A stretch of DNA of 64,000 bases, taken from a virus (lineage: Duplodnaviria > Heunggongvirae > Uroviricota > Caudoviricetes). Each line of letters opens with the position of its first letter. The stretch's first letter is position 1. The notes beneath the pieces are model-generated. The model had not been told where the DNA came from and did no database searches. It saw only the letters and a list, made by a program, of their open reading frames with translations. Positions 1-64,000 of this stretch are shown here, in pieces. A program made the translations under genes and the position numbers. The stretch lies in the IMG/VR virus record IMGVR_UViG_2883489344_000002. One strand, 5' to 3'.

Positions 1-191
1 ATCAAACACATCGGCATATGCCCAGTCGCCCGAGGCGTCAGTGACAGCCACCAGCTCCAGGTAATCCGCCGGGCAGGGGAAGGAGAGGGGATCGCCCCGC
101 TGGATGCGGGCGCGCGTGACAATGCCGGCGCGATCTTGATAGGCGGTCAGTGCTGCCACAAGCAACGCCTCAAGCTTGTCTGCCTCATCAT
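1..191 (-). CDS. partial ORF running off the 5' window edge (hypothetical)
   Basis: The minus-strand frame is open from about 300 to position 1. A candidate ATG lies at 189-191. It is not in the ORF track because the stop is outside the window. Confidence 0.25.
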
Positions 192-317
192 GCATCAGTG
201 GGGTAAAGCGGAGCTTCACGCTCTCAAGTAATTCGCGGGGGTCATGAGGCCTCCAGGATTGAAGATGGCCACCATCGTAAGGAAAGTAACATTTGTGCCC
301 GTGCCGGCAGCGAACAT

Positions 318-345
318 AAAAAAAGCCCCTGGCGGGGCTTTGGGG
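318..345 (-). terminator. rho-independent terminator of the structural operon
   Basis: Minus-strand GCCCC-GCCA-GGGGC hairpin followed by TTTTTTT, immediately downstream of the ORF ending at 356. Confidence 0.6.
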
Positions 346-355
346 GAACCTGGGA

Positions 356-850
356 TTATTCGATGAAGTTATAGACAACACGCAGGTTAGGGCGAACCAG
401 CGCCGTCACGTCCTCATAGGAGAGGTCGGTACTGTCAACGTAGATCTTGCAGTCGTACAGGTTGATGGTCAGGGAGTCCGGCGCAGTGCCACCCAGGGAT
501 TCCGGCGCGGCACTGATAATGACGTCAAAATAGGACTTGTTGTTTACCGCGTCCTTAATGAAAGCCAGCAGCTTCCCGGTGATGGTTTCCACCGCCTGGC
601 AAGCCATCTCGCCGGCATTGCGCAGTGGACCATGTTGCGTGAACTTCATGCCACCGGGTCCGAAGTCTTCCACGTCCTCGCGGGTGCGCTCTGGCAGCTG
701 CGCGGTACGGAACAGCGCGGACAATTCTTCCTCGCCAACGATGGTCATCAGGAACTCAGAGCCATTGAGCTTCTCGCCCATGGCCTTGTTCATGTTGTAG
801 CGTGTTTTCAGGTATGCGGCATTGCCTACCGCGTTGTTGTGACCAGGCAT
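356..850 (-). CDS. putative tail tube protein (164 aa)
   Basis: The size is typical of contractile-tail tube proteins. It is the last gene of the operon that holds the sheath-like gene. No diagnostic motif was recognised. Confidence 0.35.
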   Translation of the reverse strand: MPGHNNAVGNAAYLKTRYNMNKAMGEKLNGSEFLMTIVGEEELSALFRTAQLPERTREDVEDFGPGGMKFTQHGPLRNAGEMACQAVETITGKLLAFIKDAVNNKSYFDVIISAAPESLGGTAPDSLTINLYDCKIYVDSTDLSYEDVTALVRPNLRVVYNFIE

Positions 851-863
851 TAATACATCCTCT

Positions 864-1196
864 TCAGATAAATAGCCCCTGCACCTGGGAGCGGTTTTGC
901 ACCGCCATACCCGAGAGTTGCAGGGTCACCGTGTTGGAAGCGAAGTAGCCGTCGCTGGTGCGCGGGGCGTCCAGGTTGTAGCTCACGTCCTGGATCACCA
1001 CATCCGCCAGGATGAAGCGCCGGCCAATATTGATGACGCAGACCTCCGGCCGGCGCCCGAGGGGTTCCACGTCTTCCAGCTCGGGCGACACCATGGCGCA
1101 CAAGGCCTTGATAGCGCCGTCTACTTCGATTGAAGCGTCATAAATGGCCATAAATTCAAGCGGCAGACTGATAGAGGGGGCTGTGCGCCCTGCCAC
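864..1196 (-). CDS. hypothetical structural protein, overlapping the next ORF in the -1 frame
   Basis: 110-aa ORF with a GTG start. An alternative ATG at 1151 has no SD. It overlaps the 1121-1447 ORF by 76 nt. Confidence 0.3.
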   Translation of the reverse strand: MAGRTAPSISLPLEFMAIYDASIEVDGAIKALCAMVSPELEDVEPLGRRPEVCVINIGRRFILADVVIQDVSYNLDAPRTSDGYFASNTVTLQLSGMAVQNRSQVQGLFI

Positions 1197-1447
1197 ACCA
1201 TCAGGCTGTTCCAGCGAGATACGGACGTCGTGTTAGTCACTGACTGCCCAAGGTTCGCTGCGGTCTCAAAACCGGCAATGGAGCCTGCATTATCCCCCTC
1301 GAAAGGGCTTGTCCACATCGAGGCAATCTGGAGCGATGCACCCTGGCCGATATAGCCGGCCACGGAGAGATCGCCTGACACGATGTAGGCTTTTAGATAA
1401 GGGCTGACACCATCAAAGTCGGATGCGCCGAAAGAAGATATTTCCAT
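1121..1447 (-). CDS. hypothetical structural protein (108 aa)
   Basis: ORF lying between the sheath-like and tube-like genes. Its 3' end overlaps the next ORF. Confidence 0.35.
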   Translation of the reverse strand: MEISSFGASDFDGVSPYLKAYIVSGDLSVAGYIGQGASLQIASMWTSPFEGDNAGSIAGFETAANLGQSVTNTTSVSRWNSLMVWQGAQPPLSVCRLNLWPFMTLQSK

Positions 1448-1492
1448 TTCCTATCCTCAATGCGGCCACCAGCTGGCGGCCGCCTTACTTAC

Positions 1493-2218
1493 TTAGCGGC
1501 CAATACGCTTGGCGCGCAGTTTCATCGACTTTGCACGGTGCAGCTTGGCCTGTGCGGTGAAAGCCTTGGAGCGGGCTTTCTTCAGCGCCATGCGCTGTGC
1601 AGAGGTCATATGACGCTTTTTGAATGGCTTGCGGATCAGCACCACTTTGCCCTTACGCACTACCTTCTCTACGGCCTCGGTCATGGCGCTGTTAGAGGAC
1701 AGGGAGTAAGCCGTCACCAGCTCGCTGCGGTCGGAGTCATCTAGTGCCTGGAACTCGTCACCCAGTGAAGCAGCAATGTCATCGTCCTCGTCGTCAAACA
1801 GCGCTTGCACGGCATCCTCATCAGCGCCTGCGGCAACCATGAAATCAGCCATATTGCCCAGCACCGTGAAATAGGCGTCCAGCTGGTCATCGGTCGGATC
1901 GGAATCGTCGCCAATGCCGGCCTCGGCCTGTGCGTAGCCGTCTAGCGCGTCATAGGAATGGTCATCACCATCCGCCCAGGAGAACACTGCTTGCGCGGCG
2001 TCACCCAGCTGGTTGGAGGCCACCACAGCGGCGGCCGCCTCCAGGATCATCTGGTGCGCCGCCTCCAGGGAGATTTCCTCCTTCACTGGCTCTTCTGCCG
2101 GCGGGGCGTCCGACGTGGCCACCCCCTCCAGCATGGCGGCCGGCTCAGCCTTGGCACCCATGGCAAAAGCCTTCAGGCCATCAGCCAGCAGGGCACCGCT
2201 TTGAAAAAAGTTGCTCAT
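1493..2218 (-). CDS. highly acidic protein with a Lys/Arg-rich C-terminal tail (241 aa)
   Basis: D/E-rich core with DD and DDEDDD runs. The last roughly 60 residues are basic. It sits directly downstream of the sheath-like gene. Confidence 0.5.
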   Translation of the reverse strand: MSNFFQSGALLADGLKAFAMGAKAEPAAMLEGVATSDAPPAEEPVKEEISLEAAHQMILEAAAAVVASNQLGDAAQAVFSWADGDDHSYDALDGYAQAEAGIGDDSDPTDDQLDAYFTVLGNMADFMVAAGADEDAVQALFDDEDDDIAASLGDEFQALDDSDRSELVTAYSLSSNSAMTEAVEKVVRKGKVVLIRKPFKKRHMTSAQRMALKKARSKAFTAQAKLHRAKSMKLRAKRIGR

Positions 2219-2228
2219 TGTTTACTCC

Positions 2229-3812
2229 TTACTTAATCAATGCCGGGACGCCCAGCAGGCGACGGGCGGAGCCAGTTGGGCAGCAAGCCCATTCAATTTT
2301 CCAGTAGTCGAATTCGGTCTGCGTAACCTTCAGGACATATGGCGCGGTGCCATCGGAATCAGGATCGCGTGGGGCAACCAGCGCATTTGACGCCACAAAA
2401 CGATCTAGAATTTTGGTCATTTCACGGGTCAGTGACTTTTCGGTCACGTTGTCTGGTTGGTGCTTGAGCTTGCGCCCCAGCTGGAAGAAGGCGCGGCTGA
2501 TCGCGTTCATGATGGAAGACACGTGCTGGAAGCGAAGGTAGTTCTCTTCCGGGTAGGTGGTCAGCGCATCGTCGATGATCATCTTGCCGGTGGAGCTGAC
2601 GGCAACCTTGTTGATGCGGGCGTTATACATCGCCTCCTCATCAGGGGTGCCAGAGCCTTCAATCGGCTTGATGTTGGCGCGGTTGATGACCCCACGCTCT
2701 TCGCCAGCTGGGGAATAGTGCCAGCCGCCCACATCGGAGTTTTTCTTGATGCCCTTGGCCTTGCTCGCATAGGCGGTGCCAGACAGTCCCACGTTAACGC
2801 GGCCACTCGTCCACTGGTCTTTATGGGTGAACGGGAAGTGATAAAGGGCACAGGCGTTGTTATTGGCGGTTTTCAGGCCAGAGTCTTCCGCTGCGGTGAG
2901 TGCCTCGGCGTAGGTCAGGTTGCCCTTGAGGTCAAAGAACCCCTCAATGCGGCGATCGTTCACCAGGTCAGCCAGCAGCTTTTGGGTTGCCAGGCTGTAG
3001 CATCCCAGCCCCAGGACGTGGGTGTAGTTCACGTTGGCGTTGGAAAGTGCGGTTACGGCCTTGCTGTACTGCGCTTCAGAGATGTTGGCCTGGTTGCCGT
3101 TGGTGCCACCAGCAAAGGCGATTGCCTCGGTCGCGGTGAAGGCCACGCCGGCCGCAGCCTGTGCGTCACAGGTTGCCATCAGGTAGCCAGAGCGGGCTTC
3201 CAGCGCGGTTTCGATGTAGCACGGGCGCCCCATGGAGTCTGTGTCTTCAGTACCGAAGGAAATCACCGTGGTTTCCAGGGTGGAAGTGACGCCCAGGCTG
3301 TTGGTTTCAGCGAGCTTTAGCTCGAAACGGGTTGAACTGTTCGGATCTGCTTTGAAGGTGACGTGACGATTTGTCGATGGGTCACCGTCATTCACGTATA
3401 GCGCCAGGAACTGATTACCCGTCAGCTCCACTTCAGTGCCATACGTCAATGCAGTGGTTGAATGAGAGATGTCACCATCTGCCTTGGAGAAGATGATCAC
3501 CGGAAACTTGGCGTCATCAGCCACCACGCGCACCGCGTAACCGTCAGTCTCCTGGACTGCCTCGTACACATGGCGAATCGGCTCAAATTGGGAACCGGAC
3601 GCCGGGTGGATCGGCTGCCCCAGGACATCTAGGTAGTTGGATTTGGTGATTTTCAGTGCTGTGAAGGGCTTGCCACGGGCAAACGCCCCGACGCCTGCCC
3701 AAAGGGACTGGCCTAGGTTATCGCCCACGGTCACGGTGCTATCAGCGTTGATCGCTGACACCGCCACGGCTGAGACATTCGTCATAGCCGATGGGATACT
3801 GTAGTTAGACAT
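2229..3812 (-). CDS. putative contractile tail sheath protein (527 aa)
   Basis: The size and the C-terminal region (GVINRANI...YLRFQHVSSIMNAI...) resemble the conserved sheath C-terminal domain. It is adjacent to the capsid-like gene, as in P1 genes 22/23. Confidence 0.5.
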   Translation of the reverse strand: MSNYSIPSAMTNVSAVAVSAINADSTVTVGDNLGQSLWAGVGAFARGKPFTALKITKSNYLDVLGQPIHPASGSQFEPIRHVYEAVQETDGYAVRVVADDAKFPVIIFSKADGDISHSTTALTYGTEVELTGNQFLALYVNDGDPSTNRHVTFKADPNSSTRFELKLAETNSLGVTSTLETTVISFGTEDTDSMGRPCYIETALEARSGYLMATCDAQAAAGVAFTATEAIAFAGGTNGNQANISEAQYSKAVTALSNANVNYTHVLGLGCYSLATQKLLADLVNDRRIEGFFDLKGNLTYAEALTAAEDSGLKTANNNACALYHFPFTHKDQWTSGRVNVGLSGTAYASKAKGIKKNSDVGGWHYSPAGEERGVINRANIKPIEGSGTPDEEAMYNARINKVAVSSTGKMIIDDALTTYPEENYLRFQHVSSIMNAISRAFFQLGRKLKHQPDNVTEKSLTREMTKILDRFVASNALVAPRDPDSDGTAPYVLKVTQTEFDYWKIEWACCPTGSARRLLGVPALIK

Positions 3813-3871
3813 TCAGCATGTTCCTTAAAAGAGCGCCCATTGGGCGCTCGGGTTACTTGTGGGGAAGTGGA

Positions 3872-5575
3872 TTAGCTGGAGGCGCTTTCGATGATCTGGC
3901 CGGTGCGGAAGTTGATGCCGCCTTTCTTGGCGTTGGTCAGCGTCAGCAGGGTGAAATACTGCGAACCGTTACGCGGGTGGATGCGGTTGATAGCCGAACC
4001 CCACAGAGTGGTGCGGTTGCGCAGGCCTGGCGTGGTCGGGTGCACGAACGGGATCGCCGGCACGGCGTCGCCGGTGACAAAGCCGGCTTTGCCCGGGTTT
4101 TCGTCGCGGCAGTAGCACAGCACGTCATAGGAGCCGAAGGTCACGCCCTGTTTGGTGAAGGCATTGCAAACACCGGTCGGGACTTCATACACCTTGATGC
4201 TGCCGAAGAGGGTGCCCACGAAGTGCACAAACGGCACCTGGGTGTAATTCTCAGCTGGGGTGAACATGGACGGCGGCAGCATCTTGAAGAACAGCGCGGC
4301 ATCGGAGCCGGCAAACATACCGCTTGAGCCGCTGCTCTGGGTGCGTTCAGCGATATCACGGTAGATCTGCTGCATCTTCGATTTGAAGATCAGGCTCCAC
4401 ACGTCCCAGTTGGTATCCTGCGGGATAGCCAGGTCGAAGGTGTCAGTCTTCATGGTGCGGCGGATCATGATGCGCAGGCGCAGCATATCCTGCTCATGGG
4501 ACAGGTAGTCCTTCAGGGTGCGGTATTGCAGGCTGCCCAGGTCAATGCCGAACTCGCGTTGCGCGTCGTAGGCGGCCATGACGGTGTGCTCTGCTGCCAG
4601 GGCATACTGTGATGGGCGCACGGTGTACTTTTTCATTTCCTGGTTGATCAGCGGGATCAGCTCAGGCGCGGCCTCGATGTTGATCTCAACTTCTGCTTCC
4701 AGCTTGGTGCCGGAGGCCGGTGCCATGGAGAAGGTCAGGGTGATCTGGCCTTTGGTGTAGTCCAGGGAAGAGGTCAGGGAGACCGCCGTGCCGGAGGCAT
4801 CAGCGTAGGAGTGCAGCAGGGTGCCTTCACCGTTGTCTTCCGGGGTCGGCTCATTGCCGATGTACAGCACGGTACGCCCCTTACGGATCGGGATGTCCTT
4901 GCCTTCAAAGTCAGAGATTTTGAAGGTGAACACCTTGGTGGTGCCATCGCCCAGGGCGGAGAGCACGTAGTTGCGGCGCATCTGGGAGTAGGCACCCACA
5001 GACTGCATATCCAGCTTGTCACCGATCGCGTAGTCACCGAAGGTGGTGCCGGCTACGTTGAAGATCTCGTAGATGTTGGACTCATCGCGCGGAACCGGGA
5101 TGAAGGTACAGGCGTCGCCAGTCTGTGCGCCCAGCGCAACCGGCAGGATCATCGCCAGGAAGATAGCCTGGTGCAGGATGCCATCCTGACCGCTCATCAT
5201 CTCAGCGTTCACGCTTTCCAGCATGGATTGGTTAATGGTCTTCTGGCCGCCGGCGTTGCGGCTTTCTGCCATCAGGCAGTTTTCCAGCGTTTGGTGGCAC
5301 ATGGCCAGCAGGTCTTCGCGCGGGGCGGTTTTGTGCTTCGCTGCATAATCAGCATACGCAGCGCCCCAGGCGGTCACGATCTGGGAAACGGCAGACGGGT
5401 TAACACCCTCGAAGATCGGCTCTTGTTTCGCCGCCTCAAGCATGGCCACACGGCGTTCTTCCGCATTCTGGATAAAGCCGCCTTTGTTGAACTGCGCGTC
5501 AGACACGATGCGGGTCACACGACGCGCACGACTGGCGATGTCAGCAATATGCTGTTGATACTCTTTATTACTCAT
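3872..5575 (-). CDS. putative major capsid protein (about 567 aa from the internal ATG, MSNKEYQQ...)
   Basis: The longest ORF (to 5752) has an N-terminal extension with no RBS. The ATG at 5575 has a GAGG upstream. The size matches the P1 gene 23 product. It is the first gene of the operon after an intergenic region with terminators. Confidence 0.4.
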   Translation of the reverse strand: MSNKEYQQHIADIASRARRVTRIVSDAQFNKGGFIQNAEERRVAMLEAAKQEPIFEGVNPSAVSQIVTAWGAAYADYAAKHKTAPREDLLAMCHQTLENCLMAESRNAGGQKTINQSMLESVNAEMMSGQDGILHQAIFLAMILPVALGAQTGDACTFIPVPRDESNIYEIFNVAGTTFGDYAIGDKLDMQSVGAYSQMRRNYVLSALGDGTTKVFTFKISDFEGKDIPIRKGRTVLYIGNEPTPEDNGEGTLLHSYADASGTAVSLTSSLDYTKGQITLTFSMAPASGTKLEAEVEINIEAAPELIPLINQEMKKYTVRPSQYALAAEHTVMAAYDAQREFGIDLGSLQYRTLKDYLSHEQDMLRLRIMIRRTMKTDTFDLAIPQDTNWDVWSLIFKSKMQQIYRDIAERTQSSGSSGMFAGSDAALFFKMLPPSMFTPAENYTQVPFVHFVGTLFGSIKVYEVPTGVCNAFTKQGVTFGSYDVLCYCRDENPGKAGFVTGDAVPAIPFVHPTTPGLRNRTTLWGSAINRIHPRNGSQYFTLLTLTNAKKGGINFRTGQIIESASS

Positions 5576-5654
5576 TAAACCGAGCCTCTTGGGTTTGTTA
5601 ATCGGCTCGATCTTATGGAATGTTACATCTCCTTTTTTTGGGGTTAAGTTTTTT

Positions 5655-5686
5655 TCTGGGCAAAGAAAAAGGCGCTCAAAGCGCCT
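5655..5686 (-). terminator. rho-independent terminator after the lysis/spanin genes
   Basis: Minus-strand hairpin GGCGC-TTTGA-GCGCC followed by TTTTTCTTTG. Confidence 0.55.
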
Positions 5687-5764
5687 TGTCAGGATGATGC
5701 GAAGTGTCCTTCGCCTTAGAGGTTTTCCGGTACTTGACAGGCGGCCGCTCATCGAGAGCTACAG

Positions 5765-5800
5765 CCTGAAAATAAGAGAAGGCACCGCGTGGGTGCCTTG
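5765..5800 (-). terminator. second hairpin terminator
   Basis: Perfect 7-bp stem AGGCACC/GGTGCCT with a T-rich tail on the minus strand. Confidence 0.4.
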
Positions 5801-5883
5801 TGGGGACTTCAATGAAAGAAACAGTTTATTGCATGTCGGGGACAAACTTCTTTGTCCTCAAATCCATACTTCAAACAGTGGCG

Positions 5884-6162
5884 CTATTCTGAGGCAGTTT
5901 TTTTTCTTTGTCCAACACCCCCCACCGTCACACCGTTCACCCTGTTAACGCTGATGTTGTGGTCATTGATGGTAGCCAGCAAGACGCGCGTTTTCTCCAC
6001 GTAGGCGGGGTAGTCGCCATAGGTTTTCACCGTGAAGGCCGGCATTTGGCACATCCAGGCGCTAACCTGTGCCGGCGCGGCCTCAACCTTAACGTTGATA
6101 CTGGGCGTTGAAGTCGCTGACGGCTTGCTGCTGCACCCTGACAACACCGGCAGGCACAGCAT
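5884..6162 (-). CDS. o-spanin (Rz1-like outer-membrane lipoprotein)
   Basis: Internal start MLCLPVLSGC gives a lipobox signal peptide. The gene is small and S/T/P-rich. It is embedded in the 3' end of the i-spanin gene in another frame. Confidence 0.55.
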   Translation of the reverse strand: MLCLPVLSGCSSKPSATSTPSINVKVEAAPAQVSAWMCQMPAFTVKTYGDYPAYVEKTRVLLATINDHNISVNRVNGVTVGGVGQRKKTASE

Positions 6163-6556
6163 GGCCAGCGCAAAGATCTTGTGCCTGGAGCTGCCGGAGC
6201 TGCTGTTGTGCGGCCTCACTTTCGGCCTGGTAATGCTGGGCTTGCTGCTCATTTTCCTGGTTCTCCTGGTTTAATGCCTCGGTGCGCTGCGCATAGGCGT
6301 CACGCTGGGCGTCTGAAATGGCTTTGCTGGTGGCCAGCTGCTCTTTTTCGTTGGTCAGGGTGGTGATGCTGGTGCGCTGGTTGGCCAGCTGCTCGGCCTG
6401 CACCTGATTGACGTCCTTCAGGTCAGACACCCACAGCCAGCCCGCCACCAGCCCGGCCGCGATCGTCATGCCCATGCAAATCTCCACCTTGGCGCGGGTG
6501 GATAGGCCTGAAAGCAGGCTCCAGCTGGTTGAGAGGGCGGTAAACATGCTCATCAT
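6089..6556 (-). CDS. i-spanin (Rz-like)
   Basis: N-terminal TM segment (ICMGMTIAAGLVAGWLWV) followed by Q/E/A-rich coiled coil. 155 aa. It overlaps the lipoprotein ORF. Confidence 0.55.
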   Translation of the reverse strand: MMSMFTALSTSWSLLSGLSTRAKVEICMGMTIAAGLVAGWLWVSDLKDVNQVQAEQLANQRTSITTLTNEKEQLATSKAISDAQRDAYAQRTEALNQENQENEQQAQHYQAESEAAQQQLRQLQAQDLCAGHAVPAGVVRVQQQAVSDFNAQYQR

Positions 6557-7302
6557 GCACTTTCCTTGAGTAATGCCAGCACACTGGCAGGGGTGATCGC
6601 GCTAACGGCCTTTGCCACCGCCGCGCTGTTAATCGAGGCACCAATCAACGCCACAGAGATGGCATTGCTATATGCCTGCTGGGATGTAGTGATGCTGCTG
6701 CTTGCCGCGTCGTACTGGGTGGCCAACGTCTTTTGTGCGGCGGTAGCAGTGGCCATCTTCGCGGTGAAGCCCGTTACGGCAGTTTGGAGCGCAGCTACCT
6801 GGCTGGTAGAGAGCGCCGCCGGCACGGTAGCAGTGCCGCTGGCCAGCGTGGCATTGATGCTATCCATGGCGGACGATAGCGCGCTGATATCCAGGGCGGT
6901 GAGGGCGGCCACCAGCGCGCCGGGCGTGGCGGCATCACCGATCGCCGTGGAGATGGCCAGCTCACTGGCTTTTAGCCCGCTGGCGCGGCAGTGCACGTCC
7001 CAGCCCGTGGTGAGCTGGATAAGGGTCGAGGGGTCACTGTAGTTAGCCAATAGTGTTGCGTGGCTGGTGGCCTGGGTGGCCGTGCCCGCCAGCACCTTCG
7101 CCCAGCTGCTGATCTGCGCTACGTTGGCGTTGATGCTACTTGGGTAGGTCACGGTAGACAGCACCAGCCCAGAGAGCGTGGCACTGGCCTTAGTGGCCAA
7201 TTTGGCCGCCTGAGTGGATTGGGTGGCGCTGGCGGCCGTGGCCAGCCCGCCGGCGGTTTTGAGCGCCTGGTAGGCGGCAATTTGGGCAGGGGTAGAAAGC
7301 AT
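6553..7302 (-). CDS. Ala/Ser/Thr-rich low-complexity protein (249 aa), function unknown
   Basis: ORF in an operon between the PAAR-like gene and the spanins. Its composition is strongly A/S/T-biased. Confidence 0.4.
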   Translation of the reverse strand: MLSTPAQIAAYQALKTAGGLATAASATQSTQAAKLATKASATLSGLVLSTVTYPSSINANVAQISSWAKVLAGTATQATSHATLLANYSDPSTLIQLTTGWDVHCRASGLKASELAISTAIGDAATPGALVAALTALDISALSSAMDSINATLASGTATVPAALSTSQVAALQTAVTGFTAKMATATAAQKTLATQYDAASSSITTSQQAYSNAISVALIGASINSAAVAKAVSAITPASVLALLKESA

Positions 7303-7305
7303 AGG

Positions 7306-7590
7306 TTAACTCACTGACAGGAGCGGCTCGCCGCTGGTTACGGTGGAACCACAGGAAACCGGATCGCCCTCGCAGACCACGGCCTTGCCGCCTACGGTAA
7401 ACCAAGGGCGGGTAGACATGGCATTACCGGGGTGTGATGACGTTCCGTCTGTATGGGAGGGATAGGCGTTACCATCCACCAGCACTGCAACGCCATTGAC
7501 CGTGAAGAAATCCACGGCCTCGGCCGGCGGCCGGGAGGCAAACCCATCATGCCCAGAACACACGGAATTTTTTGTCGCTATGCCAGGCAT
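7306..7590 (-). CDS. PAAR-like spike-tip protein (94 aa)
   Basis: Contains GDPVSCGSTVTSG and VVCEG motifs consistent with the PAAR/DUF4150 zinc-binding cone. Confidence 0.45.
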   Translation of the reverse strand: MPGIATKNSVCSGHDGFASRPPAEAVDFFTVNGVAVLVDGNAYPSHTDGTSSHPGNAMSTRPWFTVGGKAVVCEGDPVSCGSTVTSGEPLLSVS

Positions 7591-8393
7591 TCGGCCGGCT
7601 CCAGCTCATGGGGCACCATATGCAGGCACTCATAGATTTCTGGCGTATCAGCGTAGCGCTCGCGCTGCTCGGCAAGGCAGGAGGTGGAGATGAGGGAGTT
7701 TCCTTTTTGGGATAACTGGATAGCTTTCACCTGGGGCTGCTGGCCAAGCCAGACCAGGGCGCTTGAGACCTTATAGCCCGCCACCACCAGCCGGCACTCT
7801 GGGGAGACAAGGTTATAGACCAGGCGGATAAAGTCCGGGTGATATTGGTGAGCGTCATCGATAATCACCGTGTTTACGCCTGGCAGCACCGATTCAAGGT
7901 ACTCGCGCGTGGCGTCCACCATCGGATCCCAGCACAGCCCCCACGTCAGCTTTTCATCCGTCGCCAGCACGTACTCTGTCCGCACAGAAAATAGGGCGTC
8001 CGCCAGGGCTAAGCCCGCGCCGGCATACCCATAGCGCAACATCTTGCGACACTTCAGCATGATGTCTTGGGTAGGGGAGATGACCATTACCACCTGATCA
8101 CGATTCATCACCAGGTCATGCAGTGCCACCATGGCACATGCTGTGGTCGCGCCTGTTTCTGGGGCGTGGAAGGCCAGAACATGGCGCTGGCTCTCCATGG
8201 CTGCCAATAAGCGCTGTTGCTGCCGGGTCATGCTCAATTCGGGGAGCACGTGGTTCGCAAAGTAGCGCAATGAGCGCTCTTCTGGCGTGAACTCGTCCAG
8301 CATGGCATAGCCCATATTGCGGACGCGGTTGCTTACCAGCTCGTTATGGTCAGGAAAAGTAATGCTCTCGAGAGTGGTTTTGAAGGAACCCAT
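7578..8393 (-). CDS. P-loop/DEAH-like NTPase-fold protein (271 aa)
   Basis: Degenerate Walker A (HAPETGATT) and a DEAH-like Walker B (VIIDDAHQY). First gene of the minus-strand operon. The promoter region at 8394-8560 is AT-rich. Confidence 0.4.
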   Translation of the reverse strand: MGSFKTTLESITFPDHNELVSNRVRNMGYAMLDEFTPEERSLRYFANHVLPELSMTRQQQRLLAAMESQRHVLAFHAPETGATTACAMVALHDLVMNRDQVVMVISPTQDIMLKCRKMLRYGYAGAGLALADALFSVRTEYVLATDEKLTWGLCWDPMVDATREYLESVLPGVNTVIIDDAHQYHPDFIRLVYNLVSPECRLVVAGYKVSSALVWLGQQPQVKAIQLSQKGNSLISTSCLAEQRERYADTPEIYECLHMVPHELEPAECLA

Positions 8394-8569
8394 AGACAGG
8401 CCTCATGATTAAAGGACTGCCAGCCTATGGAAAGTTGCATCTGCTTGTTAAACGTAATTGTTAAAATGAAAGCACAAAAAATGCGAATTAAGAATTTATT
8501 AATTGCTTACGGGATGCAACAAGCCAGAAAGGATCATAGACTCAGCCCTAAGAACGGGAGGTATAAATT

Positions 8570-8896
8570 ATGCGCAATTATATGTCTGCACTGACCGCTG
8601 AAGAGATCAGCCGCATCGCTGATCAAGCCGTAGCAGATGTTGCGAGTCAGAAACTTACGACGACGAAAAGTGCCGCTCCAGCAGCCTACGGAACCGCTCA
8701 CCGCGACCGTACTGCAATGGCTCATAATGTTAATGTACGTTATAGTATCTCTGATAAAAATGTGCACCTCAGCAAGGGTAACGATGGTATTACAGTTATC
8801 TATAGCAATGATTTACATGGGGTCTCGAGTAAATTATCAATGGCAACTGGTAGAGATCTTTTCCGCACCGCATTCAATTTAGCTCGTAAGGGTTAA
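8570..8896 (+). CDS. hypothetical protein (108 aa)
   Basis: Strong RBS GGGAGGT. Followed by a terminator. Confidence 0.5.
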   Translation: MRNYMSALTAEEISRIADQAVADVASQKLTTTKSAAPAAYGTAHRDRTAMAHNVNVRYSISDKNVHLSKGNDGITVIYSNDLHGVSSKLSMATGRDLFRTAFNLARKG

Positions 8897-8908
8897 AAAT
8901 ACTTAATC

Positions 8909-8937
8909 AATGCCCCTCTGATGGGGCATTTTATTTT
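8909..8937 (+). terminator. rho-independent terminator
   Basis: ATGCCCC-TCTGAT-GGGGCAT followed by TTTATTTTG. Confidence 0.65.
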
Positions 8938-8948
8938 GCCGGTGAGAC

Positions 8949-9617
8949 ATGAACCAGCCTAAAAAATGGGTTTTTACAGAGCTTGTCCAAGACGCTGATA
9001 ATCCAGAACAATTAATAGCTTATGCGATATATAAAGCGGATAAAGACGAACTGGCTAAGAAGTGCCGTCAAAGAAATAAAAGTGAAGATGATATTGGTAT
9101 CGAGTTAGAACGGTTTCATGATAATCTCGCGGATTCAGACCGGCGGCTAGCTGAATATAAACGCCGTGCAAATCAAGTAGTAGAAGGTTTGGTCAGGGGG
9201 GTGGACAGCAGGGTAAGAGCAGAACTTGAAGCGCGTGAAAATGCTCATATAAGACACTTGGAACAACAACTTATTTCAGTTCAGAATGAATTAACGAGAG
9301 CTGAAGAGACAGCCCTAAAAAAATGGACAGAACAGGCCCATAACTATAGCGCGCATCTTAATAAACCGCCAACTTGGAAAGCTGTAGCTAAATGGATCGG
9401 TCTGTGGCTAATTTCTGGAATACCTGGTTTGTTCGCAACGGTAATCACGACTATCATATTGGTTGGGCTTGTTTCCTTATTTACTACTAATGCACTTCAG
9501 TCAACTAAAGAAGCTCTAAAAGCTAGTCTGGATGTACTGATGGTAGATCATGGGGGAGTGCCGACAGGAAATATCAATGATTCTGACTCAGTATTAAATG
9601 AAAAAAAGAATCAATAA
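8949..9617 (+). CDS. membrane-anchored coiled-coil protein (222 aa)
   Basis: Cytoplasmic coiled-coil N-terminal part and a C-terminal TM segment (WIGLWLISGIPGLFATVITTIILVGLVSLF). Lower GC than the backbone. Confidence 0.5.
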   Translation: MNQPKKWVFTELVQDADNPEQLIAYAIYKADKDELAKKCRQRNKSEDDIGIELERFHDNLADSDRRLAEYKRRANQVVEGLVRGVDSRVRAELEARENAHIRHLEQQLISVQNELTRAEETALKKWTEQAHNYSAHLNKPPTWKAVAKWIGLWLISGIPGLFATVITTIILVGLVSLFTTNALQSTKEALKASLDVLMVDHGGVPTGNINDSDSVLNEKKNQ

Positions 9618-9632
9618 ATTCCAAACTATAAA

Positions 9633-9656
9633 GCCTCAAGTCGAGGGTTTTTTTAT
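9633..9656 (+). terminator. putative terminator
   Basis: CCTC-AAGT-CGAGG hairpin followed by TTTTTTT. Confidence 0.45.
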
Positions 9657-9722
9657 ACTTTCGGGGAATGACCTATCTTGACGTGTTGTTAATGCATAAA
9701 AAACTTACTAAGGTGAAATGCG

Positions 9723-10047
9723 ATGACCGATCATTTAAAAGCCATATATGAAATGACCCGGCGCTACAATAAATTAGGGGTAGTTTCTAATGAAGTTTTT
9801 GGTAGCATTGAGATAAGCATGAAGGCTCGTGAGCTTAAAGAAAAAATGCCTAATCTCCGTCCTATGGACGAAGAGCAAATCAAGGCCGTTCGAAACCGCT
9901 ACGGTATGTCTTAGTCTGCACTGGCTATTACAATCGGTATAACCGTTGAAAACGTATCAAAATGGGAACGCAATGAAGGCAAGCCTGGTGGTGCCGCATT
10001 ACGCATCCTTAACACGTTGGAGGCCAAAGGTTCCAGCGTTTTTGTAT
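9723..10047 (+). pseudogene. XRE-family HTH DNA-binding protein interrupted by an in-frame TAG at 9912-9914
   Basis: The N-terminal 63-aa ORF continues in the same frame after the TAG into a canonical HTH (SALAITIGITVENVSKWERNEGKPGGAALRIL). The combined product would be about 108 aa. Confidence 0.5.
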
Positions 10048-10147
10048 AGACAATTTAAGAGCGCGACAAATCAAAAAAATAAATCAGCACTTCGCCTATA
10101 AATAATTTATGTTATTTATGAGAGAGCTTGAGATAAAGAATTTGAGC

Positions 10148-11236
10148 CTAATTTTCAGAGGCTTCCTTATCGAAAAATAGATTTTTATATCTTGACAAAA
10201 TACCTGGTGGAGCCATTGATTTAATTATTTTAATATGGGGCAATATCGATAAGAAAATCTGCTGGCCTTCAGTGCTTTTAGCACCAATGTACTTTCTAAT
10301 AAATTCATTCTCATCTATGATCCCTATCAAGAACTTGTAAACTTCTTTTCTTTCAATCAATATTCCAGAATCAAATATTTCATCTAAAGTTCTTATTAAC
10401 TTGCGAAGCTGGTATTCAAGTGAAGCAAGTCTTTTCCCGTTAAATTCCATAATATCAGATGTTGATTTTCCATTGTTCACCCCGTTGATTTCTAATTTTT
10501 CCAAATAATCACGCTCTTGCTGGGTAAATAATTCTCGTAAAGATAAAAAGGATTCGTATGTTTCGTCGTCATTGTGTTGGCTTATTATATAATCTAGTAT
10601 GCGTACTGCCTTTTGGGATTTTACATAGACGGAACTAATTATCGCGGTCTGTGCATTGTACTCATTTTGCAATTGAGATATCTGCTCTTCAAGATTTTTT
10701 TTAGAATTGTTTAACTTATCAAGTTCATCTTTAGCGTTGTCTATTCCCATTCGCGCTAGCTCTTGTTTTTCTTTTTCTCGTTCAATTTTTGTGTTGTTTA
10801 TCTCAGCCTGAAGAGCAAGCGCTGCTTTTGCGGCCATATTTGAATGCTCATCGGCTACAGATGCATCTGCTTTTTTTTGAGACAAAAGTATTTGTTTGTC
10901 TAAAATATTACCTTCAGCTTCAATTTCTTTTTTTAACTTATGATTGGCCGCCCAAGTTTGCAACCAATCAATGCCCATTTGCAAGTATGGATATGCAATT
11001 GCTAATATCAAACCCCACAGTATCGGCTGAAAAAATCTTTGTGAGTAATAGCTGGGTTCATTTAAAATGGCAGCAATGCGCTGCTCAATGCTGCTTTTGC
11101 TCAATGCTAATATAAGAATCGCGTCCCAATTTTTTACTAAGAAACTCAAGGCAACAAAACCAAATATTGGGCTTGTAAGCCTATGCTTAACCGCTTCTTT
11201 GATTGATTCTTTAAGCTCTTCCATACGAACTCCCAC
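10148..11236 (-). CDS. AT-rich membrane-anchored coiled-coil protein (362 aa), possible exclusion/abortive-infection factor
   Basis: About 30-35% GC in a GC-rich genome. Two N-terminal TM segments, a long coiled coil, and a C-terminal domain with no recognisable motif. Confidence 0.5.
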   Translation of the reverse strand: MGVRMEELKESIKEAVKHRLTSPIFGFVALSFLVKNWDAILILALSKSSIEQRIAAILNEPSYYSQRFFQPILWGLILAIAYPYLQMGIDWLQTWAANHKLKKEIEAEGNILDKQILLSQKKADASVADEHSNMAAKAALALQAEINNTKIEREKEKQELARMGIDNAKDELDKLNNSKKNLEEQISQLQNEYNAQTAIISSVYVKSQKAVRILDYIISQHNDDETYESFLSLRELFTQQERDYLEKLEINGVNNGKSTSDIMEFNGKRLASLEYQLRKLIRTLDEIFDSGILIERKEVYKFLIGIIDENEFIRKYIGAKSTEGQQIFLSILPHIKIIKSMAPPGILSRYKNLFFDKEASEN

Positions 11237-11326
11237 AAATATTTCAAAATGCGGCCTTTACACCATTGCAGATGATCATGGGAGTTTACTACTTCTAAGA
11301 AAAAGAATCCTCTTTGCAAAAGTTTT

Positions 11327-12130
11327 TTATGATTTAGGGAACAGTCCCAATATAAAAGAGCGATAGTAATCCGACTCTTCCCTATGCTCTTCTTGTAGAC
11401 TCTCTAGTTGGCTACGATTAGCATTGGCCGCGTCCAGCGCAGACAGCCTAATCCGCTTTACCCCAGGTTCTTCACAGATCGCCCTAAATGCGCCCCCAGC
11501 ACTCACAGGGACGCCTGAAACAAGTAAGGGCTGCCCTGGCATCATCGCAGCCCTCAACGCCTCCAGAAAGCCATTGGTGCAGTGCTCAGCACCGTCCACG
11601 AAGACGAATGAGGTGCACCCCTTGAGAGAAGCCAATTTCGCCTCTGTGAACTCCTGGGGGTTGAGCCACTCAATACGGCGGGCTGGCGTGCAGTCAAGAT
11701 GCACGGCATGGGCGCTGAATGTCAGGTGTCGGGTCAGCACCGGGTAAAGCTGGGCTACCTGGATCAGGAGTGACTCGATGGTGCTCCAGGTACGCATATA
11801 GGGGGAAACAACATAGGCGCGGCCGTAGTAGCAGCACAGCATTGACCACACTGCCAGCGCTGCCGCCGGCGCGTGAATGGGCGCTCGCTCCCCATGGGTC
11901 ACGGCAATGTATTTTTCAGCGCTATACCCTGTGAGCCGCTCCATGGCTGGCATGATGTCGGCCGGGAACGTGAGGCGCATCTCTTGGCAAAAAGCAGGGA
12001 AGGGCTGCACAAGCATCGCATCCAGGTTGCCTATGTTGAAAGTGGCGAACTCCGCCCGGGCGCGCTCATGCTGTGCGGTGATGCCAGGCTTGAACATGGG
12101 GATCGTAGTGTTGAGACTATGGCTTGGCAT
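11327..12130 (-). CDS. hypothetical protein (267 aa) downstream of the methyltransferase
   Basis: ORF with a possible Walker-B-like FVFVDGAE segment. Function unknown. Confidence 0.45.
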   Translation of the reverse strand: MPSHSLNTTIPMFKPGITAQHERARAEFATFNIGNLDAMLVQPFPAFCQEMRLTFPADIMPAMERLTGYSAEKYIAVTHGERAPIHAPAAALAVWSMLCCYYGRAYVVSPYMRTWSTIESLLIQVAQLYPVLTRHLTFSAHAVHLDCTPARRIEWLNPQEFTEAKLASLKGCTSFVFVDGAEHCTNGFLEALRAAMMPGQPLLVSGVPVSAGGAFRAICEEPGVKRIRLSALDAANANRSQLESLQEEHREESDYYRSFILGLFPKS

Positions 12131-12171
12131 GGTTTTCCGGGATAGGGCGGCCGGCGCGCGGCCGCTGGTGG

Positions 12172-14238
12172 TTAGAGGATGGCAATGATGTCGTGGACGC
12201 TGCCGCGTGTATCGCTGGCGCAGCTAATGGCGCGCCGTGCCACCAGCCCGCGCAGGGTGAAGCCCCGCGCTAGGTAGAGAGACATCACTTTTGGGGCGCT
12301 GCTATTGGTGATCACCACGCGCGCGCCGCGCCCGTGCGCCGCCAAAAGGTGATCGACCAGGGTTACCTGATCCTCATACGTGAAGCCATGCTCAGTGTAG
12401 GAGGTGAAGTTGCCTTCGCCTGGCATTGGCTCATAGGGCGGATCGCAAAAAATGACATCCCCCGCGCCGGCCTGGGCTATCGTCTCCTGGAAAGGCGCAC
12501 AGATAAACTCTCGCCGCGCACTGCTTCCAACAAAGTGATCCAGCTCCGCCGCCGGGAAGTAGCTTCCGGCCTTTTTGTTCCAGCCCACGTTAAACATCCC
12601 TTTGCGGTTATAGCGGCTCAGGCCATTAAAGCAGGTGCGGTTAAGCGCCAGGAACAGCGCCGCGTGGCGCGCCGGATTGGCCAGCCGCGCGTTAAACTCC
12701 TCACGCAGGGCAAGATAGGCCTCGTTGCTATCGCAGTCTGCCACTAACTTAGACGCGGCCGGGATAATGGCTCCTGGATAGTCAGACAGATGCTGGTAGA
12801 GGTTGATAAGGTCTGGGTTGATGTCAGCCAGCAGGCAGCGCTCAAAGCCGGCATTCATAAAGACCGAACCTGCTCCCACAAAAGGCTCTACCAGCCGCTG
12901 GCCAGTGCCCAGGGCGGGCAGCAGCGCGTCAAGGACGGAATATTTCCCACCCGCCCATTTCAGGAAGGGGCGCACCCGTACTGCACCCTCAATTGAGGGC
13001 GCGGCAGGCTGCATCACAGCGTTACTCACATTTTCCAAAATTCGTTGTCCTATCCAGTGCATAACAGGCACCGCCATGGAGTTACCCACTGCTTTGTAGC
13101 GGGGCGCATCAGGGCAGCTCTCGGCGGGCTTGCCTTTGAAGGGGATCATGGAGTGTCCATCAGGGAAGCCTTGCAACCTCTCACATTCCACGGGTCGAAG
13201 CCGGCGCACATGCTGACTGATCAGCGCGTGGGCTTTGTTGGAGCCGCCGCTGCCCGTACTTAAACAGTTGGCCACCTCCTCACCCAGCTCGGCAGTGGTG
13301 CCGCCCTCGCGGCCGCGCATCGATACCGCGCGGACAGGCATCACGGCGTGTACGTCTGTTCGGGTCAGGGTATGGCTTACCTCGGGCTTGTCGATCCCTA
13401 ATTGGTTTCCGCCGTTGCGTCCGGTACGGTTAATGACGTTGCCGGCAATGCTATAGGATGGGGCGTTATCCCATTCAATAGCGCTGCCTTCAGCTCCGGT
13501 GGCAACGGTCGCCCCCGGGACTCGGCTCGGCGGACTATCGAGGCGCAGGCTGTCGAACTCAAATAATACTTCTGCGGGATCGAGGTCTTCTCTAGCACTT
13601 GCGACAACAAACACACGGCGGCGGCGTTGTGCCACTCCGAAGTATTGGGCATCGAGGGTGCGCCAGGCGATCCGGCGCTGCTGGCCATAAACACAACCCG
13701 AGAGTGGCCACTTTGGAATGTGATCACCGGCGGGCTTGCTCCAGCGCCAGTAGGCGGTGCTCTTTCCTGGCTCAGGTTGCTCACCAGGTGTAAGCGGTTG
13801 AGCTTCTCCAGCCAAGCCGGCCAGGAAGCAGCCGAAGGCGTTGCTGCCATCGGAGAGGACGCCTGGGACGTTCTCCCAGACGATAACGGCGGGGGGCTTT
13901 CCAGCGGCGGCGCGCTGGTGGTCGATTTCATTGGCTAACTCCACGTATTTCAGGGTTAGCTGTCCGCGCTCATCCTCCAGGCCAGTACCCAGCCCGGCCA
14001 CCGAGAAGGCCTGGCAGGGCGTACCGCCCACCAGCAGGTCTGGCGCGGGAACGTTTCCGGCCTGCACCCGGCCGGCGATGGTGGTCATATCGCCCAGGTT
14101 GGGGACATCTGGCCAGTGGTGAGCCAGAACAGCGGAGGGGAAGGGGTCAATCTCAGAAAACCACGCCGCCCGGAAGCCCAGCGGCTCCCAGGCGACGGAT
14201 GCAGCTTCAATGCCGCTGCATACCGAGCCGTAGATCAT
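12172..14238 (-). CDS. bifunctional DNA methyltransferase: N-terminal C5-cytosine MTase fused to a C-terminal Dam-like N6-adenine MTase (688 aa)
   Basis: C5 motifs are present: CSGIEA (motif I), GGTPCQAFSVAG (motif IV), ENV, and RLQGFPD. The C-terminal half has Dam motifs PFLKWAGGK and DPPY. This matches the P1 Dmt concept. Confidence 0.75.
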   Translation of the reverse strand: MIYGSVCSGIEAASVAWEPLGFRAAWFSEIDPFPSAVLAHHWPDVPNLGDMTTIAGRVQAGNVPAPDLLVGGTPCQAFSVAGLGTGLEDERGQLTLKYVELANEIDHQRAAAGKPPAVIVWENVPGVLSDGSNAFGCFLAGLAGEAQPLTPGEQPEPGKSTAYWRWSKPAGDHIPKWPLSGCVYGQQRRIAWRTLDAQYFGVAQRRRRVFVVASAREDLDPAEVLFEFDSLRLDSPPSRVPGATVATGAEGSAIEWDNAPSYSIAGNVINRTGRNGGNQLGIDKPEVSHTLTRTDVHAVMPVRAVSMRGREGGTTAELGEEVANCLSTGSGGSNKAHALISQHVRRLRPVECERLQGFPDGHSMIPFKGKPAESCPDAPRYKAVGNSMAVPVMHWIGQRILENVSNAVMQPAAPSIEGAVRVRPFLKWAGGKYSVLDALLPALGTGQRLVEPFVGAGSVFMNAGFERCLLADINPDLINLYQHLSDYPGAIIPAASKLVADCDSNEAYLALREEFNARLANPARHAALFLALNRTCFNGLSRYNRKGMFNVGWNKKAGSYFPAAELDHFVGSSARREFICAPFQETIAQAGAGDVIFCDPPYEPMPGEGNFTSYTEHGFTYEDQVTLVDHLLAAHGRGARVVITNSSAPKVMSLYLARGFTLRGLVARRAISCASDTRGSVHDIIAIL

Positions 14239-14822
14239 GGTTTTTTGCCTGCCTGCCGGGTTTTCATGGCCATTTTATCCGGGGAGGCGGAAATGCCCAG
14301 GCACCAGACAGCATCTGCTGGGAATACGCCCTGGCGCGGCAGGGCACAATAGCGGGTAGGCAGGGCGGCCACAGCGCCCGGTGCGCCGGTAGTCACCCCA
14401 TGGAATGCCAGCTCATCGGTCACGTCGCACGTCTTAACGTACTCCGCCCACGCATCCACCAGCCGGACAGACACTGGGGTACGGCGGATAGAGAGGACGC
14501 ACACATGCCAATTGCGCGGCATGGTCTGGTGAGGCACGGCCAGCACCGGGGCGGCGCTGTCATGCGCCAGGCACAGCGCCGGCAGTTGGCGTAACTCACC
14601 GTCACAGTCCACCCAAATGATGTGCTCATGCTTGGCCAGCATCTCCTGGATAAACGTCGCCTTCATGGCGGTGTTTTTGTTCCAGTTGCCCCGGCTTGCA
14701 CGGGGCTGGATGTCATAGGCAAGCCCCAGCTCATCACACCGGCGGATCAGCGCCTGCGCGCGCGAGGCGTATTCCCATTCTGGGGTGTAAAACGAGACGA
14801 TAACGGGGATAGGCCGGCTCAT
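14235..14822 (-). CDS. small GT-A-like (DxD) putative nucleotide-sugar transferase, translationally coupled to the MTase
   Basis: HIIWVDCDGE hydrophobic-DxD motif. The ATGA overlap with the MTase start links the two genes. Confidence 0.35.
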   Translation of the reverse strand: MSRPIPVIVSFYTPEWEYASRAQALIRRCDELGLAYDIQPRASRGNWNKNTAMKATFIQEMLAKHEHIIWVDCDGELRQLPALCLAHDSAAPVLAVPHQTMPRNWHVCVLSIRRTPVSVRLVDAWAEYVKTCDVTDELAFHGVTTGAPGAVAALPTRYCALPRQGVFPADAVWCLGISASPDKMAMKTRQAGKKP

Positions 14823-15382
14823 GTCGGTTTACGTCCTCCAGACGTGATAGGATTTGCGGCGACCCTCTGGCGCGCATCCTCCATCACAATGGCACGCTCG
14901 ATTGAGACGCGCGCCTCACGCAGATCCTTCAGACGGTCTTTATGCCCACGCTGGCCGGGCATCATCAGCTTTTTCAGCGCATGTTGTGTCGCGCTGCACG
15001 TCACCGACCAAGCTTCCAGAATGTCGTAAATATCGATCACCACGCCTTTTACTTCACGATGGTATCGACTTGGCAGCTCAGGCATGGCTGGCGCTGGTTT
15101 TGAAGGCGTTGGGTGGCAGTGCGAAAAATGTTTATGGGTGGACATTGCCAGGCGCGAAACCATGCCCCTGAAATTTGTTACCACCTCGCCGGGCGGCAGC
15201 ACTACAACGTGGCGACGGTAGTCGTTACACGATGCGCCCGTTTTATACAGACTGAAAGTAAGCACGTTAGGAAGGGAGCCTGATTCAATGACGCAGCACA
15301 TCTCGTCTTTCTGCCACATACCCAAAGGACAGAAACGGTCTGCCAGAGACAAGGCACGTTCGAAGTTTTCTTCGATATTCAT
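14819..15382 (-). CDS. hypothetical protein (187 aa)
   Basis: ORF coupled (4-nt overlaps) between rdgC and the GT-like gene. Confidence 0.45.
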   Translation of the reverse strand: MNIEENFERALSLADRFCPLGMWQKDEMCCVIESGSLPNVLTFSLYKTGASCNDYRRHVVVLPPGEVVTNFRGMVSRLAMSTHKHFSHCHPTPSKPAPAMPELPSRYHREVKGVVIDIYDILEAWSVTCSATQHALKKLMMPGQRGHKDRLKDLREARVSIERAIVMEDARQRVAANPITSGGRKPT

Positions 15383-16293
15383 CGTTGCGCCACCCCGCCC
15401 AGGGCTTCAGTCAGCTGATTTGTTACCTGGAACAGCTCATCAGCCACCAGCTCAATATCTGCGGCACGGCGCTGGTGGGCTTCCTCGCGGTCGATATCAT
15501 CATTCTGCCCGATCAGCTCATCGGCAAATGAGAGGCCTGACAATGCGCCAGAGTCACTGACCACCAGCCACACGCGATCTTGCCAGTTAAGCTCGAGGCG
15601 GGTTACCAGCTTGCCAGCATCGATCATGGCCTGGATTTCGTCTGATGCGAGGTCTTGCTTGGTCACCTTGGCCGCGCCGCCGTCAGCGAGAAGTGCTTGC
15701 AGCTCCGCGCGCTCGCCCAGCGTCCAGCCAGCTGGAGCTGAAGCGGTCTTGACCCACTCGGTGAGCGTCAGCTCAATGGGGCTTTCCATCGTCAGAGGAA
15801 CAACCGGCAGTGAGCCAAGCGCCTTACGGATCAGCGCCAGCGCATCTTCTGCTTTCTTGGCCGGGGCATTCACAAATACGCGCATGTTTTGGATATCGAA
15901 CAGCACCAGTGTTTGTGAATAACCCGAAAACGCGCGCGGCAGCAGGGAGTGGATCACCTCATCTTTCAGGCTCTCTTTCTCGCTCTTCTTCAGGCGGCGG
16001 TTCTGCTCGACCTCCAGGGTTTCGACCCGGCTGGCCAGGGCAGTTTTCACCACGGCACCCGGGAGCATCTTCTTTTCATGCTTGATGGCCACCAGCAGGA
16101 AACCATTGCCAGCTTGCACCAGCTCATCATCCGGGCTGAAGGTCAGCGGACTGATAAAGCCACTGCGCGCCATGTCCTGGGATGCACAGGGCGTAAAGCG
16201 GAATGCATCGAGCTGCTGTTGCATCTCGTCCTGGCTCAGGCCTACGTCGCGGCCAAGCTGGTAGATTGAGGCGGTGCGGAACTCCTTGAACAT
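15379..16293 (-). CDS. rdgC: recombination-associated protein RdgC homolog
   Basis: 304 aa. Collinear similarity to E. coli RdgC along its full length (FTPCASQDMA, SLKDEVIHSLLPRAF, KKAEDALALIRKALGSLPVVPL, EDIDREE, LGG.AQR). Confidence 0.8.
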   Translation of the reverse strand: MFKEFRTASIYQLGRDVGLSQDEMQQQLDAFRFTPCASQDMARSGFISPLTFSPDDELVQAGNGFLLVAIKHEKKMLPGAVVKTALASRVETLEVEQNRRLKKSEKESLKDEVIHSLLPRAFSGYSQTLVLFDIQNMRVFVNAPAKKAEDALALIRKALGSLPVVPLTMESPIELTLTEWVKTASAPAGWTLGERAELQALLADGGAAKVTKQDLASDEIQAMIDAGKLVTRLELNWQDRVWLVVSDSGALSGLSFADELIGQNDDIDREEAHQRRAADIELVADELFQVTNQLTEALGGVAQR

Positions 16294-16543
16294 CAGGCGG
16301 CCTCCACCAGCTCAACATTGAACGAGTTGCAGTTGATTTGGCGGAAGAAGTCGAAAGCACTCTGGGGGTGCGAGAAGTTGCGCGCGTGGCCGTCGCGGGT
16401 GCCTAACACAAAGCTGGTGCCCTGTTGGTTAATGGCTACAACCTGGCAGCGCTCGCGGGTCGCCCTGATAAAGACATCGACCGCCGGATCATTAACGAGT
16501 TGGTCAATAAACTGGTGGCGGGTAACTACAATTTCGCTCATAC
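16293..16543 (-). CDS. hypothetical small protein (83 aa)
   Basis: Internal ATG with a GAGGTG SD. The longer annotated ORF lacks an RBS. Confidence 0.4.
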
Positions 16544-16626
16544 AAAGCACCTCACAGAAATAGTGAGGTGATTGTACTAAGTAACTGTTTAAAAGCGGTA
16601 ATCGTGTTTGTTGGTCTGGATGGGTA

Positions 16627-17283
16627 TCAGCCCTGCGCAACCGAAACTTTAGGTGCAGTAATGGACATGCTGCTGCTGGCCTTCAGGGTCATGGCACCGC
16701 CCGAGGCCAAGCTCATTGCGCCGGCCGCTTGGACGCTTAAGTCCCCATCTCCCTTAACCGTGACATTACCGGCAGCGTGGATGAATAGCGTGGCCTGTGA
16801 GGAGATATAGAGCTGCCCACTGTCGTTCATGCCCATAGTGGAGCCGCTCGCCTTATGCGTCACTGACCAGCTGCCCGAGGCGTTGCGGATCTCCAGCAGC
16901 CCGTTACGGTCGGACACATAATCCTTTGTGGCGGTGACCGTGCCGGCCGGCGGTGCACCCTCTACTGCCGGCGGGGAGTAGGCGGTGCCCTTTCCGGAGG
17001 CCTCGGCCGCCACGTTGGGGGTGCCACCAGCTGCATCGGCGGCTCTGCCTACTATGCGCGGGCGGGTACTGTCGCCGCTATAAGGGAAATCCACCCAGAC
17101 ATCATCCCCGGCGATCAGCGGCACAAACGCCCCGTCATCCGGTAGCAGGCGCTCCGCCCATGGGAGGCTGTCGGCCGGGATGCTATCCCATAGCCCCACC
17201 AGGCGCACGGAGACGCGGAGAAGCCCGTTAGGATCGGCCGTGCTGACCACTTTTGCGCGCTGCGGCGCGTTAATCTGTGCCAA
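16627..17283 (-). CDS. baseplate spike protein (gpV / Mu gp45-like)
   Basis: 218 aa. The N-terminal region fits the phage baseplate assembly protein V family. Gly/Ser-rich beta-helix-like C-terminal part. Confidence 0.5.
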   Translation of the reverse strand: MAQINAPQRAKVVSTADPNGLLRVSVRLVGLWDSIPADSLPWAERLLPDDGAFVPLIAGDDVWVDFPYSGDSTRPRIVGRAADAAGGTPNVAAEASGKGTAYSPPAVEGAPPAGTVTATKDYVSDRNGLLEIRNASGSWSVTHKASGSTMGMNDSGQLYISSQATLFIHAAGNVTVKGDGDLSVQAAGAMSLASGGAMTLKASSSMSITAPKVSVAQG

Positions 17284-18283
17284 ATGAAATCACTCCTAAA
17301 ACGGCGCGGCAGGTATAGCCGAAACGGTCTTCCTGATGGGTGACGCGCTCGACAATCATCTTTGTAGGGACGGACTCATCAAGCCCGCTGGTGGAATCGT
17401 AGGTATGAACCAGCACCTTGATGACCATGCCAGGGGTCAGGGCGGTGTTGCCGCTTACCTCCATGTCAAACTTGGGCAGCAGGTAGGTGGCCATGTTGTT
17501 CAATGCTGCCTGGTCATCGGCGCTCACCATTTTCACAGGCCAGCTCTCCTTACCGGCAGACAGCAGCCCACCCGTCAGGGAATAGGCCATATAGCGCACC
17601 TGGCGCGACGCGGCATAAACCTGATCCTGGTTGAGCTTGGCAAAGCGGGTGATCAGCAGCGTGGCCTTGGAGTTGTTCGCCTCATACGTCAGGGTTGGGC
17701 TGGCTCGGGATAGGGCGGCCATGCTCTTCACGTGGATAACGCCCCGGGATGACCAGCACAGTGCGCCGGCCTCTTGCGCCATGCGCGCCAGCACACTGGC
17801 CGGCGTCTGCCCCATGTTGAGGTGATACGTACCCAGCTTTTTGAAACTGTCCGCATCGACCTGGAGCGTACCGGCCAGCCCCTTGAGGATCACCGCCGGC
17901 TGTTTCTTCACAAAGAACTGCGGCTTGGGTGCCGGCTCCTTGAGGGCTTTCACCTTTTCGCTGAAGGCAATCACCTTTACCATGTCCGCCTCATGCGGAG
18001 CCTTGAGCACGGTAAAGGACTCGGTGAACGAGGTGTTGCCTTGCCCCTGGGGGTCGCCAAGGGAGCAGGTCAGGATGGAGCCATATTTCACGCCCAGGTT
18101 ATCAACCAGGTAGCCCGTGCTGTCGTGTATCTCCAGCTCCAGCTGGGGACCCGACAAGTCCGCCACCTCGATGTAAGTGCACCGGGCAATCATCGAGCGC
18201 GGGATCTCCGTGCCGTCCTTTGTCACGCTCTGCAAAAAGAGTTGTGTGCGCTTGCTGGTGGCGCTGCCGGCAGTGCCTGCCAT
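17270..18283 (-). CDS. baseplate hub protein (late control gene D / gpD-like)
   Basis: 337 aa. The position upstream of the gpV-like gene and the overall pattern match gpD/Mu gp44 family proteins. Confidence 0.45.
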   Translation of the reverse strand: MAGTAGSATSKRTQLFLQSVTKDGTEIPRSMIARCTYIEVADLSGPQLELEIHDSTGYLVDNLGVKYGSILTCSLGDPQGQGNTSFTESFTVLKAPHEADMVKVIAFSEKVKALKEPAPKPQFFVKKQPAVILKGLAGTLQVDADSFKKLGTYHLNMGQTPASVLARMAQEAGALCWSSRGVIHVKSMAALSRASPTLTYEANNSKATLLITRFAKLNQDQVYAASRQVRYMAYSLTGGLLSAGKESWPVKMVSADDQAALNNMATYLLPKFDMEVSGNTALTPGMVIKVLVHTYDSTSGLDESVPTKMIVERVTHQEDRFGYTCRAVLGVISFGTD

Positions 18284-19122
18284 CAGACCACCTCCACCAG
18301 CTGCACCGCCGGAGCGGGCGGCACAATCGGCGCTACGGTGGTGTAGGATACCCCGTCGCTGATGATTTCAATCTTGCCGCTGCTGGGTGTGCCAAGCCAG
18401 GCTGTAAAGAGCGGGGCAATGACGGTAACGGGGATGGCGGCAGCATAGATCCGCTCATTGGCCATTGGCAGGGTCAAATCATTGACCATCGACCCGCGCG
18501 GATCGCGCAGCAGACACTCCAGCTCCAGCGGACAGCCCGCCAGGCGGGTTTGGGCGGTGAAGTTGGTGTTGCCATAGGTGGCGAACTGGCGCAGCCAGGT
18601 AAGCAAAGCACCCGTCAGGGCGTTGAGCGTCTCCTTCTCGTTGGCCAGTACCATGATCGAGTATTCAATCTCCACCGGGTTGAAGGTCAGCAGCGCACTC
18701 GGAACGCCCTTGTCATCGGTCAGGTAGCCCGCATTGAAGTCGTCGACAACAACCGTGTTGTCATGCATCTGGAAGCCCGGAGTGCGCCCCAGGTTGATGA
18801 TGGGCAGGGCATCTGCATTCAGCTCACCATAGCTATTGGGCTTCTCATCCCGTAGCCCCGCGCCGGCCGCGCGCACCGCCCGCAGGAAGGCCTCCACATC
18901 GTCATAATTGCCAAACTTCAGTTTGTCCCGGGCGGAGCGCTTGAGAAAGCGCTTAAGCGGCCGCGCCGTGGCGCGCGTGTCACTCACGCTAAGGCCATCC
19001 AGCACCGCTAGCAGGGCATTGGCCAGCCCCGCGTCTACGTCGCTGGTGGAGGACAGCTCACGCTTGCCATTGGGGGCAAACATTTCGCGCTTGAAGCGCA
19101 TCATCAGCTCATTCTGTGCCAT
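18283..19122 (-). CDS. hypothetical tail/baseplate-associated protein (280 aa from the internal ATG)
   Basis: ATG at 19122 with AAGGG upstream and a 14-nt overlap with the upstream gene. The longer ORF to 19293 would overlap by 185 nt and was rejected. Confidence 0.4.
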   Translation of the reverse strand: MAQNELMMRFKREMFAPNGKRELSSTSDVDAGLANALLAVLDGLSVSDTRATARPLKRFLKRSARDKLKFGNYDDVEAFLRAVRAAGAGLRDEKPNSYGELNADALPIINLGRTPGFQMHDNTVVVDDFNAGYLTDDKGVPSALLTFNPVEIEYSIMVLANEKETLNALTGALLTWLRQFATYGNTNFTAQTRLAGCPLELECLLRDPRGSMVNDLTLPMANERIYAAAIPVTVIAPLFTAWLGTPSSGKIEIISDGVSYTTVAPIVPPAPAVQLVEVV

Positions 19123-19915
19123 CAAACATGCCCTTATAGCTACGGCTTGGAATGCAGTAATACAACGTGCCCACGGCGGCGGTGCCGTAGTTGAACTTGC
19201 GGTGGACATACCACCAGCGCCGCACCGGCTCCCCGCTGGCCATATCCTCCATCCATTCCAGGATTGAGCCGATCGGCACGTCATGGGCGGCAATGCAGAG
19301 GATCAGCGCGTCGTCTGGCGCGCCGGTGTTTTCGTCAGTGTCGTTCATGGCATAGAAGTTGGGCATTTCATCGGGACAATCCACCACAACCACCAGCTCC
19401 GGATCCGCATAGGCCAGAGTCTCCTGGTTCGGGTCGATTTTCTCGGCCGGCATCACCTCATAGCCATCATCATCGATTTGCACCTCGGACAGGCTGGCCG
19501 CGCGGAACAACACTGCGTCGAAGGCGTCAGGGTTAAGCTTTATCGCCTTAATCCAATCCTCACGTACCAGGTCATTAATTGCCTGATGCCCATGGAAGCG
19601 AGTACGCAGCCCGCTGACAATAGGGCGGCTGGCAATAGCATCAGGTACAACGGTGCCACTATCAGCCCCGTCTGTGCCCGCAGGCGAAGCCTCAGCAGCA
19701 TCAATCTCAGTTGTGTCATGTTGTTCCTCAGTATTAGCGGCTACTCCGCCTGTTTCTTTGCCATCACCAGCAGCATCGGCGGTGGGGTCGGTGCCGGTGT
19801 CGGCGGCCGGGGAGGCCTGTTCTGCGTCAGGGTGAGGAACATCCCCAGCAGTAGCACCACTGGAAGTAGCCGGCACAGCCGGCACGTCATCGAGCAGATC
19901 GTCATAAAACCCCAT
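19109..19915 (-). CDS. hypothetical protein with acidic low-complexity N-terminus (268 aa)
   Basis: ORF in the operon. Codon periodicity is consistent. Confidence 0.45.
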   Translation of the reverse strand: MGFYDDLLDDVPAVPATSSGATAGDVPHPDAEQASPAADTGTDPTADAAGDGKETGGVAANTEEQHDTTEIDAAEASPAGTDGADSGTVVPDAIASRPIVSGLRTRFHGHQAINDLVREDWIKAIKLNPDAFDAVLFRAASLSEVQIDDDGYEVMPAEKIDPNQETLAYADPELVVVVDCPDEMPNFYAMNDTDENTGAPDDALILCIAAHDVPIGSILEWMEDMASGEPVRRWWYVHRKFNYGTAAVGTLYYCIPSRSYKGMFDGTE

Positions 19916-21129
19916 CAGTTAGTTTTCCCTATTTGCTCAGAGAGCCATTTGTTAAAGGCATTCTCAGCCTGCTTGTCGGTCATGCCGGTCAGTTTCATGG
20001 CATCCTTGAAGCCCTGCTTTCTCATGCGGAGCTGCTCGGCCACCAGCTTTTTGGCGTCGTCGCGCTCCTGCTCCGCCTTTTTGGCGCGGGCAAGGGCAAG
20101 CTTCAGCTCGGCCGCCTTTTTGGCCGTGGCGGTGCGCGCGCGGGCGGCTTTTTTGCGGAGCTGCTCTATCTGGTCGCGGCTGGTGGCCTGCTTCTTGGCC
20201 ATGGCCTGCTGGGCGGCCTGATAGCGGGCAAACTCCTTGCGCACCTTGTCTTGGTCAGTCTCGGCGCTCCGGTTGCGCCCCATGGCCTTCTGTTCGTCTT
20301 CAGTGAAGGTGCGGGTGGTTTTCTTTTTGTCATCACCAAAGGCAACCTGGGTCGCGGCCTTCTTCAGTTGCTGGCCAAGCTGGCGCTGCCATGTCATCGA
20401 CTGGAAGCGCGTCATGGTGTGGATCACGTGCTTGCAGGCGACGCCAGTCAAATCGGGGTTTCGCACCTTGGGGAAGGCGTATTCCGCCGGCGGCTTCAGG
20501 GCGTAATTGCCGGCCGTGGCCATGTAGCGATACCAATACTGGTGACGGCCGCAATCACAGTCGAAGGAAACGCGGCCGGCGGCCAGCTGGCGGGAGAGGG
20601 TCATCAGGGAGGCTTTCTCATCCCCCACGTCCTCTACATACCGATCCCACTCCTCAAAGCGCACCCGCACCAGGTGGTGATCGTCCATTGAGATGTCCGA
20701 GGCCTCGACCTTCACCATGGCGGTATTGTGCTGGAGGCGGATGAATATCGCCTTTTTGATGCCGCTGCCGTCATCCACTTTGTTGCTGGCGCGCTGCACA
20801 TCGATCTTGGTGGATTGCGCCACCAGCTGGGCATAGGTGATGCCTGGCACATCGCTATTGAACTGGGTGCGGTGCGCCATGCGACCGGTGATAAACCGCT
20901 TCATGTCCTCGGGGGTGAAGAAGGTCCCCTCTTTTTTCTTGCCCAGCTCAAGGAACTTCTCCAGCTCCTTGTTACGCATCATGGCCGGCGTCAGGGTACG
21001 GCGCGCGCCCTGGCGGTTTTTGCGTTGGGTCTTGCGGATCCGGTTAAAAACCTTCAGGAACTCGGCCGCAGACAGGCCATGCGTGGCATAGCGGCCGTTC
21101 TCCTTGCGGTCAAAATCTGGGGATGGCAT
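19915..21129 (-). CDS. hypothetical protein with Cys-rich segment and Lys-rich coiled-coil C-terminus (404 aa)
   Basis: SFDCDCGRH...VACKHVIH is a putative zinc-binding segment. The C-terminal 120 aa are K/A/E-rich. Confidence 0.45.
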   Translation of the reverse strand: MPSPDFDRKENGRYATHGLSAAEFLKVFNRIRKTQRKNRQGARRTLTPAMMRNKELEKFLELGKKKEGTFFTPEDMKRFITGRMAHRTQFNSDVPGITYAQLVAQSTKIDVQRASNKVDDGSGIKKAIFIRLQHNTAMVKVEASDISMDDHHLVRVRFEEWDRYVEDVGDEKASLMTLSRQLAAGRVSFDCDCGRHQYWYRYMATAGNYALKPPAEYAFPKVRNPDLTGVACKHVIHTMTRFQSMTWQRQLGQQLKKAATQVAFGDDKKKTTRTFTEDEQKAMGRNRSAETDQDKVRKEFARYQAAQQAMAKKQATSRDQIEQLRKKAARARTATAKKAAELKLALARAKKAEQERDDAKKLVAEQLRMRKQGFKDAMKLTGMTDKQAENAFNKWLSEQIGKTN

Positions 21130-21138
21130 CGCTTATCC

Positions 21139-21486
21139 TCAGCTGACGTAGAGAGAGCCGGAGATCTCCGGGCTGGTGGCGGAGAAGGTGTTGATCTGCT
21201 CACGGATCCACGCCAGGGTAGGCACCGTGATTTCAGTGCCGGCAACCATGGCGTCGCACTCATCCTCCAGCCCACACACCAGCGTGACTACCCAACGCAG
21301 CTCGGCAGTGCCCCAGATACGGTAGGCAATCAGGTCAGGGCGATAAATTTCATCGGCCAGGATGTCATAGGCCAGCAGGTCAGAGTCATAGCTCAGGGAC
21401 TTGGCCATAATCTCCTGGCGCATATAGGCGCGCAGGATGGGATCGGCTACGTTCCGGTCGTCCAGGCGACTAATGGCATCACTCAC
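21139..21486 (-). CDS. tail protein X-like (LysM-like, P2 gpX family)
   Basis: The central region DLLAYDILADEIYRPDLIAYRIWGTAE...GTEITVP resembles the gpX/LysM pattern. Confidence 0.4.
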   Translation of the reverse strand: MSDAISRLDDRNVADPILRAYMRQEIMAKSLSYDSDLLAYDILADEIYRPDLIAYRIWGTAELRWVVTLVCGLEDECDAMVAGTEITVPTLAWIREQINTFSATSPEISGSLYVS

Positions 21487-22127
21487 AGGTAGTTCCCCTT
21501 GCCCGTCAGCGGGCTGTAAGAGGCCTGCTCGATAGATTGGCGCTCAAAGGCGCTGACGATAGTCCGCAGGGGATTAAGCGGCGAGGCTGGCTCCTGGGCG
21601 CGTGTGAAGCCCAGCATCTTTTCCAGGTATTGGACGCTGGCCACGTTGTTAAAAGTGGTGGCAAAGGTGCACAGCATGGTAAGGCTGTGCTCACCGCGCA
21701 GCTGTTCCCAGTCGATACGGTAAATGGTTGACCCTTTCGCATCCCGCGCCACGTCTACCAGGGTGTCAGGAATGTTGAAGCGCCCGCCGGCATTGCGGGG
21801 GAAGGTGATTGCTTTCTGGCGCACCAGCTCGCGGTAGATGTCCAGGGCTTCCACCAGCACCGGCTTGCCGCTGGCACCTGCATCCCCCAGGCGCACCCGC
21901 ACCCCGGCGCGCGCGGTGATGAAGTCGCTGGACTCATCCACCAGCACCTCAAAACCCTTCTGCTCCAAGTCGTGGATTGTCTCAATCAGCTGCTGCTCGA
22001 GCTGGTGGCGGTTATCAGGCAGCTTGATGGCATCAGCAATGAACAGCTCTCCATCCTTCCAAGCGGCTTTAGCCAGCATTGGGGGGCTGGTGGTCAGGCA
22101 GATGGCACAGATTTTTTTGTTGATCAT
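21483..22127 (-). CDS. hypothetical protein (214 aa)
   Basis: ORF coupled to the gpX-like gene. Confidence 0.45.
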   Translation of the reverse strand: MINKKICAICLTTSPPMLAKAAWKDGELFIADAIKLPDNRHQLEQQLIETIHDLEQKGFEVLVDESSDFITARAGVRVRLGDAGASGKPVLVEALDIYRELVRQKAITFPRNAGGRFNIPDTLVDVARDAKGSTIYRIDWEQLRGEHSLTMLCTFATTFNNVASVQYLEKMLGFTRAQEPASPLNPLRTIVSAFERQSIEQASYSPLTGKGNYL

Positions 22128-22442
22128 GCAGGGTATCCCGTGGCGCGCCCGCCTGGATTGGCGAACAGGCTGAAGAATACAGTTACTTACATTTGCCTGG
22201 GCATCGAAAATGGGATAGTTATTGCTTTCACAGTGAGGTAAGAGCAGATAAATAGGCTCCGCTTGTAATACTTAAATTACTTGCACTTAGGCTGCTTCGT
22301 ACAGGTCTCAATCAGCATTGACCAGGTGCGCTTTGTGCTAGAGGCGTATGCTGGTGCATTATGGCACGTTAATTACAGTGCTGGGCAAGAAAATACGGTT
22401 AGAAAAAGGCCGCTAATGCGGCCATATTGCGCAGAGAGTTAG

Positions 22443-23615
22443 CTATTGATATTGGGAGAGATAATCTGCAACTCCGTTCGCTGGATTTATCCCGCCAGTA
22501 TAGACTGTTCCTAGCTCTTGAGGCGTAACGGAGGTTGTAGGCCATATAACCATACCTTCAAAATAACTATCTATTTTAATTCTTTGAAGCTCTTTGAAAA
22601 GGTGGTCTTCTAATTCATTTTTTTTTAAGCAATTAACATAATAAGCGGCTGCACTTGCTACTATGTCTACAATCTGTAGTTGAGGATATTCTTGAGATGA
22701 ATGGAATGTTAAAGATCGAGCTTTGATTGGTAACTCAAAGGTTCTTCTGTCATAGCCATACACCTCTGTAATCCTTGACAAGTCCATAAATTTATTAAAT
22801 AAGTCTTGTTTCTCTACAATCGCTTTGGAATCGTCATGCTTGATATAAAAACCGCTGGGGTATGTTTTACCCCACTCTATACAGTGATTGAAGAGGCTGG
22901 GTATGGAAGGGTCTAATGTATTTTTTTCAACATTTTCTAATATATCATTAATTTCGCTTTTGGTAATGCTAATTCTATCTATTGTAGATTTGAATCTTTT
23001 GTCCTTAGAGCAAGCCTTTAGTTCATCAACTGATTCGTAAAATTCAGCAATAGACTCAGAGGATTGAATCCTAATCATGTTCATGAACTTCTGGTACATT
23101 TTATCTGTTTCTTCCTCTCCACACAAAGCAGGGAGGCAATAATAGTAAACATTAGACAGAGCAAGGTTGTGTCCATCTTTATAAAGATCCCACCCTCTAT
23201 TAAAACACCATGTTTCGATTAGAATATCAACAATCTTTGTTGTTAACATGTATTTTTTGTCGATTAAACAGATTTTAACATTCTCTTTATTGATATATTT
23301 ACTTTCAAGGAGCCTAATGATTCCATCCTGACCTGATTTCCTACGTTTAAGAGTTTTAAAGTGAGCTTCTATAGGGGATTTACTTCCTGTCAGCTCTAAT
23401 GCTTTGAGCGCATCTTGTTTATTAATGCTGCTTGAGCTTAAAGTGAAACAAGGTTGCGTTGGGTCAAGCAAGTTCCCGCCGGTATTTCCTGATTCATCAA
23501 AAAATATATCAGGCTTTATATGCATCATTTTATTTTTCTTTGCGGTCAGCTCTCTTTTATTTTCGTTACTCTTCTTTATTTTGTTTGCGCGCCGAAGTTG
23601 GCTATTTGCACCCAT
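22443..23615 (-). CDS. AT-rich DUF3800-like protein (390 aa; alternative start at 23528)
   Basis: Low GC. DUF3800-type N-terminal FFDESGNTG motif and C-terminal QIVDIVASAAAY motif. K-rich N-terminal extension. GAGGT SD at the long start. Confidence 0.55.
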   Translation of the reverse strand: MGANSQLRRANKIKKSNENKRELTAKKNKMMHIKPDIFFDESGNTGGNLLDPTQPCFTLSSSSINKQDALKALELTGSKSPIEAHFKTLKRRKSGQDGIIRLLESKYINKENVKICLIDKKYMLTTKIVDILIETWCFNRGWDLYKDGHNLALSNVYYYCLPALCGEEETDKMYQKFMNMIRIQSSESIAEFYESVDELKACSKDKRFKSTIDRISITKSEINDILENVEKNTLDPSIPSLFNHCIEWGKTYPSGFYIKHDDSKAIVEKQDLFNKFMDLSRITEVYGYDRRTFELPIKARSLTFHSSQEYPQLQIVDIVASAAAYYVNCLKKNELEDHLFKELQRIKIDSYFEGMVIWPTTSVTPQELGTVYTGGINPANGVADYLSQYQ

Positions 23616-23873
23616 AAATACCTCTAGAATGATCTGAAAAAAGGCGTTCTACTTTATTGCAAGATTATAATACCACTTAATATAGGTTGGGTTATATAAT
23701 TAATGTCAAGTTTGACTCACTATTTCTTGATAAGGCAATAATAATAAGGAGGCCTGCTCCCAGCGGCCTGCCATGCCTGCTTAAGAAACAAGCTTAGGCT
23801 AGAATACTCTCCGTTTTCCAAGCGAACCCTGTAATAAGTGCCATGGCATCGGCCAGCAAGGCAAGAGGACTAT

Positions 23874-24329
23874 ATGAAGCAACACCACAAAATCAGCCAG
23901 GCAGATATAGCCGCACAGGATGAAGCCCGCAGGATTATCAGCTTTGCGGAGACACTGCTGATGAAAGTACAAAGGCACCCTGGCCGCGTCGCATCGGCCT
24001 ATGTCCCCGATCTACAGGCCTATGAAATCTATCTCAGGATGAAGGATGGCACCGCTCAGCTACATGGACTTGATGTACTCGTTGTGGCAAACATATCAGC
24101 GGCAAAGCCCGGTACGGGCGGATTCACGCTGTTGCTCCACCAGCTCAAAACGTATGCCGAGCAGCGTAGATGGGTGCTGAAAGTCGAAAATGTTTTGGAC
24201 GCGCGTTTCCGGGCATTTTTGGAGAAGGAAGGGTTTGTTTTCCCTGATGTAGGGATGCACTACCACGGCTCAGGATACTGGGCAGCGAAGGGAGTGATGT
24301 CTACAGAGGAGCTGGTGGCATTAAGATAG
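23874..24329 (+). CDS. GNAT-family N-acetyltransferase (putative)
   Basis: AGAGGA SD. The KPGTGGFTLLL segment resembles the acetyl-CoA-binding Q/RxxGxG/A region. About 150 aa. Confidence 0.45.
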   Translation: MKQHHKISQADIAAQDEARRIISFAETLLMKVQRHPGRVASAYVPDLQAYEIYLRMKDGTAQLHGLDVLVVANISAAKPGTGGFTLLLHQLKTYAEQRRWVLKVENVLDARFRAFLEKEGFVFPDVGMHYHGSGYWAAKGVMSTEELVALR

Positions 24330-24495
24330 CGTGAGCTGGTGAAGAGAACCGCCCAGAAGGGCGGTTTAGGTAAAACGCATTAAAGATCAGCGAACTATTC
24401 AGCAGGAACCAATATAGTTATTACGCATCGGGGCGCATGATAGGGCAGGCGGCTGACCAGTGCAAATTGAGTATGTTGGTCAGCTGTCGGCCACA

Positions 24496-24906
24496 TTAGA
24501 GATAGTCTCCTTCGTAACCATCCATCAGATCCTCCCGGTAGTTGGAAAGCAGGCGCAGCGCATAAGCTGTCTCCTGAACGGTTGCATCACTTTCAGCAGC
24601 GAGAACGGTTGTCTTTACCAGGTGATAGGATGCATCCAACTCAAAGCCATTCATCATCAGGAATATCGATGCGGCCTGAAAGGCTGTGCGTTTATTCGCA
24701 TCATTGAAGGCATGAGCCTTTGCAATGCCCACCAGGTACATGGCTGCCAAGCTAAACACATCATCGCAATTTTCATAATGGTGAAGAGTTTGCACTCGAT
24801 TAAGTGCTCCTTCGAGCCTATCTAGGTTTGGCGTACCACTGTTAGGCAAAGTTACTCTCTGAAGGTTAATGACCTGTTCCGTAGTCAGGAAAATGATCTC
24901 CATCAT
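24496..24906 (-). CDS. doc: Doc (death-on-curing) toxin, Fic fold
   Basis: HAFNDANKRTA matches the Doc variant of the Fic motif. 136 aa. A 4-nt overlap with the upstream phd-like gene. Confidence 0.8.
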   Translation of the reverse strand: MMEIIFLTTEQVINLQRVTLPNSGTPNLDRLEGALNRVQTLHHYENCDDVFSLAAMYLVGIAKAHAFNDANKRTAFQAASIFLMMNGFELDASYHLVKTTVLAAESDATVQETAYALRLLSNYREDLMDGYEGDYL

Positions 24907-25280
24907 TTATCTTCCAGAGCCTTAATTATTTTTGCGTGTTTCTTGCGTGTTTTTTCAATCGCTTCATCAAAAGAAAGCGATCTACCCGGAGGTAAAATTG
25001 ATCTGTGCGGGTGCGCTAAATCTTCGACCTTTTTAACGGACTCAGTTAGATGCTTAGGTAAGCCCATAGGATCCCAAGTAGTGGCGTTTCCAGCGTAGAT
25101 GTCAGCCCTATCATCAGACTTATTCATAAAACCTAATACACCCACGCCACCAGCAGCTCGGGCACTCAGCAAGATGTCAGGTTTACCGCGTTGGGTGACT
25201 ATGATTTGCTCGCCGTTGCGTAATGCTTCAAGTACATCTGCAAGCTCATCGCGCATACGTGTATAGCTAATATTTTTCAT
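24903..25280 (-). CDS. phd: Phd/YefM-family antitoxin (125 aa, with C-terminal extension)
   Basis: N-terminus MKNISYTRMRDELADVLEALRNGEQIIVTQRGKPDILL matches the Phd/YefM consensus. Confidence 0.75.
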   Translation of the reverse strand: MKNISYTRMRDELADVLEALRNGEQIIVTQRGKPDILLSARAAGGVGVLGFMNKSDDRADIYAGNATTWDPMGLPKHLTESVKKVEDLAHPHRSILPPGRSLSFDEAIEKTRKKHAKIIKALEDK

Positions 25281-25445
25281 AGCAAGCTCCTAGATATGTA
25301 CATGTACAGGTTAGCGCTAGGATGAAGGATTAGCAAGCATGCTGAAGTTAAAAAGCCGAAAGTGGAAAATCCTCAAGTGTTCCTTTTAAGAATGTTCCTA
25401 ATAAATTATAATGTTTACGATTTTTTACATATTTAAGGATGGTGT

Positions 25446-25931
25446 ATGGCTAGTTATGTCGATTCAAATCTTTCTAAAGGTGAAGAGGTAATCACCCGCG
25501 CCCATGTATCTTGGCTTTCCTTCTTATTCGTAATAGTAATTGGTACAGTGTGTTTGCTGATAGGGCTGTTAGGAGCACTTATTCGTGGGAGCGGTGGCGG
25601 CGACATTCCTGGCATTTCGTGGTTTTTCATTTTAGTGGGGGCATTTCTCCTTCTTAAGGTCACCCTGATCATCGTAACTACAGAGCTTGCATTAACAAAT
25701 AAGCGCGTCATCGCTAAATTTGGCTTTATCCGCAGAACTACTGTTGAACTACGCCTTGATAAAGTCGAAAGTTTAGAGGTAAATCAAGGAATTATGGGGC
25801 GCTTGCTCGGGTATGGGAATATTGTTGTTAAAGGAACTGGCGGCACAGGCACCCCAATTCCATCTATCAAAAAACCCTTAGACTTTAGACGAATCGTTAA
25901 CAATTACATTGAAGAAAGAGAAGCAGTTTAA
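25446..25931 (+). CDS. membrane protein with bacterial PH (bPH_2/DUF304-like) domain
   Basis: Two TM segments followed by a YdbT-like PH-domain pattern. Low GC. A terminator follows at 25948-25979. Confidence 0.45.
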   Translation: MASYVDSNLSKGEEVITRAHVSWLSFLFVIVIGTVCLLIGLLGALIRGSGGGDIPGISWFFILVGAFLLLKVTLIIVTTELALTNKRVIAKFGFIRRTTVELRLDKVESLEVNQGIMGRLLGYGNIVVKGTGGTGTPIPSIKKPLDFRRIVNNYIEEREAV

Positions 25932-25947
25932 GATTTGATAGCGTTTA

Positions 25948-25979
25948 GAAGGCCATCTTTAAAGGGTGGCCTTTTTTAT
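25948..25979 (+). terminator. rho-independent terminator
   Basis: AAGGCCATC-TTTAAAG-GGTGGCCTT followed by TTTTTATTT. Confidence 0.55.
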
Positions 25980-26262
25980 TTCATTTGAAAATGATAATTG
26001 GCAAGCGCCAGAAAAGGGAAGAGCCGCCCGGGGGCAGCTCTTGTTCATCAAGGTAAGTTGAATCTTAACTGAAATCGATAACGACGGTCATGTGAATGCC
26101 AGGGCACTTTAATGAACCCAGGCACCAAAAACAATACGTGATGCTCGGTCAGGCGGCTTTTTTTTCGGGTGGTGGAGTGGCAGTTTTTTGTTTACTGACG
26201 TGCCAGAAAAGCTTTCTGCGGCGATTACTTAGGCGATTTTTGTTCATAAAATAAAATGCATT

Positions 26263-26910
26263 TTAGATTAGGGGTATATCGATGCGCGCCATCTGATATG
26301 CCAGCGCCAGCAGCTCGTACTGAGTCCCATTCAAAGCCTCAAAGGTTCGCTTTCCGCCTACAGTGCCTGCGGCATGTACGGGCACAAGCCACGGGTAACA
26401 ATCACGAACCCTTGCCGGCGCGGCCAGCTGGTGGTGCCACTCGCACAATGGCAGCACCAGCTTGTGCGCGCCCGGCTTTACCCGGCCGTCAATGTGGTGC
26501 AATGAGACCTGCTCTGTGCGAATGCCATGCTGTAGGCAGGCAATGCATGGGAGAGTGCCCAGGGCGGCCATGATGCCGCGCTCCTCGGAGGTAGGGCTAC
26601 GCCCCTTGGTTCCCAGACTGCGCGCCGGCTTTCGCGTCCTGGCCGCCGCTGGTGGCTTGCTAACTGCCTGCTGGCGCTTAGCCTGGGCTTTCTCCACCAG
26701 CTGGGCACGGTACTCAGGAGATTGTTGGCGCGCGCGCTGCTTTTCCTGCTGCCGCTTACCGCTGGCTAAGGCTTTTTCCTGCATGGCCTGGCGGTAAGCC
26801 GGATCTGCCTGGCGGGTGCGCTGCTTCTCCCGCTGGCGCTGTTGGGCATCCCGCTGTTTTTGCAGCTGGCGCGCCTTCTTCTCTTCCGTCAGTCCATTAA
26901 TGGCCGGCAC
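26263..26910 (-). CDS. ref: Ref-like HNH endonuclease (recombination enhancement function family)
   Basis: Basic, Q/R-rich disordered N-terminal half followed by C..C...HHIDGR......LPLCEWHH core, as in P1 Ref. Confidence 0.55.
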   Translation of the reverse strand: MPAINGLTEEKKARQLQKQRDAQQRQREKQRTRQADPAYRQAMQEKALASGKRQQEKQRARQQSPEYRAQLVEKAQAKRQQAVSKPPAAARTRKPARSLGTKGRSPTSEERGIMAALGTLPCIACLQHGIRTEQVSLHHIDGRVKPGAHKLVLPLCEWHHQLAAPARVRDCYPWLVPVHAAGTVGGKRTFEALNGTQYELLALAYQMARIDIPLI

Positions 26911-26913
26911 AGG

Positions 26914-27204
26914 CTAAAGGGGCATTGAGGCATTGACGGCGCTATTCATCAGCCAGCCATGGCGCTTGAGCACCATTTCTTCATCCAACATATCGATACC
27001 GTGTAGTGCCATATCGATACGCATACGCATGTTTTGCTTTTGGATCCGCTCGTATGCCATGAGGTAATCACCCGGGAGCGCAGGCACACGGAATTCACGC
27101 AAGGCTGCCATGGCCGCCATTTCGGTCAGAACGTCCGGGGTTGGATATTCATCAATTGCGCATTCATCAATGACAATGGGTTGAATGTCTGGGGTGTGCT
27201 GCAT
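26914..27204 (-). CDS. hypothetical protein (96 aa)
   Basis: ORF. Coupled downstream of the gene that begins at 27638. Confidence 0.4.
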   Translation of the reverse strand: MQHTPDIQPIVIDECAIDEYPTPDVLTEMAAMAALREFRVPALPGDYLMAYERIQKQNMRMRIDMALHGIDMLDEEMVLKRHGWLMNSAVNASMPL

Positions 27205-27224
27205 GAGGAAAACTCCTTTAGGAA

Positions 27225-27638
27225 TTAATTAGCCAGCTGTCTGGCGGCAAGGCGCTGATTGAAGACACTCTGTAGTTGGTACATGGCGCTGTTACGGCGG
27301 CACTCATCGAAAATCGTGTTGCCACGGCGGTCGGCCGAGCTACGCAGGAATTGCATGGGTAAGGGGTTTTCGGCGCGCGGACGCACAGGAAATGGGTGCT
27401 CTGCAAATGCACCAGGCGTTGGAGCATCTTTGAGATAAATGCGGCGGCCGCCAGCGGTGATGATGTGCAACATCCCTTGAGCCTCCATTTCTTGTACCAG
27501 GCTCCTGGCCACTGAGATCCCACGGCTCACGGCGGCCAGGATGTCACGAATGGTCAGGTAACTTTTATGCTCAAATTGCGCCATAACCAGCTTGGCGCGC
27601 TCATCGAATAGGTGAACAGAGGAAAGGGTGTTGCTCAT
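27225..27638 (-). CDS. hypothetical protein (137 aa), possible winged-helix
   Basis: ORF. Confidence 0.4.
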   Translation of the reverse strand: MSNTLSSVHLFDERAKLVMAQFEHKSYLTIRDILAAVSRGISVARSLVQEMEAQGMLHIITAGGRRIYLKDAPTPGAFAEHPFPVRPRAENPLPMQFLRSSADRRGNTIFDECRRNSAMYQLQSVFNQRLAARQLAN

Positions 27639-27802
27639 GTAATCTCCTTGATACCGCCTGCCAGCGGCTATCTATTACGGTTCATGCGGTGGCATCTGCC
27701 AGGATAACGTTGCGGCTATCGTCAAAGGGGTGGCCGGCTTATTCTCTCGGGAACTCTTCCACTTTTAGCGATGCCAGCTCCTTTCTAAGAAACTCGCAGA
27801 TC

Positions 27803-28402
27803 TTAAGGACGGCGATGAATCCCACTGTGCCGCACAGGAAGACCCAAGCCACGATAAGGGGCATATAAATGCTTGGCTCCAAGGCCATGTACATCTCGAA
27901 CACTCTTAGGGACACTCTGCGCTACCCAGGCGTGATGGCCATTAAGCCATGTTTGGTGTAATGCGAACTCCTCAAGCAACTGGTCACTCACAGAAGAGGC
28001 CAAGCTCTCAATGCTCGCCAAAATAGTCTTAGGTTTCTCGTCAATCCCGCAGATATAAAGCAACTGCCGGCAGCGCAGCCACACGATGCGCATACGCTCC
28101 ATGGGAAGCCAGAAATAGAAGGTCTGGCCATTGGCGCGGGGATGGCTGGCACCTTCATCAGAGTGCAGTGCGTCCGTTTCCACCAGCGACCGGATCCGCT
28201 TCAGGCTATGGCCTACGCTCAAGTCGATATTCAGCCGGTGACGCATTGTGGCCAGCTGCATGACACTGCGACGCAGATTGAGTGGCTTGTCAGGCTGTAG
28301 GGCATACCGATCGCCCAAAGACTTCTCAATAGTCCGGTAAGGCATCTCACGCAGGGTAGCGATGAAGATGGCCTGCATCATCTCGTTGTCGCTGACTTTC
28401 AT
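27803..28402 (-). CDS. hypothetical protein (199 aa)
   Basis: ORF. Confidence 0.4.
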   Translation of the reverse strand: MKVSDNEMMQAIFIATLREMPYRTIEKSLGDRYALQPDKPLNLRRSVMQLATMRHRLNIDLSVGHSLKRIRSLVETDALHSDEGASHPRANGQTFYFWLPMERMRIVWLRCRQLLYICGIDEKPKTILASIESLASSVSDQLLEEFALHQTWLNGHHAWVAQSVPKSVRDVHGLGAKHLYAPYRGLGLPVRHSGIHRRP

Positions 28403-28586
28403 CAGGCCACCAGCCGGGATGATGCATGGAAAAGGAGGGAGGCCATCAGCATAGAGCTGGTGGCCAGGGCAAAGCGGATTTTGGGGCTGGAAAATATCAT
28501 GGATTAACGCAAAACCTAAATTGGGGACAAAGATTTTAGGATGGGCGTCTACGTTAATCCAGAGATATTTTAGGATTGGCGTCTAT

Positions 28587-29081
28587 TTAGGGTGCGATTG
28601 CGCTTTCTTCCGGCAAAACAGCGGGTTGTTGCTGCTCTGCCTGCTGCTCACCCAGGAAAAGAGTACGCGGCACATGCACCATCTGCCCCTTCACCACCGG
28701 TGGGAATTGCTTATTTTCGATAGCATCCACCAGCATATCCCAGGCCTCGATCGCGGCCTCGCTGTTGCTGTCGCGTACCAGCTTCACAGTGATTTCACCA
28801 GGGCGGTCGGCACCGATCACATCAACGCCCATGGCCAAGCGAATGCCGGCATCGTTCGCCAGGTCTGGCAGGCTATACACGTTGAGCTGGTTATCCAGAT
28901 CAAACGCCAGAGCGAGGCCGGTGGCCACAACCATGCTGGCCGGGGAGTCCTTGGATCGCTCTTTACGGGAAATCAGGCGATGGCCAGACAGCTGGAAGCA
29001 TGGAGAAGCCTCGCTGGTGATGATCGGTGCCGGAGAATCAGAGAAAAGGTGCTTAACTTGGGCAAGAATGCTTTGGGACAT
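28587..29081 (-). CDS. hypothetical protein (164 aa)
   Basis: ORF. Confidence 0.4.
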   Translation of the reverse strand: MSQSILAQVKHLFSDSPAPIITSEASPCFQLSGHRLISRKERSKDSPASMVVATGLALAFDLDNQLNVYSLPDLANDAGIRLAMGVDVIGADRPGEITVKLVRDSNSEAAIEAWDMLVDAIENKQFPPVVKGQMVHVPRTLFLGEQQAEQQQPAVLPEESAIAP

Positions 29082-29183
29082 GGGTTTCCTTTATTGATCA
29101 AGGTCAATGTTTGCTATAGGATCTGCGCGCTTTCAATTTTTTGATAGATTGCGAGAGCACTACAGCCCCTCCGGGGGCTGTTT

Positions 29184-29630
29184 TTACATCTGCTGCCATA
29201 TTTCCCCTGTATCCACGCACACAAAGCCATGACACCGCCTGTCGTAGACATCCTTGTAAGGGATGGCTGAAGGTGATTGCTGCTCATGCCAATGCTGATG
29301 GCCAGCCAGGAACGCGACCGGGCAGGAGTGATAGGCGCTATAGTCCGTCCCTTCACTACGCGATGCAGCCCGGGCACCGTCAAACCAGCCGGCCAGCACG
29401 TCAAAGCGCTCCACCAGCTGGACGGTGAAGTCATCTTCATCACCGAGGAGGCGCACTATACCCATCTTGGATAATTGTTCCAGAACCCTCCCGTCGCCCA
29501 CGATGTCATCCCCGCTGTAATTACCGGCATCATCCACGTAGGAGAAATGCGTATAGGGCGTAGGGCTGTCAATGTGATGGGCGCGGGCAACGGCCGTGAA
29601 AAACTTCATCATGCGGCGTGAGACTTTCAT
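29184..29630 (-). CDS. hypothetical protein (148 aa from MKVSRR start)
   Basis: AAGGA SD 7 nt upstream of the internal ATG. Confidence 0.4.
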   Translation of the reverse strand: MKVSRRMMKFFTAVARAHHIDSPTPYTHFSYVDDAGNYSGDDIVGDGRVLEQLSKMGIVRLLGDEDDFTVQLVERFDVLAGWFDGARAASRSEGTDYSAYHSCPVAFLAGHQHWHEQQSPSAIPYKDVYDRRCHGFVCVDTGEIWQQM

Positions 29631-29713
29631 GGTGGCATCCTTATCGTTGGGTAGGTGCATAGCAAAAGCGCCCTCTAAGGGGCGCTGTGGGCTTTTGACT
29701 TGGTGAGGCCGCC

Positions 29714-30058
29714 TTACAAGGGCATACGCAGCCTATACCCTGAGAGCTTACATGCGGCCACCACAAACTGTGCCGCCAACTCATTTTCCTGTGGAGTTGC
29801 ATCACGAGAAGAAAGCTTCAGGTGGGCAGCGATATCAGCAGTGACCTTACGCTCGATATAGGCCTCATTCACTTCATTGAAGTAAGCCTGCTGAGATGGC
29901 TGGGTACGGAATTTAAACCCTCCTGCCAGCATCATGTGCGCCAAGATAGTTAACATGTAGGCAAAGATTGTCAGCCCAATATCGCCATATAGGGTAAGCG
30001 CAATAGAGCACAGCATCAGGCCATTGAATAGCTTGTGGTGCGTAGACATATGGAACAT
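29714..30058 (-). CDS. small membrane protein (114 aa)
   Basis: Two predicted TM segments. Confidence 0.4.
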   Translation of the reverse strand: MFHMSTHHKLFNGLMLCSIALTLYGDIGLTIFAYMLTILAHMMLAGGFKFRTQPSQQAYFNEVNEAYIERKVTADIAAHLKLSSRDATPQENELAAQFVVAACKLSGYRLRMPL

Positions 30059-30116
30059 AGAAATCCCTGGAAGGCCGGGTAAAGCCCGGAAAAATTAAAA
30101 GTGAGCGCCAGGCGCG

Positions 30117-30437
30117 TCACCGGGTGCGCCGGCGCTCCAGCTGGTGGACGCGGGTTGCCACCTGTGATGCTGGGGCGCTAAATACGCGGTTAATTGCTTC
30201 AATGATATGCCCCTCAGAGCGCTGGATGTCATTCACGATCTGCTGGGCGGTATGCTCATCTGCTGCCTCAACAAACTGGGCGGCCTCTTGCGGGTTGGCC
30301 ATCAACTTATCGAGCGTCATATCCCTGATCGGCGCACCGGATGGGAATATCAGGGTGCAAGCGACAACCGCGCGGCCGTCACGCACCCCACTGCGCAAAT
30401 GAACCTTTATCCCGTCAACCACCAGCACTTTTGCCAT
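30117..30437 (-). CDS. hypothetical protein (106 aa from MAKVLVV start)
   Basis: AGAGGA SD upstream of the internal ATG. Confidence 0.4.
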   Translation of the reverse strand: MAKVLVVDGIKVHLRSGVRDGRAVVACTLIFPSGAPIRDMTLDKLMANPQEAAQFVEAADEHTAQQIVNDIQRSEGHIIEAINRVFSAPASQVATRVHQLERRRTR

Positions 30438-30534
30438 AAATTCCTCTGGGGCTAACACGAAGTGAATCAGGTGGTGATTCACGGTGATTCATTTTGAATC
30501 ACGAAATAAAACACGTTTTAGTATAGGGGTATCT

Positions 30535-30900
30535 TTAGTCTTGCGTCCAGAACACCACATCTTTGGGCGGGGACAGCGGCGTTTCTTCGAACCGTAAATA
30601 AGTGCCGATACTTATGCCTTCTTTTGTCAACTGGCAAAGCGGCGGTGCCTTGGGATTGTCCGGCTCCGAATGGATGATCTGGACAGCACCGCGCTTAACT
30701 AAGCGACATAGAGAATTCCTGAAATTGCTCAATGTGAGCGATTTTTTGTGCATTTTTTTCAGGTATCTCGGCCTAACTTGCAAGTAAAGGGCGGATAGAT
30801 GAATTTGGCAGTGCTTACCTTTACGGAGGCTTCCGTTACAGTGTTGCTCTGCCAAATAAGACAGCGTGACCTTTTGCAAGATCGAAAACTCTCTTGGCAT
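30535..30900 (-). CDS. hypothetical protein
   Basis: ORF immediately downstream of the recombinase gene. The start is uncertain. Confidence 0.3.
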   Translation of the reverse strand: MPREFSILQKVTLSYLAEQHCNGSLRKGKHCQIHLSALYLQVRPRYLKKMHKKSLTLSNFRNSLCRLVKRGAVQIIHSEPDNPKAPPLCQLTKEGISIGTYLRFEETPLSPPKDVVFWTQD

Positions 30901-30956
30901 GGGGATGACCTTATTGTTCTTCTTTCTTTTTCTTTTGGGCGTCTTGTGGCGTTATC

Positions 30957-32036
30957 TCAGCGAAACATACGCAACATGATGCTGTTATCTGCCTCCAAAT
31001 GTCTGATGTAGCCCATAACCTGCTTAGGCGTCTTCCAGGTGCCCTCATGCATAATCTGGGGAAGGGATGCACCACTTTTGGCCATGTCCTGCGCCGCCCC
31101 TACGCGGGGGCTGTGCCCAGTCCACGTGCGATAGCGCTTGGTAGACTTTCCGTCCTGGGTGCCATAGAGCGCTGACCAAGCATCAGAGAAAATCTTCTCA
31201 ATTGCACGGTGAGTAAGGGGATTTTTGGTTTGACGGAGTTTGTTGTAGCGGTCAACACCGCAAAAAACAAAGGCGTCAGGCTGATCGGCCAGGCCAGACA
31301 TTTCGAGCCAGTTGACCAGCCACTCAGTGACGATTGGAGCCAATTTCTTAATGACGCCGTACCCATCGATGATGGTTTTGGTGTGCTTGACTAGCAGAAT
31401 AGCGGTGCCGTCAGGGGAGAACGTCACATCACGAACACGTAAGCGGGAGATCTCCGCAATGCGCAGCAGAGTAATGTAGGAGATACCGATGAAAGCCAGA
31501 TTCCGGCGTTGGTAAAGGCGGGTATTGGACTCCCACGCGGCAGCTACCTTGAGCAATTCCTCTCGGTGCAGCGGAATAGCCTGGCCGATCATCTCACCTT
31601 TTAGGACAGACGTTCTGCGGATTTTACGCATCCCACGATCAACGGAGCGCACGTCATCAGGGCGCAGCAAGCCGGCCTCGGCGTGAATTTTGTTAATCAT
31701 GGTCTTGTGCTGTGCCACTGTGGAGGTGGCACGGCCAAGCTCCTCTTTCAAATAGAAGAGGTAATCACGCACATCATCATAGTCAGCGGGGAGCCACACT
31801 TTGCCGCGCTCGTCACACCAGCGCGCCCAGCTCCGCAATACCGAGAGCATCTGATCCCAGGTATTTTTGGCAAACGCATCCTTGTCGGCTAAGAACCGGC
31901 GAAGATGATCGGCTACCCGCTCATCGAAACTTGCCGCGTTTAATGAAGGAAGGTCACGTGGATTCACCTTCTTCGGAGTCATTTTCGTCATCGATTTTCC
32001 TATGTCGTTTGCAGATTTTGTAATCTGGATGCTCAT
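30957..32036 (-). CDS. cre: Cre-like tyrosine site-specific recombinase
   Basis: Collinear similarity to P1 Cre, including AFxxxTW, VRDYLxYL, NLAFxGIxYxTLLRIAEIxRxRVxDx, GHSxRVGAAxDMAxxGxSxPxIMxxGxW and MxYIR with the catalytic Tyr. The start codon is uncertain (32036, 31991 or 31982). Confidence 0.75.
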   Translation of the reverse strand: MSIQITKSANDIGKSMTKMTPKKVNPRDLPSLNAASFDERVADHLRRFLADKDAFAKNTWDQMLSVLRSWARWCDERGKVWLPADYDDVRDYLFYLKEELGRATSTVAQHKTMINKIHAEAGLLRPDDVRSVDRGMRKIRRTSVLKGEMIGQAIPLHREELLKVAAAWESNTRLYQRRNLAFIGISYITLLRIAEISRLRVRDVTFSPDGTAILLVKHTKTIIDGYGVIKKLAPIVTEWLVNWLEMSGLADQPDAFVFCGVDRYNKLRQTKNPLTHRAIEKIFSDAWSALYGTQDGKSTKRYRTWTGHSPRVGAAQDMAKSGASLPQIMHEGTWKTPKQVMGYIRHLEADNSIMLRMFR

Positions 32037-32283
32037 CTTTCAGGAGCAACCCGATTTCTTCAGCCGTAAACGGCCGCTTAGCGTTTCTATCGTGCAATTG
32101 AAGGTCCGGGTGCATATCCGCAAGGAGAAGAAGGAACTCAAACTCACTAGAGGCCATAGGCCGATGGTCATGTTCCTTCTTTATCCAGCCGCCAACGGAG
32201 TAGCCAAATCGTTCGGCCATCTCTGCTTGCGTCTTGCCTAGCTTTATGCGGGCTGCCTTAACCATTTTACCGGTCGGTTGCAT
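31954..32283 (-). CDS. XRE-family HTH regulator upstream of cre (109 aa)
   Basis: Canonical HTH LGKTQAEMAERFGYSVGGWIK. It overlaps the annotated cre 5' end. Confidence 0.5.
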   Translation of the reverse strand: MQPTGKMVKAARIKLGKTQAEMAERFGYSVGGWIKKEHDHRPMASSEFEFLLLLADMHPDLQLHDRNAKRPFTAEEIGLLLKDEHPDYKICKRHRKIDDENDSEEGEST

Positions 32284-32659
32284 AAAAATGCTCCTGCAAC
32301 TATCCCGCCCGGGATAGTGATTTTATAGTGGTCTGGGTTAAATACAACGCTAATCCCAAAATTAACTGGTAAACCGGTTTATGAGCGTGGGACTAACGTT
32401 TGGTGCTTCTACGCTAAAAATGCACAGGGATTACCCACAATCTGATTAATTTTTCACGTAACGCTACCAAGTCTGATCTTCAAGTTATGGCTCATGCTGA
32501 TAGCTAAAAACGCCTGCATATACGACGAGATTGGGATGAGATGTCGCTCTGAGTATCGGTTTCATAGTGTGCCAACCCCTAAAGTTAAAAGCCTGCTAAT
32601 TTCGTAAGGAAAACGTCACAGGACTGAAACGGCTTTGCTAAACCGTAAAGTACCAAATG

Positions 32660-32699
32660 TTGTCAGGTATATATATGGGTAGTTATATATACCTGACAA
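32660..32699. promoter_or_regulatory. lox-like recombination site: 16-bp perfect inverted repeats flanking an 8-bp asymmetric spacer
   Basis: TTGTCAGGTATATATA-TGGGTAGT-TATATATACCTGACAA. Same architecture as loxP (13-8-13). It lies in a roughly 650-bp non-coding region upstream of cre. Confidence 0.6.
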
Positions 32700-32942
32700 T
32701 TTTGTAAGGGGGTAAGCATATTCGATTTATTGTTATCTCACCAGAGACCTATTCCGTTAAGTTATTATTACCATGATCAATATCACCAATGGTATCAGTT
32801 CCATAATTGTCGAAAAAGCCCGCAATTCAGCACTATTTTCAGTTTCTGATACCGGTAACCTTCCCCGTCACAATGGGCTAGTGGTATATAGGGATTGTCC
32901 GAAAACGATAGTGGATTGGAAATTTTTTGCAGGGTTAGAGCA

Positions 32943-33155
32943 ATGACACGTAACACCATTTTACCTTTAGTGAATGACATTACATTAGCCGCCAAAGAGC
33001 TTGGGCTTGTAACCTTGGCAACACCTGCCAATATGGAAATCATCGTGCAACACTTCGCTATGACGCTCTCAACCCCCGCTCCTGGCACAAAACGTGTCTC
33101 CATCAAAGAACTCCGCCGATACTTAAAGCAAACCATTTACTACTGTATTTTGTGA
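32943..33155 (+). CDS. Coi-like small protein (70 aa) upstream of c1
   Basis: The size and position match P1 coi. Its start overlaps an ATTGCTCTAA C1-operator-like half-site on the minus strand. Confidence 0.35.
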   Translation: MTRNTILPLVNDITLAAKELGLVTLATPANMEIIVQHFAMTLSTPAPGTKRVSIKELRRYLKQTIYYCIL

Positions 33156-33318
33156 CCCAGTTGTTCATAGAGTGCTCGTGTCCCACATATAGGACAAGTT
33201 TGTCCAGTTATGAGACATTTTTGTCCGGGTATTGTGTAACGGCTAGTAGACCTATACTAAAATAATGTTTATTTTAAGCTGTCGGCGCTATGCCGGCCTT
33301 GAAAGAGACATTTTGTTG

Positions 33319-34197
33319 ATGAAAAAAATCCAGCGTGTAGAGAAACTATACAAAGAATTCTTGAGCTTCCGGGAGAGGTTCTTAAAAGAGGCCATGGAGT
33401 TGGCCACCGTCACCCAAACCGCCATTCTTACCGGTGAGGCTTATCGTCCCATCGTCATCGTCCCACCTGAGAAATTCTTGCAGTTTGAAAGTGATATAGA
33501 ACTTTGGGCTAAATACGCCTTCAATTTGGAGCAGCTGGCGACTGACGTTAAGCAATTTGGTGCGGCTAAACGCTTGTTTTACCCCTTCCCCAAGCTGATC
33601 ACCAATGCCAGCAACGTGACCTACTATACTAACGAGGCTTCAGCCCAGCAGACGCGCACCGTCAAAGCTGCATTGCGCCAGCTCACTGTAGCCGTCCGTT
33701 CTGCCCGCACCCACCAGCCCCCTGAGCAGCTCGAGCAAGTGCTCGATGGTTTGAATAAAGACCGAGAAATTCTCTCATCCCTTCCCCCTGAAACCGTGCT
33801 TATCTGCCGGCGCACAGGCTATAACGACCTGTATTGCAGCTATGAAACGCCGGATGCATCTGGGCGCGTTGTTACCCGAGTTTCAAGCAATGGCGCATTC
33901 TTTGATGGCCGTGAAGTGACAGAGATCAAACTTGCTGAAAAGGCGCAGACCAATAAAACCTCTTTCTATGACCAGCTGACCCCGCTCCCCATTAAGATGT
34001 ATGGTGGCTGCAAGGTCTATCTGGAACATGAGGCTAAGGCCTTAAAAGAGCATTTGAAAGGAACAAAGCAAGAGCGTCGCATTCAATCCAGAGTAAAGCG
34101 CGCCGCTAAGCAGGCCGCCGAACGAGCCGCTGCCAGGCGCGCCCGAGAAGAAGCCGAGGCTGCCGCCCCCACGCCACCCGTCAACGATATTGAGTAG
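33319..34197 (+). CDS. c1: C1-type immunity repressor
   Basis: The N-terminus IQRVEKLYKEFLSFRERFLKEA aligns with P1 C1 (VYGEQLYQEFVSFRDLFLKKA). 292 aa versus 283 aa in P1. Confidence 0.65.
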   Translation: MKKIQRVEKLYKEFLSFRERFLKEAMELATVTQTAILTGEAYRPIVIVPPEKFLQFESDIELWAKYAFNLEQLATDVKQFGAAKRLFYPFPKLITNASNVTYYTNEASAQQTRTVKAALRQLTVAVRSARTHQPPEQLEQVLDGLNKDREILSSLPPETVLICRRTGYNDLYCSYETPDASGRVVTRVSSNGAFFDGREVTEIKLAEKAQTNKTSFYDQLTPLPIKMYGGCKVYLEHEAKALKEHLKGTKQERRIQSRVKRAAKQAAERAAARRAREEAEAAAPTPPVNDIE

Positions 34198-34216
34198 CCA
34201 CCCACAGCTGGTGGCT

Positions 34217-35716
34217 TTAGCCATTAAGCCAATCCTCCGCTTCGCTTCTGCGACCCTCATCAGCCCGACTCAATACCTCACTGGCCGGCACATAGTCCGC
34301 TAACTGGGTAAAGCAGTAGACATCCCATCGGTCGGGCGACTTCAGGTTAAGCTTCAACCTCATTTGCTCCTTCTTCATGATCACCCATTGCCCTGCCTCA
34401 TTGAGGAAGGCCGGGATCTTGCTGGCCTGGTCAGCTGTCTTGGCATCAGGGTCAAGTCTCATGCGCCCCTGGCGCACTGCGTTAGCCGCCAGTACGTTGG
34501 CATAGGCGCGCTGGTTGACATAGTGCCGCTTTAGCGCCTCATTGTGCATACGCTTACCCCAACGAATGCGCTGGGCAAACACCCCGTGCTTTTCCTCCAG
34601 CACGTCGGCCGTAGTAGCACCGATCCCGTCGCCATCGATGGCAATGGAGATATTGGGATACTTGTCATGGGTGCACTCGCTGAAGATGACATCAGCGAAA
34701 CGTGACGGTGTAACGGTAGATTCCATCTCATAGACAATATGCGGCACCACCCGGCGATGTTTGCCATATCCAGACACCCGGAAAATACCCAACACGGACT
34801 TGTCTCGACCGTTCCCCACGTCACAGCAGGCCAGCCAGCCCCAGCCCTTGGCCAGCGGCACACGCCGGCGCATGGCGCGCTCACACACATCACGCCCCAG
34901 TAGATAGCCAGAAAGCGAGGTCGGAAACTCCCCGCGTACCTTGATCAGGTATTCAGGGCTTTCGCGGCCGCCATAATCCATCAGCTTCTCAGCAATGAAC
35001 CGGAGGGTAACCAGGGGGCTTTCCTCAGAGTTGAGCTTAATGGCGGTGTAGATACCCTTGGGGTTCTCTGGGGTCTTGGCCAGGCGGTGATGAGAATCGT
35101 AAAACTCGCCGCTGGTTCGCGTGGGCTGGGAGATCAGCAGTAGGCGGTTATCCTCCTGGGTCAGTGCGCCTTTGATGAAGCCAAATGCCTTGTCAGAGAC
35201 ACCTGACGCCTCATCGATAATGTAGAGCATGTGATCAGCGTGCTCACCGGCCAGCGCCTCCTCATTGCCCAGACGGAAGCCCTTGGGCACCACTTCCCAG
35301 CTGCCCTTTGAGCCGTTCGCAAAGAACTGCATATCAGTTAGCGTGAAGTATTGCGCCAGCCACGGGAAGTTTTTGAGTGCAACTTTCCAGTTTTGCTTAA
35401 GGTACTTAAAAATACCCGTCTTGACCTGCTGTAGCTTGTTTGCTATCAGGATAACGCGGGCTTCAGGGAAGAAAATCATGTAGCAGAGGATCATGATAGA
35501 GGTCATGTCGGACTTACCCGTACCGTGTCCTGACGACACTGAGGTACGGCTACCGTGCTCCTGCACGGCCTCTATAATCATCTCCTGCTGCCAAGTTGGG
35601 GTTTTCCCAAATATCACTTCGGCGGCGGTGATCCAGTCATACCGATACATCACGACCAACCGTTGCCAGCGCGGGTCATCCAAGACCGGCGATCGCAACT
35701 TAGTGCTGGTGGCCAT
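34217..35716 (-). CDS. terminase large subunit (PacB-like)
   Basis: Walker A SGHGTGKS. Walker [11 protein letters not shown]-terminal nuclease-like IAIDGDGIG. Confidence 0.75.
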
Positions 35717-36941
35717 CTATTTCATCATCTCCAAAAAGCAGTTGGTTAATGTCGTCGTCTGGTTCTTCATCGTCAGCAAAGCCAACCGACAGGTTTAAAT
35801 CGTTAAGGCTCCCATCCGCTGCCACGTCACCGTGGCCACCCTCATCGACCAGCTGGTTAACGGCCTCCCGCTTACCGGCCAAGTCTTCATCCAGGGCGGC
35901 CAGGCGCGCAGCGCGCATCTCCCGGGCTTGCTTGTCCAGCTCCATCAAATCGATGGGCACAGCTTGAATGTCATTGGTGGCGGACTGCTTGATCTCATGG
36001 CGCGCCAGCTCCAGCAGCAGGGAGGGCACCTTGTCGCCGTGTGACTCAATCATGATTGCGGTATCGAGGGCGCTGCGGCCGTGTGCCTGACGCTCCTGGT
36101 AGGCTTGCTGGATGCGCTCCGGCTCCTGGAGCTTGCGTAGGTGTTTTTCCTGCTCTCGCTGCTCCCGGGCGTAGCTCTGGCGTATGCCGGCCATGGTGCG
36201 GGCAGCGTCATTGATTGCGCCGGCGGCAGCGGTTACCACGGAAAGGGCTTTAACTAAAGGGGGCTGGCCACCTTCATCGCCTTCTGGTGCCGGCTGTGAA
36301 TCTAGGAACTCCAGCAGCTCTATGCTGATGCGCTCTATCTTGAAGAGATTGACGAGGCTTTTTTCAATCACGATAGCCTCAAGGGCATCAACGCCGGCAG
36401 CGGCCAGCAGCTCCTGTGCTCGGGCTACATCCTCCTCCGCTGGCGCGGTGCCCATCAGTAACTGACCGCCCTTCTTAGTCTGGTCTGACACACGCCCGGA
36501 CTTTGTGCGGCCGGCAACGGCCGTGATCACTTCGCCAACAAGCACAGCAGCAGGTGTCGGCACATCACTGAGGGCGCTGCCCCCGGTGCCGTTTTTAATC
36601 TGTGCGCTTAGCTCCCTGATTTTGCTGGTTTTCTCTGAAGCGGTGATCACACTGCGTTGATCACTGGCGTGATCATCTTTATTGGCGTGATCATTTGATC
36701 GTGGGGAAGACTTTGATCGCTGGGATGATCGCGGAACTGATCGCGCGGGGCTGGCCTGTGGCTTTTCTTTGGCAACGACGCTATCACCGGCACCCAGGTA
36801 ACGGCGGGCAGTGTTGGGGTTTAGTCCATACAATTCAGCATATTGCTTAATGCTGATGTCCTGCTTTGCCCGCATCTGGGCGAAGCGCTCTCTATGCTCT
36901 CCCCAATCTGTCTTCACTGCGATCACCTTCAAAGTTGCCAA
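35700..36941 (-). CDS. terminase small subunit (PacA-like) containing the pac site
   Basis: N-terminal [24 protein letters not shown]. Directly upstream of and overlapping terL. Confidence 0.6.
36644..36743. repeat. pac-site-like cluster of eight TGATCA/TGATCG hexamers (Dam sites) within the terS 5' region
   Basis: Four TGATCA (36644, 36658, 36670, 36688) and four TGATCG (36696, 36714, 36726, 36738) in 100 bp. Confidence 0.65.
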
Positions 36942-37120
36942 TTTGATCGCAGTCTACTGATCGTTACATCTCATCCATCATCATCAGCGCCACCAATTTG
37001 GTTACCAAAATTATGACAAAAGGATACCAAAAGTTGATTTTACGTCCCGTTTCTGTATTATTGGCACCGCGTTAAGCAATCTATCAATCAATAAATCAGT
37101 AACTTAAGGAAAGCACGAAT

Positions 37121-38230
37121 ATGACAGCGAACAATCAAACCCCAGTCTTTGTGGCTATGGATGGCGGCTCAGGCAACATCTCTATGCGCTTCACTAACGA
37201 CAGGGGCGAGGTGATCAACATCATCACCCCATCTCTGGTGCGTAGAGGCCGCCTGCAACACGGCATGAATGAGTCAACCTCAACGTGGAAGACACAATCT
37301 GGTGAGCTGTTCTCTGTGACCGATGACGGCACAAGCATGGAATTGGTGAACACCTGCGATCCTGAATACCAGCTCAGCGATGCAAACCGCGTCCTGGTGC
37401 TCAACGCAGTGGCACAGGCAGGATTGGGCGGTCGCCCAGTGGTGATCGGTGACACCCTGCCGGCCGTGCAGTATTACGGTGGCAATGGCATTGACACCGC
37501 ACGTATTGAGGCCAAGCGCCGGAACCTCATGCAGCCCATCACCAACTATTCTGGTGAGTTGAAAGCGCCAATCGTTAAAAAAGTGCTGGTATTCCCCGAG
37601 GCGGTGACGGCTTACGTGTCCGCCAGCACCCTGCCAGATGGCTCAGAGCACCCTGAGTTTGAAGGCGTGAAGCGCAGCATCATCATTGACCTTGGCCGCT
37701 TCACGTGTGATATCGCCATTGTGAATGAGCACCTGAAAGTGCTTAGCTGCAAAACCACAGAGCACGGCATCCACGTGATGATTGACCGCCTTCACCTGCT
37801 GCTCCAGGAACACGCAGAGGAAATTGGCCTCACCAACGCGCATGAGATCCAAAAATCCGCCTTGGATGAAATCATCCGTCAAGGTTACATCGGCTCCCGC
37901 GCTGAATCCCGCAAGCACCTGCGCCGTGACATCACCAAATATGTAGAGCAGGCTGCCATGGAGCTGGCCACGCAGATCCGGGAAGATATCCGCTCTGTGC
38001 TGCATAACATGCTATCTATCGATATGTTGCTGTTCGTTGGGGGCGGGGCTAACTGGCTGGGTGGCAAGCTCAGCTATTTGCCGAACCTGGCGGAAGCATG
38101 GCACGACTTCGTTTTCGTGCCTGACCACCCTGAATTAGCCGTGACAGATGGCGTTCACATCCTCATGGAGCAGCGCAAGCCGCAGATCTTGCAAGAGCTG
38201 GCCATGACTGAATTAACCCCGGAGGCCTAA
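37121..38230 (+). CDS. parM: actin-like plasmid segregation ATPase (ParM/StbA family)
   Basis: N-terminal VFVAMDGGSGNI phosphate-1 motif and LLFVGGGANWLGG adenosine motif of the actin fold. 369 aa. Confidence 0.65.
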   Translation: MTANNQTPVFVAMDGGSGNISMRFTNDRGEVINIITPSLVRRGRLQHGMNESTSTWKTQSGELFSVTDDGTSMELVNTCDPEYQLSDANRVLVLNAVAQAGLGGRPVVIGDTLPAVQYYGGNGIDTARIEAKRRNLMQPITNYSGELKAPIVKKVLVFPEAVTAYVSASTLPDGSEHPEFEGVKRSIIIDLGRFTCDIAIVNEHLKVLSCKTTEHGIHVMIDRLHLLLQEHAEEIGLTNAHEIQKSALDEIIRQGYIGSRAESRKHLRRDITKYVEQAAMELATQIREDIRSVLHNMLSIDMLLFVGGGANWLGGKLSYLPNLAEAWHDFVFVPDHPELAVTDGVHILMEQRKPQILQELAMTELTPEA

Positions 38231-38231
38231 T

Positions 38232-38774
38232 ATGGCTGGCGACAACTCAAAAAGAGATAGCTTAAACTTTCGCATTACCGCTCAAACCCGGCAGTCGCCG
38301 GCGGCTGCTCGCTTCATTGATGAATTTCGTGAGAGCAGTGAGTACACCATCAAGCGCAGCAAGATAAACGCTGCCTTGCAGGCAGGCCAAATGCTAATGG
38401 AATGTGGGTTGTTGCCGGTCTTGAACTTCTTGGACACGCCGCAGTTTGCGCGAATGAGCGAACGTGAGCGCCAGCAAGTCTTTCTGGTGCGGTTGCAGCA
38501 GTATTTGGGGGATAACCCCCAGATTATGCAAGCGGAGGCTTCTGAGGTCGTACAGAAGGCTCTGGAGCCGGTGACCGCCCAGGCCACCAGCCCTGAACCA
38601 GTAAAAGCAGAAGAGCCGGCGCACGTGAGTGAACCAGCTCAAAGTAAGCAGGAGGCACCCGCAGCGCCACCAGCTGAAGCAGAAAAGGAAAGCACAGAGC
38701 CATCAGGGGGAAAGGCCAAGCCAGAAAACGCCCGTCTCAGTCGCTTTAGCGATGCCCTGAATGGCGGCTTCTAA
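38232..38774 (+). CDS. parR: ParR-like partition adaptor
   Basis: Immediately follows parM (2-nt gap). Small. Acidic, proline-rich C-terminal tail. Confidence 0.45.
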   Translation: MAGDNSKRDSLNFRITAQTRQSPAAARFIDEFRESSEYTIKRSKINAALQAGQMLMECGLLPVLNFLDTPQFARMSERERQQVFLVRLQQYLGDNPQIMQAEASEVVQKALEPVTAQATSPEPVKAEEPAHVSEPAQSKQEAPAAPPAEAEKESTEPSGGKAKPENARLSRFSDALNGGF

Positions 38775-38777
38775 CGT

Positions 38778-39173
38778 CTAACACATGCGGCGTCTAACCG
38801 CCGCACCCATCAGCTTATGGGCGAGATGCCACATCCGACTCTCTGCCCTTTCCTTATCTTCCTCAGTCATCAGCATCTTTTCCCGTCTTACCGGGTCAAT
38901 CCGCTCTGGATTCCTGCACCGCTTGAAAAATGCATCGTCTAATCGGGTCAGGTGGAAGGTGCGCGGCCTAACTGAATCATCGACCCGGCAGTCTGAGTTG
39001 TGCGACTTGGCGATCGAACTCATGCGCAAGTAGATCTCACTCACCGATGAATCATACTGCGGGTAACGCGCCTTCAACCCCTTCGCCACCTCTTTGGCTG
39101 TAGCCGGCCGGCCAAGCTCAATCAGGTACTGCGATATCTCCCAAGACGTAAATCTTGAGTGTTTGGCTGCCAA
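38778..39173 (-). CDS. hypothetical protein (131 aa)
   Basis: ORF convergent with parR. Confidence 0.4.
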   Translation of the reverse strand: MAAKHSRFTSWEISQYLIELGRPATAKEVAKGLKARYPQYDSSVSEIYLRMSSIAKSHNSDCRVDDSVRPRTFHLTRLDDAFFKRCRNPERIDPVRREKMLMTEEDKERAESRMWHLAHKLMGAAVRRRMC

Positions 39174-39595
39174 TAGACCCCCAATGGGTATACGGGTTTC
39201 ATTGCTGTTTGTGTGTTGCCGGGATGAGAGTTATGGGAGGGGCATTGCGAAGATTAAGGCGCGAGGATGCGCCTTATCGCTACTTCCTTTTCCCCTGCAT
39301 GGTGCGGGGCATAAAGCTACTTGGCATGTACTCACCAGATGACGGTAGAGACAGGGTAAGCACAGAACAAGGAGCCTCTCATTGCCTCTGTGCTTGGCAC
39401 AGGAGCGGGCGGTGGTGACTATATGAAAAGCCACGCAAATAATCAAATTGAGGGCGCTGGTCGCTGGTGGTGGCTTTGCTGGCCATCAGCATTCCAACCA
39501 CCAGCCAAACCCCGACACAACTCTGATTTTTGTCGCCCAAAATGGGAATGCGGGAGTGTCAGGCGTAGTATTAGCGTTTTCTTTGCATCTGAGGG

Positions 39596-40165
39596 ATGTT
39601 GATGGCAGACACTATACTGAGGGACTTGTGGAGAGATCCTCTTCCTGCTGATATCGAGGCTGGGATAACCGCTGAAAAGCTGGTGCTGATGATTCGAGAC
39701 ATCATGCGCACAGACCTGAATGAGCATGAGAAAGGCACCAGACAGCAGGGCGGGCACACATTAAGGGATCATGTCGGTAAGACAAGGCCTGAGATGATAC
39801 AGCGCCTACTCGATGCCGAACGGTTATATGAAACGTCTACCTTTTATCATGGGCAAGAATTTGCTGAGACTGTAGTCGCCAAGGCTATCTTGAGTGATCT
39901 GCATAGGGTCTATAATTGGTACTATAAGATAGACAACCCCCCAGGCGGGGTTATAGCGCGCGCTGGTGGAAAAAAAGATTTTATCCTCATAAAGGTTGAA
40001 AGTAACTTCCCTGTGGGCACACAGGTTAAGTTGCTCAACGATGGTACTTTTGAGGAGGCGATTTGCTCACATGTTTTTGTGAAAATCATTCGCGGAAACA
40101 TTGCCGGACGCAATAAGTATATTGTGACCAGTTTCCCATGCATTCCTAGGCCGGAGGCATCATGA
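39596..40165 (+). CDS. putative toxin-like protein (189 aa)
   Basis: GGAGG RBS. GGHTLRDHVGKT segment. Translationally coupled (ATGA) to a downstream acidic protein. Confidence 0.4.
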   Translation: MLMADTILRDLWRDPLPADIEAGITAEKLVLMIRDIMRTDLNEHEKGTRQQGGHTLRDHVGKTRPEMIQRLLDAERLYETSTFYHGQEFAETVVAKAILSDLHRVYNWYYKIDNPPGGVIARAGGKKDFILIKVESNFPVGTQVKLLNDGTFEEAICSHVFVKIIRGNIAGRNKYIVTSFPCIPRPEAS

Positions 40166-40788
40166 CCACAGCCACCATTGAACGATACCCACATCTTGAT
40201 GAGCTTATGATGGGATTCATCAATCAGGATGCCGAGTCTATGGCCGGCTCCGACAAATATGCAGACATGCTGAAATGCTATTTTGACGTTATGGATCGAG
40301 ATCTTCTGCCCGAGCTGCTGAAAGAGATAGAAGCTTACCAAGCAGAGCATTCTGACAATCTGGTTGAGGATTTTGCCAGAGACTTTCCTTATGGTTACCG
40401 TGTAAGTGAAGCAGAAGAGTTTTTCAGCCTATTAAAGGGTGGCATTGTCACCCAGATTGATAACAAAGAAAAATATCAGGAAGAAGCTGCTGCATGGCAC
40501 AGGGCATTTTGGACTGTTTCTAAAGACGGTGATCCATCTGAGGAAACTGAGGCGACCGTAAAGCCTGACCCGGCAAAAATACAACAATGGCTGCAAAGTG
40601 TGGCAAATTTGTATTCAGTCAATTCGCCAGAATTTGTCGCAGCTCAGGCTGAAGCATTAAGGCTGTTGGGCATTACTGTTGCTGAGCCAGCTTCTCAGAC
40701 GACGCCCACTCAGGAGGATAAGTCGAGTGCGAGTCACGCCGCGTCCTCATCAGCCAAGCCAAGGAAACCCCTTACAGTTATGCGTTAA
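40162..40788 (+). CDS. acidic immunity/antitoxin-like protein (208 aa)
   Basis: ATGA overlap with the upstream gene. D/E-rich. Confidence 0.4.
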   Translation: MTTATIERYPHLDELMMGFINQDAESMAGSDKYADMLKCYFDVMDRDLLPELLKEIEAYQAEHSDNLVEDFARDFPYGYRVSEAEEFFSLLKGGIVTQIDNKEKYQEEAAAWHRAFWTVSKDGDPSEETEATVKPDPAKIQQWLQSVANLYSVNSPEFVAAQAEALRLLGITVAEPASQTTPTQEDKSSASHAASSSAKPRKPLTVMR

Positions 40789-40824
40789 ATCCTCGCCCGC
40801 TGGCAGCCGCCGGCGGGCTTTACT

Positions 40825-41199
40825 TTGGCCGGAGCCACCAGCTTGATCACCCTATCCTCTTCCTATACGCCCTCCACCATTACCAAGCAGTTTGATGTCA
40901 TCGCGTCGCTGATCGTGCGCGGCAGTGAGTATCTGGCCATCTTTGACAGTCGCAAGCCCCTGGCAGCAGCCGTACAGTCGCATATCTCCCCAGCTGATGG
41001 GGAAATGCGGTATCGGGTGGTAGCGATGCTGGAGCTGGCACACCGGGACGATGCTCGGAAAGCCTATGCGGTAGTGCGGTACTGGGAGGAGGCGTCATAT
41101 CTGCCGGCTGGCGTCATAACCGGCGATACTGGGGAGCTGGCCACAGGGCTGTATCAGATCCTGGCACGCCGGCGCGGCCTGACGTTCGTCAGTTACTGA
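40825..41199 (+). CDS. hypothetical protein (124 aa)
   Basis: ORF. Confidence 0.35.
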   Translation: MAGATSLITLSSSYTPSTITKQFDVIASLIVRGSEYLAIFDSRKPLAAAVQSHISPADGEMRYRVVAMLELAHRDDARKAYAVVRYWEEASYLPAGVITGDTGELATGLYQILARRRGLTFVSY

Positions 41200-41606
41200 G
41201 CTGCGCTTTTCGCGTAATCCTCCAGAAGCTCCGCAACGTGACTATCCACCAGCACCTGATCGCCTGGCACATAACGAGGCCAGTCCGGTGCATATGCCGG
41301 GCGCACGATGACTGGCGCGCACCCAAACTGATCGGCAGTAATGTCCACAACATAATGCTCCCCACCGCTGGACACTTCACACCAGTAGTGGCCATATCGG
41401 CCATGCGGCAGGAACAAGCCGCCATCCTCTAGCCCGTCACCACCTCGGATAACCGCCGCATAGCCGGCCAGTGCCGCCGCGCGCTGCACCAGTGTGCAAG
41501 CCATCAGGCATAAGCCGGTAGTGACAGCAATACCCGACATAGAAAGCGCTTCTTCGATTAGGGTGCGGCAGTGGGTGGCAACCTGTAATAATTGACACTC
41601 AGTCAT
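41193..41606 (-). CDS. hypothetical protein (137 aa), Cys/His-containing
   Basis: ORF. Confidence 0.35.
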   Translation of the reverse strand: MTECQLLQVATHCRTLIEEALSMSGIAVTTGLCLMACTLVQRAAALAGYAAVIRGGDGLEDGGLFLPHGRYGHYWCEVSSGGEHYVVDITADQFGCAPVIVRPAYAPDWPRYVPGDQVLVDSHVAELLEDYAKSAAQ

Positions 41607-41677
41607 TTTCCCTTTCCCAATATGAAAAACCCGGCATCGAGCCGGGTGTGTGCTGTATATCTTTGACGCATGGCAGG

Positions 41678-42007
41678 TTAGCTCACCAGCTTCAAATCCT
41701 GCTTGCGGTGCTTCTTATGGTCATCATAGAAATTCTCATGAGTTCCAATAGACAGCAAATACAGCTCAAGCTTTCCTTCTAACCAAGAATAGCCCAAAAG
41801 ATACAGCTCTTTTTCGAGAGAGAATTTGTGAACACGCAAAAATTTGAGATCCCCTTTTTTCTGTTCGCCAATCAAGGGATCGGCAATAACGCGTTCAATT
41901 TCATCTTCTACAATACGCAGTTGCTTGCCGCTCAGTTTAGACAATGCTTTTTCAAAGCGACGAGTTTCGTAAACATCAACCTTGTTTACGCTCTGTTCTC
42001 CGGACAT
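41678..42007 (-). CDS. RelE/ParE-superfamily toxin
   Basis: The C-terminal region LKFLRVHKF...YLLGY...LELYLLSIGTHENFY fits the RelE/ParE fold consensus. The start is taken at MSGEQSV. Confidence 0.55.
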   Translation of the reverse strand: MSGEQSVNKVDVYETRRFEKALSKLSGKQLRIVEDEIERVIADPLIGEQKKGDLKFLRVHKFSLEKELYLLGYSWLEGKLELYLLSIGTHENFYDDHKKHRKQDLKLVS

Positions 42008-42212
42008 ATTTCTTGACCCTTCCATTCTCAACTTCACTTTTAGCTAGTAAGGCTTCGAGAATGAAGGAATACGGCAGATCAGGGTTGTCTTCGGCAATCC
42101 TACCTATTTTAGCCCAATGCTCAATCTGCTTTGGTACGCTGCGGCTTGAAACCTCAGCATACACTTTCACATCATCCACAAAGTCCTCATCAAGACGGAC
42201 ACTAATAGCCAT
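41976..42212 (-). CDS. ParD/RelB-type RHH antitoxin
   Basis: MAISVRLDEDFVDDVKVYAEVSSRSVPKQIEHWAKIG matches the ParD antitoxin pattern. 78 aa. Upstream of and overlapping the toxin. Confidence 0.6.
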   Translation of the reverse strand: MAISVRLDEDFVDDVKVYAEVSSRSVPKQIEHWAKIGRIAEDNPDLPYSFILEALLAKSEVENGRVKKYVRRTERKQG

Positions 42213-42554
42213 GGGGTCTACCTCTTCTACTCGGATGTGTTCAAAGGATAGTCCCTTTTATCATCATTTATACGCTTTCCTTGCGTGACTTGATTATGCG
42301 ACAACATGTGTATTAATGCAATCTTTTGTCGCTTTTATGGAGGTTATCGTGCCCTCTGCCTTAGTGCTGTAGTGTTAGAAACATGTTAAAAAGCTGCGGT
42401 TAGGCAGCTTTAGTTTGCTTTACAAAATCACTTACAACTGTTGTAAAGATACAGCTATTTCTAGGCCGACACGGATAAATTCCATTAAACCCAAAATAAA
42501 CATAAATATATTTGTATTGTCCATAAAAACCTTTTTAAAAAAGGTACGCTATAA

Positions 42555-42760
42555 CAAACAGTTATTGGCTTTATAGCGCACATGTGAATAGATTATTGGC
42601 AGTTTGCAGCTGCCCATGCTTGGCGTTTTTTAACAAAAAGTGCTAATTATTCATTTTGCCCTCCTAAATTCCTTGCAAGGTAGAATCCAAAGACTTACCG
42701 TTAATGAACAGTTATTGGCTTTATAGCCTACAGCTTGTAGCAGTTTGCAGCTGCTCAGCA
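42555..42760. repeat. two direct repeats (AACAGTTATTGGCTTTATAGC ... CAGTTTGCAGCTGC) about 150 bp apart in a 750-bp non-coding region
   Basis: Unit 1 at 42555-42614 and unit 2 at 42706-42753. Each is followed by a T-run. Confidence 0.6.
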
Positions 42761-42765
42761 AATGA

Positions 42766-42798
42766 AAACCTGGACTTCTGTCCGGGTTTTTTTTTGCC
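42766..42798 (+). terminator. rho-independent terminator after repeat unit 2
   Basis: CCTGGAC-TTCT-GTCCGGG (with one G-U pair) followed by TTTTTTTTT. Confidence 0.6.
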
Positions 42799-43054
42799 TT
42801 AAGTAAATATCTTTCCATGGATTTGATGAATGTGCAACCACCTGTCAATAATTTAGCACTTTTTGCCTAACCCACCTAGGTCAACCTGTGCTATTTGCCT
42901 TCAATCTCCTGTCTTACTCAGCGTCAGGCTCAATTAAGAAAGCCTGAGCTTAACCACATTTAATTTTATGAAAATAAAGGGTTTTAACTCGCTGCGGCTT
43001 CACTCTTGACGTACTTGCCAGCCCACACTACTGTATGAATATACATATAAATTA

Positions 43055-43462
43055 ATGCAGGTGATTTTTATGGGCTTCCCTTCCCCAGCGCAAGACTACG
43101 CGCGCCCCCGGCTTAGCCTGGATGCTATTGCTCGGGTCTCTATCCCTGCCACCTACTTCATGCGGGCGGCAGACTATTTACCATCAGTAGGTATTCTCAA
43201 AGGCTCAGTATTGGTGATCGACCGCAGTTTAGACCCCAAACACGGATCGCTCCTGATTGCCTGGCTGGGCGGTGAATTTAAGGTTGTGCGTTACGTGAGT
43301 GTGCCGGAGCCGGCATTACAGCGGTTAACAAAAGAGCATGATGTAATTAAATTGAGCGATTATGCGGTGTCTGGCGGTGATGACTCGCCTATCTGGGGGG
43401 TGATTGCGTATGTGCTGTCTGACGTGTCGGGGCGCGTGTTTAATCAAGCACCAGGCATTTAG
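43055..43462 (+). CDS. humD: UmuD'/HumD-like S24 peptidase-family protein
   Basis: GFPSPAQDY...ATYFMRA...VIDRSL...GEFKVVRY...VIAYV aligns with UmuD. Confidence 0.7.
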   Translation: MQVIFMGFPSPAQDYARPRLSLDAIARVSIPATYFMRAADYLPSVGILKGSVLVIDRSLDPKHGSLLIAWLGGEFKVVRYVSVPEPALQRLTKEHDVIKLSDYAVSGGDDSPIWGVIAYVLSDVSGRVFNQAPGI

Positions 43463-43505
43463 CTTATGCAGGTGAAGCAAGGCCGCTGATGGGCGGCCTC
43501 TGAGT

Positions 43506-43676
43506 TAAATGGCGTGAAGATGCTGGTAAAGGGCGAACTCACAAATGACAGAGGTGGCCACCAGCGCCAGGATGCGTAACCAAGCCTTTTTCCAGCCGTG
43601 AGTACGATACTCAAGCATTGCCCATACAATCAGGACACTGACAGTCACAGTGATGCAGAGCGTATAAATCGACATC
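43506..43676 (-). CDS. small hydrophobic protein (56 aa), coupled to the upstream gene
   Basis: TGATG stop-start overlap. Not in the ORF track because it is under 60 aa. Confidence 0.3.
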
Positions 43677-43938
43677 AATGTACCCTCTTCATCACAAAGA
43701 CTGGAATATCAGGATCTACCTGAAGGCCGCGGAAAAGCGTCGCAGAATGCGCAGGAGCATCATCACAGGGCTTAATTTGTATAACTGAGACCGGATTGGC
43801 GACATCTAACCAAAAACGCTCTAAGAGCGCTTCCACGAATCTATACAAATAGGGGTGTAAATCCATCGATCCATCTGGCTGCTGCGTTGGCTTGAGGCCG
43901 TGAGCGAGGAGCATGGCCTTAATGTCTTGCTTATTCAT
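43675..43938 (-). CDS. hypothetical protein (87 aa from MNKQD start)
   Basis: ORF. Confidence 0.35.
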   Translation of the reverse strand: MNKQDIKAMLLAHGLKPTQQPDGSMDLHPYLYRFVEALLERFWLDVANPVSVIQIKPCDDAPAHSATLFRGLQVDPDIPVFVMKRVH

Positions 43939-44389
43939 CTTGTCCTTCAAAATGGGTAAAAACAGGCAGAGGCTGGCCATCGTAGTCAGGAGAGATCTTA
44001 AGCATGTCTTGGTATTTTTTTGGGAATGGTGGACTTTCCCACGCCACGCCAAGCGCGCGCGCCATGTCGATGGTCGGAGCGATAGGCAACGCCTGCCAGC
44101 CCGGTGCCAGGTCAGCGCCTGGATCCAGGTCGGGCGTGGTAACGCCCAGGAGCATAGCCAGCGCGCGGTAGTTTTGCTCTGAGTGGTAACGCCCTTTGCA
44201 GCGTACCAGTTTCACTGCGGCTTCTTTGATGGCCACCAGCTCCTGCATAGCGGTAACCTGGCCGCGCAGTTCTAGCAGCTCCTTAGCCATGGAAACCGCT
44301 AGATCATGGTTAGGGGTGATGACGGCGCCGTTTACTGGTTCGCGGATGAAGGCTTCCAACTCGCGATCTGTGGCTTTTTCGTTAATCAA
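43931..44389 (-). CDS. hypothetical protein (152 aa)
   Basis: ORF. Confidence 0.4.
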   Translation of the reverse strand: MINEKATDRELEAFIREPVNGAVITPNHDLAVSMAKELLELRGQVTAMQELVAIKEAAVKLVRCKGRYHSEQNYRALAMLLGVTTPDLDPGADLAPGWQALPIAPTIDMARALGVAWESPPFPKKYQDMLKISPDYDGQPLPVFTHFEGQDE

Positions 44390-44461
44390 TTATCTGTACT
44401 CATTAATCTACTGTGTAGTTGGGGCGGTATGCCGCCCGCTTAGAATTCAACATACCTATTG

Positions 44462-45229
44462 TCAGCCGTAATGAATCACGCCCCCCACCACTTCGCTACC
44501 AGCGGCTTGGATTGTGAGAGCGGCCAGCTCATGTGGCGGCACCGCTGCTAAGGGTGAAACGGTATAGACAATGCGGCAATGCTCTTCACATCCAGGATGC
44601 TTTTTCGATGCATCCCACTCAGCCTCGGTAACATCACACCAAATGTCAGGGGCGGGACTGGTTTGATAGATAAGCTCTTGCGTCCGCAGCCGCTCAAGGT
44701 CTGCCGCCATAGCATCGCGCTGTGCAGTGGCCAGTAGTACATGCTGACCACGGAATTCTGCTTTGGCTTCAGCAGCCTCTACCCGGTCGATAAGCTCTAA
44801 AATAGTGACGCTGATGACTGCAAGTGACGCATTATCGAAAGCGCCCAGCGCAACCTGTGCCTTCAGCTTGCGTAAATCAGAAAGCTGTAGAGGGCTGAAG
44901 ATGCTTTCAGCAGGCGCGCGGTTTTCTTCACCTTGCTGCCCTAGCCCCGAGTCTGATAGCAGACAATGAACGAAAGATCGTGCTTCACGCTGGGCAATGC
45001 CTCGCTCTGAGATGGCCTTCGTAGCAGCCTCTGCTGGGATGTCAGCGTCTTGCAAGTGCATCTGGTAGCGACCAAGAATGTCATCCGGTATATGCCCCTC
45101 CAGCAGCTCAGGAAGGAAGCGCACCTGCTCATCACTCATCTTTTTCTCCTTCGAACCAGTCCCAATCATCTTCACGCTGGTAGGCCTGAAGGGGGTTTGC
45201 CTCTTTGCGGGCTGTCTTTTCGTAATCAT
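44462..45229 (-). CDS. hypothetical protein
   Basis: ORF. The start may be internal (MSDEQVRF). Confidence 0.4.
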   Translation of the reverse strand: MITKRQPAKRQTPFRPTSVKMIGTGSKEKKMSDEQVRFLPELLEGHIPDDILGRYQMHLQDADIPAEAATKAISERGIAQREARSFVHCLLSDSGLGQQGEENRAPAESIFSPLQLSDLRKLKAQVALGAFDNASLAVISVTILELIDRVEAAEAKAEFRGQHVLLATAQRDAMAADLERLRTQELIYQTSPAPDIWCDVTEAEWDASKKHPGCEEHCRIVYTVSPLAAVPPHELAALTIQAAGSEVVGGVIHYG

Positions 45230-45440
45230 CCAGCTCGAACGGTGTCAGCTTGCAGGTGTCCGCCACGGCCACACCGATTTGTGCCAGTGACATCGCGGCG
45301 GTGTGGATGTCCAGGAGCCGGCGAGCCTCATCTGCTGATGGACTTAAGCGGTCGTCGCGGCGCATTGCCTCACGAATGTCGATCGCTTCCCCTCGGAGGC
45401 GCACGGCGTGTTGTACTGGTGCTGTCATTGTCTGTTCCAT
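45132..45440 (-). CDS. hypothetical protein (102 aa)
   Basis: ORF. Confidence 0.35.
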   Translation of the reverse strand: MEQTMTAPVQHAVRLRGEAIDIREAMRRDDRLSPSADEARRLLDIHTAAMSLAQIGVAVADTCKLTPFELDDYEKTARKEANPLQAYQREDDWDWFEGEKDE

Positions 45441-45443
45441 TGC

Positions 45444-45809
45444 TTAAACGCCAAGCCTGTAATGGCTGGATTGTGCGAAAAGCATGGCATCCAGCAGCGG
45501 GGTATTCGGTTTCGGGCGGCCGGAATCGGCCAAGGTGATATCCCGGCGGCCAGCCTGGACAAACTTCTTCAACGTGGTGGCCTCATCAAGCAGGCTTTCG
45601 CGCTGCTGGCGCTGGTAATCCAGCTCCTGATTGGCCGTTGCCAGCTGGTGCTTGAGCTGCTGCACCCCGTCCACCAGCTCCTGGCAGTCGCCGGCAGTCA
45701 GGCTTAACAGAGGTGTGCCAATTGTGGCCTGGCGCTGCCATTCAGCAGGGGCATTGATGAACATCTCCAGGCTGTGGAGCAGCTCATCAAGGCGGGTTTC
45801 AAAGCTCAT
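45444..45809 (-). CDS. hypothetical protein (121 aa)
   Basis: ORF. Confidence 0.35.
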   Translation of the reverse strand: MSFETRLDELLHSLEMFINAPAEWQRQATIGTPLLSLTAGDCQELVDGVQQLKHQLATANQELDYQRQQRESLLDEATTLKKFVQAGRRDITLADSGRPKPNTPLLDAMLFAQSSHYRLGV

Positions 45810-46153
45810 TTGTTTTCCTTCGAGGGTAACGTGGTGTCTACCAGGGGGATAGCATCCTTTAGCGCTTCCAGATCTAACACGCGCTCGGCCATCGCCAAGC
45901 GCATAGGGATGTTCATGCGGTCATTGGCCAGGAGGAACGCCGCCGCGCCGGCACAGTGCTTTTCCACTCCCTGCTTTCTTGTGATTTGCTCAGTAGTTTT
46001 GTGACAGCGGAAATTAGAGAAGTCATCATCCAGCATGTCGCGCTTAATGCTGTCCAGCCGGCCGGGTGCCAGCTCATAGCCGCCGTCTTTGAGGAACGGG
46101 CATTCAGGGCATGGCTTTTTCAGTGCAAAGAACCGTTTGAAATCCATAATCAT
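45806..46153 (-). CDS. Cys-rich hypothetical protein (115 aa)
   Basis: CPECPF...C..H...C residues suggest metal binding. Confidence 0.35.
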   Translation of the reverse strand: MIMDFKRFFALKKPCPECPFLKDGGYELAPGRLDSIKRDMLDDDFSNFRCHKTTEQITRKQGVEKHCAGAAAFLLANDRMNIPMRLAMAERVLDLEALKDAIPLVDTTLPSKENK

Positions 46154-46183
46154 CGATCTCGCTCAATGGGTAGCCAAGCGCGG

Positions 46184-46384
46184 TTATCGCGTTTGCGCAT
46201 ACAGCTCGTTGCCTAAGAAGCGGACTTTTCTGATCTGCTCTTCAAAGCCATAGCTCTTTAGCAGCTCATGCGCCGCGCGCTCCAGCTCCGCTTTGAAGGC
46301 AAGATACCCACCTTCCGGCAGTTGCTCCATTAAGGCCTCTATAGGCGTAAGCTGCGGGAGATTAGAGGGTTTTTCTTGGATCAT
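46184..46384 (-). CDS. hypothetical protein (66 aa)
   Basis: ORF coupled to the upstream gene. Confidence 0.3.
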   Translation of the reverse strand: MIQEKPSNLPQLTPIEALMEQLPEGGYLAFKAELERAAHELLKSYGFEEQIRKVRFLGNELYAQTR

Positions 46385-47550
46385 AGCGATGCCTCGTTAT
46401 CACCCTCACTGGATATGGGCTGAAGTGTGAAAAACTCCTGTGGGCGCAACACCGGCGCAGGATCTTTCATCACCTCAATAGTCTTGCTGTGCAGCTGCTC
46501 CAGCTGCGCGATAACGCTATCGATATGCTCCTGGGTCAGGTCATCCGATACCTTGGCCATCGGCACTAGCTTGCGGTGAAAGTAGGCTTTGACGTCCATT
46601 ACCCAGATATCTAACCGCTCCTCTAAATGCTTGGCATAGGCCACCTTCTCCGCCAGCTTGCCACCACGTGAAAAATGCCTTTTGATCTCCTCCAGCATGG
46701 CAAGCGCGCGCTCAATGACCACCAGCTTCATGCGAGACGTATCCCCCACGTTGCGGGCAGATAGGTAAGCATCCATGCAGCCATACCGGGAAATCATGAA
46801 GTGAGCGAAGTCCTTAGACATCCCCTCTTTTGGCGGCGCGCCAGCAGCACAGCTCAGGACATTCCGCCAAAGAGCTTTGGACAGGTTCAAGCACTCCTCC
46901 CGACTCACTTTACGGCCGTTGGGGCACAAGTAGATCTGTTGCGGGAAATGCTCATCGTCATCGGTGGCGTCAACGAAATAGTTAGCCGCTTCGCCCATCT
47001 CCTGAGCTTCGCGCACACTAAGGCTAACGTAGCGTATCAGGCCGCTCATTTTAGGGCGGAAGCGGTTTAGGCGCTTTTCCATGTAAATGCGCTCTTCATC
47101 AGTCACACATTGGGAAGGGTGCGTCGCCTCAATAAGCAGCTTCATCTTGTAGCACATCTTCGCCAATGCATTGGCTTGGGCAGGTGTTACTAGGGCGTTG
47201 CGAGACAAGGCAGTAGCCACCTGAATCTGCTCCCTGGCCACCTCGCAGACTGGTATGCCTCGGATGCATAGCCCCTCCTCCCTCTTATCTTCCCTTGCCT
47301 GCTGAGTGCCAAAGTTCGCGTGAACGGCTATCAGTGCTTTACGGAATGCAGGCAGGGTATTGCGTGGCAGTCTGAAGATAATCGGCAGATAGCCAGCCTC
47401 AGTCACTGCCTGGCGCTCAAAGGTAGGGTAATCAGCACTCAGAAGACTTTCAGCAAACACGACTACATCAGGACGGCCAACAATAACCACATTGATGCAC
47501 CCTTTCTGATAGTCCGGACTGCCTTTAGGAATGAAGTGACATTTAATCAT
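46381..47550 (-). CDS. hypothetical protein (389 aa)
   Basis: Long ORF at the head of a minus-strand operon. Confidence 0.45.
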   Translation of the reverse strand: MIKCHFIPKGSPDYQKGCINVVIVGRPDVVVFAESLLSADYPTFERQAVTEAGYLPIIFRLPRNTLPAFRKALIAVHANFGTQQAREDKREEGLCIRGIPVCEVAREQIQVATALSRNALVTPAQANALAKMCYKMKLLIEATHPSQCVTDEERIYMEKRLNRFRPKMSGLIRYVSLSVREAQEMGEAANYFVDATDDDEHFPQQIYLCPNGRKVSREECLNLSKALWRNVLSCAAGAPPKEGMSKDFAHFMISRYGCMDAYLSARNVGDTSRMKLVVIERALAMLEEIKRHFSRGGKLAEKVAYAKHLEERLDIWVMDVKAYFHRKLVPMAKVSDDLTQEHIDSVIAQLEQLHSKTIEVMKDPAPVLRPQEFFTLQPISSEGDNEASL

Positions 47551-47782
47551 GAGAAAAGTCTCAAATCCTTGTTTTGGTGTGTTGAGACTATATCGGGTAT
47601 GCGGCCTGGTATCAATGTGTTTTAGGATTGCCGCACACGTTGATTTAAAGAGATTTTGTTGACTTTTCTATAGCTGGATTCGCTATGCTTCACATACAGT
47701 GGCGCATCAAGGCAGCGGTATTAATCACGCCTAGTTTGTATGGAGTGAAGAGTGCGCCCCCGGCATGACGGGGGCTGATATA

Positions 47783-48490
47783 TCAGAACAGGTTAGCGAT
47801 CTCGGTGCGCCAGGCCTTATAGCCTTTGTAGTTGACGTGGGTATCATCTACCGAATATTCGGGGTTTAGCAGGCCATCAATGGTCATTGCCGGGTTGATA
47901 TCCACATAGTGATATTGCTTTTCAGCACAGAGTGCCACCAGTCGGCGGTTTACGTCGTTGATAACGCTGTTTTTCTGCGCCAGAGTTTTGCCAGACAGCA
48001 ACGTAGATTCAACCACCACTTCCATACCTGCCGCTTTAAGCTTATCCGCGATCAGAATGATATTGTTGGCGATCCCCTCAGCGCTCACGCCACGGTCAAT
48101 ATCGTTGGTGCCCAGCATGATGAAGGCCTTTTTCGCCCCAGTGGAGGTGATATCTTCGATGCGCTCGAGTACGCCCGCCGTGTCATCGCCGGCAATACCT
48201 CTATTGACGATTTTATAATCCGGGAAGATATCATCCCATCGGGCATTTTCTGTCAGGCTATCCCCGACCATCACATAGTCGCCTTTACCTTGGAAAGCGC
48301 TATACATGGCTCGTTTGAACAGATAGACAGGGTTCCGCTCAGCTTGTACTTGTTCTTTCGTGAAATACGTGTGCTTCAGTTCGTAAATGTAGTTATAGGG
48401 GAAGACTGCATATTTCCCCAACGCAAAGCTGTAGCCCATTGCGGCTAGCAACCCCACCCCTATTGCGACCTGCTTCATCCTTAATTGCAT
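47783..48490 (-). CDS. membrane-anchored SGNH/GDSL-family hydrolase
   Basis: N-terminal TM segment. GDSL block VMVGDSLTE. C-terminal DTHVN (DxxH) block. GGGGA SD at the internal ATG. Confidence 0.6.
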   Translation of the reverse strand: MQLRMKQVAIGVGLLAAMGYSFALGKYAVFPYNYIYELKHTYFTKEQVQAERNPVYLFKRAMYSAFQGKGDYVMVGDSLTENARWDDIFPDYKIVNRGIAGDDTAGVLERIEDITSTGAKKAFIMLGTNDIDRGVSAEGIANNIILIADKLKAAGMEVVVESTLLSGKTLAQKNSVINDVNRRLVALCAEKQYHYVDINPAMTIDGLLNPEYSVDDTHVNYKGYKAWRTEIANLF

Positions 48491-48673
48491 ATAAATCCCC
48501 AAAGTAGTATCAGAAAGTTCAGAAAAAAACGTGCACATACTACCCCAGCTGGGACAGGAAGAAAAATGCTTATCGGGGGTTTTGAGAGGTGGGTTTAGTT
48601 TCAGTGGCAGTGCTGGTGGCGTGGCGCCACCAGCACACATAGGTAGCCGGCCTTTAGAGTAAGCCGGCGGCTA

Positions 48674-49513
48674 TTATTTCAGGCTCAGGAACGGCGTCGC
48701 CGCGCCACTTGTGAGGGTTTGTGGGAGGGTGCCATTCCACTTGTTGATCGCCTCCAGTTGCAGCACTTCTGGGTTTTTGCGCAGCGCATCACCACGCAAG
48801 GCGATTGCGTCAGCCTCAGCTTTGGCGCGCAGCGTGGTAGCCTCAGCCTCTCCCCGCGCCTGCTCAATAGCTTTCTGGGCTTCAGCCTTGGACTGGGCGA
48901 TCTCATTTTCACGCAACAACGCGCGCTGGGTGGCTTCGATTTTGGCGTTAATCGACTCTTTGACCTTTTGCGGATAGTCCAGGTCGCTAAGCCAGGACAG
49001 CTTAACGACGCGGATACCCATTGGGTCTAACTTGGCCTTCAGATCCTTAGTGACCTCCTCCAGCAGCTCAGTTTTGCCACCAGCTGCCAGGGAGTTGATA
49101 TCCATCTTGCCGGAGTGGTTGATCAGCGCATCGCTGATGTTCTGGCGAATGTTGATCTCGGTGATCTCATCAACACCCTTACGGTACTTTTGGAATATTT
49201 TGGTCACCTGCGTTGGGTCAACAAAATACTCCACCCCTACTTTTGCCTTCACGTCCATTGAGTCAGAGGTTTGGAAAGTAAAGGGTTCGCGGTAGTTATG
49301 CAGCTGGTTGAAGGTCGGGAACTGGTAAATATCTTCGTTCCAGGTCAGCCAGTATTTACCAACACCCACTTCCTGTTGTTGGACGCCCTTTTCAGTACCG
49401 TATAGGTCAACCTTCACGCCCACATAGCCCGCTGGCACGGTAGCGCGCTCGCAGCCAGTCAGGAGCGCCGCTGCACCGATGATGCAGGCGATCGCAAAAT
49501 GTTTCAATTTCAT
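48674..49513 (-). CDS. SPFH/band-7 domain lipoprotein
   Basis: Lipobox LLTGC. Stomatin/prohibitin-like core followed by an A/E/K/Q-rich coiled coil. Confidence 0.55.
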   Translation of the reverse strand: MKLKHFAIACIIGAAALLTGCERATVPAGYVGVKVDLYGTEKGVQQQEVGVGKYWLTWNEDIYQFPTFNQLHNYREPFTFQTSDSMDVKAKVGVEYFVDPTQVTKIFQKYRKGVDEITEINIRQNISDALINHSGKMDINSLAAGGKTELLEEVTKDLKAKLDPMGIRVVKLSWLSDLDYPQKVKESINAKIEATQRALLRENEIAQSKAEAQKAIEQARGEAEATTLRAKAEADAIALRGDALRKNPEVLQLEAINKWNGTLPQTLTSGAATPFLSLK

Positions 49514-49704
49514 GCTTTTTCCTTCTTCATAAATTTCTTGGTGGTAAATGCCCAGTACACACCCACCGGATAGACCAGTGCCAGCACCCCGCCAAATAGG
49601 CATAGCAGAGTTGAGCGACTAGACATCATGGTTGGGAGGGCTAGGCCATATGTGCAAAGGGTGGCCAGTACAGCGGCCAGGAGTTTGAAATAAGCTCGGA
49701 TCAC
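49510..49704 (-). CDS. small two-TM membrane protein (NfeD-like partner?)
   Basis: 64 aa. Its stop overlaps the start of the SPFH gene. Confidence 0.4.
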   Translation of the reverse strand: MIRAYFKLLAAVLATLCTYGLALPTMMSSRSTLLCLFGGVLALVYPVGVYWAFTTKKFMKKEKA

Positions 49705-49783
49705 ATAGTGCTCTCATGGAAGCCCGGGAGGGCTGGGGGAATCGTACCGGCATGGCCTCTATCAAAGACCATGCCGGTACGGC

Positions 49784-50509
49784 TTAGGCGGTCAGGTTCT
49801 TCAAGCGATCCGTGGCCTGCTCCATCTCGGCCATGGCATCAATCAGCTCATCAGCGGCGTTACGCAGCTTATGGGCAGCGCGCAGCAAATCGGTTTTGAT
49901 GGGACCCAGCCGTTTTTGGAACATGTCCTTTTCCTGGGTTTCACGCTCCTGCATTTCTGCCTGGCGCAGCATCTCTTCTGCCTGACGGCGCAGCTCGGCC
50001 GGGGTATGTTTAAGAGCCTTCAGGACTGGCTCAGTAGGGAGAGAGGTTTTGCTTTCTTGGATCGGCATTTCTTTGATGGTTTCCTTTTCCACAATTGGCA
50101 TGGCGGGTTCAGGGGCTGCACCCCACTTCAGATTAGCGGCGATATCTTTCAGATCGCCCGGCACATAATGAGGGGCTTGGGTTGGTTGGCGTTCTTCTGG
50201 CGGCGTGAGGGTGTGACCCATAGGTGCCATGGGTTCGCCGTGCCGGCTATGCCGGAGGTAAATGGCGCTGCCCGGACGGCCGACCGGATAAATGGTGTAG
50301 ACGTGGATGCGCTCACGGACGTGCACAAATTGAACCAAAAATTCCAGCTCTTTGCTGGTCATGGTTTGCAGTACGCTAACCTTACGCTGCACCATGGCCA
50401 GGCTTACCCCATCTACCTGACGATCGACATACGACTTCAGCTCAGAGAGGTGACGTTGGAGCTTAGGCGGCAGCTTCGGCACGTTTTTGGGCGTGTTGTT
50501 CAGGTTCAT
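49784..50509 (-). CDS. hypothetical protein (241 aa from MNLNN start)
   Basis: GGAG SD at the internal ATG. The long upstream extension was rejected. Confidence 0.4.
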   Translation of the reverse strand: MNLNNTPKNVPKLPPKLQRHLSELKSYVDRQVDGVSLAMVQRKVSVLQTMTSKELEFLVQFVHVRERIHVYTIYPVGRPGSAIYLRHSRHGEPMAPMGHTLTPPEERQPTQAPHYVPGDLKDIAANLKWGAAPEPAMPIVEKETIKEMPIQESKTSLPTEPVLKALKHTPAELRRQAEEMLRQAEMQERETQEKDMFQKRLGPIKTDLLRAAHKLRNAADELIDAMAEMEQATDRLKNLTA

Positions 50510-50883
50510 ATTTTCTCCGCGTTGATGCGGTGACGGAAAGCGGCAGCGGCAACCATGCCCAGGCACATATTGATCCCTGGCAGATAAACGTCTGCCACTC
50601 CCTCGCTCACCAACTTTTCCAATTCGCCCCGGAACAGATCCATTCCGGTGGCTTCTCTCTCGCTGATGGCTTTGGCAGTGACCGGCGCGTGATTGCACTC
50701 CTTCACTGCCAAAACCAGCGCTTCCCGGTTGGCTGGCGACCAATCGTTGTTAGCCACTAGCTTCATGGCCACCTCAAAAACGCGAACGAGGCTCGCGTTT
50801 TCAGCTGTGAGGTGGGCAACATTGAAGGTGAGCGCATCAATATGCTCACTCACCACTTTTAACGTAGGGTTTAGGCTGGCCAT
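50506..50883 (-). CDS. hypothetical protein (125 aa)
   Basis: ORF. Confidence 0.4.
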   Translation of the reverse strand: MASLNPTLKVVSEHIDALTFNVAHLTAENASLVRVFEVAMKLVANNDWSPANREALVLAVKECNHAPVTAKAISEREATGMDLFRGELEKLVSEGVADVYLPGINMCLGMVAAAAFRHRINAEKI

Positions 50884-50888
50884 ATAGC

Positions 50889-51894
50889 TTAAGCACCACC
50901 CTCGCCACGCGCCTGCAAGATCGCCCCGCCCTTGCTGCGCGAGATGCGCTTGAGGGTGGCATCTGTGGGTTTGTTGCTGTAGTAGATGTAATTGAAACTA
51001 CTGATACGACGATCGTAGAAGCGGATGCGATACCGCTCTTCCCCCTCAAAGTAAGGGCGCGGCGTCATTCGCTCAGAGCAGAAGGCGTTGTCCTCAGATT
51101 TTTCACGGAAGGTGCAATACTCATCGGTGATCCGATGGGAGGTATAACGGCCATCAGATTCCATGATGTGCACCTTGCAACGGTTATCGCTGCGGGCGAA
51201 CAACGCATAATGCTCATCGAATTGCTCCTGGGTTGGGCGTTCGCGGAAGTGAACTGCGTAGCTTAAATCGCGCCGTGCGTCGTCGAACGGTACGACCGTG
51301 ATCCGCCAGCGGTATTCCGGCATCCAGTCAAAATTTTTGCTTTTGATGACTGGCGGCACAGTGCGCAGCAGCGCCATTGGGGAAGGCGGATCAGATAATT
51401 CCTCCACATTCGGCATCCGCTCCAAATCTGGCTCTTCTGCTGGTTTCGGTTCAGCTTTAGGATCAACTTCAGGCGCTGGCGCTACTTCCGGTGCAACCTC
51501 TAACACCTCTACCGCACCCGCTTTAGCGACATCTGCGATCGCAGTCTCTTTAGCCCCCTCTACAGGCATAACCGGTGCGGAGGTAGGTGCTGTAGCAATG
51601 GATTTTGGAGCTGCTGGAGCAGTGCCGGGGATTGCGGGTGCTTCGGGTGCCAGTTCGGCCTTTTCAGAGGTGGCCTCTGGGGCGGAGGAGGAGATTTTCT
51701 GTGCTTCTTGCTTCGGGGCTGGAGCCTGCGGTGCGTTAATCCCCATGACCATGTTCAATACAGAAAGAAAGTGATAGGCCTCACTCACCTCAAGATTTTT
51801 ACCGGCCATCACATTGAATGCAGTGACGGCTCGGGTCATTACGTCTTCAGATGGGGATGGGAAACCGTCACCAGCTGGATTGAGCATATTTGTC
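50889..51894 (-). CDS. hypothetical protein with Pro/Ala-rich linker
   Basis: ORF. The start is taken at MTNMLNP. Confidence 0.4.
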
Positions 51895-52074
51895 ATATAG
51901 TTACCAGAATTGATAAGCGCGTTTAGCGGCCGGAAATGTACAGGATGCAATTTTGAAACTCAATACTAAAACGTTGGTCACTCATGCCGATTTAGTGTGC
52001 GATTAGTTCAATATACTTAACTAAATCTAATGCTTCTTTCGAGGAAGCATAAAAAAACCGCCGGGTGGCGGTCT

Positions 52075-52847
52075 TTACATCGTGGCGAGTAACAGTGATT
52101 CAGGTACTTCTAACATCCTTGCAAGCGTCTCATTGTCCTTAGAATCATGCATCGTCAAGTGTCCCAGGTGGGATAGCTCCGTCACGCGAATAGTGCCACC
52201 ATTCCACAACACCCGCAATTGCTCTAAGCCCTCAAAATACTCCTGGGGACTCATGCCCCATGTGCTGTACTCCCGCAAAGTTTGGGGGCGGCAGGCGAAA
52301 ACCTGCACCTGGCGAAGCCTGTAGCGGCCGGCGACCGGGGCATGTTTGGCTGATGCCCTGCCATGCAAGGAATGCTGCTACGGGAGAAATAGAGTGCACG
52401 ACCATATTTATCAGTCACCGTCTTCACAATGCCAGGATCTGCGGCCTGGGCATCAGACACGTGCTGCACCGCAACGGTTGCCATGTCTGCCGCGCGCTTG
52501 TCGAAGTCACCCACCAGCTGCTTGATGTGGCAGCCCGGAAATAGCGGCTCATTGGCCGGCAAGCTCACGGTGATGACGCTGGCCATGATCACCTTAGCGT
52601 CTACCAGCTGCGTCACGGCGGCGGCGACACGCTCAAGGTCATTCACGCAACCATTCACCATTACTGCCATGGCACCGTGCTGTGGCACGTGGCGCGCAAT
52701 GTCCAGGCACTCAGTGGCCACTATCACCATTGATGCACCTGACTCATGCGCCCGCTGAATGGTATGGGACAGAATCGATCTTCCGCCTACCTCAGCCAGG
52801 GGGTCAAACAGGCCTGCGGCAGAACATGGTTCCGCGGGGACGACCAC
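52075..52847 (-). pseudogene. kdsB-like CMP-Kdo synthetase gene, frameshifted and with a degenerate N-terminal motif
   Basis: The 52251-52847 ORF aligns to KdsB residues about 1-180. The 52075-52368 ORF aligns to the KdsB C-terminus (EQLRVLWNGG) in another frame. The N-terminus lacks the conserved Arg/Lys. Confidence 0.5.
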
Positions 52848-52850
52848 AAA

Positions 52851-53120
52851 TTAGGCGGAGGTGCTTTCTGGGAACTCGATAGCGAAAGCTTCCTGGGTAA
52901 GGCGATCGGCGCGGCGAACGGCGCTGCCAAGAGCCTCAATGGCATTCTTGGCCACCACCCACAGAGAACCGTAAAGCTCTTGGGTGCCACACGATTTATG
53001 GGCGAACACCAGACGGTATTCCCCGGCCTCAACGCGCATTGAGACGTTGTGCCCCAGGCGCTTTACCCACCAGAAAATTTGCTCGATGGTGTAGCCCTTA
53101 TGGATCTTCTCGAAAGCCAT
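52851..53120 (-). CDS. hypothetical protein (89 aa)
   Basis: ORF. Confidence 0.35.
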   Translation of the reverse strand: MAFEKIHKGYTIEQIFWWVKRLGHNVSMRVEAGEYRLVFAHKSCGTQELYGSLWVVAKNAIEALGSAVRRADRLTQEAFAIEFPESTSA

Positions 53121-53122
53121 GA

Positions 53123-53431
53123 TTATTCGCTCTCCGACTCGTAAAGAGCCTGATGGGCTTCATGCTCAATGGAGCTTTCGACAAGGCCATACGTCAGCGC
53201 AGAGAGCGTATCGCGCACCTTGCTGATATGTGCCTCTTGCTCAACGTCCGGGGAAATATCCAGGAATGCCGCGTTCAGGACGCCGGCCAGGGTGCCGGTA
53301 TAGGTGAAGGTTTCACCCTGCTCATTGGTGATAGTCAACTGGGCGCTACCATCGGCCGCCTTAGTCAGCTGCGGGGTAGTCTCCTGGAAGAGCCAGAAGA
53401 GCTTTGCATCTAATGTCAGTTGTTGGTTCAT
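53123..53431 (-). CDS. hypothetical protein (102 aa)
   Basis: ORF. Confidence 0.35.
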   Translation of the reverse strand: MNQQLTLDAKLFWLFQETTPQLTKAADGSAQLTITNEQGETFTYTGTLAGVLNAAFLDISPDVEQEAHISKVRDTLSALTYGLVESSIEHEAHQALYESESE

Positions 53432-53453
53432 AGGGTTCCTTTAAGGTGAGGAG

Positions 53454-53648
53454 TTAATCAGCGCGCTCAAGGGCAAGCAGACGGAGATGAGCTTTACCGC
53501 GCGGGTAGGTGCGGTACACGGTCTTATTGATGACCTGAAGATAACTCTCAAGGCTTACAAACCTTTGGCTTTCATAGGGTTTGATGGTATGGGTTAATTG
53601 ATTAGCCCAGCGCAATTTAAGCTCTGGGAGTTTGGTTGCTTTAGACAT
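53454..53648 (-). CDS. hypothetical protein (64 aa)
   Basis: ORF. Confidence 0.3.
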   Translation of the reverse strand: MSKATKLPELKLRWANQLTHTIKPYESQRFVSLESYLQVINKTVYRTYPRGKAHLRLLALERAD

Positions 53649-53689
53649 GTGGCCTCATAAAAAAGCCGGCAGGGCGCCGGCCGGGGTGG

Positions 53690-54859
53690 TTATTTCTCAA
53701 AACGGGTTTCCACTGCGCCATGTTCGCGCTCCCATGCATCAACCAGGGCGTAGCAGCGCTCATGCAGCTCCAGGGCGGTTTTCTTGCCCAAACCCTTGAT
53801 GCTTTCCAGCTCGTCCACGTCATGCATCACCACGTCACATAGCGTGTTGTAGCCGTCTGCTTTCAGCGCGGTCAGGATGGCCGGGCGCAGCCCTTCTACG
53901 CTATCCAGCTCGACTGACTTCGCCCAGTCCAGGCGCGCCACCAGCAGCGGGTTCACCTCGCTCAGTTCCTCACGGTAGATGGTAAACAGCTCCTCATAGA
54001 GGTCATCTGGCCAGATGTCACGCAGCAACGGGATGATGTAATAATGCGGGCGACCCCACTCATTGACCTTCACATCACAGCTGATACCAATGGTGGTCTT
54101 GATGGTCAGTGAGAACGTCAGGTTATTGACATAGCGCGGGCGCTCCGCGTAATTCCGTTCAACTCGCATCCCGGTAAACTCACGGCGCAAGAAGAAATGC
54201 ACCGGCGATCCGTCTTTGGACTTGGTTTCGTAGCGGTAAGCCTCATACAGGCCGTTGGCGCGCTCAATATGGCGCGCCAGCTCGTCATTGCGGGAACGGC
54301 ACTGTTCGAGCTGGGACATGGCCAAGGTCACATCTGATTTCATGGCAGTTTCACGGATCCGGGACTCGTTCAACTTCTGGCTCAGGGTTTTGACCGTAGC
54401 CCGCAGCTCGCGCGCCTCGGTCTGGTACTGCACCTTTTTGGCCTTCAGCTTTTCTGGCTGCAATTGCTCCAGCTCACGCAGACGTGCAGATAACCGTTTT
54501 TCCCGCTCGACATAGGTGGCCACCATGTTCTCTTTGGTTTGCACCTGGTTTTTCATCTGGGTGGCCTCGGCCTTCAGGCTTTCAACCATCATCTCCAGCT
54601 GGAAAACAGCACTGGCCACGCTGTCGGCAAGCTCTTCATCAAAGCCCTCACAGCGCGCCTGGAATTCGGCTATTTGTTCCTTGGCCTGGTTGAGCTGGTG
54701 CTGTAGAAGGCCGGCAATCGTCCTTTTACTCTCCAGCTCGTCCAATACAGCATCTTGTTGGTCTTGCTCTGCCTCAGCGATCTTAGCCAGCTCCGCAGTC
54801 AGCAAGCGGATCCCCTCGATGCTCAGCTCAATATAGCGGGAGCTTTCATCATCCTTCAC
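53690..54859 (-). CDS. coiled-coil protein with C-terminal HhH-like motif (389 aa)
   Basis: About 200 aa of coiled coil. C-terminal GLGKKTALEL helix-hairpin-helix-like segment. Confidence 0.4.
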   Translation of the reverse strand: MKDDESSRYIELSIEGIRLLTAELAKIAEAEQDQQDAVLDELESKRTIAGLLQHQLNQAKEQIAEFQARCEGFDEELADSVASAVFQLEMMVESLKAEATQMKNQVQTKENMVATYVEREKRLSARLRELEQLQPEKLKAKKVQYQTEARELRATVKTLSQKLNESRIRETAMKSDVTLAMSQLEQCRSRNDELARHIERANGLYEAYRYETKSKDGSPVHFFLRREFTGMRVERNYAERPRYVNNLTFSLTIKTTIGISCDVKVNEWGRPHYYIIPLLRDIWPDDLYEELFTIYREELSEVNPLLVARLDWAKSVELDSVEGLRPAILTALKADGYNTLCDVVMHDVDELESIKGLGKKTALELHERCYALVDAWEREHGAVETRFEK

Positions 54860-55320
54860 GCGGTAAAGCGCGTAGTTGAGGTTGCCCAGCAGGTTACTAA
54901 AGCCATGGTTAATGGCCTCGATAAGCGGGGGTGTTCTGCTGGTGGAGTGGCTGGCAAGGGCTGTACGGACATCGGAACCTCTAGAATGTGTGGCTGGCCG
55001 TGTGTAGGGACATGCGACCCAGTGGGTTAACCGAGAGCACTGGCGCGGCAGGGAAACCCTCTTGGTTAAGCAATGTGCCCAGGCGCAAGGGGGTCATCAG
55101 GTTATCGGGGTAATGCACCACCACTGATCTGACGCCGCTGTCGGTCATGAAACTTACCGACCAAAAGTAATGGCGGCGTTGGAAAAATCTCAGAATCTTG
55201 GACATTTGCACCATCTTACGAATAGTTAAACATCCTAAACATTTAGCGGCCGTAATATGAAGTATTTAGGATGGGATGTAAAGTTGTGCCCGTTACCCGA
55301 ATCAGTGACCTTTTTCTGTA

Positions 55321-56052
55321 TTAACAGGTCACTGATTCGAACACCGGATCGGTAGCATCGTGGGTCAGGTATGCGGGCAACCAGGGTTCGCCGCTTTCAT
55401 GCGGACGCGGGTTGCCGTGGAACACCACCACGCGCGCGCCGGCCGGCAAGGTGCCATCACCGCGTGAATAGCGCTCGGTTGCCCAGCGGTTCTCTCCGAC
55501 CTTCACGATGTCTGCCTTGTAGCTGACGAACCAGCCCGGATAGAGGTCTTGCCAGTGCAGGCAATCCCCGATCACGCCCCGGATAAAGCCCTGGTCGCCC
55601 CACTTCGCCGTTACGGTGCACTCAGCAATATGGCGCTGCGGCTCCTTCCAGAAGGCATTCCAGATCTGCGCCTTAGCGCTGTTCGGGATGAACATCACCG
55701 AACTCATAAGGTATTGCGGGTGGTAAAAGTCAGTGAGCATCACCATCTGGTCACCGGTGGTCTTCAGCAGCTTCTTGATGTCACCGGTGATCACCGTGTC
55801 CAGGTCAAAATAAAGCAGGTCATCCGTAATGTCCGGGCGGAACAAGTCGATCTTCGCCCACCAGCCACGCATCCCCTGGTAGGGGGTGGTCAGTGGGATG
55901 CAGGTCACGCGATCCATGACAAATGGCGCATCCGTCAGACAGATGACCTCCGCGCCCTTAGGCAGCTGTGCCACCAGCGTTTTGACGTCATTCGGGGTGT
56001 AGTCGCCGCCGGCGCGGTACACCAGGGCAATTTTCAGGGGTTTTTTAGCCAT
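55321..56052 (-). CDS. GT-A-like (DxD) putative glycosyltransferase (243 aa)
   Basis: LLYFDLDTVITGD DxD motif after a hydrophobic strand. Confidence 0.4.
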   Translation of the reverse strand: MAKKPLKIALVYRAGGDYTPNDVKTLVAQLPKGAEVICLTDAPFVMDRVTCIPLTTPYQGMRGWWAKIDLFRPDITDDLLYFDLDTVITGDIKKLLKTTGDQMVMLTDFYHPQYLMSSVMFIPNSAKAQIWNAFWKEPQRHIAECTVTAKWGDQGFIRGVIGDCLHWQDLYPGWFVSYKADIVKVGENRWATERYSRGDGTLPAGARVVVFHGNPRPHESGEPWLPAYLTHDATDPVFESVTC

Positions 56053-56636
56053 TCTCTTAAGCTCATTTGAAGGATTGAATTAAGTTTCCCGCAGGAAACC
56101 ACGTTGATCTGCCCTAGCGCTGACTTGAACAGCAAGGGCAAATGGGAAAGGTTGTTGGGGCGGCCGCCTACCTTGTAACGCGCTTCCTGGGTCGCATCCA
56201 CGCCCACCAGCGCCACATTTTTAAAGCCCAGGTGATAAGCCAGCCCCAGTGCGCCCCAGGCAGAGTTGCCGTTATTGATCCGGGTAGGGTCTTCAGACAG
56301 ACCGGGCTTTGCCGACCAGCGCCATAGCCACCACTCTGGGGAGCCTTTTACCGGCGGCTCTGCGGCACGGTAAGAGACGCGCTCATATTCATAAACGCCC
56401 TCCTGAGTGATGCCGCCAGAAAAATAGCGCACGTTGCTGCGGCGCGTGGCCAGCCGGCGCATGTTGTCAGGGGATGGATCCAGCGTGAAGAAATAGGATG
56501 CCCGGGCAATCCAGTCAATGGCACCATTGACGGCGATCACTGGCACATCACGCGGTGGCAAAAAGCCACGCGCTGAAGGTCCAGACGCCACGATGATTAC
56601 CCGATCACCTTCTCCAGGCTTTTTAGTGGGAAACAT
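56034..56636 (-). CDS. MptE-like (DUF115-like) Rossmann-fold protein, putative glycosyltransferase (200 aa)
   Basis: VIIVASGPS...VIAVNGA and GNSAWGALGLAY...ALVGVD blocks. Confidence 0.4.
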   Translation of the reverse strand: MFPTKKPGEGDRVIIVASGPSARGFLPPRDVPVIAVNGAIDWIARASYFFTLDPSPDNMRRLATRRSNVRYFSGGITQEGVYEYERVSYRAAEPPVKGSPEWWLWRWSAKPGLSEDPTRINNGNSAWGALGLAYHLGFKNVALVGVDATQEARYKVGGRPNNLSHLPLLFKSALGQINVVSCGKLNSILQMSLREWLKNP

Positions 56637-57144
56637 GTCAGTTCAGTTCTCCGGGAGCAGTTAACAATGTCGATGTGCCGCAGCTCTTCACGGACATCGG
56701 CAAAATGCTGTTGCCACTTGGCAACGCTGTCGTCTGTCGGGTTTCGCAATCCGCCGGTATGCAAGCCGTGGTAGTGCACACCCTCTTTCAAAGAGCAGTC
56801 ATAGCCCAGAAGGAAGATGCGCGTTGCCCGAGGCTTGCCGCAAACTGGATGGCCATAGAGCCGGAGTTGAATTGAATGTGGGAGTCGCCAAAGCGCTGGT
56901 ATTCGATGCCCAGGCGATTGCTTGCTTTGCGTGATGCGGTACACCGGCGGATCCCCGCAGGCACATCATTGCCATAGTGTTGCCACCAGGCATCATCACC
57001 AGCAAACAAGGCATATGGCTGTCGGAACATGCCATATGCGTTATTTACTGCCACAACGGGATACCCCGCCCTTTCAACCTTTTCACAGTCTGCTTTTGTC
57101 AGTGACGGCGCGGGTGCCACACAAAATACAGAGTCAAAAATCAT
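56597..57144 (-). pseudogene. frameshifted paralog of the MptE-like gene
   Basis: The 56788-57144 ORF (VFCVAPAPS...VVAVNNA...NSGSMAIQFAASLG) and the 56597-56944 ORF (IFLLGYDCSLKEG) are collinear with the 56034-56636 protein. They are in different frames. The junction is near 56825. Confidence 0.45.
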
Positions 57145-57256
57145 TCATTTCTCAGGGGAAAACAGGACGCCGGCGCGTCCTGGAGATCCACAAAATTAAA
57201 TCACAATTGGACTTACAAGACACTGCAAGCCCGCCGGTTTGACGGAAGTTTTACGC

Positions 57257-57853
57257 TTAGGCGGCGGCTGGCAGTGCCTGCCCCGGCTCCAGGAGCCAAT
57301 AGCGCAGTATCAGAGCAACCGCTTCTTCCCAGCCCCACACCACCTCAGCCACATAGCCTTGTGCCCGTAGCCGCACCTGCCAATCCAGTTGCTCAGCAGA
57401 GGGCTTGTTAGTGCCATACTTCAGCTCAAACCGCAGGCCATGGTAGATGCCGCGCGCTGCGTCCAAGGTGACATCGGGGTAGCCCTTCTTCACCCCCTCG
57501 GCATTCAAGTCATTGGCGGTTTTCTGCGACCGCAGGCCGCCGTTCGGCGTGGCATGGAGCAAATCATATATGTCCCGGTGATGCCGGTACATGTAGTCAA
57601 AGATCCGCACCTGGTCATAATGCTCATAGTTACCTTTGAGCAGATCCGGCTTTTTTCCCAGCTGGATAAGCGCCTTTTCATGTACGGAGACCGCAAAGGC
57701 ATCCTCCAGCGCATTCAGCTGCGCCAGCGGGCTTTTGAGCCTTGTCGTCAAATCCGGCAGCTCATTCTTGGGCTTGAGCTTTTTGCCCTTGACCAGCTTG
57801 CCGCTGGCGTCTCGGTTGTTGGCCTTAAGCCAGTCTTCAGTAATGCGAAACAT
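57257..57853 (-). CDS. VRR-NUC domain nuclease (putative)
   Basis: C-terminal GYPDVTL...GLRFELKYGTNKPSAEQLDW...GYVAEVVW fits the PD-(D/E)xK VRR-NUC pattern. Confidence 0.45.
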   Translation of the reverse strand: MFRITEDWLKANNRDASGKLVKGKKLKPKNELPDLTTRLKSPLAQLNALEDAFAVSVHEKALIQLGKKPDLLKGNYEHYDQVRIFDYMYRHHRDIYDLLHATPNGGLRSQKTANDLNAEGVKKGYPDVTLDAARGIYHGLRFELKYGTNKPSAEQLDWQVRLRAQGYVAEVVWGWEEAVALILRYWLLEPGQALPAAA

Positions 57854-58087
57854 CTAACCCCATTCACCAGGCTTAACCCCAAACTTACGCACCTGGGCAT
57901 TACGCTCCCTGTGCCAGTCCTGGGAACAATCTTCATCACAAAATGGCTTTTGCCCACACGGCTCATCACAGTAGTGGCAAAAGCCGTTAATCATCAGCTG
58001 CGCGCCGGCAGACTGGCGGGACATTTGGATCTGGGTGTCCAATACTTTTTGCTCGGCCTCAGCCAAGCGGTCGATTTCGTCGCTCAT
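57854..58087 (-). CDS. TraR/DksA-type C4 zinc-finger protein
   Basis: CHYCDEPCG....CDEDC. 77 aa. Confidence 0.5.
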   Translation of the reverse strand: MSDEIDRLAEAEQKVLDTQIQMSRQSAGAQLMINGFCHYCDEPCGQKPFCDEDCSQDWHRERNAQVRKFGVKPGEWG

Positions 58088-58111
58088 AGGTACTCAAAAA
58101 ACATGGTTTGG

Positions 58112-58363
58112 TCATATTTGCGCGTCGTCCCCCATAATTTGGGCAAGGTCATATCGATTTTGGATGGAGAGTAATGCTAATGGCGTCTCATTACAAAAAC
58201 CCCCAAGCTTCACAGCAGCTTCCGCAGTGAGCTGGGCTTTTTTGTTGATAAGTCTTGATAAGGTAGCGTGGCTAATCCCCACTTTCTCGCCAACCTGACG
58301 CAACGTCAGACCGCTGGCCTCAACTGCGGCCTGGATAACCTCACCAGGATGCTGCACGGACAT
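58112..58363 (-). CDS. HigA-family HTH antitoxin-like protein
   Basis: PGEVIQAAVEASGLTLRQVGEKVGISHATLSRLINKKAQLTAEAAVKLGGF matches the HigA/VapI pattern. Confidence 0.6.
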   Translation of the reverse strand: MSVQHPGEVIQAAVEASGLTLRQVGEKVGISHATLSRLINKKAQLTAEAAVKLGGFCNETPLALLSIQNRYDLAQIMGDDAQI

Positions 58364-58411
58364 GATGCCCCTTAGATGAAAAAAGCGCCCTCATGGGCGC
58401 TTTGCAATCAG

Positions 58412-58600
58412 TCAGTGATGGCGGCTTGCATGTTCCATCACCATGTTGAGTAAGTAAATTACTGTGAAAACGGCAGGAAATACCTTAATTGTGGTGAGAA
58501 GTTTCACCTTTACGCTAGTTTCGCTATTGCGGGTTGCTTGGTTAGCGGCTACTGCGTTGTCTCGACGGGCATAATCAATCATGTTAGAGTCCTTTTGCTC
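58412..58600 (-). CDS. small C-terminally TM-anchored protein upstream of the HigA-like gene (start uncertain)
   Basis: The annotated 113-aa ORF would read through a perfect palindrome. The real product is probably shorter (MIDYARRDN... or MSPKQGS...). Confidence 0.3.
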   Translation of the reverse strand, partial: EQKDSNMIDYARRDNAVAANQATRNSETSVKVKLLTTIKVFPAVFTVIYLLNMVMEHASRHH

Positions 58601-58700
58601 ATTGGCCGGGGATCCTTGTTTTGGTGACATGTCCCAGGCCATGTGTAGAGGCTCACTTCGGTGAGCCTTTTTCATCTGGGCATATTGCCCCGATTGCTTG

Positions 58701-58722
58701 TTACGTGGTACGTACCACGTAA
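58701..58722. promoter_or_regulatory. perfect 22-bp palindrome TTACGTGGTACGTACCACGTAA (putative operator)
   Basis: Exact inverted repeat. It is adjacent to a hairpin plus T-run at 58640-58672. Confidence 0.5.
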
Positions 58723-58772
58723 CGAATAGTATAGGGTCCCCCTTTAGGTGCAAGTATTAATGAGGTCTTTTG

Positions 58773-59006
58773 CTATTTACTGTCTTCTTTCAGTGACTTC
58801 GCCAGCTGTTCAATCACCCTTCGCCATTCGTCCGCTGTTAAATCACGCACATTCCTGACTAGCTCATCCGTTTTGGGGTCACAAACAAACGTCCATTGCT
58901 CCCCATAATGCAGGGTAAATGTCGTCACCCTGTTATTGGACTTACTCAGCTGGCAACCGTATTCCTGCGCCAGTGCTTGCCAGTGCCGTAAATCCCCGTA
59001 CCGCAT
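58773..59006 (-). CDS. hypothetical protein (77 aa)
   Basis: ORF. Confidence 0.35.
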   Translation of the reverse strand: MRYGDLRHWQALAQEYGCQLSKSNNRVTTFTLHYGEQWTFVCDPKTDELVRNVRDLTADEWRRVIEQLAKSLKEDSK

Positions 59007-59015
59007 CGCCGCTCC

Positions 59016-59477
59016 TTAATGTTTAGGCTTAACTTTGCTCTCAAGTGTGATGTCTTCGGACACATACTCGTAGTCACTGTCATCCACCTCATCCGGCACC
59101 TTCAGCTGGTGGATGGAAGAAAACAGTAACCCGCTCTCCAGCCGTTCGCGGTGATAGAGAGACGCGGCTACCACCGTGAGCGCCGGCCGCTCATAGCTAT
59201 AAATCGCTGCTACATCGCTATCAATCGCGCTGTCAGCCGGCATCAGCCCCTGCTCTACCAGCAATGCTTTCAGTGCTGGCCAATAAGCCCCCATGCTGCG
59301 GTAATAGCGCGGCTCATCCTTCAGGTACTGGCTCATACTCTTAAGGTAGTCCATCAGGTACTCTTCTTCACTGCGGCCGGCCAGCGCCACCGGCAAACAG
59401 GCTTCCAGGTAGCTCACTTCCGGTTTCAAGGTGTCTTTCAATGTGGTCATGCAATTTTTGCCGGGTTTCCCCGGCAA
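59016..59477 (-). CDS. hypothetical protein (153 aa)
   Basis: ORF. Confidence 0.4.
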   Translation of the reverse strand: MPGKPGKNCMTTLKDTLKPEVSYLEACLPVALAGRSEEEYLMDYLKSMSQYLKDEPRYYRSMGAYWPALKALLVEQGLMPADSAIDSDVAAIYSYERPALTVVAASLYHRERLESGLLFSSIHQLKVPDEVDDSDYEYVSEDITLESKVKPKH

Positions 59478-59488
59478 TCTCCATCAAA

Positions 59489-60270
59489 TTAGTATCGGGA
59501 AACAACTTTTAAGACTTCTTCACGGTCGTACCGGGACGGGATCAGCCACCAGCTGCCGGCGAACTCTGATCCGGGGCGCGTCCCATTGAAGAATTTTGCC
59601 CCATACTTCTCTTTCAGCTCATCTTTGGAGCGGTAGAGCGCCCCCTCTTTGCCTTTCGGATCCTGAAGGCCAAAGCACCCGCCGGCGGCAAAGTTGATGC
59701 CACGCTTGGAACGTACCGCGCCGGTACTGACCCGCACCGTGATGCCCGTTTCAGTTTGCAGGCCATCTACGACGTGCCTTTCTTCCGCTTCTGCCTCAGT
59801 TTTGGCAAGGGCAGCCGCTACAGCCTTGGCGTCCTCCGCCTGCTTGCCCTGCTCGGCCTCGGTCGGCTCCTGGCCACCCGTGGGCAGCCCGTGTGCCTCC
59901 TGGTAGGCGCGCTTGATTTTGGCGCGCCCCTCCTCACCCATAACCAATAAGGCGTGATCGGCCTGGCGGGCAACATCACGGACGCGCGCCGGCGCCACCA
60001 GCAGCTCTGGCGTGACCTCCTTCGCCGGCTTAAGCCGGCAATGACGATAGTCGCGCAGGCTTCCGCCGTTCTATAGCCCGCATATCCGTCAAATTGATGC
60101 TCGAAGGTCTTTTCCCCATCTAGGATCTGAAGATACGCGTTCTGCTCTGGTGCCACGTCAGGAGTTACCAGCTCTTTGAACTGCTCATAACGCGCCTGGG
60201 CAGTCTCGGCCTTGCCAGCTTCCAGGGACTCGTGCGCCTGCACCACCCGGCGCGCCCTTTCCGCGTCCAT
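59489..60270 (-). CDS. hypothetical gene, possibly frameshifted (two ORFs in different frames)
   Basis: The 59818-60270 ORF has a sensible N-terminal 75 aa followed by Arg-rich nonsense. The 59489-59998 ORF looks genuine. The junction is near 60000-60060. Confidence 0.3.
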
Positions 60271-60729
60271 GCCCTTGGCAAAAGCGCTTTGGGTTATCGC
60301 CGCTTTACAGCGGTGGCCGTAGCCAACTGGCTTTAATCAAATACACCACTATTAATGTACTCGCACAGTCACCCGGTACACTATCGTGAATTTTCACAGT
60401 AATTTATTGGCAAACGCCTTCGCCATCTCTTCATCAAGGTGTCAGTTTTGCTATTGAAAGTTATTGTACGTTAGGAGAATTTTTTGTACCTCTGAGCTAT
60501 GGTAGAGCTTGACCATGTTGATAGGCAGTTTTGAGCGAATAGCGGAAGTTCGAAATTGTGATCTGATCTTTGTTGATTAATGTCTCCCAATGTTAGTAGT
60601 TTCTTCATATACAACGCTATGATATTCCCATTAATTCGAGTTTTCGAACGAACAAATCAGAGACCAGTGGTCACCTGCCGAGCACTGACTTGCATGTATG
60701 GATTTAATTAATCAAGGAAATTAATCGTT

Positions 60730-62757
60730 ATGAGTGATAATTTTGTTAGTAAAATTGTTAAGGGAAGAATCAAACCACCAATACGTGCTGATTTTAGTCT
60801 TGAAAAATGGAATGAGGAGTGGGCTAAGGTTGAGGCAAACTCTTCAGCAAGAGATAAAAAAGTCTATACAATGGGTATAATTATTGATGGTGTGCTCAGT
60901 GATATTAGAGAAAAACTAGCGGATTTATATCGACAAGCACCGAAAACAAACCATGAAAAACTGATGATCTCGTATATTGCAAGCTCCAATAGGACATCAG
61001 CTGTTGCTCTTAAACTTGCAAAAAGAACACCAACGACAAATGTTAATGACATAATGCTAAAAGCAAATGGTCGAGTAAACAAACAAAGCTTAGGAGAGAT
61101 CGTTCATGGAGCTGTTGATGGTTTTCAGCTTGCCATAAGAGAATGCATAAAAGGCATAGAGAATAATAGTCAAATAACAAGTTCTGATGATCCAATAGAT
61201 GAAATGATTTTCATCCAACAAGAAAGCTGGTTATCTCAGTTATATCATACTTACCTCCATCTTTGGCAATGCATTTTATGGAGTGATTATAATTTAGTAG
61301 AGATTGATGTTGAAAATAAAATATTCAGAATCGAACAGCCAAACACACCATTTGAAATTGCATTTAATAATAGTAGCCAGCGAAAAGAAAGTCTTTCAGC
61401 CCAAATGACATTTATCGCTACCCTACCTAATATAGCCCAATTCTTTGATGATGATAAATATATTTTTATTACTCGGGGTAATAAAAAAAGAGTGGCAAAA
61501 GTTGCATCTATTAGTAATGCGACTAGAGAATTAAAAACAATCAACGCGCACTGGAGAATGGGGGAGCATGATCTTGAAGACCACTTTCCTAAAGAGTGGT
61601 TAAACAATGATTTTGGTAAAGGGTTTTGTTTGTCAGAAGTATTGAATGTAATGAGAGTATTGATGCTCATCGCTAACATTGAGACTGAAAAATATCCAGA
61701 AGATGATAGTGCATATAATGTTAATAAATTAAGGGAGTTTTGTCCAACCGTTCAAGCAAGCTCATTAGAATGTGCCTTGTGTGAAGCTACAGAAATTAAC
61801 GCCCTTAAAATTAGTAAAATTCTTGATTTTCTAACATTTAATTCTTCTCCAACTGGAGATATTTGGTGTCAACCGTTGGTAAAATTAAAGAAAAATAAGT
61901 ATGCATTATTGACTAGCGCATTAAACGCACCGGTGATACTTAGGCTTTTCGAGCGTTGGGCATATCTTTTTGATATTGATCTCAGTAAAAAAGGAACGAC
62001 TTACGAAATAAAAGTTGTAGACGAAATAAACAGCGCTCTTAGAAGCAATGTATTTATAACTGACTATGACGATGCAGTATCTAAAAGAATTAAAGTAATA
62101 TCTGGTGAGGAAGAGATTGACTTTTTGGCAAGGGTCGATGATTTGATATTGATTGGTGAAGCAAAGTCTATAGTTACCACTGATTCAGAAATATCTAAGT
62201 ATCGGACGTCTGAAATACTTCAACATGCGGGAGAACAGGTTGTAAGGAAAACAGAGTTTTTAAGAACGAATTTACAAACTGTTTTTGAAGTATTGAATTG
62301 GAGTTATGATGCGAATAAAGATTATAAGTTTGCAGGGTTTATCATTAACAGCAGTCGCATATTTGTCGGGCATTCATTTAATTCAATACCAGTAATTGAT
62401 GAGAAAATACTTCAGGCATACTTCTCCTCAAATGAAATAAACCTGTTAACTGTGATTTCACAAAATAAGTCGAAATCTATTGCTTGGTACAGACTTTATA
62501 ACAATATCAATGAATTGAAGGATAACTTCAGTAAATATATCGCAGCCCCACCACAATTGAATGCCAACACTAAAGATTATGAGTATAATGAAATAGTTTT
62601 CCCCCATATAAATAATGACTCTTATAAAATCTCAAAAAAATATCTTGTATTTAAATCACGTGGCCTGTTAGCTCCTATGGAACAAGAACATAGTTTCCCG
62701 GTGATCAAATCAGCAGATTACGATTTAGAGATCGAGACTATTAACGTGACACTTTGA
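60730..62757 (+). CDS. large AT-rich protein of unknown function (675 aa) with a possible PD-(D/E)xK motif; candidate defence/exclusion gene
   Basis: About 30% GC, against roughly 55-60% for the backbone. It is preceded by a 450-bp AT-rich promoter region. EIDFLARVDDLILIGEAKS has the form D-x(n)-ExK. No NTPase motif. Confidence 0.6.
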   Translation: MSDNFVSKIVKGRIKPPIRADFSLEKWNEEWAKVEANSSARDKKVYTMGIIIDGVLSDIREKLADLYRQAPKTNHEKLMISYIASSNRTSAVALKLAKRTPTTNVNDIMLKANGRVNKQSLGEIVHGAVDGFQLAIRECIKGIENNSQITSSDDPIDEMIFIQQESWLSQLYHTYLHLWQCILWSDYNLVEIDVENKIFRIEQPNTPFEIAFNNSSQRKESLSAQMTFIATLPNIAQFFDDDKYIFITRGNKKRVAKVASISNATRELKTINAHWRMGEHDLEDHFPKEWLNNDFGKGFCLSEVLNVMRVLMLIANIETEKYPEDDSAYNVNKLREFCPTVQASSLECALCEATEINALKISKILDFLTFNSSPTGDIWCQPLVKLKKNKYALLTSALNAPVILRLFERWAYLFDIDLSKKGTTYEIKVVDEINSALRSNVFITDYDDAVSKRIKVISGEEEIDFLARVDDLILIGEAKSIVTTDSEISKYRTSEILQHAGEQVVRKTEFLRTNLQTVFEVLNWSYDANKDYKFAGFIINSSRIFVGHSFNSIPVIDEKILQAYFSSNEINLLTVISQNKSKSIAWYRLYNNINELKDNFSKYIAAPPQLNANTKDYEYNEIVFPHINNDSYKISKKYLVFKSRGLLAPMEQEHSFPVIKSADYDLEIETINVTL

Positions 62758-63160
62758 TTTTTCTAAATATATTGAATGTTATTGTAATGGCGATGTAATT
62801 AACAGAGTGTACCATCGCCATTTTCCCCTAGAAAAGCAATGTCCGCTTCTGGCACAAAGCAGACATGCTTCATCCGGCGTTTTGTCGTCGTCAGTTAACC
62901 CAATCTCTTTGTACCAGGCACGGCGGCCGCTCCAACTTTCTCGTATCATTTGTTGCCAGAACTGCACTGCAAAGAGGCATGCAAATGCTGTCGCATTTGT
63001 CGCCTTTAGGCTGGGAACACATCGATCTGATAGGCGATTATAGATGGAAAAGCAACCAAATACCGGCTTCTGGTAAGTTTCGTCGGCTGAGACCAGCTAA
63101 AGTCGAAAGGTCAAAAATAGCCTTAACGTACAATAATTTTCGATATCCAAACTGACCCCT

Positions 63161-63394
63161 ATGAACAGTCTTTCAACGCGAACGAAGGACTTAGAGCAGG
63201 AATCGAAAGCGCAGCAGCAGACTATCGGCGAGATGCTGAAAGCCGCATTCAGCGAGCACGAGAAGTCTGTCAGAGCGGAACTGAACGAAAGCGAGAAGAG
63301 AATCAGCGCCGCCATCCTCGACCACGACCGGAAGCTGCCCTCAGCCATGAGCCAGCGCACGAAAGGCATGGTGCGCATGGTCAGCCAGACGTGA
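63161..63394 (+). CDS. MobB/MbeB-like small mobilization protein (ColE1-type)
   Basis: TKDLEQESKAQQQTIGEMLKAAFSEHEKS resembles MbeB/MobB from small mobilizable plasmids. Confidence 0.4.
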   Translation: MNSLSTRTKDLEQESKAQQQTIGEMLKAAFSEHEKSVRAELNESEKRISAAILDHDRKLPSAMSQRTKGMVRMVSQT

Positions 63395-63466
63395 CTGACC
63401 ATCGTCCTGGTCTCCGCGCTGCTGATAGCATCGAGCACGGGCATTCTGCGGTGGCAGAGGCAACAG

Positions 63467-63658
63467 ATGCTCAACAATTACACTAGCATCTGGAAGCAGA
63501 AGGACGCGCTGGAGAAGCGGAACGCGCGGACGTGGGGCGTGAGGTACCAGGAAGACAACCAGGGGTGCTTTCTGGTCCTGCCGGAAGGCGTACAAGCGGA
63601 CACGAACTGGACGTTCGATAACGGCAGGAAGAACGGCATCAGACTGGTGCAGGAGTAG
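63467..63658 (+). CDS. hypothetical small protein in the mob-like region
   Basis: ORF. Confidence 0.25.
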   Translation: MLNNYTSIWKQKDALEKRNARTWGVRYQEDNQGCFLVLPEGVQADTNWTFDNGRKNGIRLVQE

Positions 63659-63664
63659 AGCAGC

Positions 63665-63967
63665 ATGACGGAGCTGGAAAAACAGTTGCTGAGCGCATTA
63701 GAGCAGCTACAGCAGGACTACTCGAAAAGGCTGGACGAGTGTGAGAATGCCTTCGCGGAATGGCGGACGATGTCTGGTCTTATGCAAAGGAAGAACGCGG
63801 CGCTGAGCGAGCGCGTCACGGGCTTGAGCAGGCAAGTGCAGAGTTTGAGCGAGCAGCTGAACGCCGCGGAGTTGCGCCAGCAGCAGGAGTGGGCGGCGCA
63901 GCATCAAAAACGCTGGAACTGCAACATAATCAGCGACAGAATGGTTTCAATTTTGGAATGTAGGTAA
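63665..63967 (+). CDS. MbeD/MobD-like protein (entry-exclusion/mobilization accessory)
   Basis: MTELEKQLLSALEQLQQDYSKRL...AFAEW...LSEQL resembles the MbeD_MobD family. Confidence 0.45.
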   Translation: MTELEKQLLSALEQLQQDYSKRLDECENAFAEWRTMSGLMQRKNAALSERVTGLSRQVQSLSEQLNAAELRQQQEWAAQHQKRWNCNIISDRMVSILECR

Positions 63968-64000
63968 TCAACATTTTGAAAAATAAAAAAGGGAAACTTA

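Follow-up and report, generated by a model that had tools for sequence, protein, structure and literature searches.

One AT-rich reading frame in the 64,000-nt stretch of viral DNA analysed here (hereafter, the window) encodes a 675-aa protein that, on residue conservation and a predicted structure, is a PD-(D/E)xK nuclease, with cleavage itself predicted. Judged qualitatively and from its genomic context, the gene most likely serves against phages, as a hitherto undescribed example of a familiar design. It is best read as a solitary sensor-plus-nuclease immune protein of the Upx, GAPS1, and Shedu kind, belonging to a new family; the role in defence is inferred from context, and autoinhibition and a trigger are proposed.

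Gene, flanks, and host element

The database protein identical to this product is a hypothetical protein of Nissabacter sp. SGAir0207. An earlier note, written from the letters of the window, had taken the host element for a P1-like phage-plasmid, and this is correct: its capsid protein shares 62% identity with P1 gp23, ParM is encoded on it along with a Dam/Dcm fusion methylase, and there is synteny with the P1 ppp/pmg region. The reading frame has a GC content of 34.1% (GC3 27.7%) against 53.0% for the whole window, where no other 2-kb stretch is as poor in GC. The earlier figure of roughly 30% was therefore slightly low, and “by far” the lowest GC was an overstatement, because the 1-kb bin at 10001-11000 also stands at 34.3%. 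The same compositional offset is seen elsewhere; in 15 of 16 other genomes the gene lies below its locus in GC, and in the remaining one the two are equal.

What travels is larger than the reading frame. A single-gene unit of ∼2.3 kb, with its flanks conserved, recurs in unrelated contexts at 82% nucleotide identity; homology to the E. coli copy stops at 62865, and hairpin 2 delimits the mobile unit on its 3′ side. Gene and flanks were thus transferred together. These observations support a self-contained, horizontally acquired single-gene module, much as the earlier note had proposed from base composition, the upstream region, and the hairpin, and the best explanation for the unit at 60541-62865 is an accessory module (“moron”) lately gained by the Nissabacter P1-like phage-plasmid. 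Coordinates are collected in Table 1.

Table 1. Features of the unit and of the encoded protein (window coordinates).
Feature	Position	Strand	Remarks
Conserved 5′ non-coding flank, probable promoter and 5′ UTR	60541-60729	+	Travels with the gene; E. coli homology from 60541
CDS, 675 aa	60730-62757	+	ATG start; 100% identity to QCR38804.1 / WP_137765894.1
Residues 1-185, long helices, putative regulatory/sensor part	60730-61284	+	Conserved residues mostly W, P, Y, R
Residues 186-265, beta-hairpin/helix insert	61285-61524	+	One of the two parts that vary most
Residues 266-415, helical domain with terminal winged helix	61525-61974	+	
Residues 416-545, PD-(D/E)xK nuclease core	61975-62364	+	Most conserved region; predicted topology alpha-beta-beta-beta-alpha-beta
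Residues 546-675, C-terminal alpha/beta domain	62365-62754	+	PPQ 607-609 invariant
Predicted catalytic set	E426 62005-62007; D464 62119-62121; E477 62158-62160; K479 62164-62166; Q503 62236-62238	+	Followed by R506 and K507
Hairpin 1	62786-62822	+	10-bp stem AATGGCGATG/CATCGCCATT, 17-nt loop, short T-run; kept in E. coli and Klebsiella
Hairpin 2 (ATGTCCGC...GCAGACAT)	62839-62866		Scan scores it terminator-like on the − strand; conserved

Upstream of the gene lie 459 bp of intergenic DNA (60271-60729; 41% GC), which the earlier note had described as a long AT-rich promoter-like region. A probable promoter is assigned to the conserved part (60541-60729), where a candidate −10 element, TATGAT, lies at 60618-60623 (TATAAT in the E. 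coli counterpart) and a Shine-Dalgarno sequence, AAGGAA, at 60714-60719; a consensus scan of the full interval returned no sigma-70-like site on the + strand. Downstream, the hairpin that had been noticed is indeed present. Hairpin 1 pairs 62786-62795 with 62813-62822 (fold z = −2.05), its stem is invariant in the E. coli and Klebsiella copies, and it would make a marginal intrinsic terminator, given its short U-run. Rfam had no match on the gene and flanks. A pairing of UAGUUUCUU (60597-60605) with the Shine-Dalgarno region, proposed by RNAalifold, was set aside: it rests on three sequences, shows no covariation, and involves a segment upstream of the candidate −10.

In a three-way alignment with the E. 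coli (L001) and Klebsiella (L012) copies, the 5′ flank keeps 80-85% identity. Comparing the window copy with the others, the flanks stand at 80-85% against 70-77% at four-fold sites, whereas between E. coli and Klebsiella the two classes are equal at 84%; extra constraint on the flanks is weakly suggested.

Predicted nuclease fold and conserved residues

The full-length model reaches a pLDDT of 91.5 and a pTM of 0.89 and has the canonical core topology, with its elements (helix 420-439, strands 446-456, 459-469, and 472-479, helix 487-513, strand 533-540) all at pLDDT >90. A Foldseek search with this model, a check that the earlier note had proposed, points to a restriction-endonuclease-like core at residues 416-545, and most entries in its list are PD-(D/E)xK nucleases. 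The structural neighbours include Upx, FokI, R.BspD6I, Can2, NgoMIV, SduA, McrC, NucS, and Hjc, with XisH also among the fold matches; after Upx, the nearest are Type IIS enzymes, namely FokI (183 residues aligned) and N.BspD6I (187 residues). The protein has the features expected of the superfamily: the core fold, an Asp at the end of beta2 with (D/E)xK in beta3, and likeness to solved members.

Residue conservation agrees with the earlier suggestion of such a nuclease while shifting one catalytic residue. The D-x(n)-E-A-K motif first picked out (VDDLILIGEAKS, residues 469-480) does contain the predicted E477 and K479, but the Asp of its “VDD” is not the right one, as D470 and D471 vary; the invariant Asp is D464, in EEEIDxL. 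Among 51 aligned close and medium homologues none departs from D464 or K479, and at least 90% have E477; 14 distant members keep all three without exception. E426 and Q503 are likewise invariant, in a family comparison that included members at 19-37% identity.

Outside the core, the winged helix (approximately residues 343-393, nt 61756-61908) has F367, D377, W379, and P382 invariant. The conservation in residues 1-185 looks structural, and the idea of an additional N-terminal active site, modelled on the Upx NTD, finds no support among the residues that distant members conserve, which are mainly W, P, Y, and R. The last ∼60 residues are the most variable of the protein and drop out of alignments to distant members.

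Library searches were uniformly empty, in agreement with the earlier remark that no known domain could be recognised. Pfam, PADLOC, NCBIfam, and PHROGs gave no match to the protein, and the PADLOC search, also advised in the earlier note, matched 0 families in PADLOC-DB v2.0.0 (5,027 models) with E up to 1. This release presumably includes the Gao-2020 Upx model. A sequence profile search of the PDB, with E up to 10, was likewise empty and did not retrieve the Upx structure 9wuf. No papers were found in a literature search on WP_065203500, WP_137765894, QCR38804, and two UniProt identifiers; the first of these is the orthologue in natural E. coli lysogens such as APEC 102026.

Relatives, their settings, and possible roles

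The gene is not the orphan of P1-like elements that it might seem; it belongs to a sizeable family found in varied prophages, with ∼1,300 clusters at 50% identity, nearly all of 640-690 aa and all labelled “hypothetical.” Its occurrence is rare and patchy. Among 5,426 complete E. coli genomes, 8 have the gene, and a motif-based scan that took one genome for each species, in a collection of 185,579 species, returned at least 17 loci, a lower bound. A tblastn search of 50,697 phage records gave no match, so that carriage by phages is seen in prophages and in this plasmid; among plasmid records a single one has a close copy, and the plasmid carriers are this plasmid-prophage and an Alteromonas plasmid. 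Of 16 copies 4 are split, and split copies are present in the clusters too, which indicates that the gene decays often.

The settings of the relatives are recurrently those of accessory cargo. In a Rac/lambdoid prophage the copy runs on the opposite strand, with the replication genes on one side of it and the Q region on the other; in a Shewanella lambdoid prophage it adjoins a cI-like repressor; and in a P2-like prophage it lies within the tail-gene cluster, a recognised accessory and defence hotspot (PMC13586616). Integrase islets hold it at the cargo end. A Klebsiella copy shares an island with HsdR, CbtA/CbeA, and Mrr, an Idiomarina copy is on an island adjoining TIR, SLATT, and ThsB genes, and neighbouring genes match LmuB-like, PDC-S15, and PDC-M54A models; the Serratia fonticola copy has no mobile or defence genes nearby. 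In four marine genera the nuclease gene is linked to a HEPN (Rx4H) gene, a facultative but evolutionarily conserved association. HEPN proteins are typical abortive effectors.

Two other apparent associations were discarded. Matches to PADLOC “PDC-S68,” considered as a recurrent defence partner, proved to be generic SF1-helicase matches, and the large upstream genes in Idiomarina, Photobacterium, Colwellia, Undibacterium, and Metapseudomonas, considered as paralogues or a third component, are unrelated to one another and to the target.

Rarity, frequent decay, and neighbouring defence genes form the pattern of defence cargo, and the prophage accessory slots and defence islands of the relatives fit a role in defence or exclusion. 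Defence of some kind is therefore probable, on a context that is qualitative rather than expressed as an enrichment statistic. The more specific proposal, a trigger-activated immune nuclease with which temperate elements exclude rival phages, we hold tentatively, at slightly less than an even chance. The product would be a cytoplasmic, metal-dependent DNA nuclease built from a mostly helical N-terminus of ∼340 residues, a winged helix, and a PD-(D/E)xK cleavage domain of the FokI/Upx class. Its N-terminal and winged-helix parts would keep the single-active-site nuclease off until an infection cue, which could be a protein or a DNA structure of the phage, is bound; binding would free or oligomerise the cleavage domain, and the active nuclease would then degrade DNA and halt the infection, possibly with loss of the host cell. 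Temperate elements would carry it to exclude competing phages. There is precedent for one protein that joins a sensor to a C-terminal PD-(D/E)xK domain, both in Upx, triggered by terminase (PMC13601566, PMC13099982), and in GAPS1, triggered by a capsid protein (10.1101/2023.03.28.534373).

Direct restriction, which would also be defence, is a possible, if unlikely, alternative. Here the winged helix and N-terminal domains of a solitary Type IV-like or “methylase-less Type IIS-like” enzyme would read foreign DNA (hypermodified bases, odd structure, or free ends), and the FokI-like domain would dimerise and cut the invader, non-abortively and with no protein trigger. The ranking of folds suits it, as FokI and N.BspD6I, the closest after Upx, are winged-helix recognition modules fused to a FokI-type cleavage domain; Mrr, which pairs a winged helix with a PD-(D/E)xK domain, offers a similar design. 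An adjacent methyltransferase is absent from every context, both in the window and at ∼25 homologous loci (orphan prophage methylases lie 4-6 kb off in two loci and are not conserved), and the nuclease coexists with Dam/Dcm-proficient hosts and with its own element's Dam/Dcm fusion methylase, which would suit a modification-dependent enzyme directed at different marks. END nucleases, which are solitary, non-abortive, located in defence islands, and directed against hypermodified phages, provide the precedent (PMC12191111). Against direct restriction, neither Pfam nor the fold search detected modified-DNA reader or catalytic domains (Mrr_cat, SRA, PUA/EVE, iEndoIII, DUF262, McrB-N), a helical N-terminus of this length is atypical of Type IV readers, and the HEPN RNase linkage in four genera better suits abortive systems.

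It is more doubtful still that the nuclease serves the mobile elements themselves, by processing recombination, repair, or replication intermediates, as an anti-plasmid or incompatibility factor, or through post-segregational “addiction.” The near confinement of the family to mobile elements, including the two plasmid carriers, agrees with such a service, and many PD-(D/E)xK proteins are resolvases or recombination nucleases, with Hjc, NucS, and XisH among the fold matches here. However, the gene is inserted on the opposite strand together with flanks of its own, outside any conserved replication or recombination operon, and it has no conserved antitoxin-like partner. No other phage of the P1-like, lambdoid, or P2-like kinds in the collection searched has it, so it is dispensable for them, and the defence-cargo pattern described above also argues against this role.

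A selfish, self-mobilising cassette, whose nuclease would work as a homing endonuclease or transposase and whose ends would be the conserved flanks with their hairpins, is very improbable and was rejected. In its favour, the 2.3-kb unit occupies unrelated sites and contains no recombinase gene, and in the window the gene lies between the two arms of a 17-nt imperfect direct repeat (60452-60468 and 62770-62786). Against it, each carrier genome has one copy, the unit ends lack terminal inverted repeats, the insertion sites are heterogeneous accessory slots rather than a single target sequence, and the repeat lies beyond the conserved left boundary, is not preserved in the E. coli and Klebsiella copies, and is of a kind expected by chance ∼0.06 times by our own estimate.

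Returning to the immune nuclease, it is an even call whether this gene is the founding member of a widespread, undescribed family of single-protein immune nucleases, in which a new helical and winged-helix sensor gates a FokI/Upx-class domain, the 2.3-kb unit acts as a plug-in among P1-like, lambdoid, and P2-like prophages, and a marine sub-lineage has recruited a HEPN RNase as a second effector, the two genes together destroying RNA as well as DNA. If the immune role is confirmed, the gene would add a further family of single-protein defences, one missed by every library searched (including NCBIfam to mid-2026), and a compact 675-aa model for the silencing and release of a non-specific FokI-type cleavage domain in immunity. 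Since the module occupies accessory slots in three temperate-phage lineages, it is a useful marker of the exchange of defence cargo among prophages, and, the HEPN partner being facultative, one-effector and two-effector versions of the system can be compared in nature. We consider the importance moderate, because candidates of this sort are numerous and the general design is not new.

Relation to known systems

The novelty claimed in the earlier note is best divided. The protein does lack a match in any library, but a sensor with a C-terminal PD-(D/E)xK domain is a design known from Upx, GAPS1, and Shedu. With Shedu (SduA, DUF4263) the likeness is that of the common core alone, and Pfam gave no DUF4263 match and PADLOC no Shedu match. 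Mrr and the END nucleases are similar in being solitary, methylase-less nucleases of defence islands with a modular sensor and cleavage domain (PMC12191111). END nucleases, however, combine a PLD (HxK) nuclease with an inactive EndoIII/Ogg1-like sensor (PMC12191111); neither HhH-GPD nor PLD was found here by Pfam or fold search, and as nuclease and sensor both differ, this identity was rejected. Mrr carries Mrr_cat, which was not detected, and with no recognised reader or catalytic domain the protein falls outside Type IV (Mrr, McrBC, MspJI, GmrSD).

FokI-type Type IIS enzymes (FokI, N.BspD6I/R.BspD6I) have a cognate methyltransferase, whereas none adjoins this nuclease, which places it outside Type II/IIS restriction-modification; they also lack a counterpart to its N-terminal 340 residues and its C-terminal domain, and share no sequence similarity with it.

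Upx, described by Gao et al. 2020 and solved as 9wuf (PMC13099982, PMC13601566), is activated by the ATPase domain of the phage large terminase, an activation assayed by a co-expression toxicity screen (PMC13601566). It is a protein of 1,272 aa (∼1,200-1,270) arranged as NTD-MD-CTD; its nuclease core occupies the very end of the chain at the C-terminus, and its NTD has a further, atypical nuclease site (PMC13099982). Our protein, in contrast, has 675 aa, ∼130 residues after its core, and no sign of a second active site. The structural alignment gives 10-13% identity and there is no detectable sequence similarity; lacking detectable sequence homology and differing in architecture, the protein falls outside Upx.

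A parallel in proposed mechanism is GAPS1, compared here through motif spacing and prevalence taken from 10.1101/2023.03.28.534373 rather than through sequence. Its authors define homologues by RPS-BLAST against WP_005477165.1 (E <1e-15, ≥70% coverage). GAPS1 is common (∼3.5% of RefSeq genomes, mostly K. pneumoniae) where the present family is rare, and its active site lies ∼150 residues nearer the N-terminus, which implies a smaller protein. Like ours, it is a single protein with PD-(D/E)xK towards the C-terminus and a 15-residue D-to-K spacing (D313/K328 vs D464/K479). It is cargo of Gamma-Mobile-Trio islands, mobile islands of Vibrio and Enterobacterales, and on activation by capsid protein it causes dormancy (10.1101/2023.03.28.534373); activation by a phage protein is also the mechanism that we propose for the 675-aa nuclease.

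The gene and its replicon

The earlier note described a 675-aa gene without a recognisable domain on a P1-like phage-plasmid. The ORF is present as described (see table), and Pfam, PADLOC v2, NCBIfam (June 2026) and PHROGs all returned no domain match for it. Its GC content is 34.1% (GC3 27.7%), whereas that of the window is 53.0%, and no other 2-kb stretch is GC-poorer; to call it lowest "by far" was an overstatement, because the 1-kb bin 10001-11000 is equally GC-poor. The AT-rich spacer on its 5' side exists (459 bp, 41% GC), but a consensus promoter scan of the spacer, which gave no call on the + strand, lends no support to the promoter-like character ascribed to it. The hairpin 3' of the gene is real (fold z = -2.05).

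The P1-like nature of the replicon is borne out by a capsid protein 62% identical to P1 gp23, a Dam/Dcm fusion methylase, ParM, and a region 5' of the target that is syntenic with both ppp/pmgO-Q of P1 and Cronobacter phage JK004. A hypothetical protein of Nissabacter sp. SGAir0207, encoded on a 101,864-bp contig, matches the target protein at 100% identity; seven plasmids have been reported in SGAir0207 (PMC6687921).

Other AT-rich genes were seen in the window. In an island of 34% GC, a 362-aa ORF that Pfam does not match lies beside the Dam (D12) and Dcm (C5) fusion methyltransferase and could represent a second accessory or defence-type gene. The DUF3800 and bacterial PH-domain (bPH_2) genes of an AT-rich stretch at 22-26 kb are candidates for further morons.

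Features of the target, its surroundings, its protein and the adjoining HEPN genes
Feature	Position	Strand	Remarks
Target ORF	60730-62757	+	ATG start, 675 aa
Shine-Dalgarno	10 nt 5' of target start codon	+	AAGGAA
Unit (ORF and conserved flanks)	60541-62865		~2.3 kb
TATGAT	60618-60623		TATAAT in E. coli
Hairpin 1	stem 62786-62795 / 62813-62822		10-bp stem, 17-nt loop, short U-run only
Hairpin 2	62839-62866		downstream of hairpin 1
Direct repeat copies	60452-60468; 62770-62786		17 nt, 16/17 positions match
UAGUUUCUU	60597-60605		predicted pairing
AAGGAAAUUA	60714-60723		Shine-Dalgarno region
Plasmid-like segment	62981-63171; 63161-63391; 63665-63964		directly 3' of unit
AT-rich ORF	10151-11236	-	362 aa
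Dam/Dcm fusion methyltransferase	12175-14238	-	688 aa
DUF3800 protein	22446-23615	-	390 aa
bPH_2 protein	25446-25928	+	161 aa
Long helices	residues 1-185		target protein
Variable beta/helix insert	residues 186-265		target protein
Helical domain with terminal winged helix	residues 266-415		target protein
FokI/Upx-class PD-(D/E)xK core	residues 416-545		target protein
Alpha/beta C-terminal domain	residues 546-675		target protein
HEPN gene, locus L005	12087-13280	same as nuclease	
HEPN gene, locus L019	12086-13288	same as nuclease	
HEPN gene, locus L024	12047-13246	same as nuclease	
HEPN gene, locus L036	10058-11254	same as nuclease	

Family, active site and fold

A word-indexed search recovered 81 clusters, nearly all of 654-711 aa with shorter partials making up the remainder, and every named cluster is labelled "hypothetical". 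The exhaustive profile search reached 1,296 representatives at 50% identity (439 at E <= 1e-30), and its top 150 are mostly full-length at 640-690 aa.

Conservation is highest in the nuclease core, and the insert and C-terminal tail are most variable. The strongest block of a 51-sequence alignment reads KGxxYE ... EEEIDxL ... GEAKSIVTTDS ... QxxRK, and G422, E426, E461, D464, E477, K479, Q503, R506 and K507 are invariant in 14 distant members that are only 19-37% identical over the nuclease region. The ExK half of the motif first proposed is therefore correct, E477 and K479 being among these residues, but its "VDD" aspartates (D470/D471) are not conserved, and alignment identifies D464 as the catalytic Asp.

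AlphaFold2 on the family alignment (pLDDT 91.5, pTM 0.89) predicts a canonical alpha-beta-beta-beta-alpha-beta core at residues 420-540, with D464 ending beta2 and E477-x-K479 in beta3. Foldseek gave only weak matches in the PDB, almost all to PD-(D/E)xK nucleases (VC1899/Can2, McrC, SduA, R2 endonuclease, XisH, Bax1). In a further fold comparison, headed by Upx and then FokI and N.BspD6I, the next matches were Can2, AF1548, NgoMIV, Hna, SduA, XisH, R2, McrC, NucS, HindIII and Hjc, interleaved with winged-helix domains (Cdt1, MCM8, Crp-family, SarX, JetB). The restriction-endonuclease-like fold that the earlier note suggested looking for near residues 460-500 is supported by both model and neighbours. 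Together, predicted fold and invariant residues identify the target as a PD-(D/E)xK nuclease whose active site is under strong purifying selection. A second active site, as reported for the Upx NTD (PMC13099982), is unsupported, because in their N-terminal part distant members conserve mainly W, P, Y and R.

A rare gene that moves as a unit

What the copies in the window, in E. coli and in Klebsiella have in common is the ORF with ~190 bp upstream and ~108 bp downstream, the latter holding both hairpins with invariant stems; outside the unit these loci are unrelated. The unit is 82% identical in nucleotides between Nissabacter and E. coli. Flank identity (80-85%) lies at or modestly above that of four-fold sites (70-77% for the window versus the others, 84% for E. 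coli versus Klebsiella). The flanks have been co-transferred with the gene, which is a stand-alone, horizontally moving unit, and the alignment weakly suggests selective constraint on them. The TATGAT of the 5' flank has no good -35 element beside it, and an Rfam search of this flank gave no match.

RNAalifold predicts that the conserved UAGUUUCUU pairs with the Shine-Dalgarno region AAGGAAAUUA, from three sequences without covariation and with a segment (60597-60605) that may lie upstream of the transcription start; such pairing could possibly slow the translation of a toxic gene. A 17-nt imperfect direct repeat, TATTGAA(A/T)GTTATTGTA, brackets the target, with ~0.06 expected by chance on our own estimate; it may be a recombination scar or a coincidence, since E. 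coli and Klebsiella do not conserve its right copy.

The window's own unit has P1-like genes on one side and, on the other, a mobilisation remnant (MbeB, MbeD) together with a stretch that many Tn3-bearing plasmids also have, and so fits a recent acquisition in a junk-collecting region. That stretch is 88-94% identical to sequence present in ~2,800 enterobacterial plasmids, whose annotation places it at or beside Tn3-family transposase genes; the ColE1-type MbeB and MbeD genes that follow are a mobilisation remnant inside a P1-like phage-plasmid.

Elsewhere, E. coli has the gene inserted on the opposite strand of a Rac-type prophage, with ydaU/ydaV/DUF1627/DUF977 on one side and the hok and Q region on the other; sieB and racR are near. 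The Shewanella copy directly adjoins the cI-like repressor of a lambdoid prophage, and that of Providencia sits among the clustered tail genes of a P2-like prophage, flanked by gpU and tail-fibre genes; both the Z/fun locus and the tail-gene region have been described as accessory/defence hotspots of P2-like phages (PMC13586616). Klebsiella carries it in an island with HsdR, AlpA, T5orf172, CbtA/CbeA and Mrr, Pseudomonas and Ectopseudomonas in small integrase or resolvase islets, and Idiomarina beside a TIR/SLATT/ThsB cluster and an integrase. Around the Serratia fonticola copy, no mobile or defence genes can be seen. Among 131 neighbour ORFs at 16 further loci were transposases, integrases, resolvases, SF1 helicases, PLD nucleases and matches to LmuB/PDC-M68B, PDC-S15 and PDC-M54A; PDC-S68 matches were discounted, as they cover the helicase domain only. 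An adjacent methyltransferase was found in none of the contexts examined. The gene thus settles in accessory slots of prophages and in defence islands, without a methylase.

Two distant members have PDC-type direct neighbours: a PDC-S15 candidate defence protein downstream in Oleispira (L020 12183-13283) and a 1,539-aa PDC-M54A-like protein upstream in Acinetobacter schindleri (L030 5284-9900).

The gene is rare. Only 8 of 5,426 complete E. coli genomes carry it, all on the chromosome and all annotated "hypothetical"; a motif-based scan of one genome per species gave a lower bound of at least 17 loci; tblastn over 50,697 phage records found no match; and plasmids yielded one full-length match, in Alteromonas. 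A large conjugative Klebsiella pneumoniae plasmid of 550 kb carries a very distant relative (NZ_CP129856.1 498320-499807), annotated hypothetical and 22% identical over residues 114-607. AT-richness is a family trait and not a local accident, because in 15 of the 16 other genomes compared the gene is GC-poorer than the sequence around it, and in the remaining one its GC is the same (Undibacterium 31% vs 52%, Ectopseudomonas 36% vs 61%, Acinetobacter 27% vs 34%). Frameshifts or stop codons split it in 4 of 16 representative genomes (L026, L027, L028, L029), and split copies also occur in the E. coli and K. quasipneumoniae clusters (of proteins P0007 and P0003), which suggests a costly gene with rapid turnover.

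Facultative HEPN partner, proposed mode of action and known systems

In V. cholerae, Photobacterium indicum, Aliivibrio and Idiomarina, a HEPN_Toprim_N/RiboL-PSP gene lies 14-55 nt downstream of the nuclease. Its ~400-aa product carries an RHDIVH (Rx4H) motif, in longer form RHDIVHRNGK, has no PADLOC match, and is 63% identical between Idiomarina and V. cholerae. Across three Vibrionaceae loci the HEPN proteins (62-79% identical) are more conserved than the nucleases (51-61%), and the flanks share nothing else; the two genes have therefore stayed paired while diverging far. Yet a Vibrio locus (L016) with a 96% identical nuclease has no adjoining HEPN gene, which is also absent beside all enterobacterial (window included), Pseudomonas and Shewanella copies. 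The HEPN gene either is a second component that some loci do without or often just travels along with the nuclease, and the pair may represent a two-gene version of the system.

The nuclease part of the original proposal stands; its defence part is plausible, and we infer that the target would protect the lysogen against other phages. Two mechanisms would fit. We tentatively favour a trigger-activated nuclease, at somewhat under even chances, whose N-terminal half, with its helices and winged helix, would gate the FokI-type domain. FokI has a single active site and must oligomerise to cut both strands, as this domain would. A solitary direct restriction enzyme in the Type IV or END-nuclease manner, its winged helix reading DNA, is the less likely of the two: the target has no detectable reader of modified bases, its non-catalytic part is both large and variable, and a link to HEPN genes is what abortive systems typically show. 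On these grounds trigger activation is weakly preferred over direct restriction, of which END nucleases are solitary examples (PMC12191111). Less probable again is a non-defence role serving the mobile element. A selfish homing cassette is very improbable; the unit is single-copy wherever found and no terminal inverted repeats were detected, so it does not look self-mobile.

The target is half the length of Upx and differently laid out, and a PDB sequence search with it found no match to the Upx structure 9wuf. It also differs from Upx and Shedu in lacking any PADLOC match (we take PADLOC to include models of both), from Shedu in lacking a DUF4263 match and from Mrr in lacking an Mrr_cat match (both Pfam). 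Because these comparisons, which covered Upx, Shedu and Mrr, place it in none of the three, we regard it as a probable new family within an already known kind of system. A literature search found no paper citing accessions of the family, and the RefSeq label is still "hypothetical". As a candidate for plaque assays it is good and well delimited, in a category with many others. In its way of working it may resemble Upx, GAPS1 and Shedu: the C-terminal PD-(D/E)xK domain of Upx is activated by terminase (PMC13601566), and Upx degrades ssDNA and replication intermediates (PMC13099982), while in GAPS1 a capsid protein triggers dormancy via the C-terminal PD-(D/E)xK domain, D313/K328 (10.1101/2023.03.28.534373).
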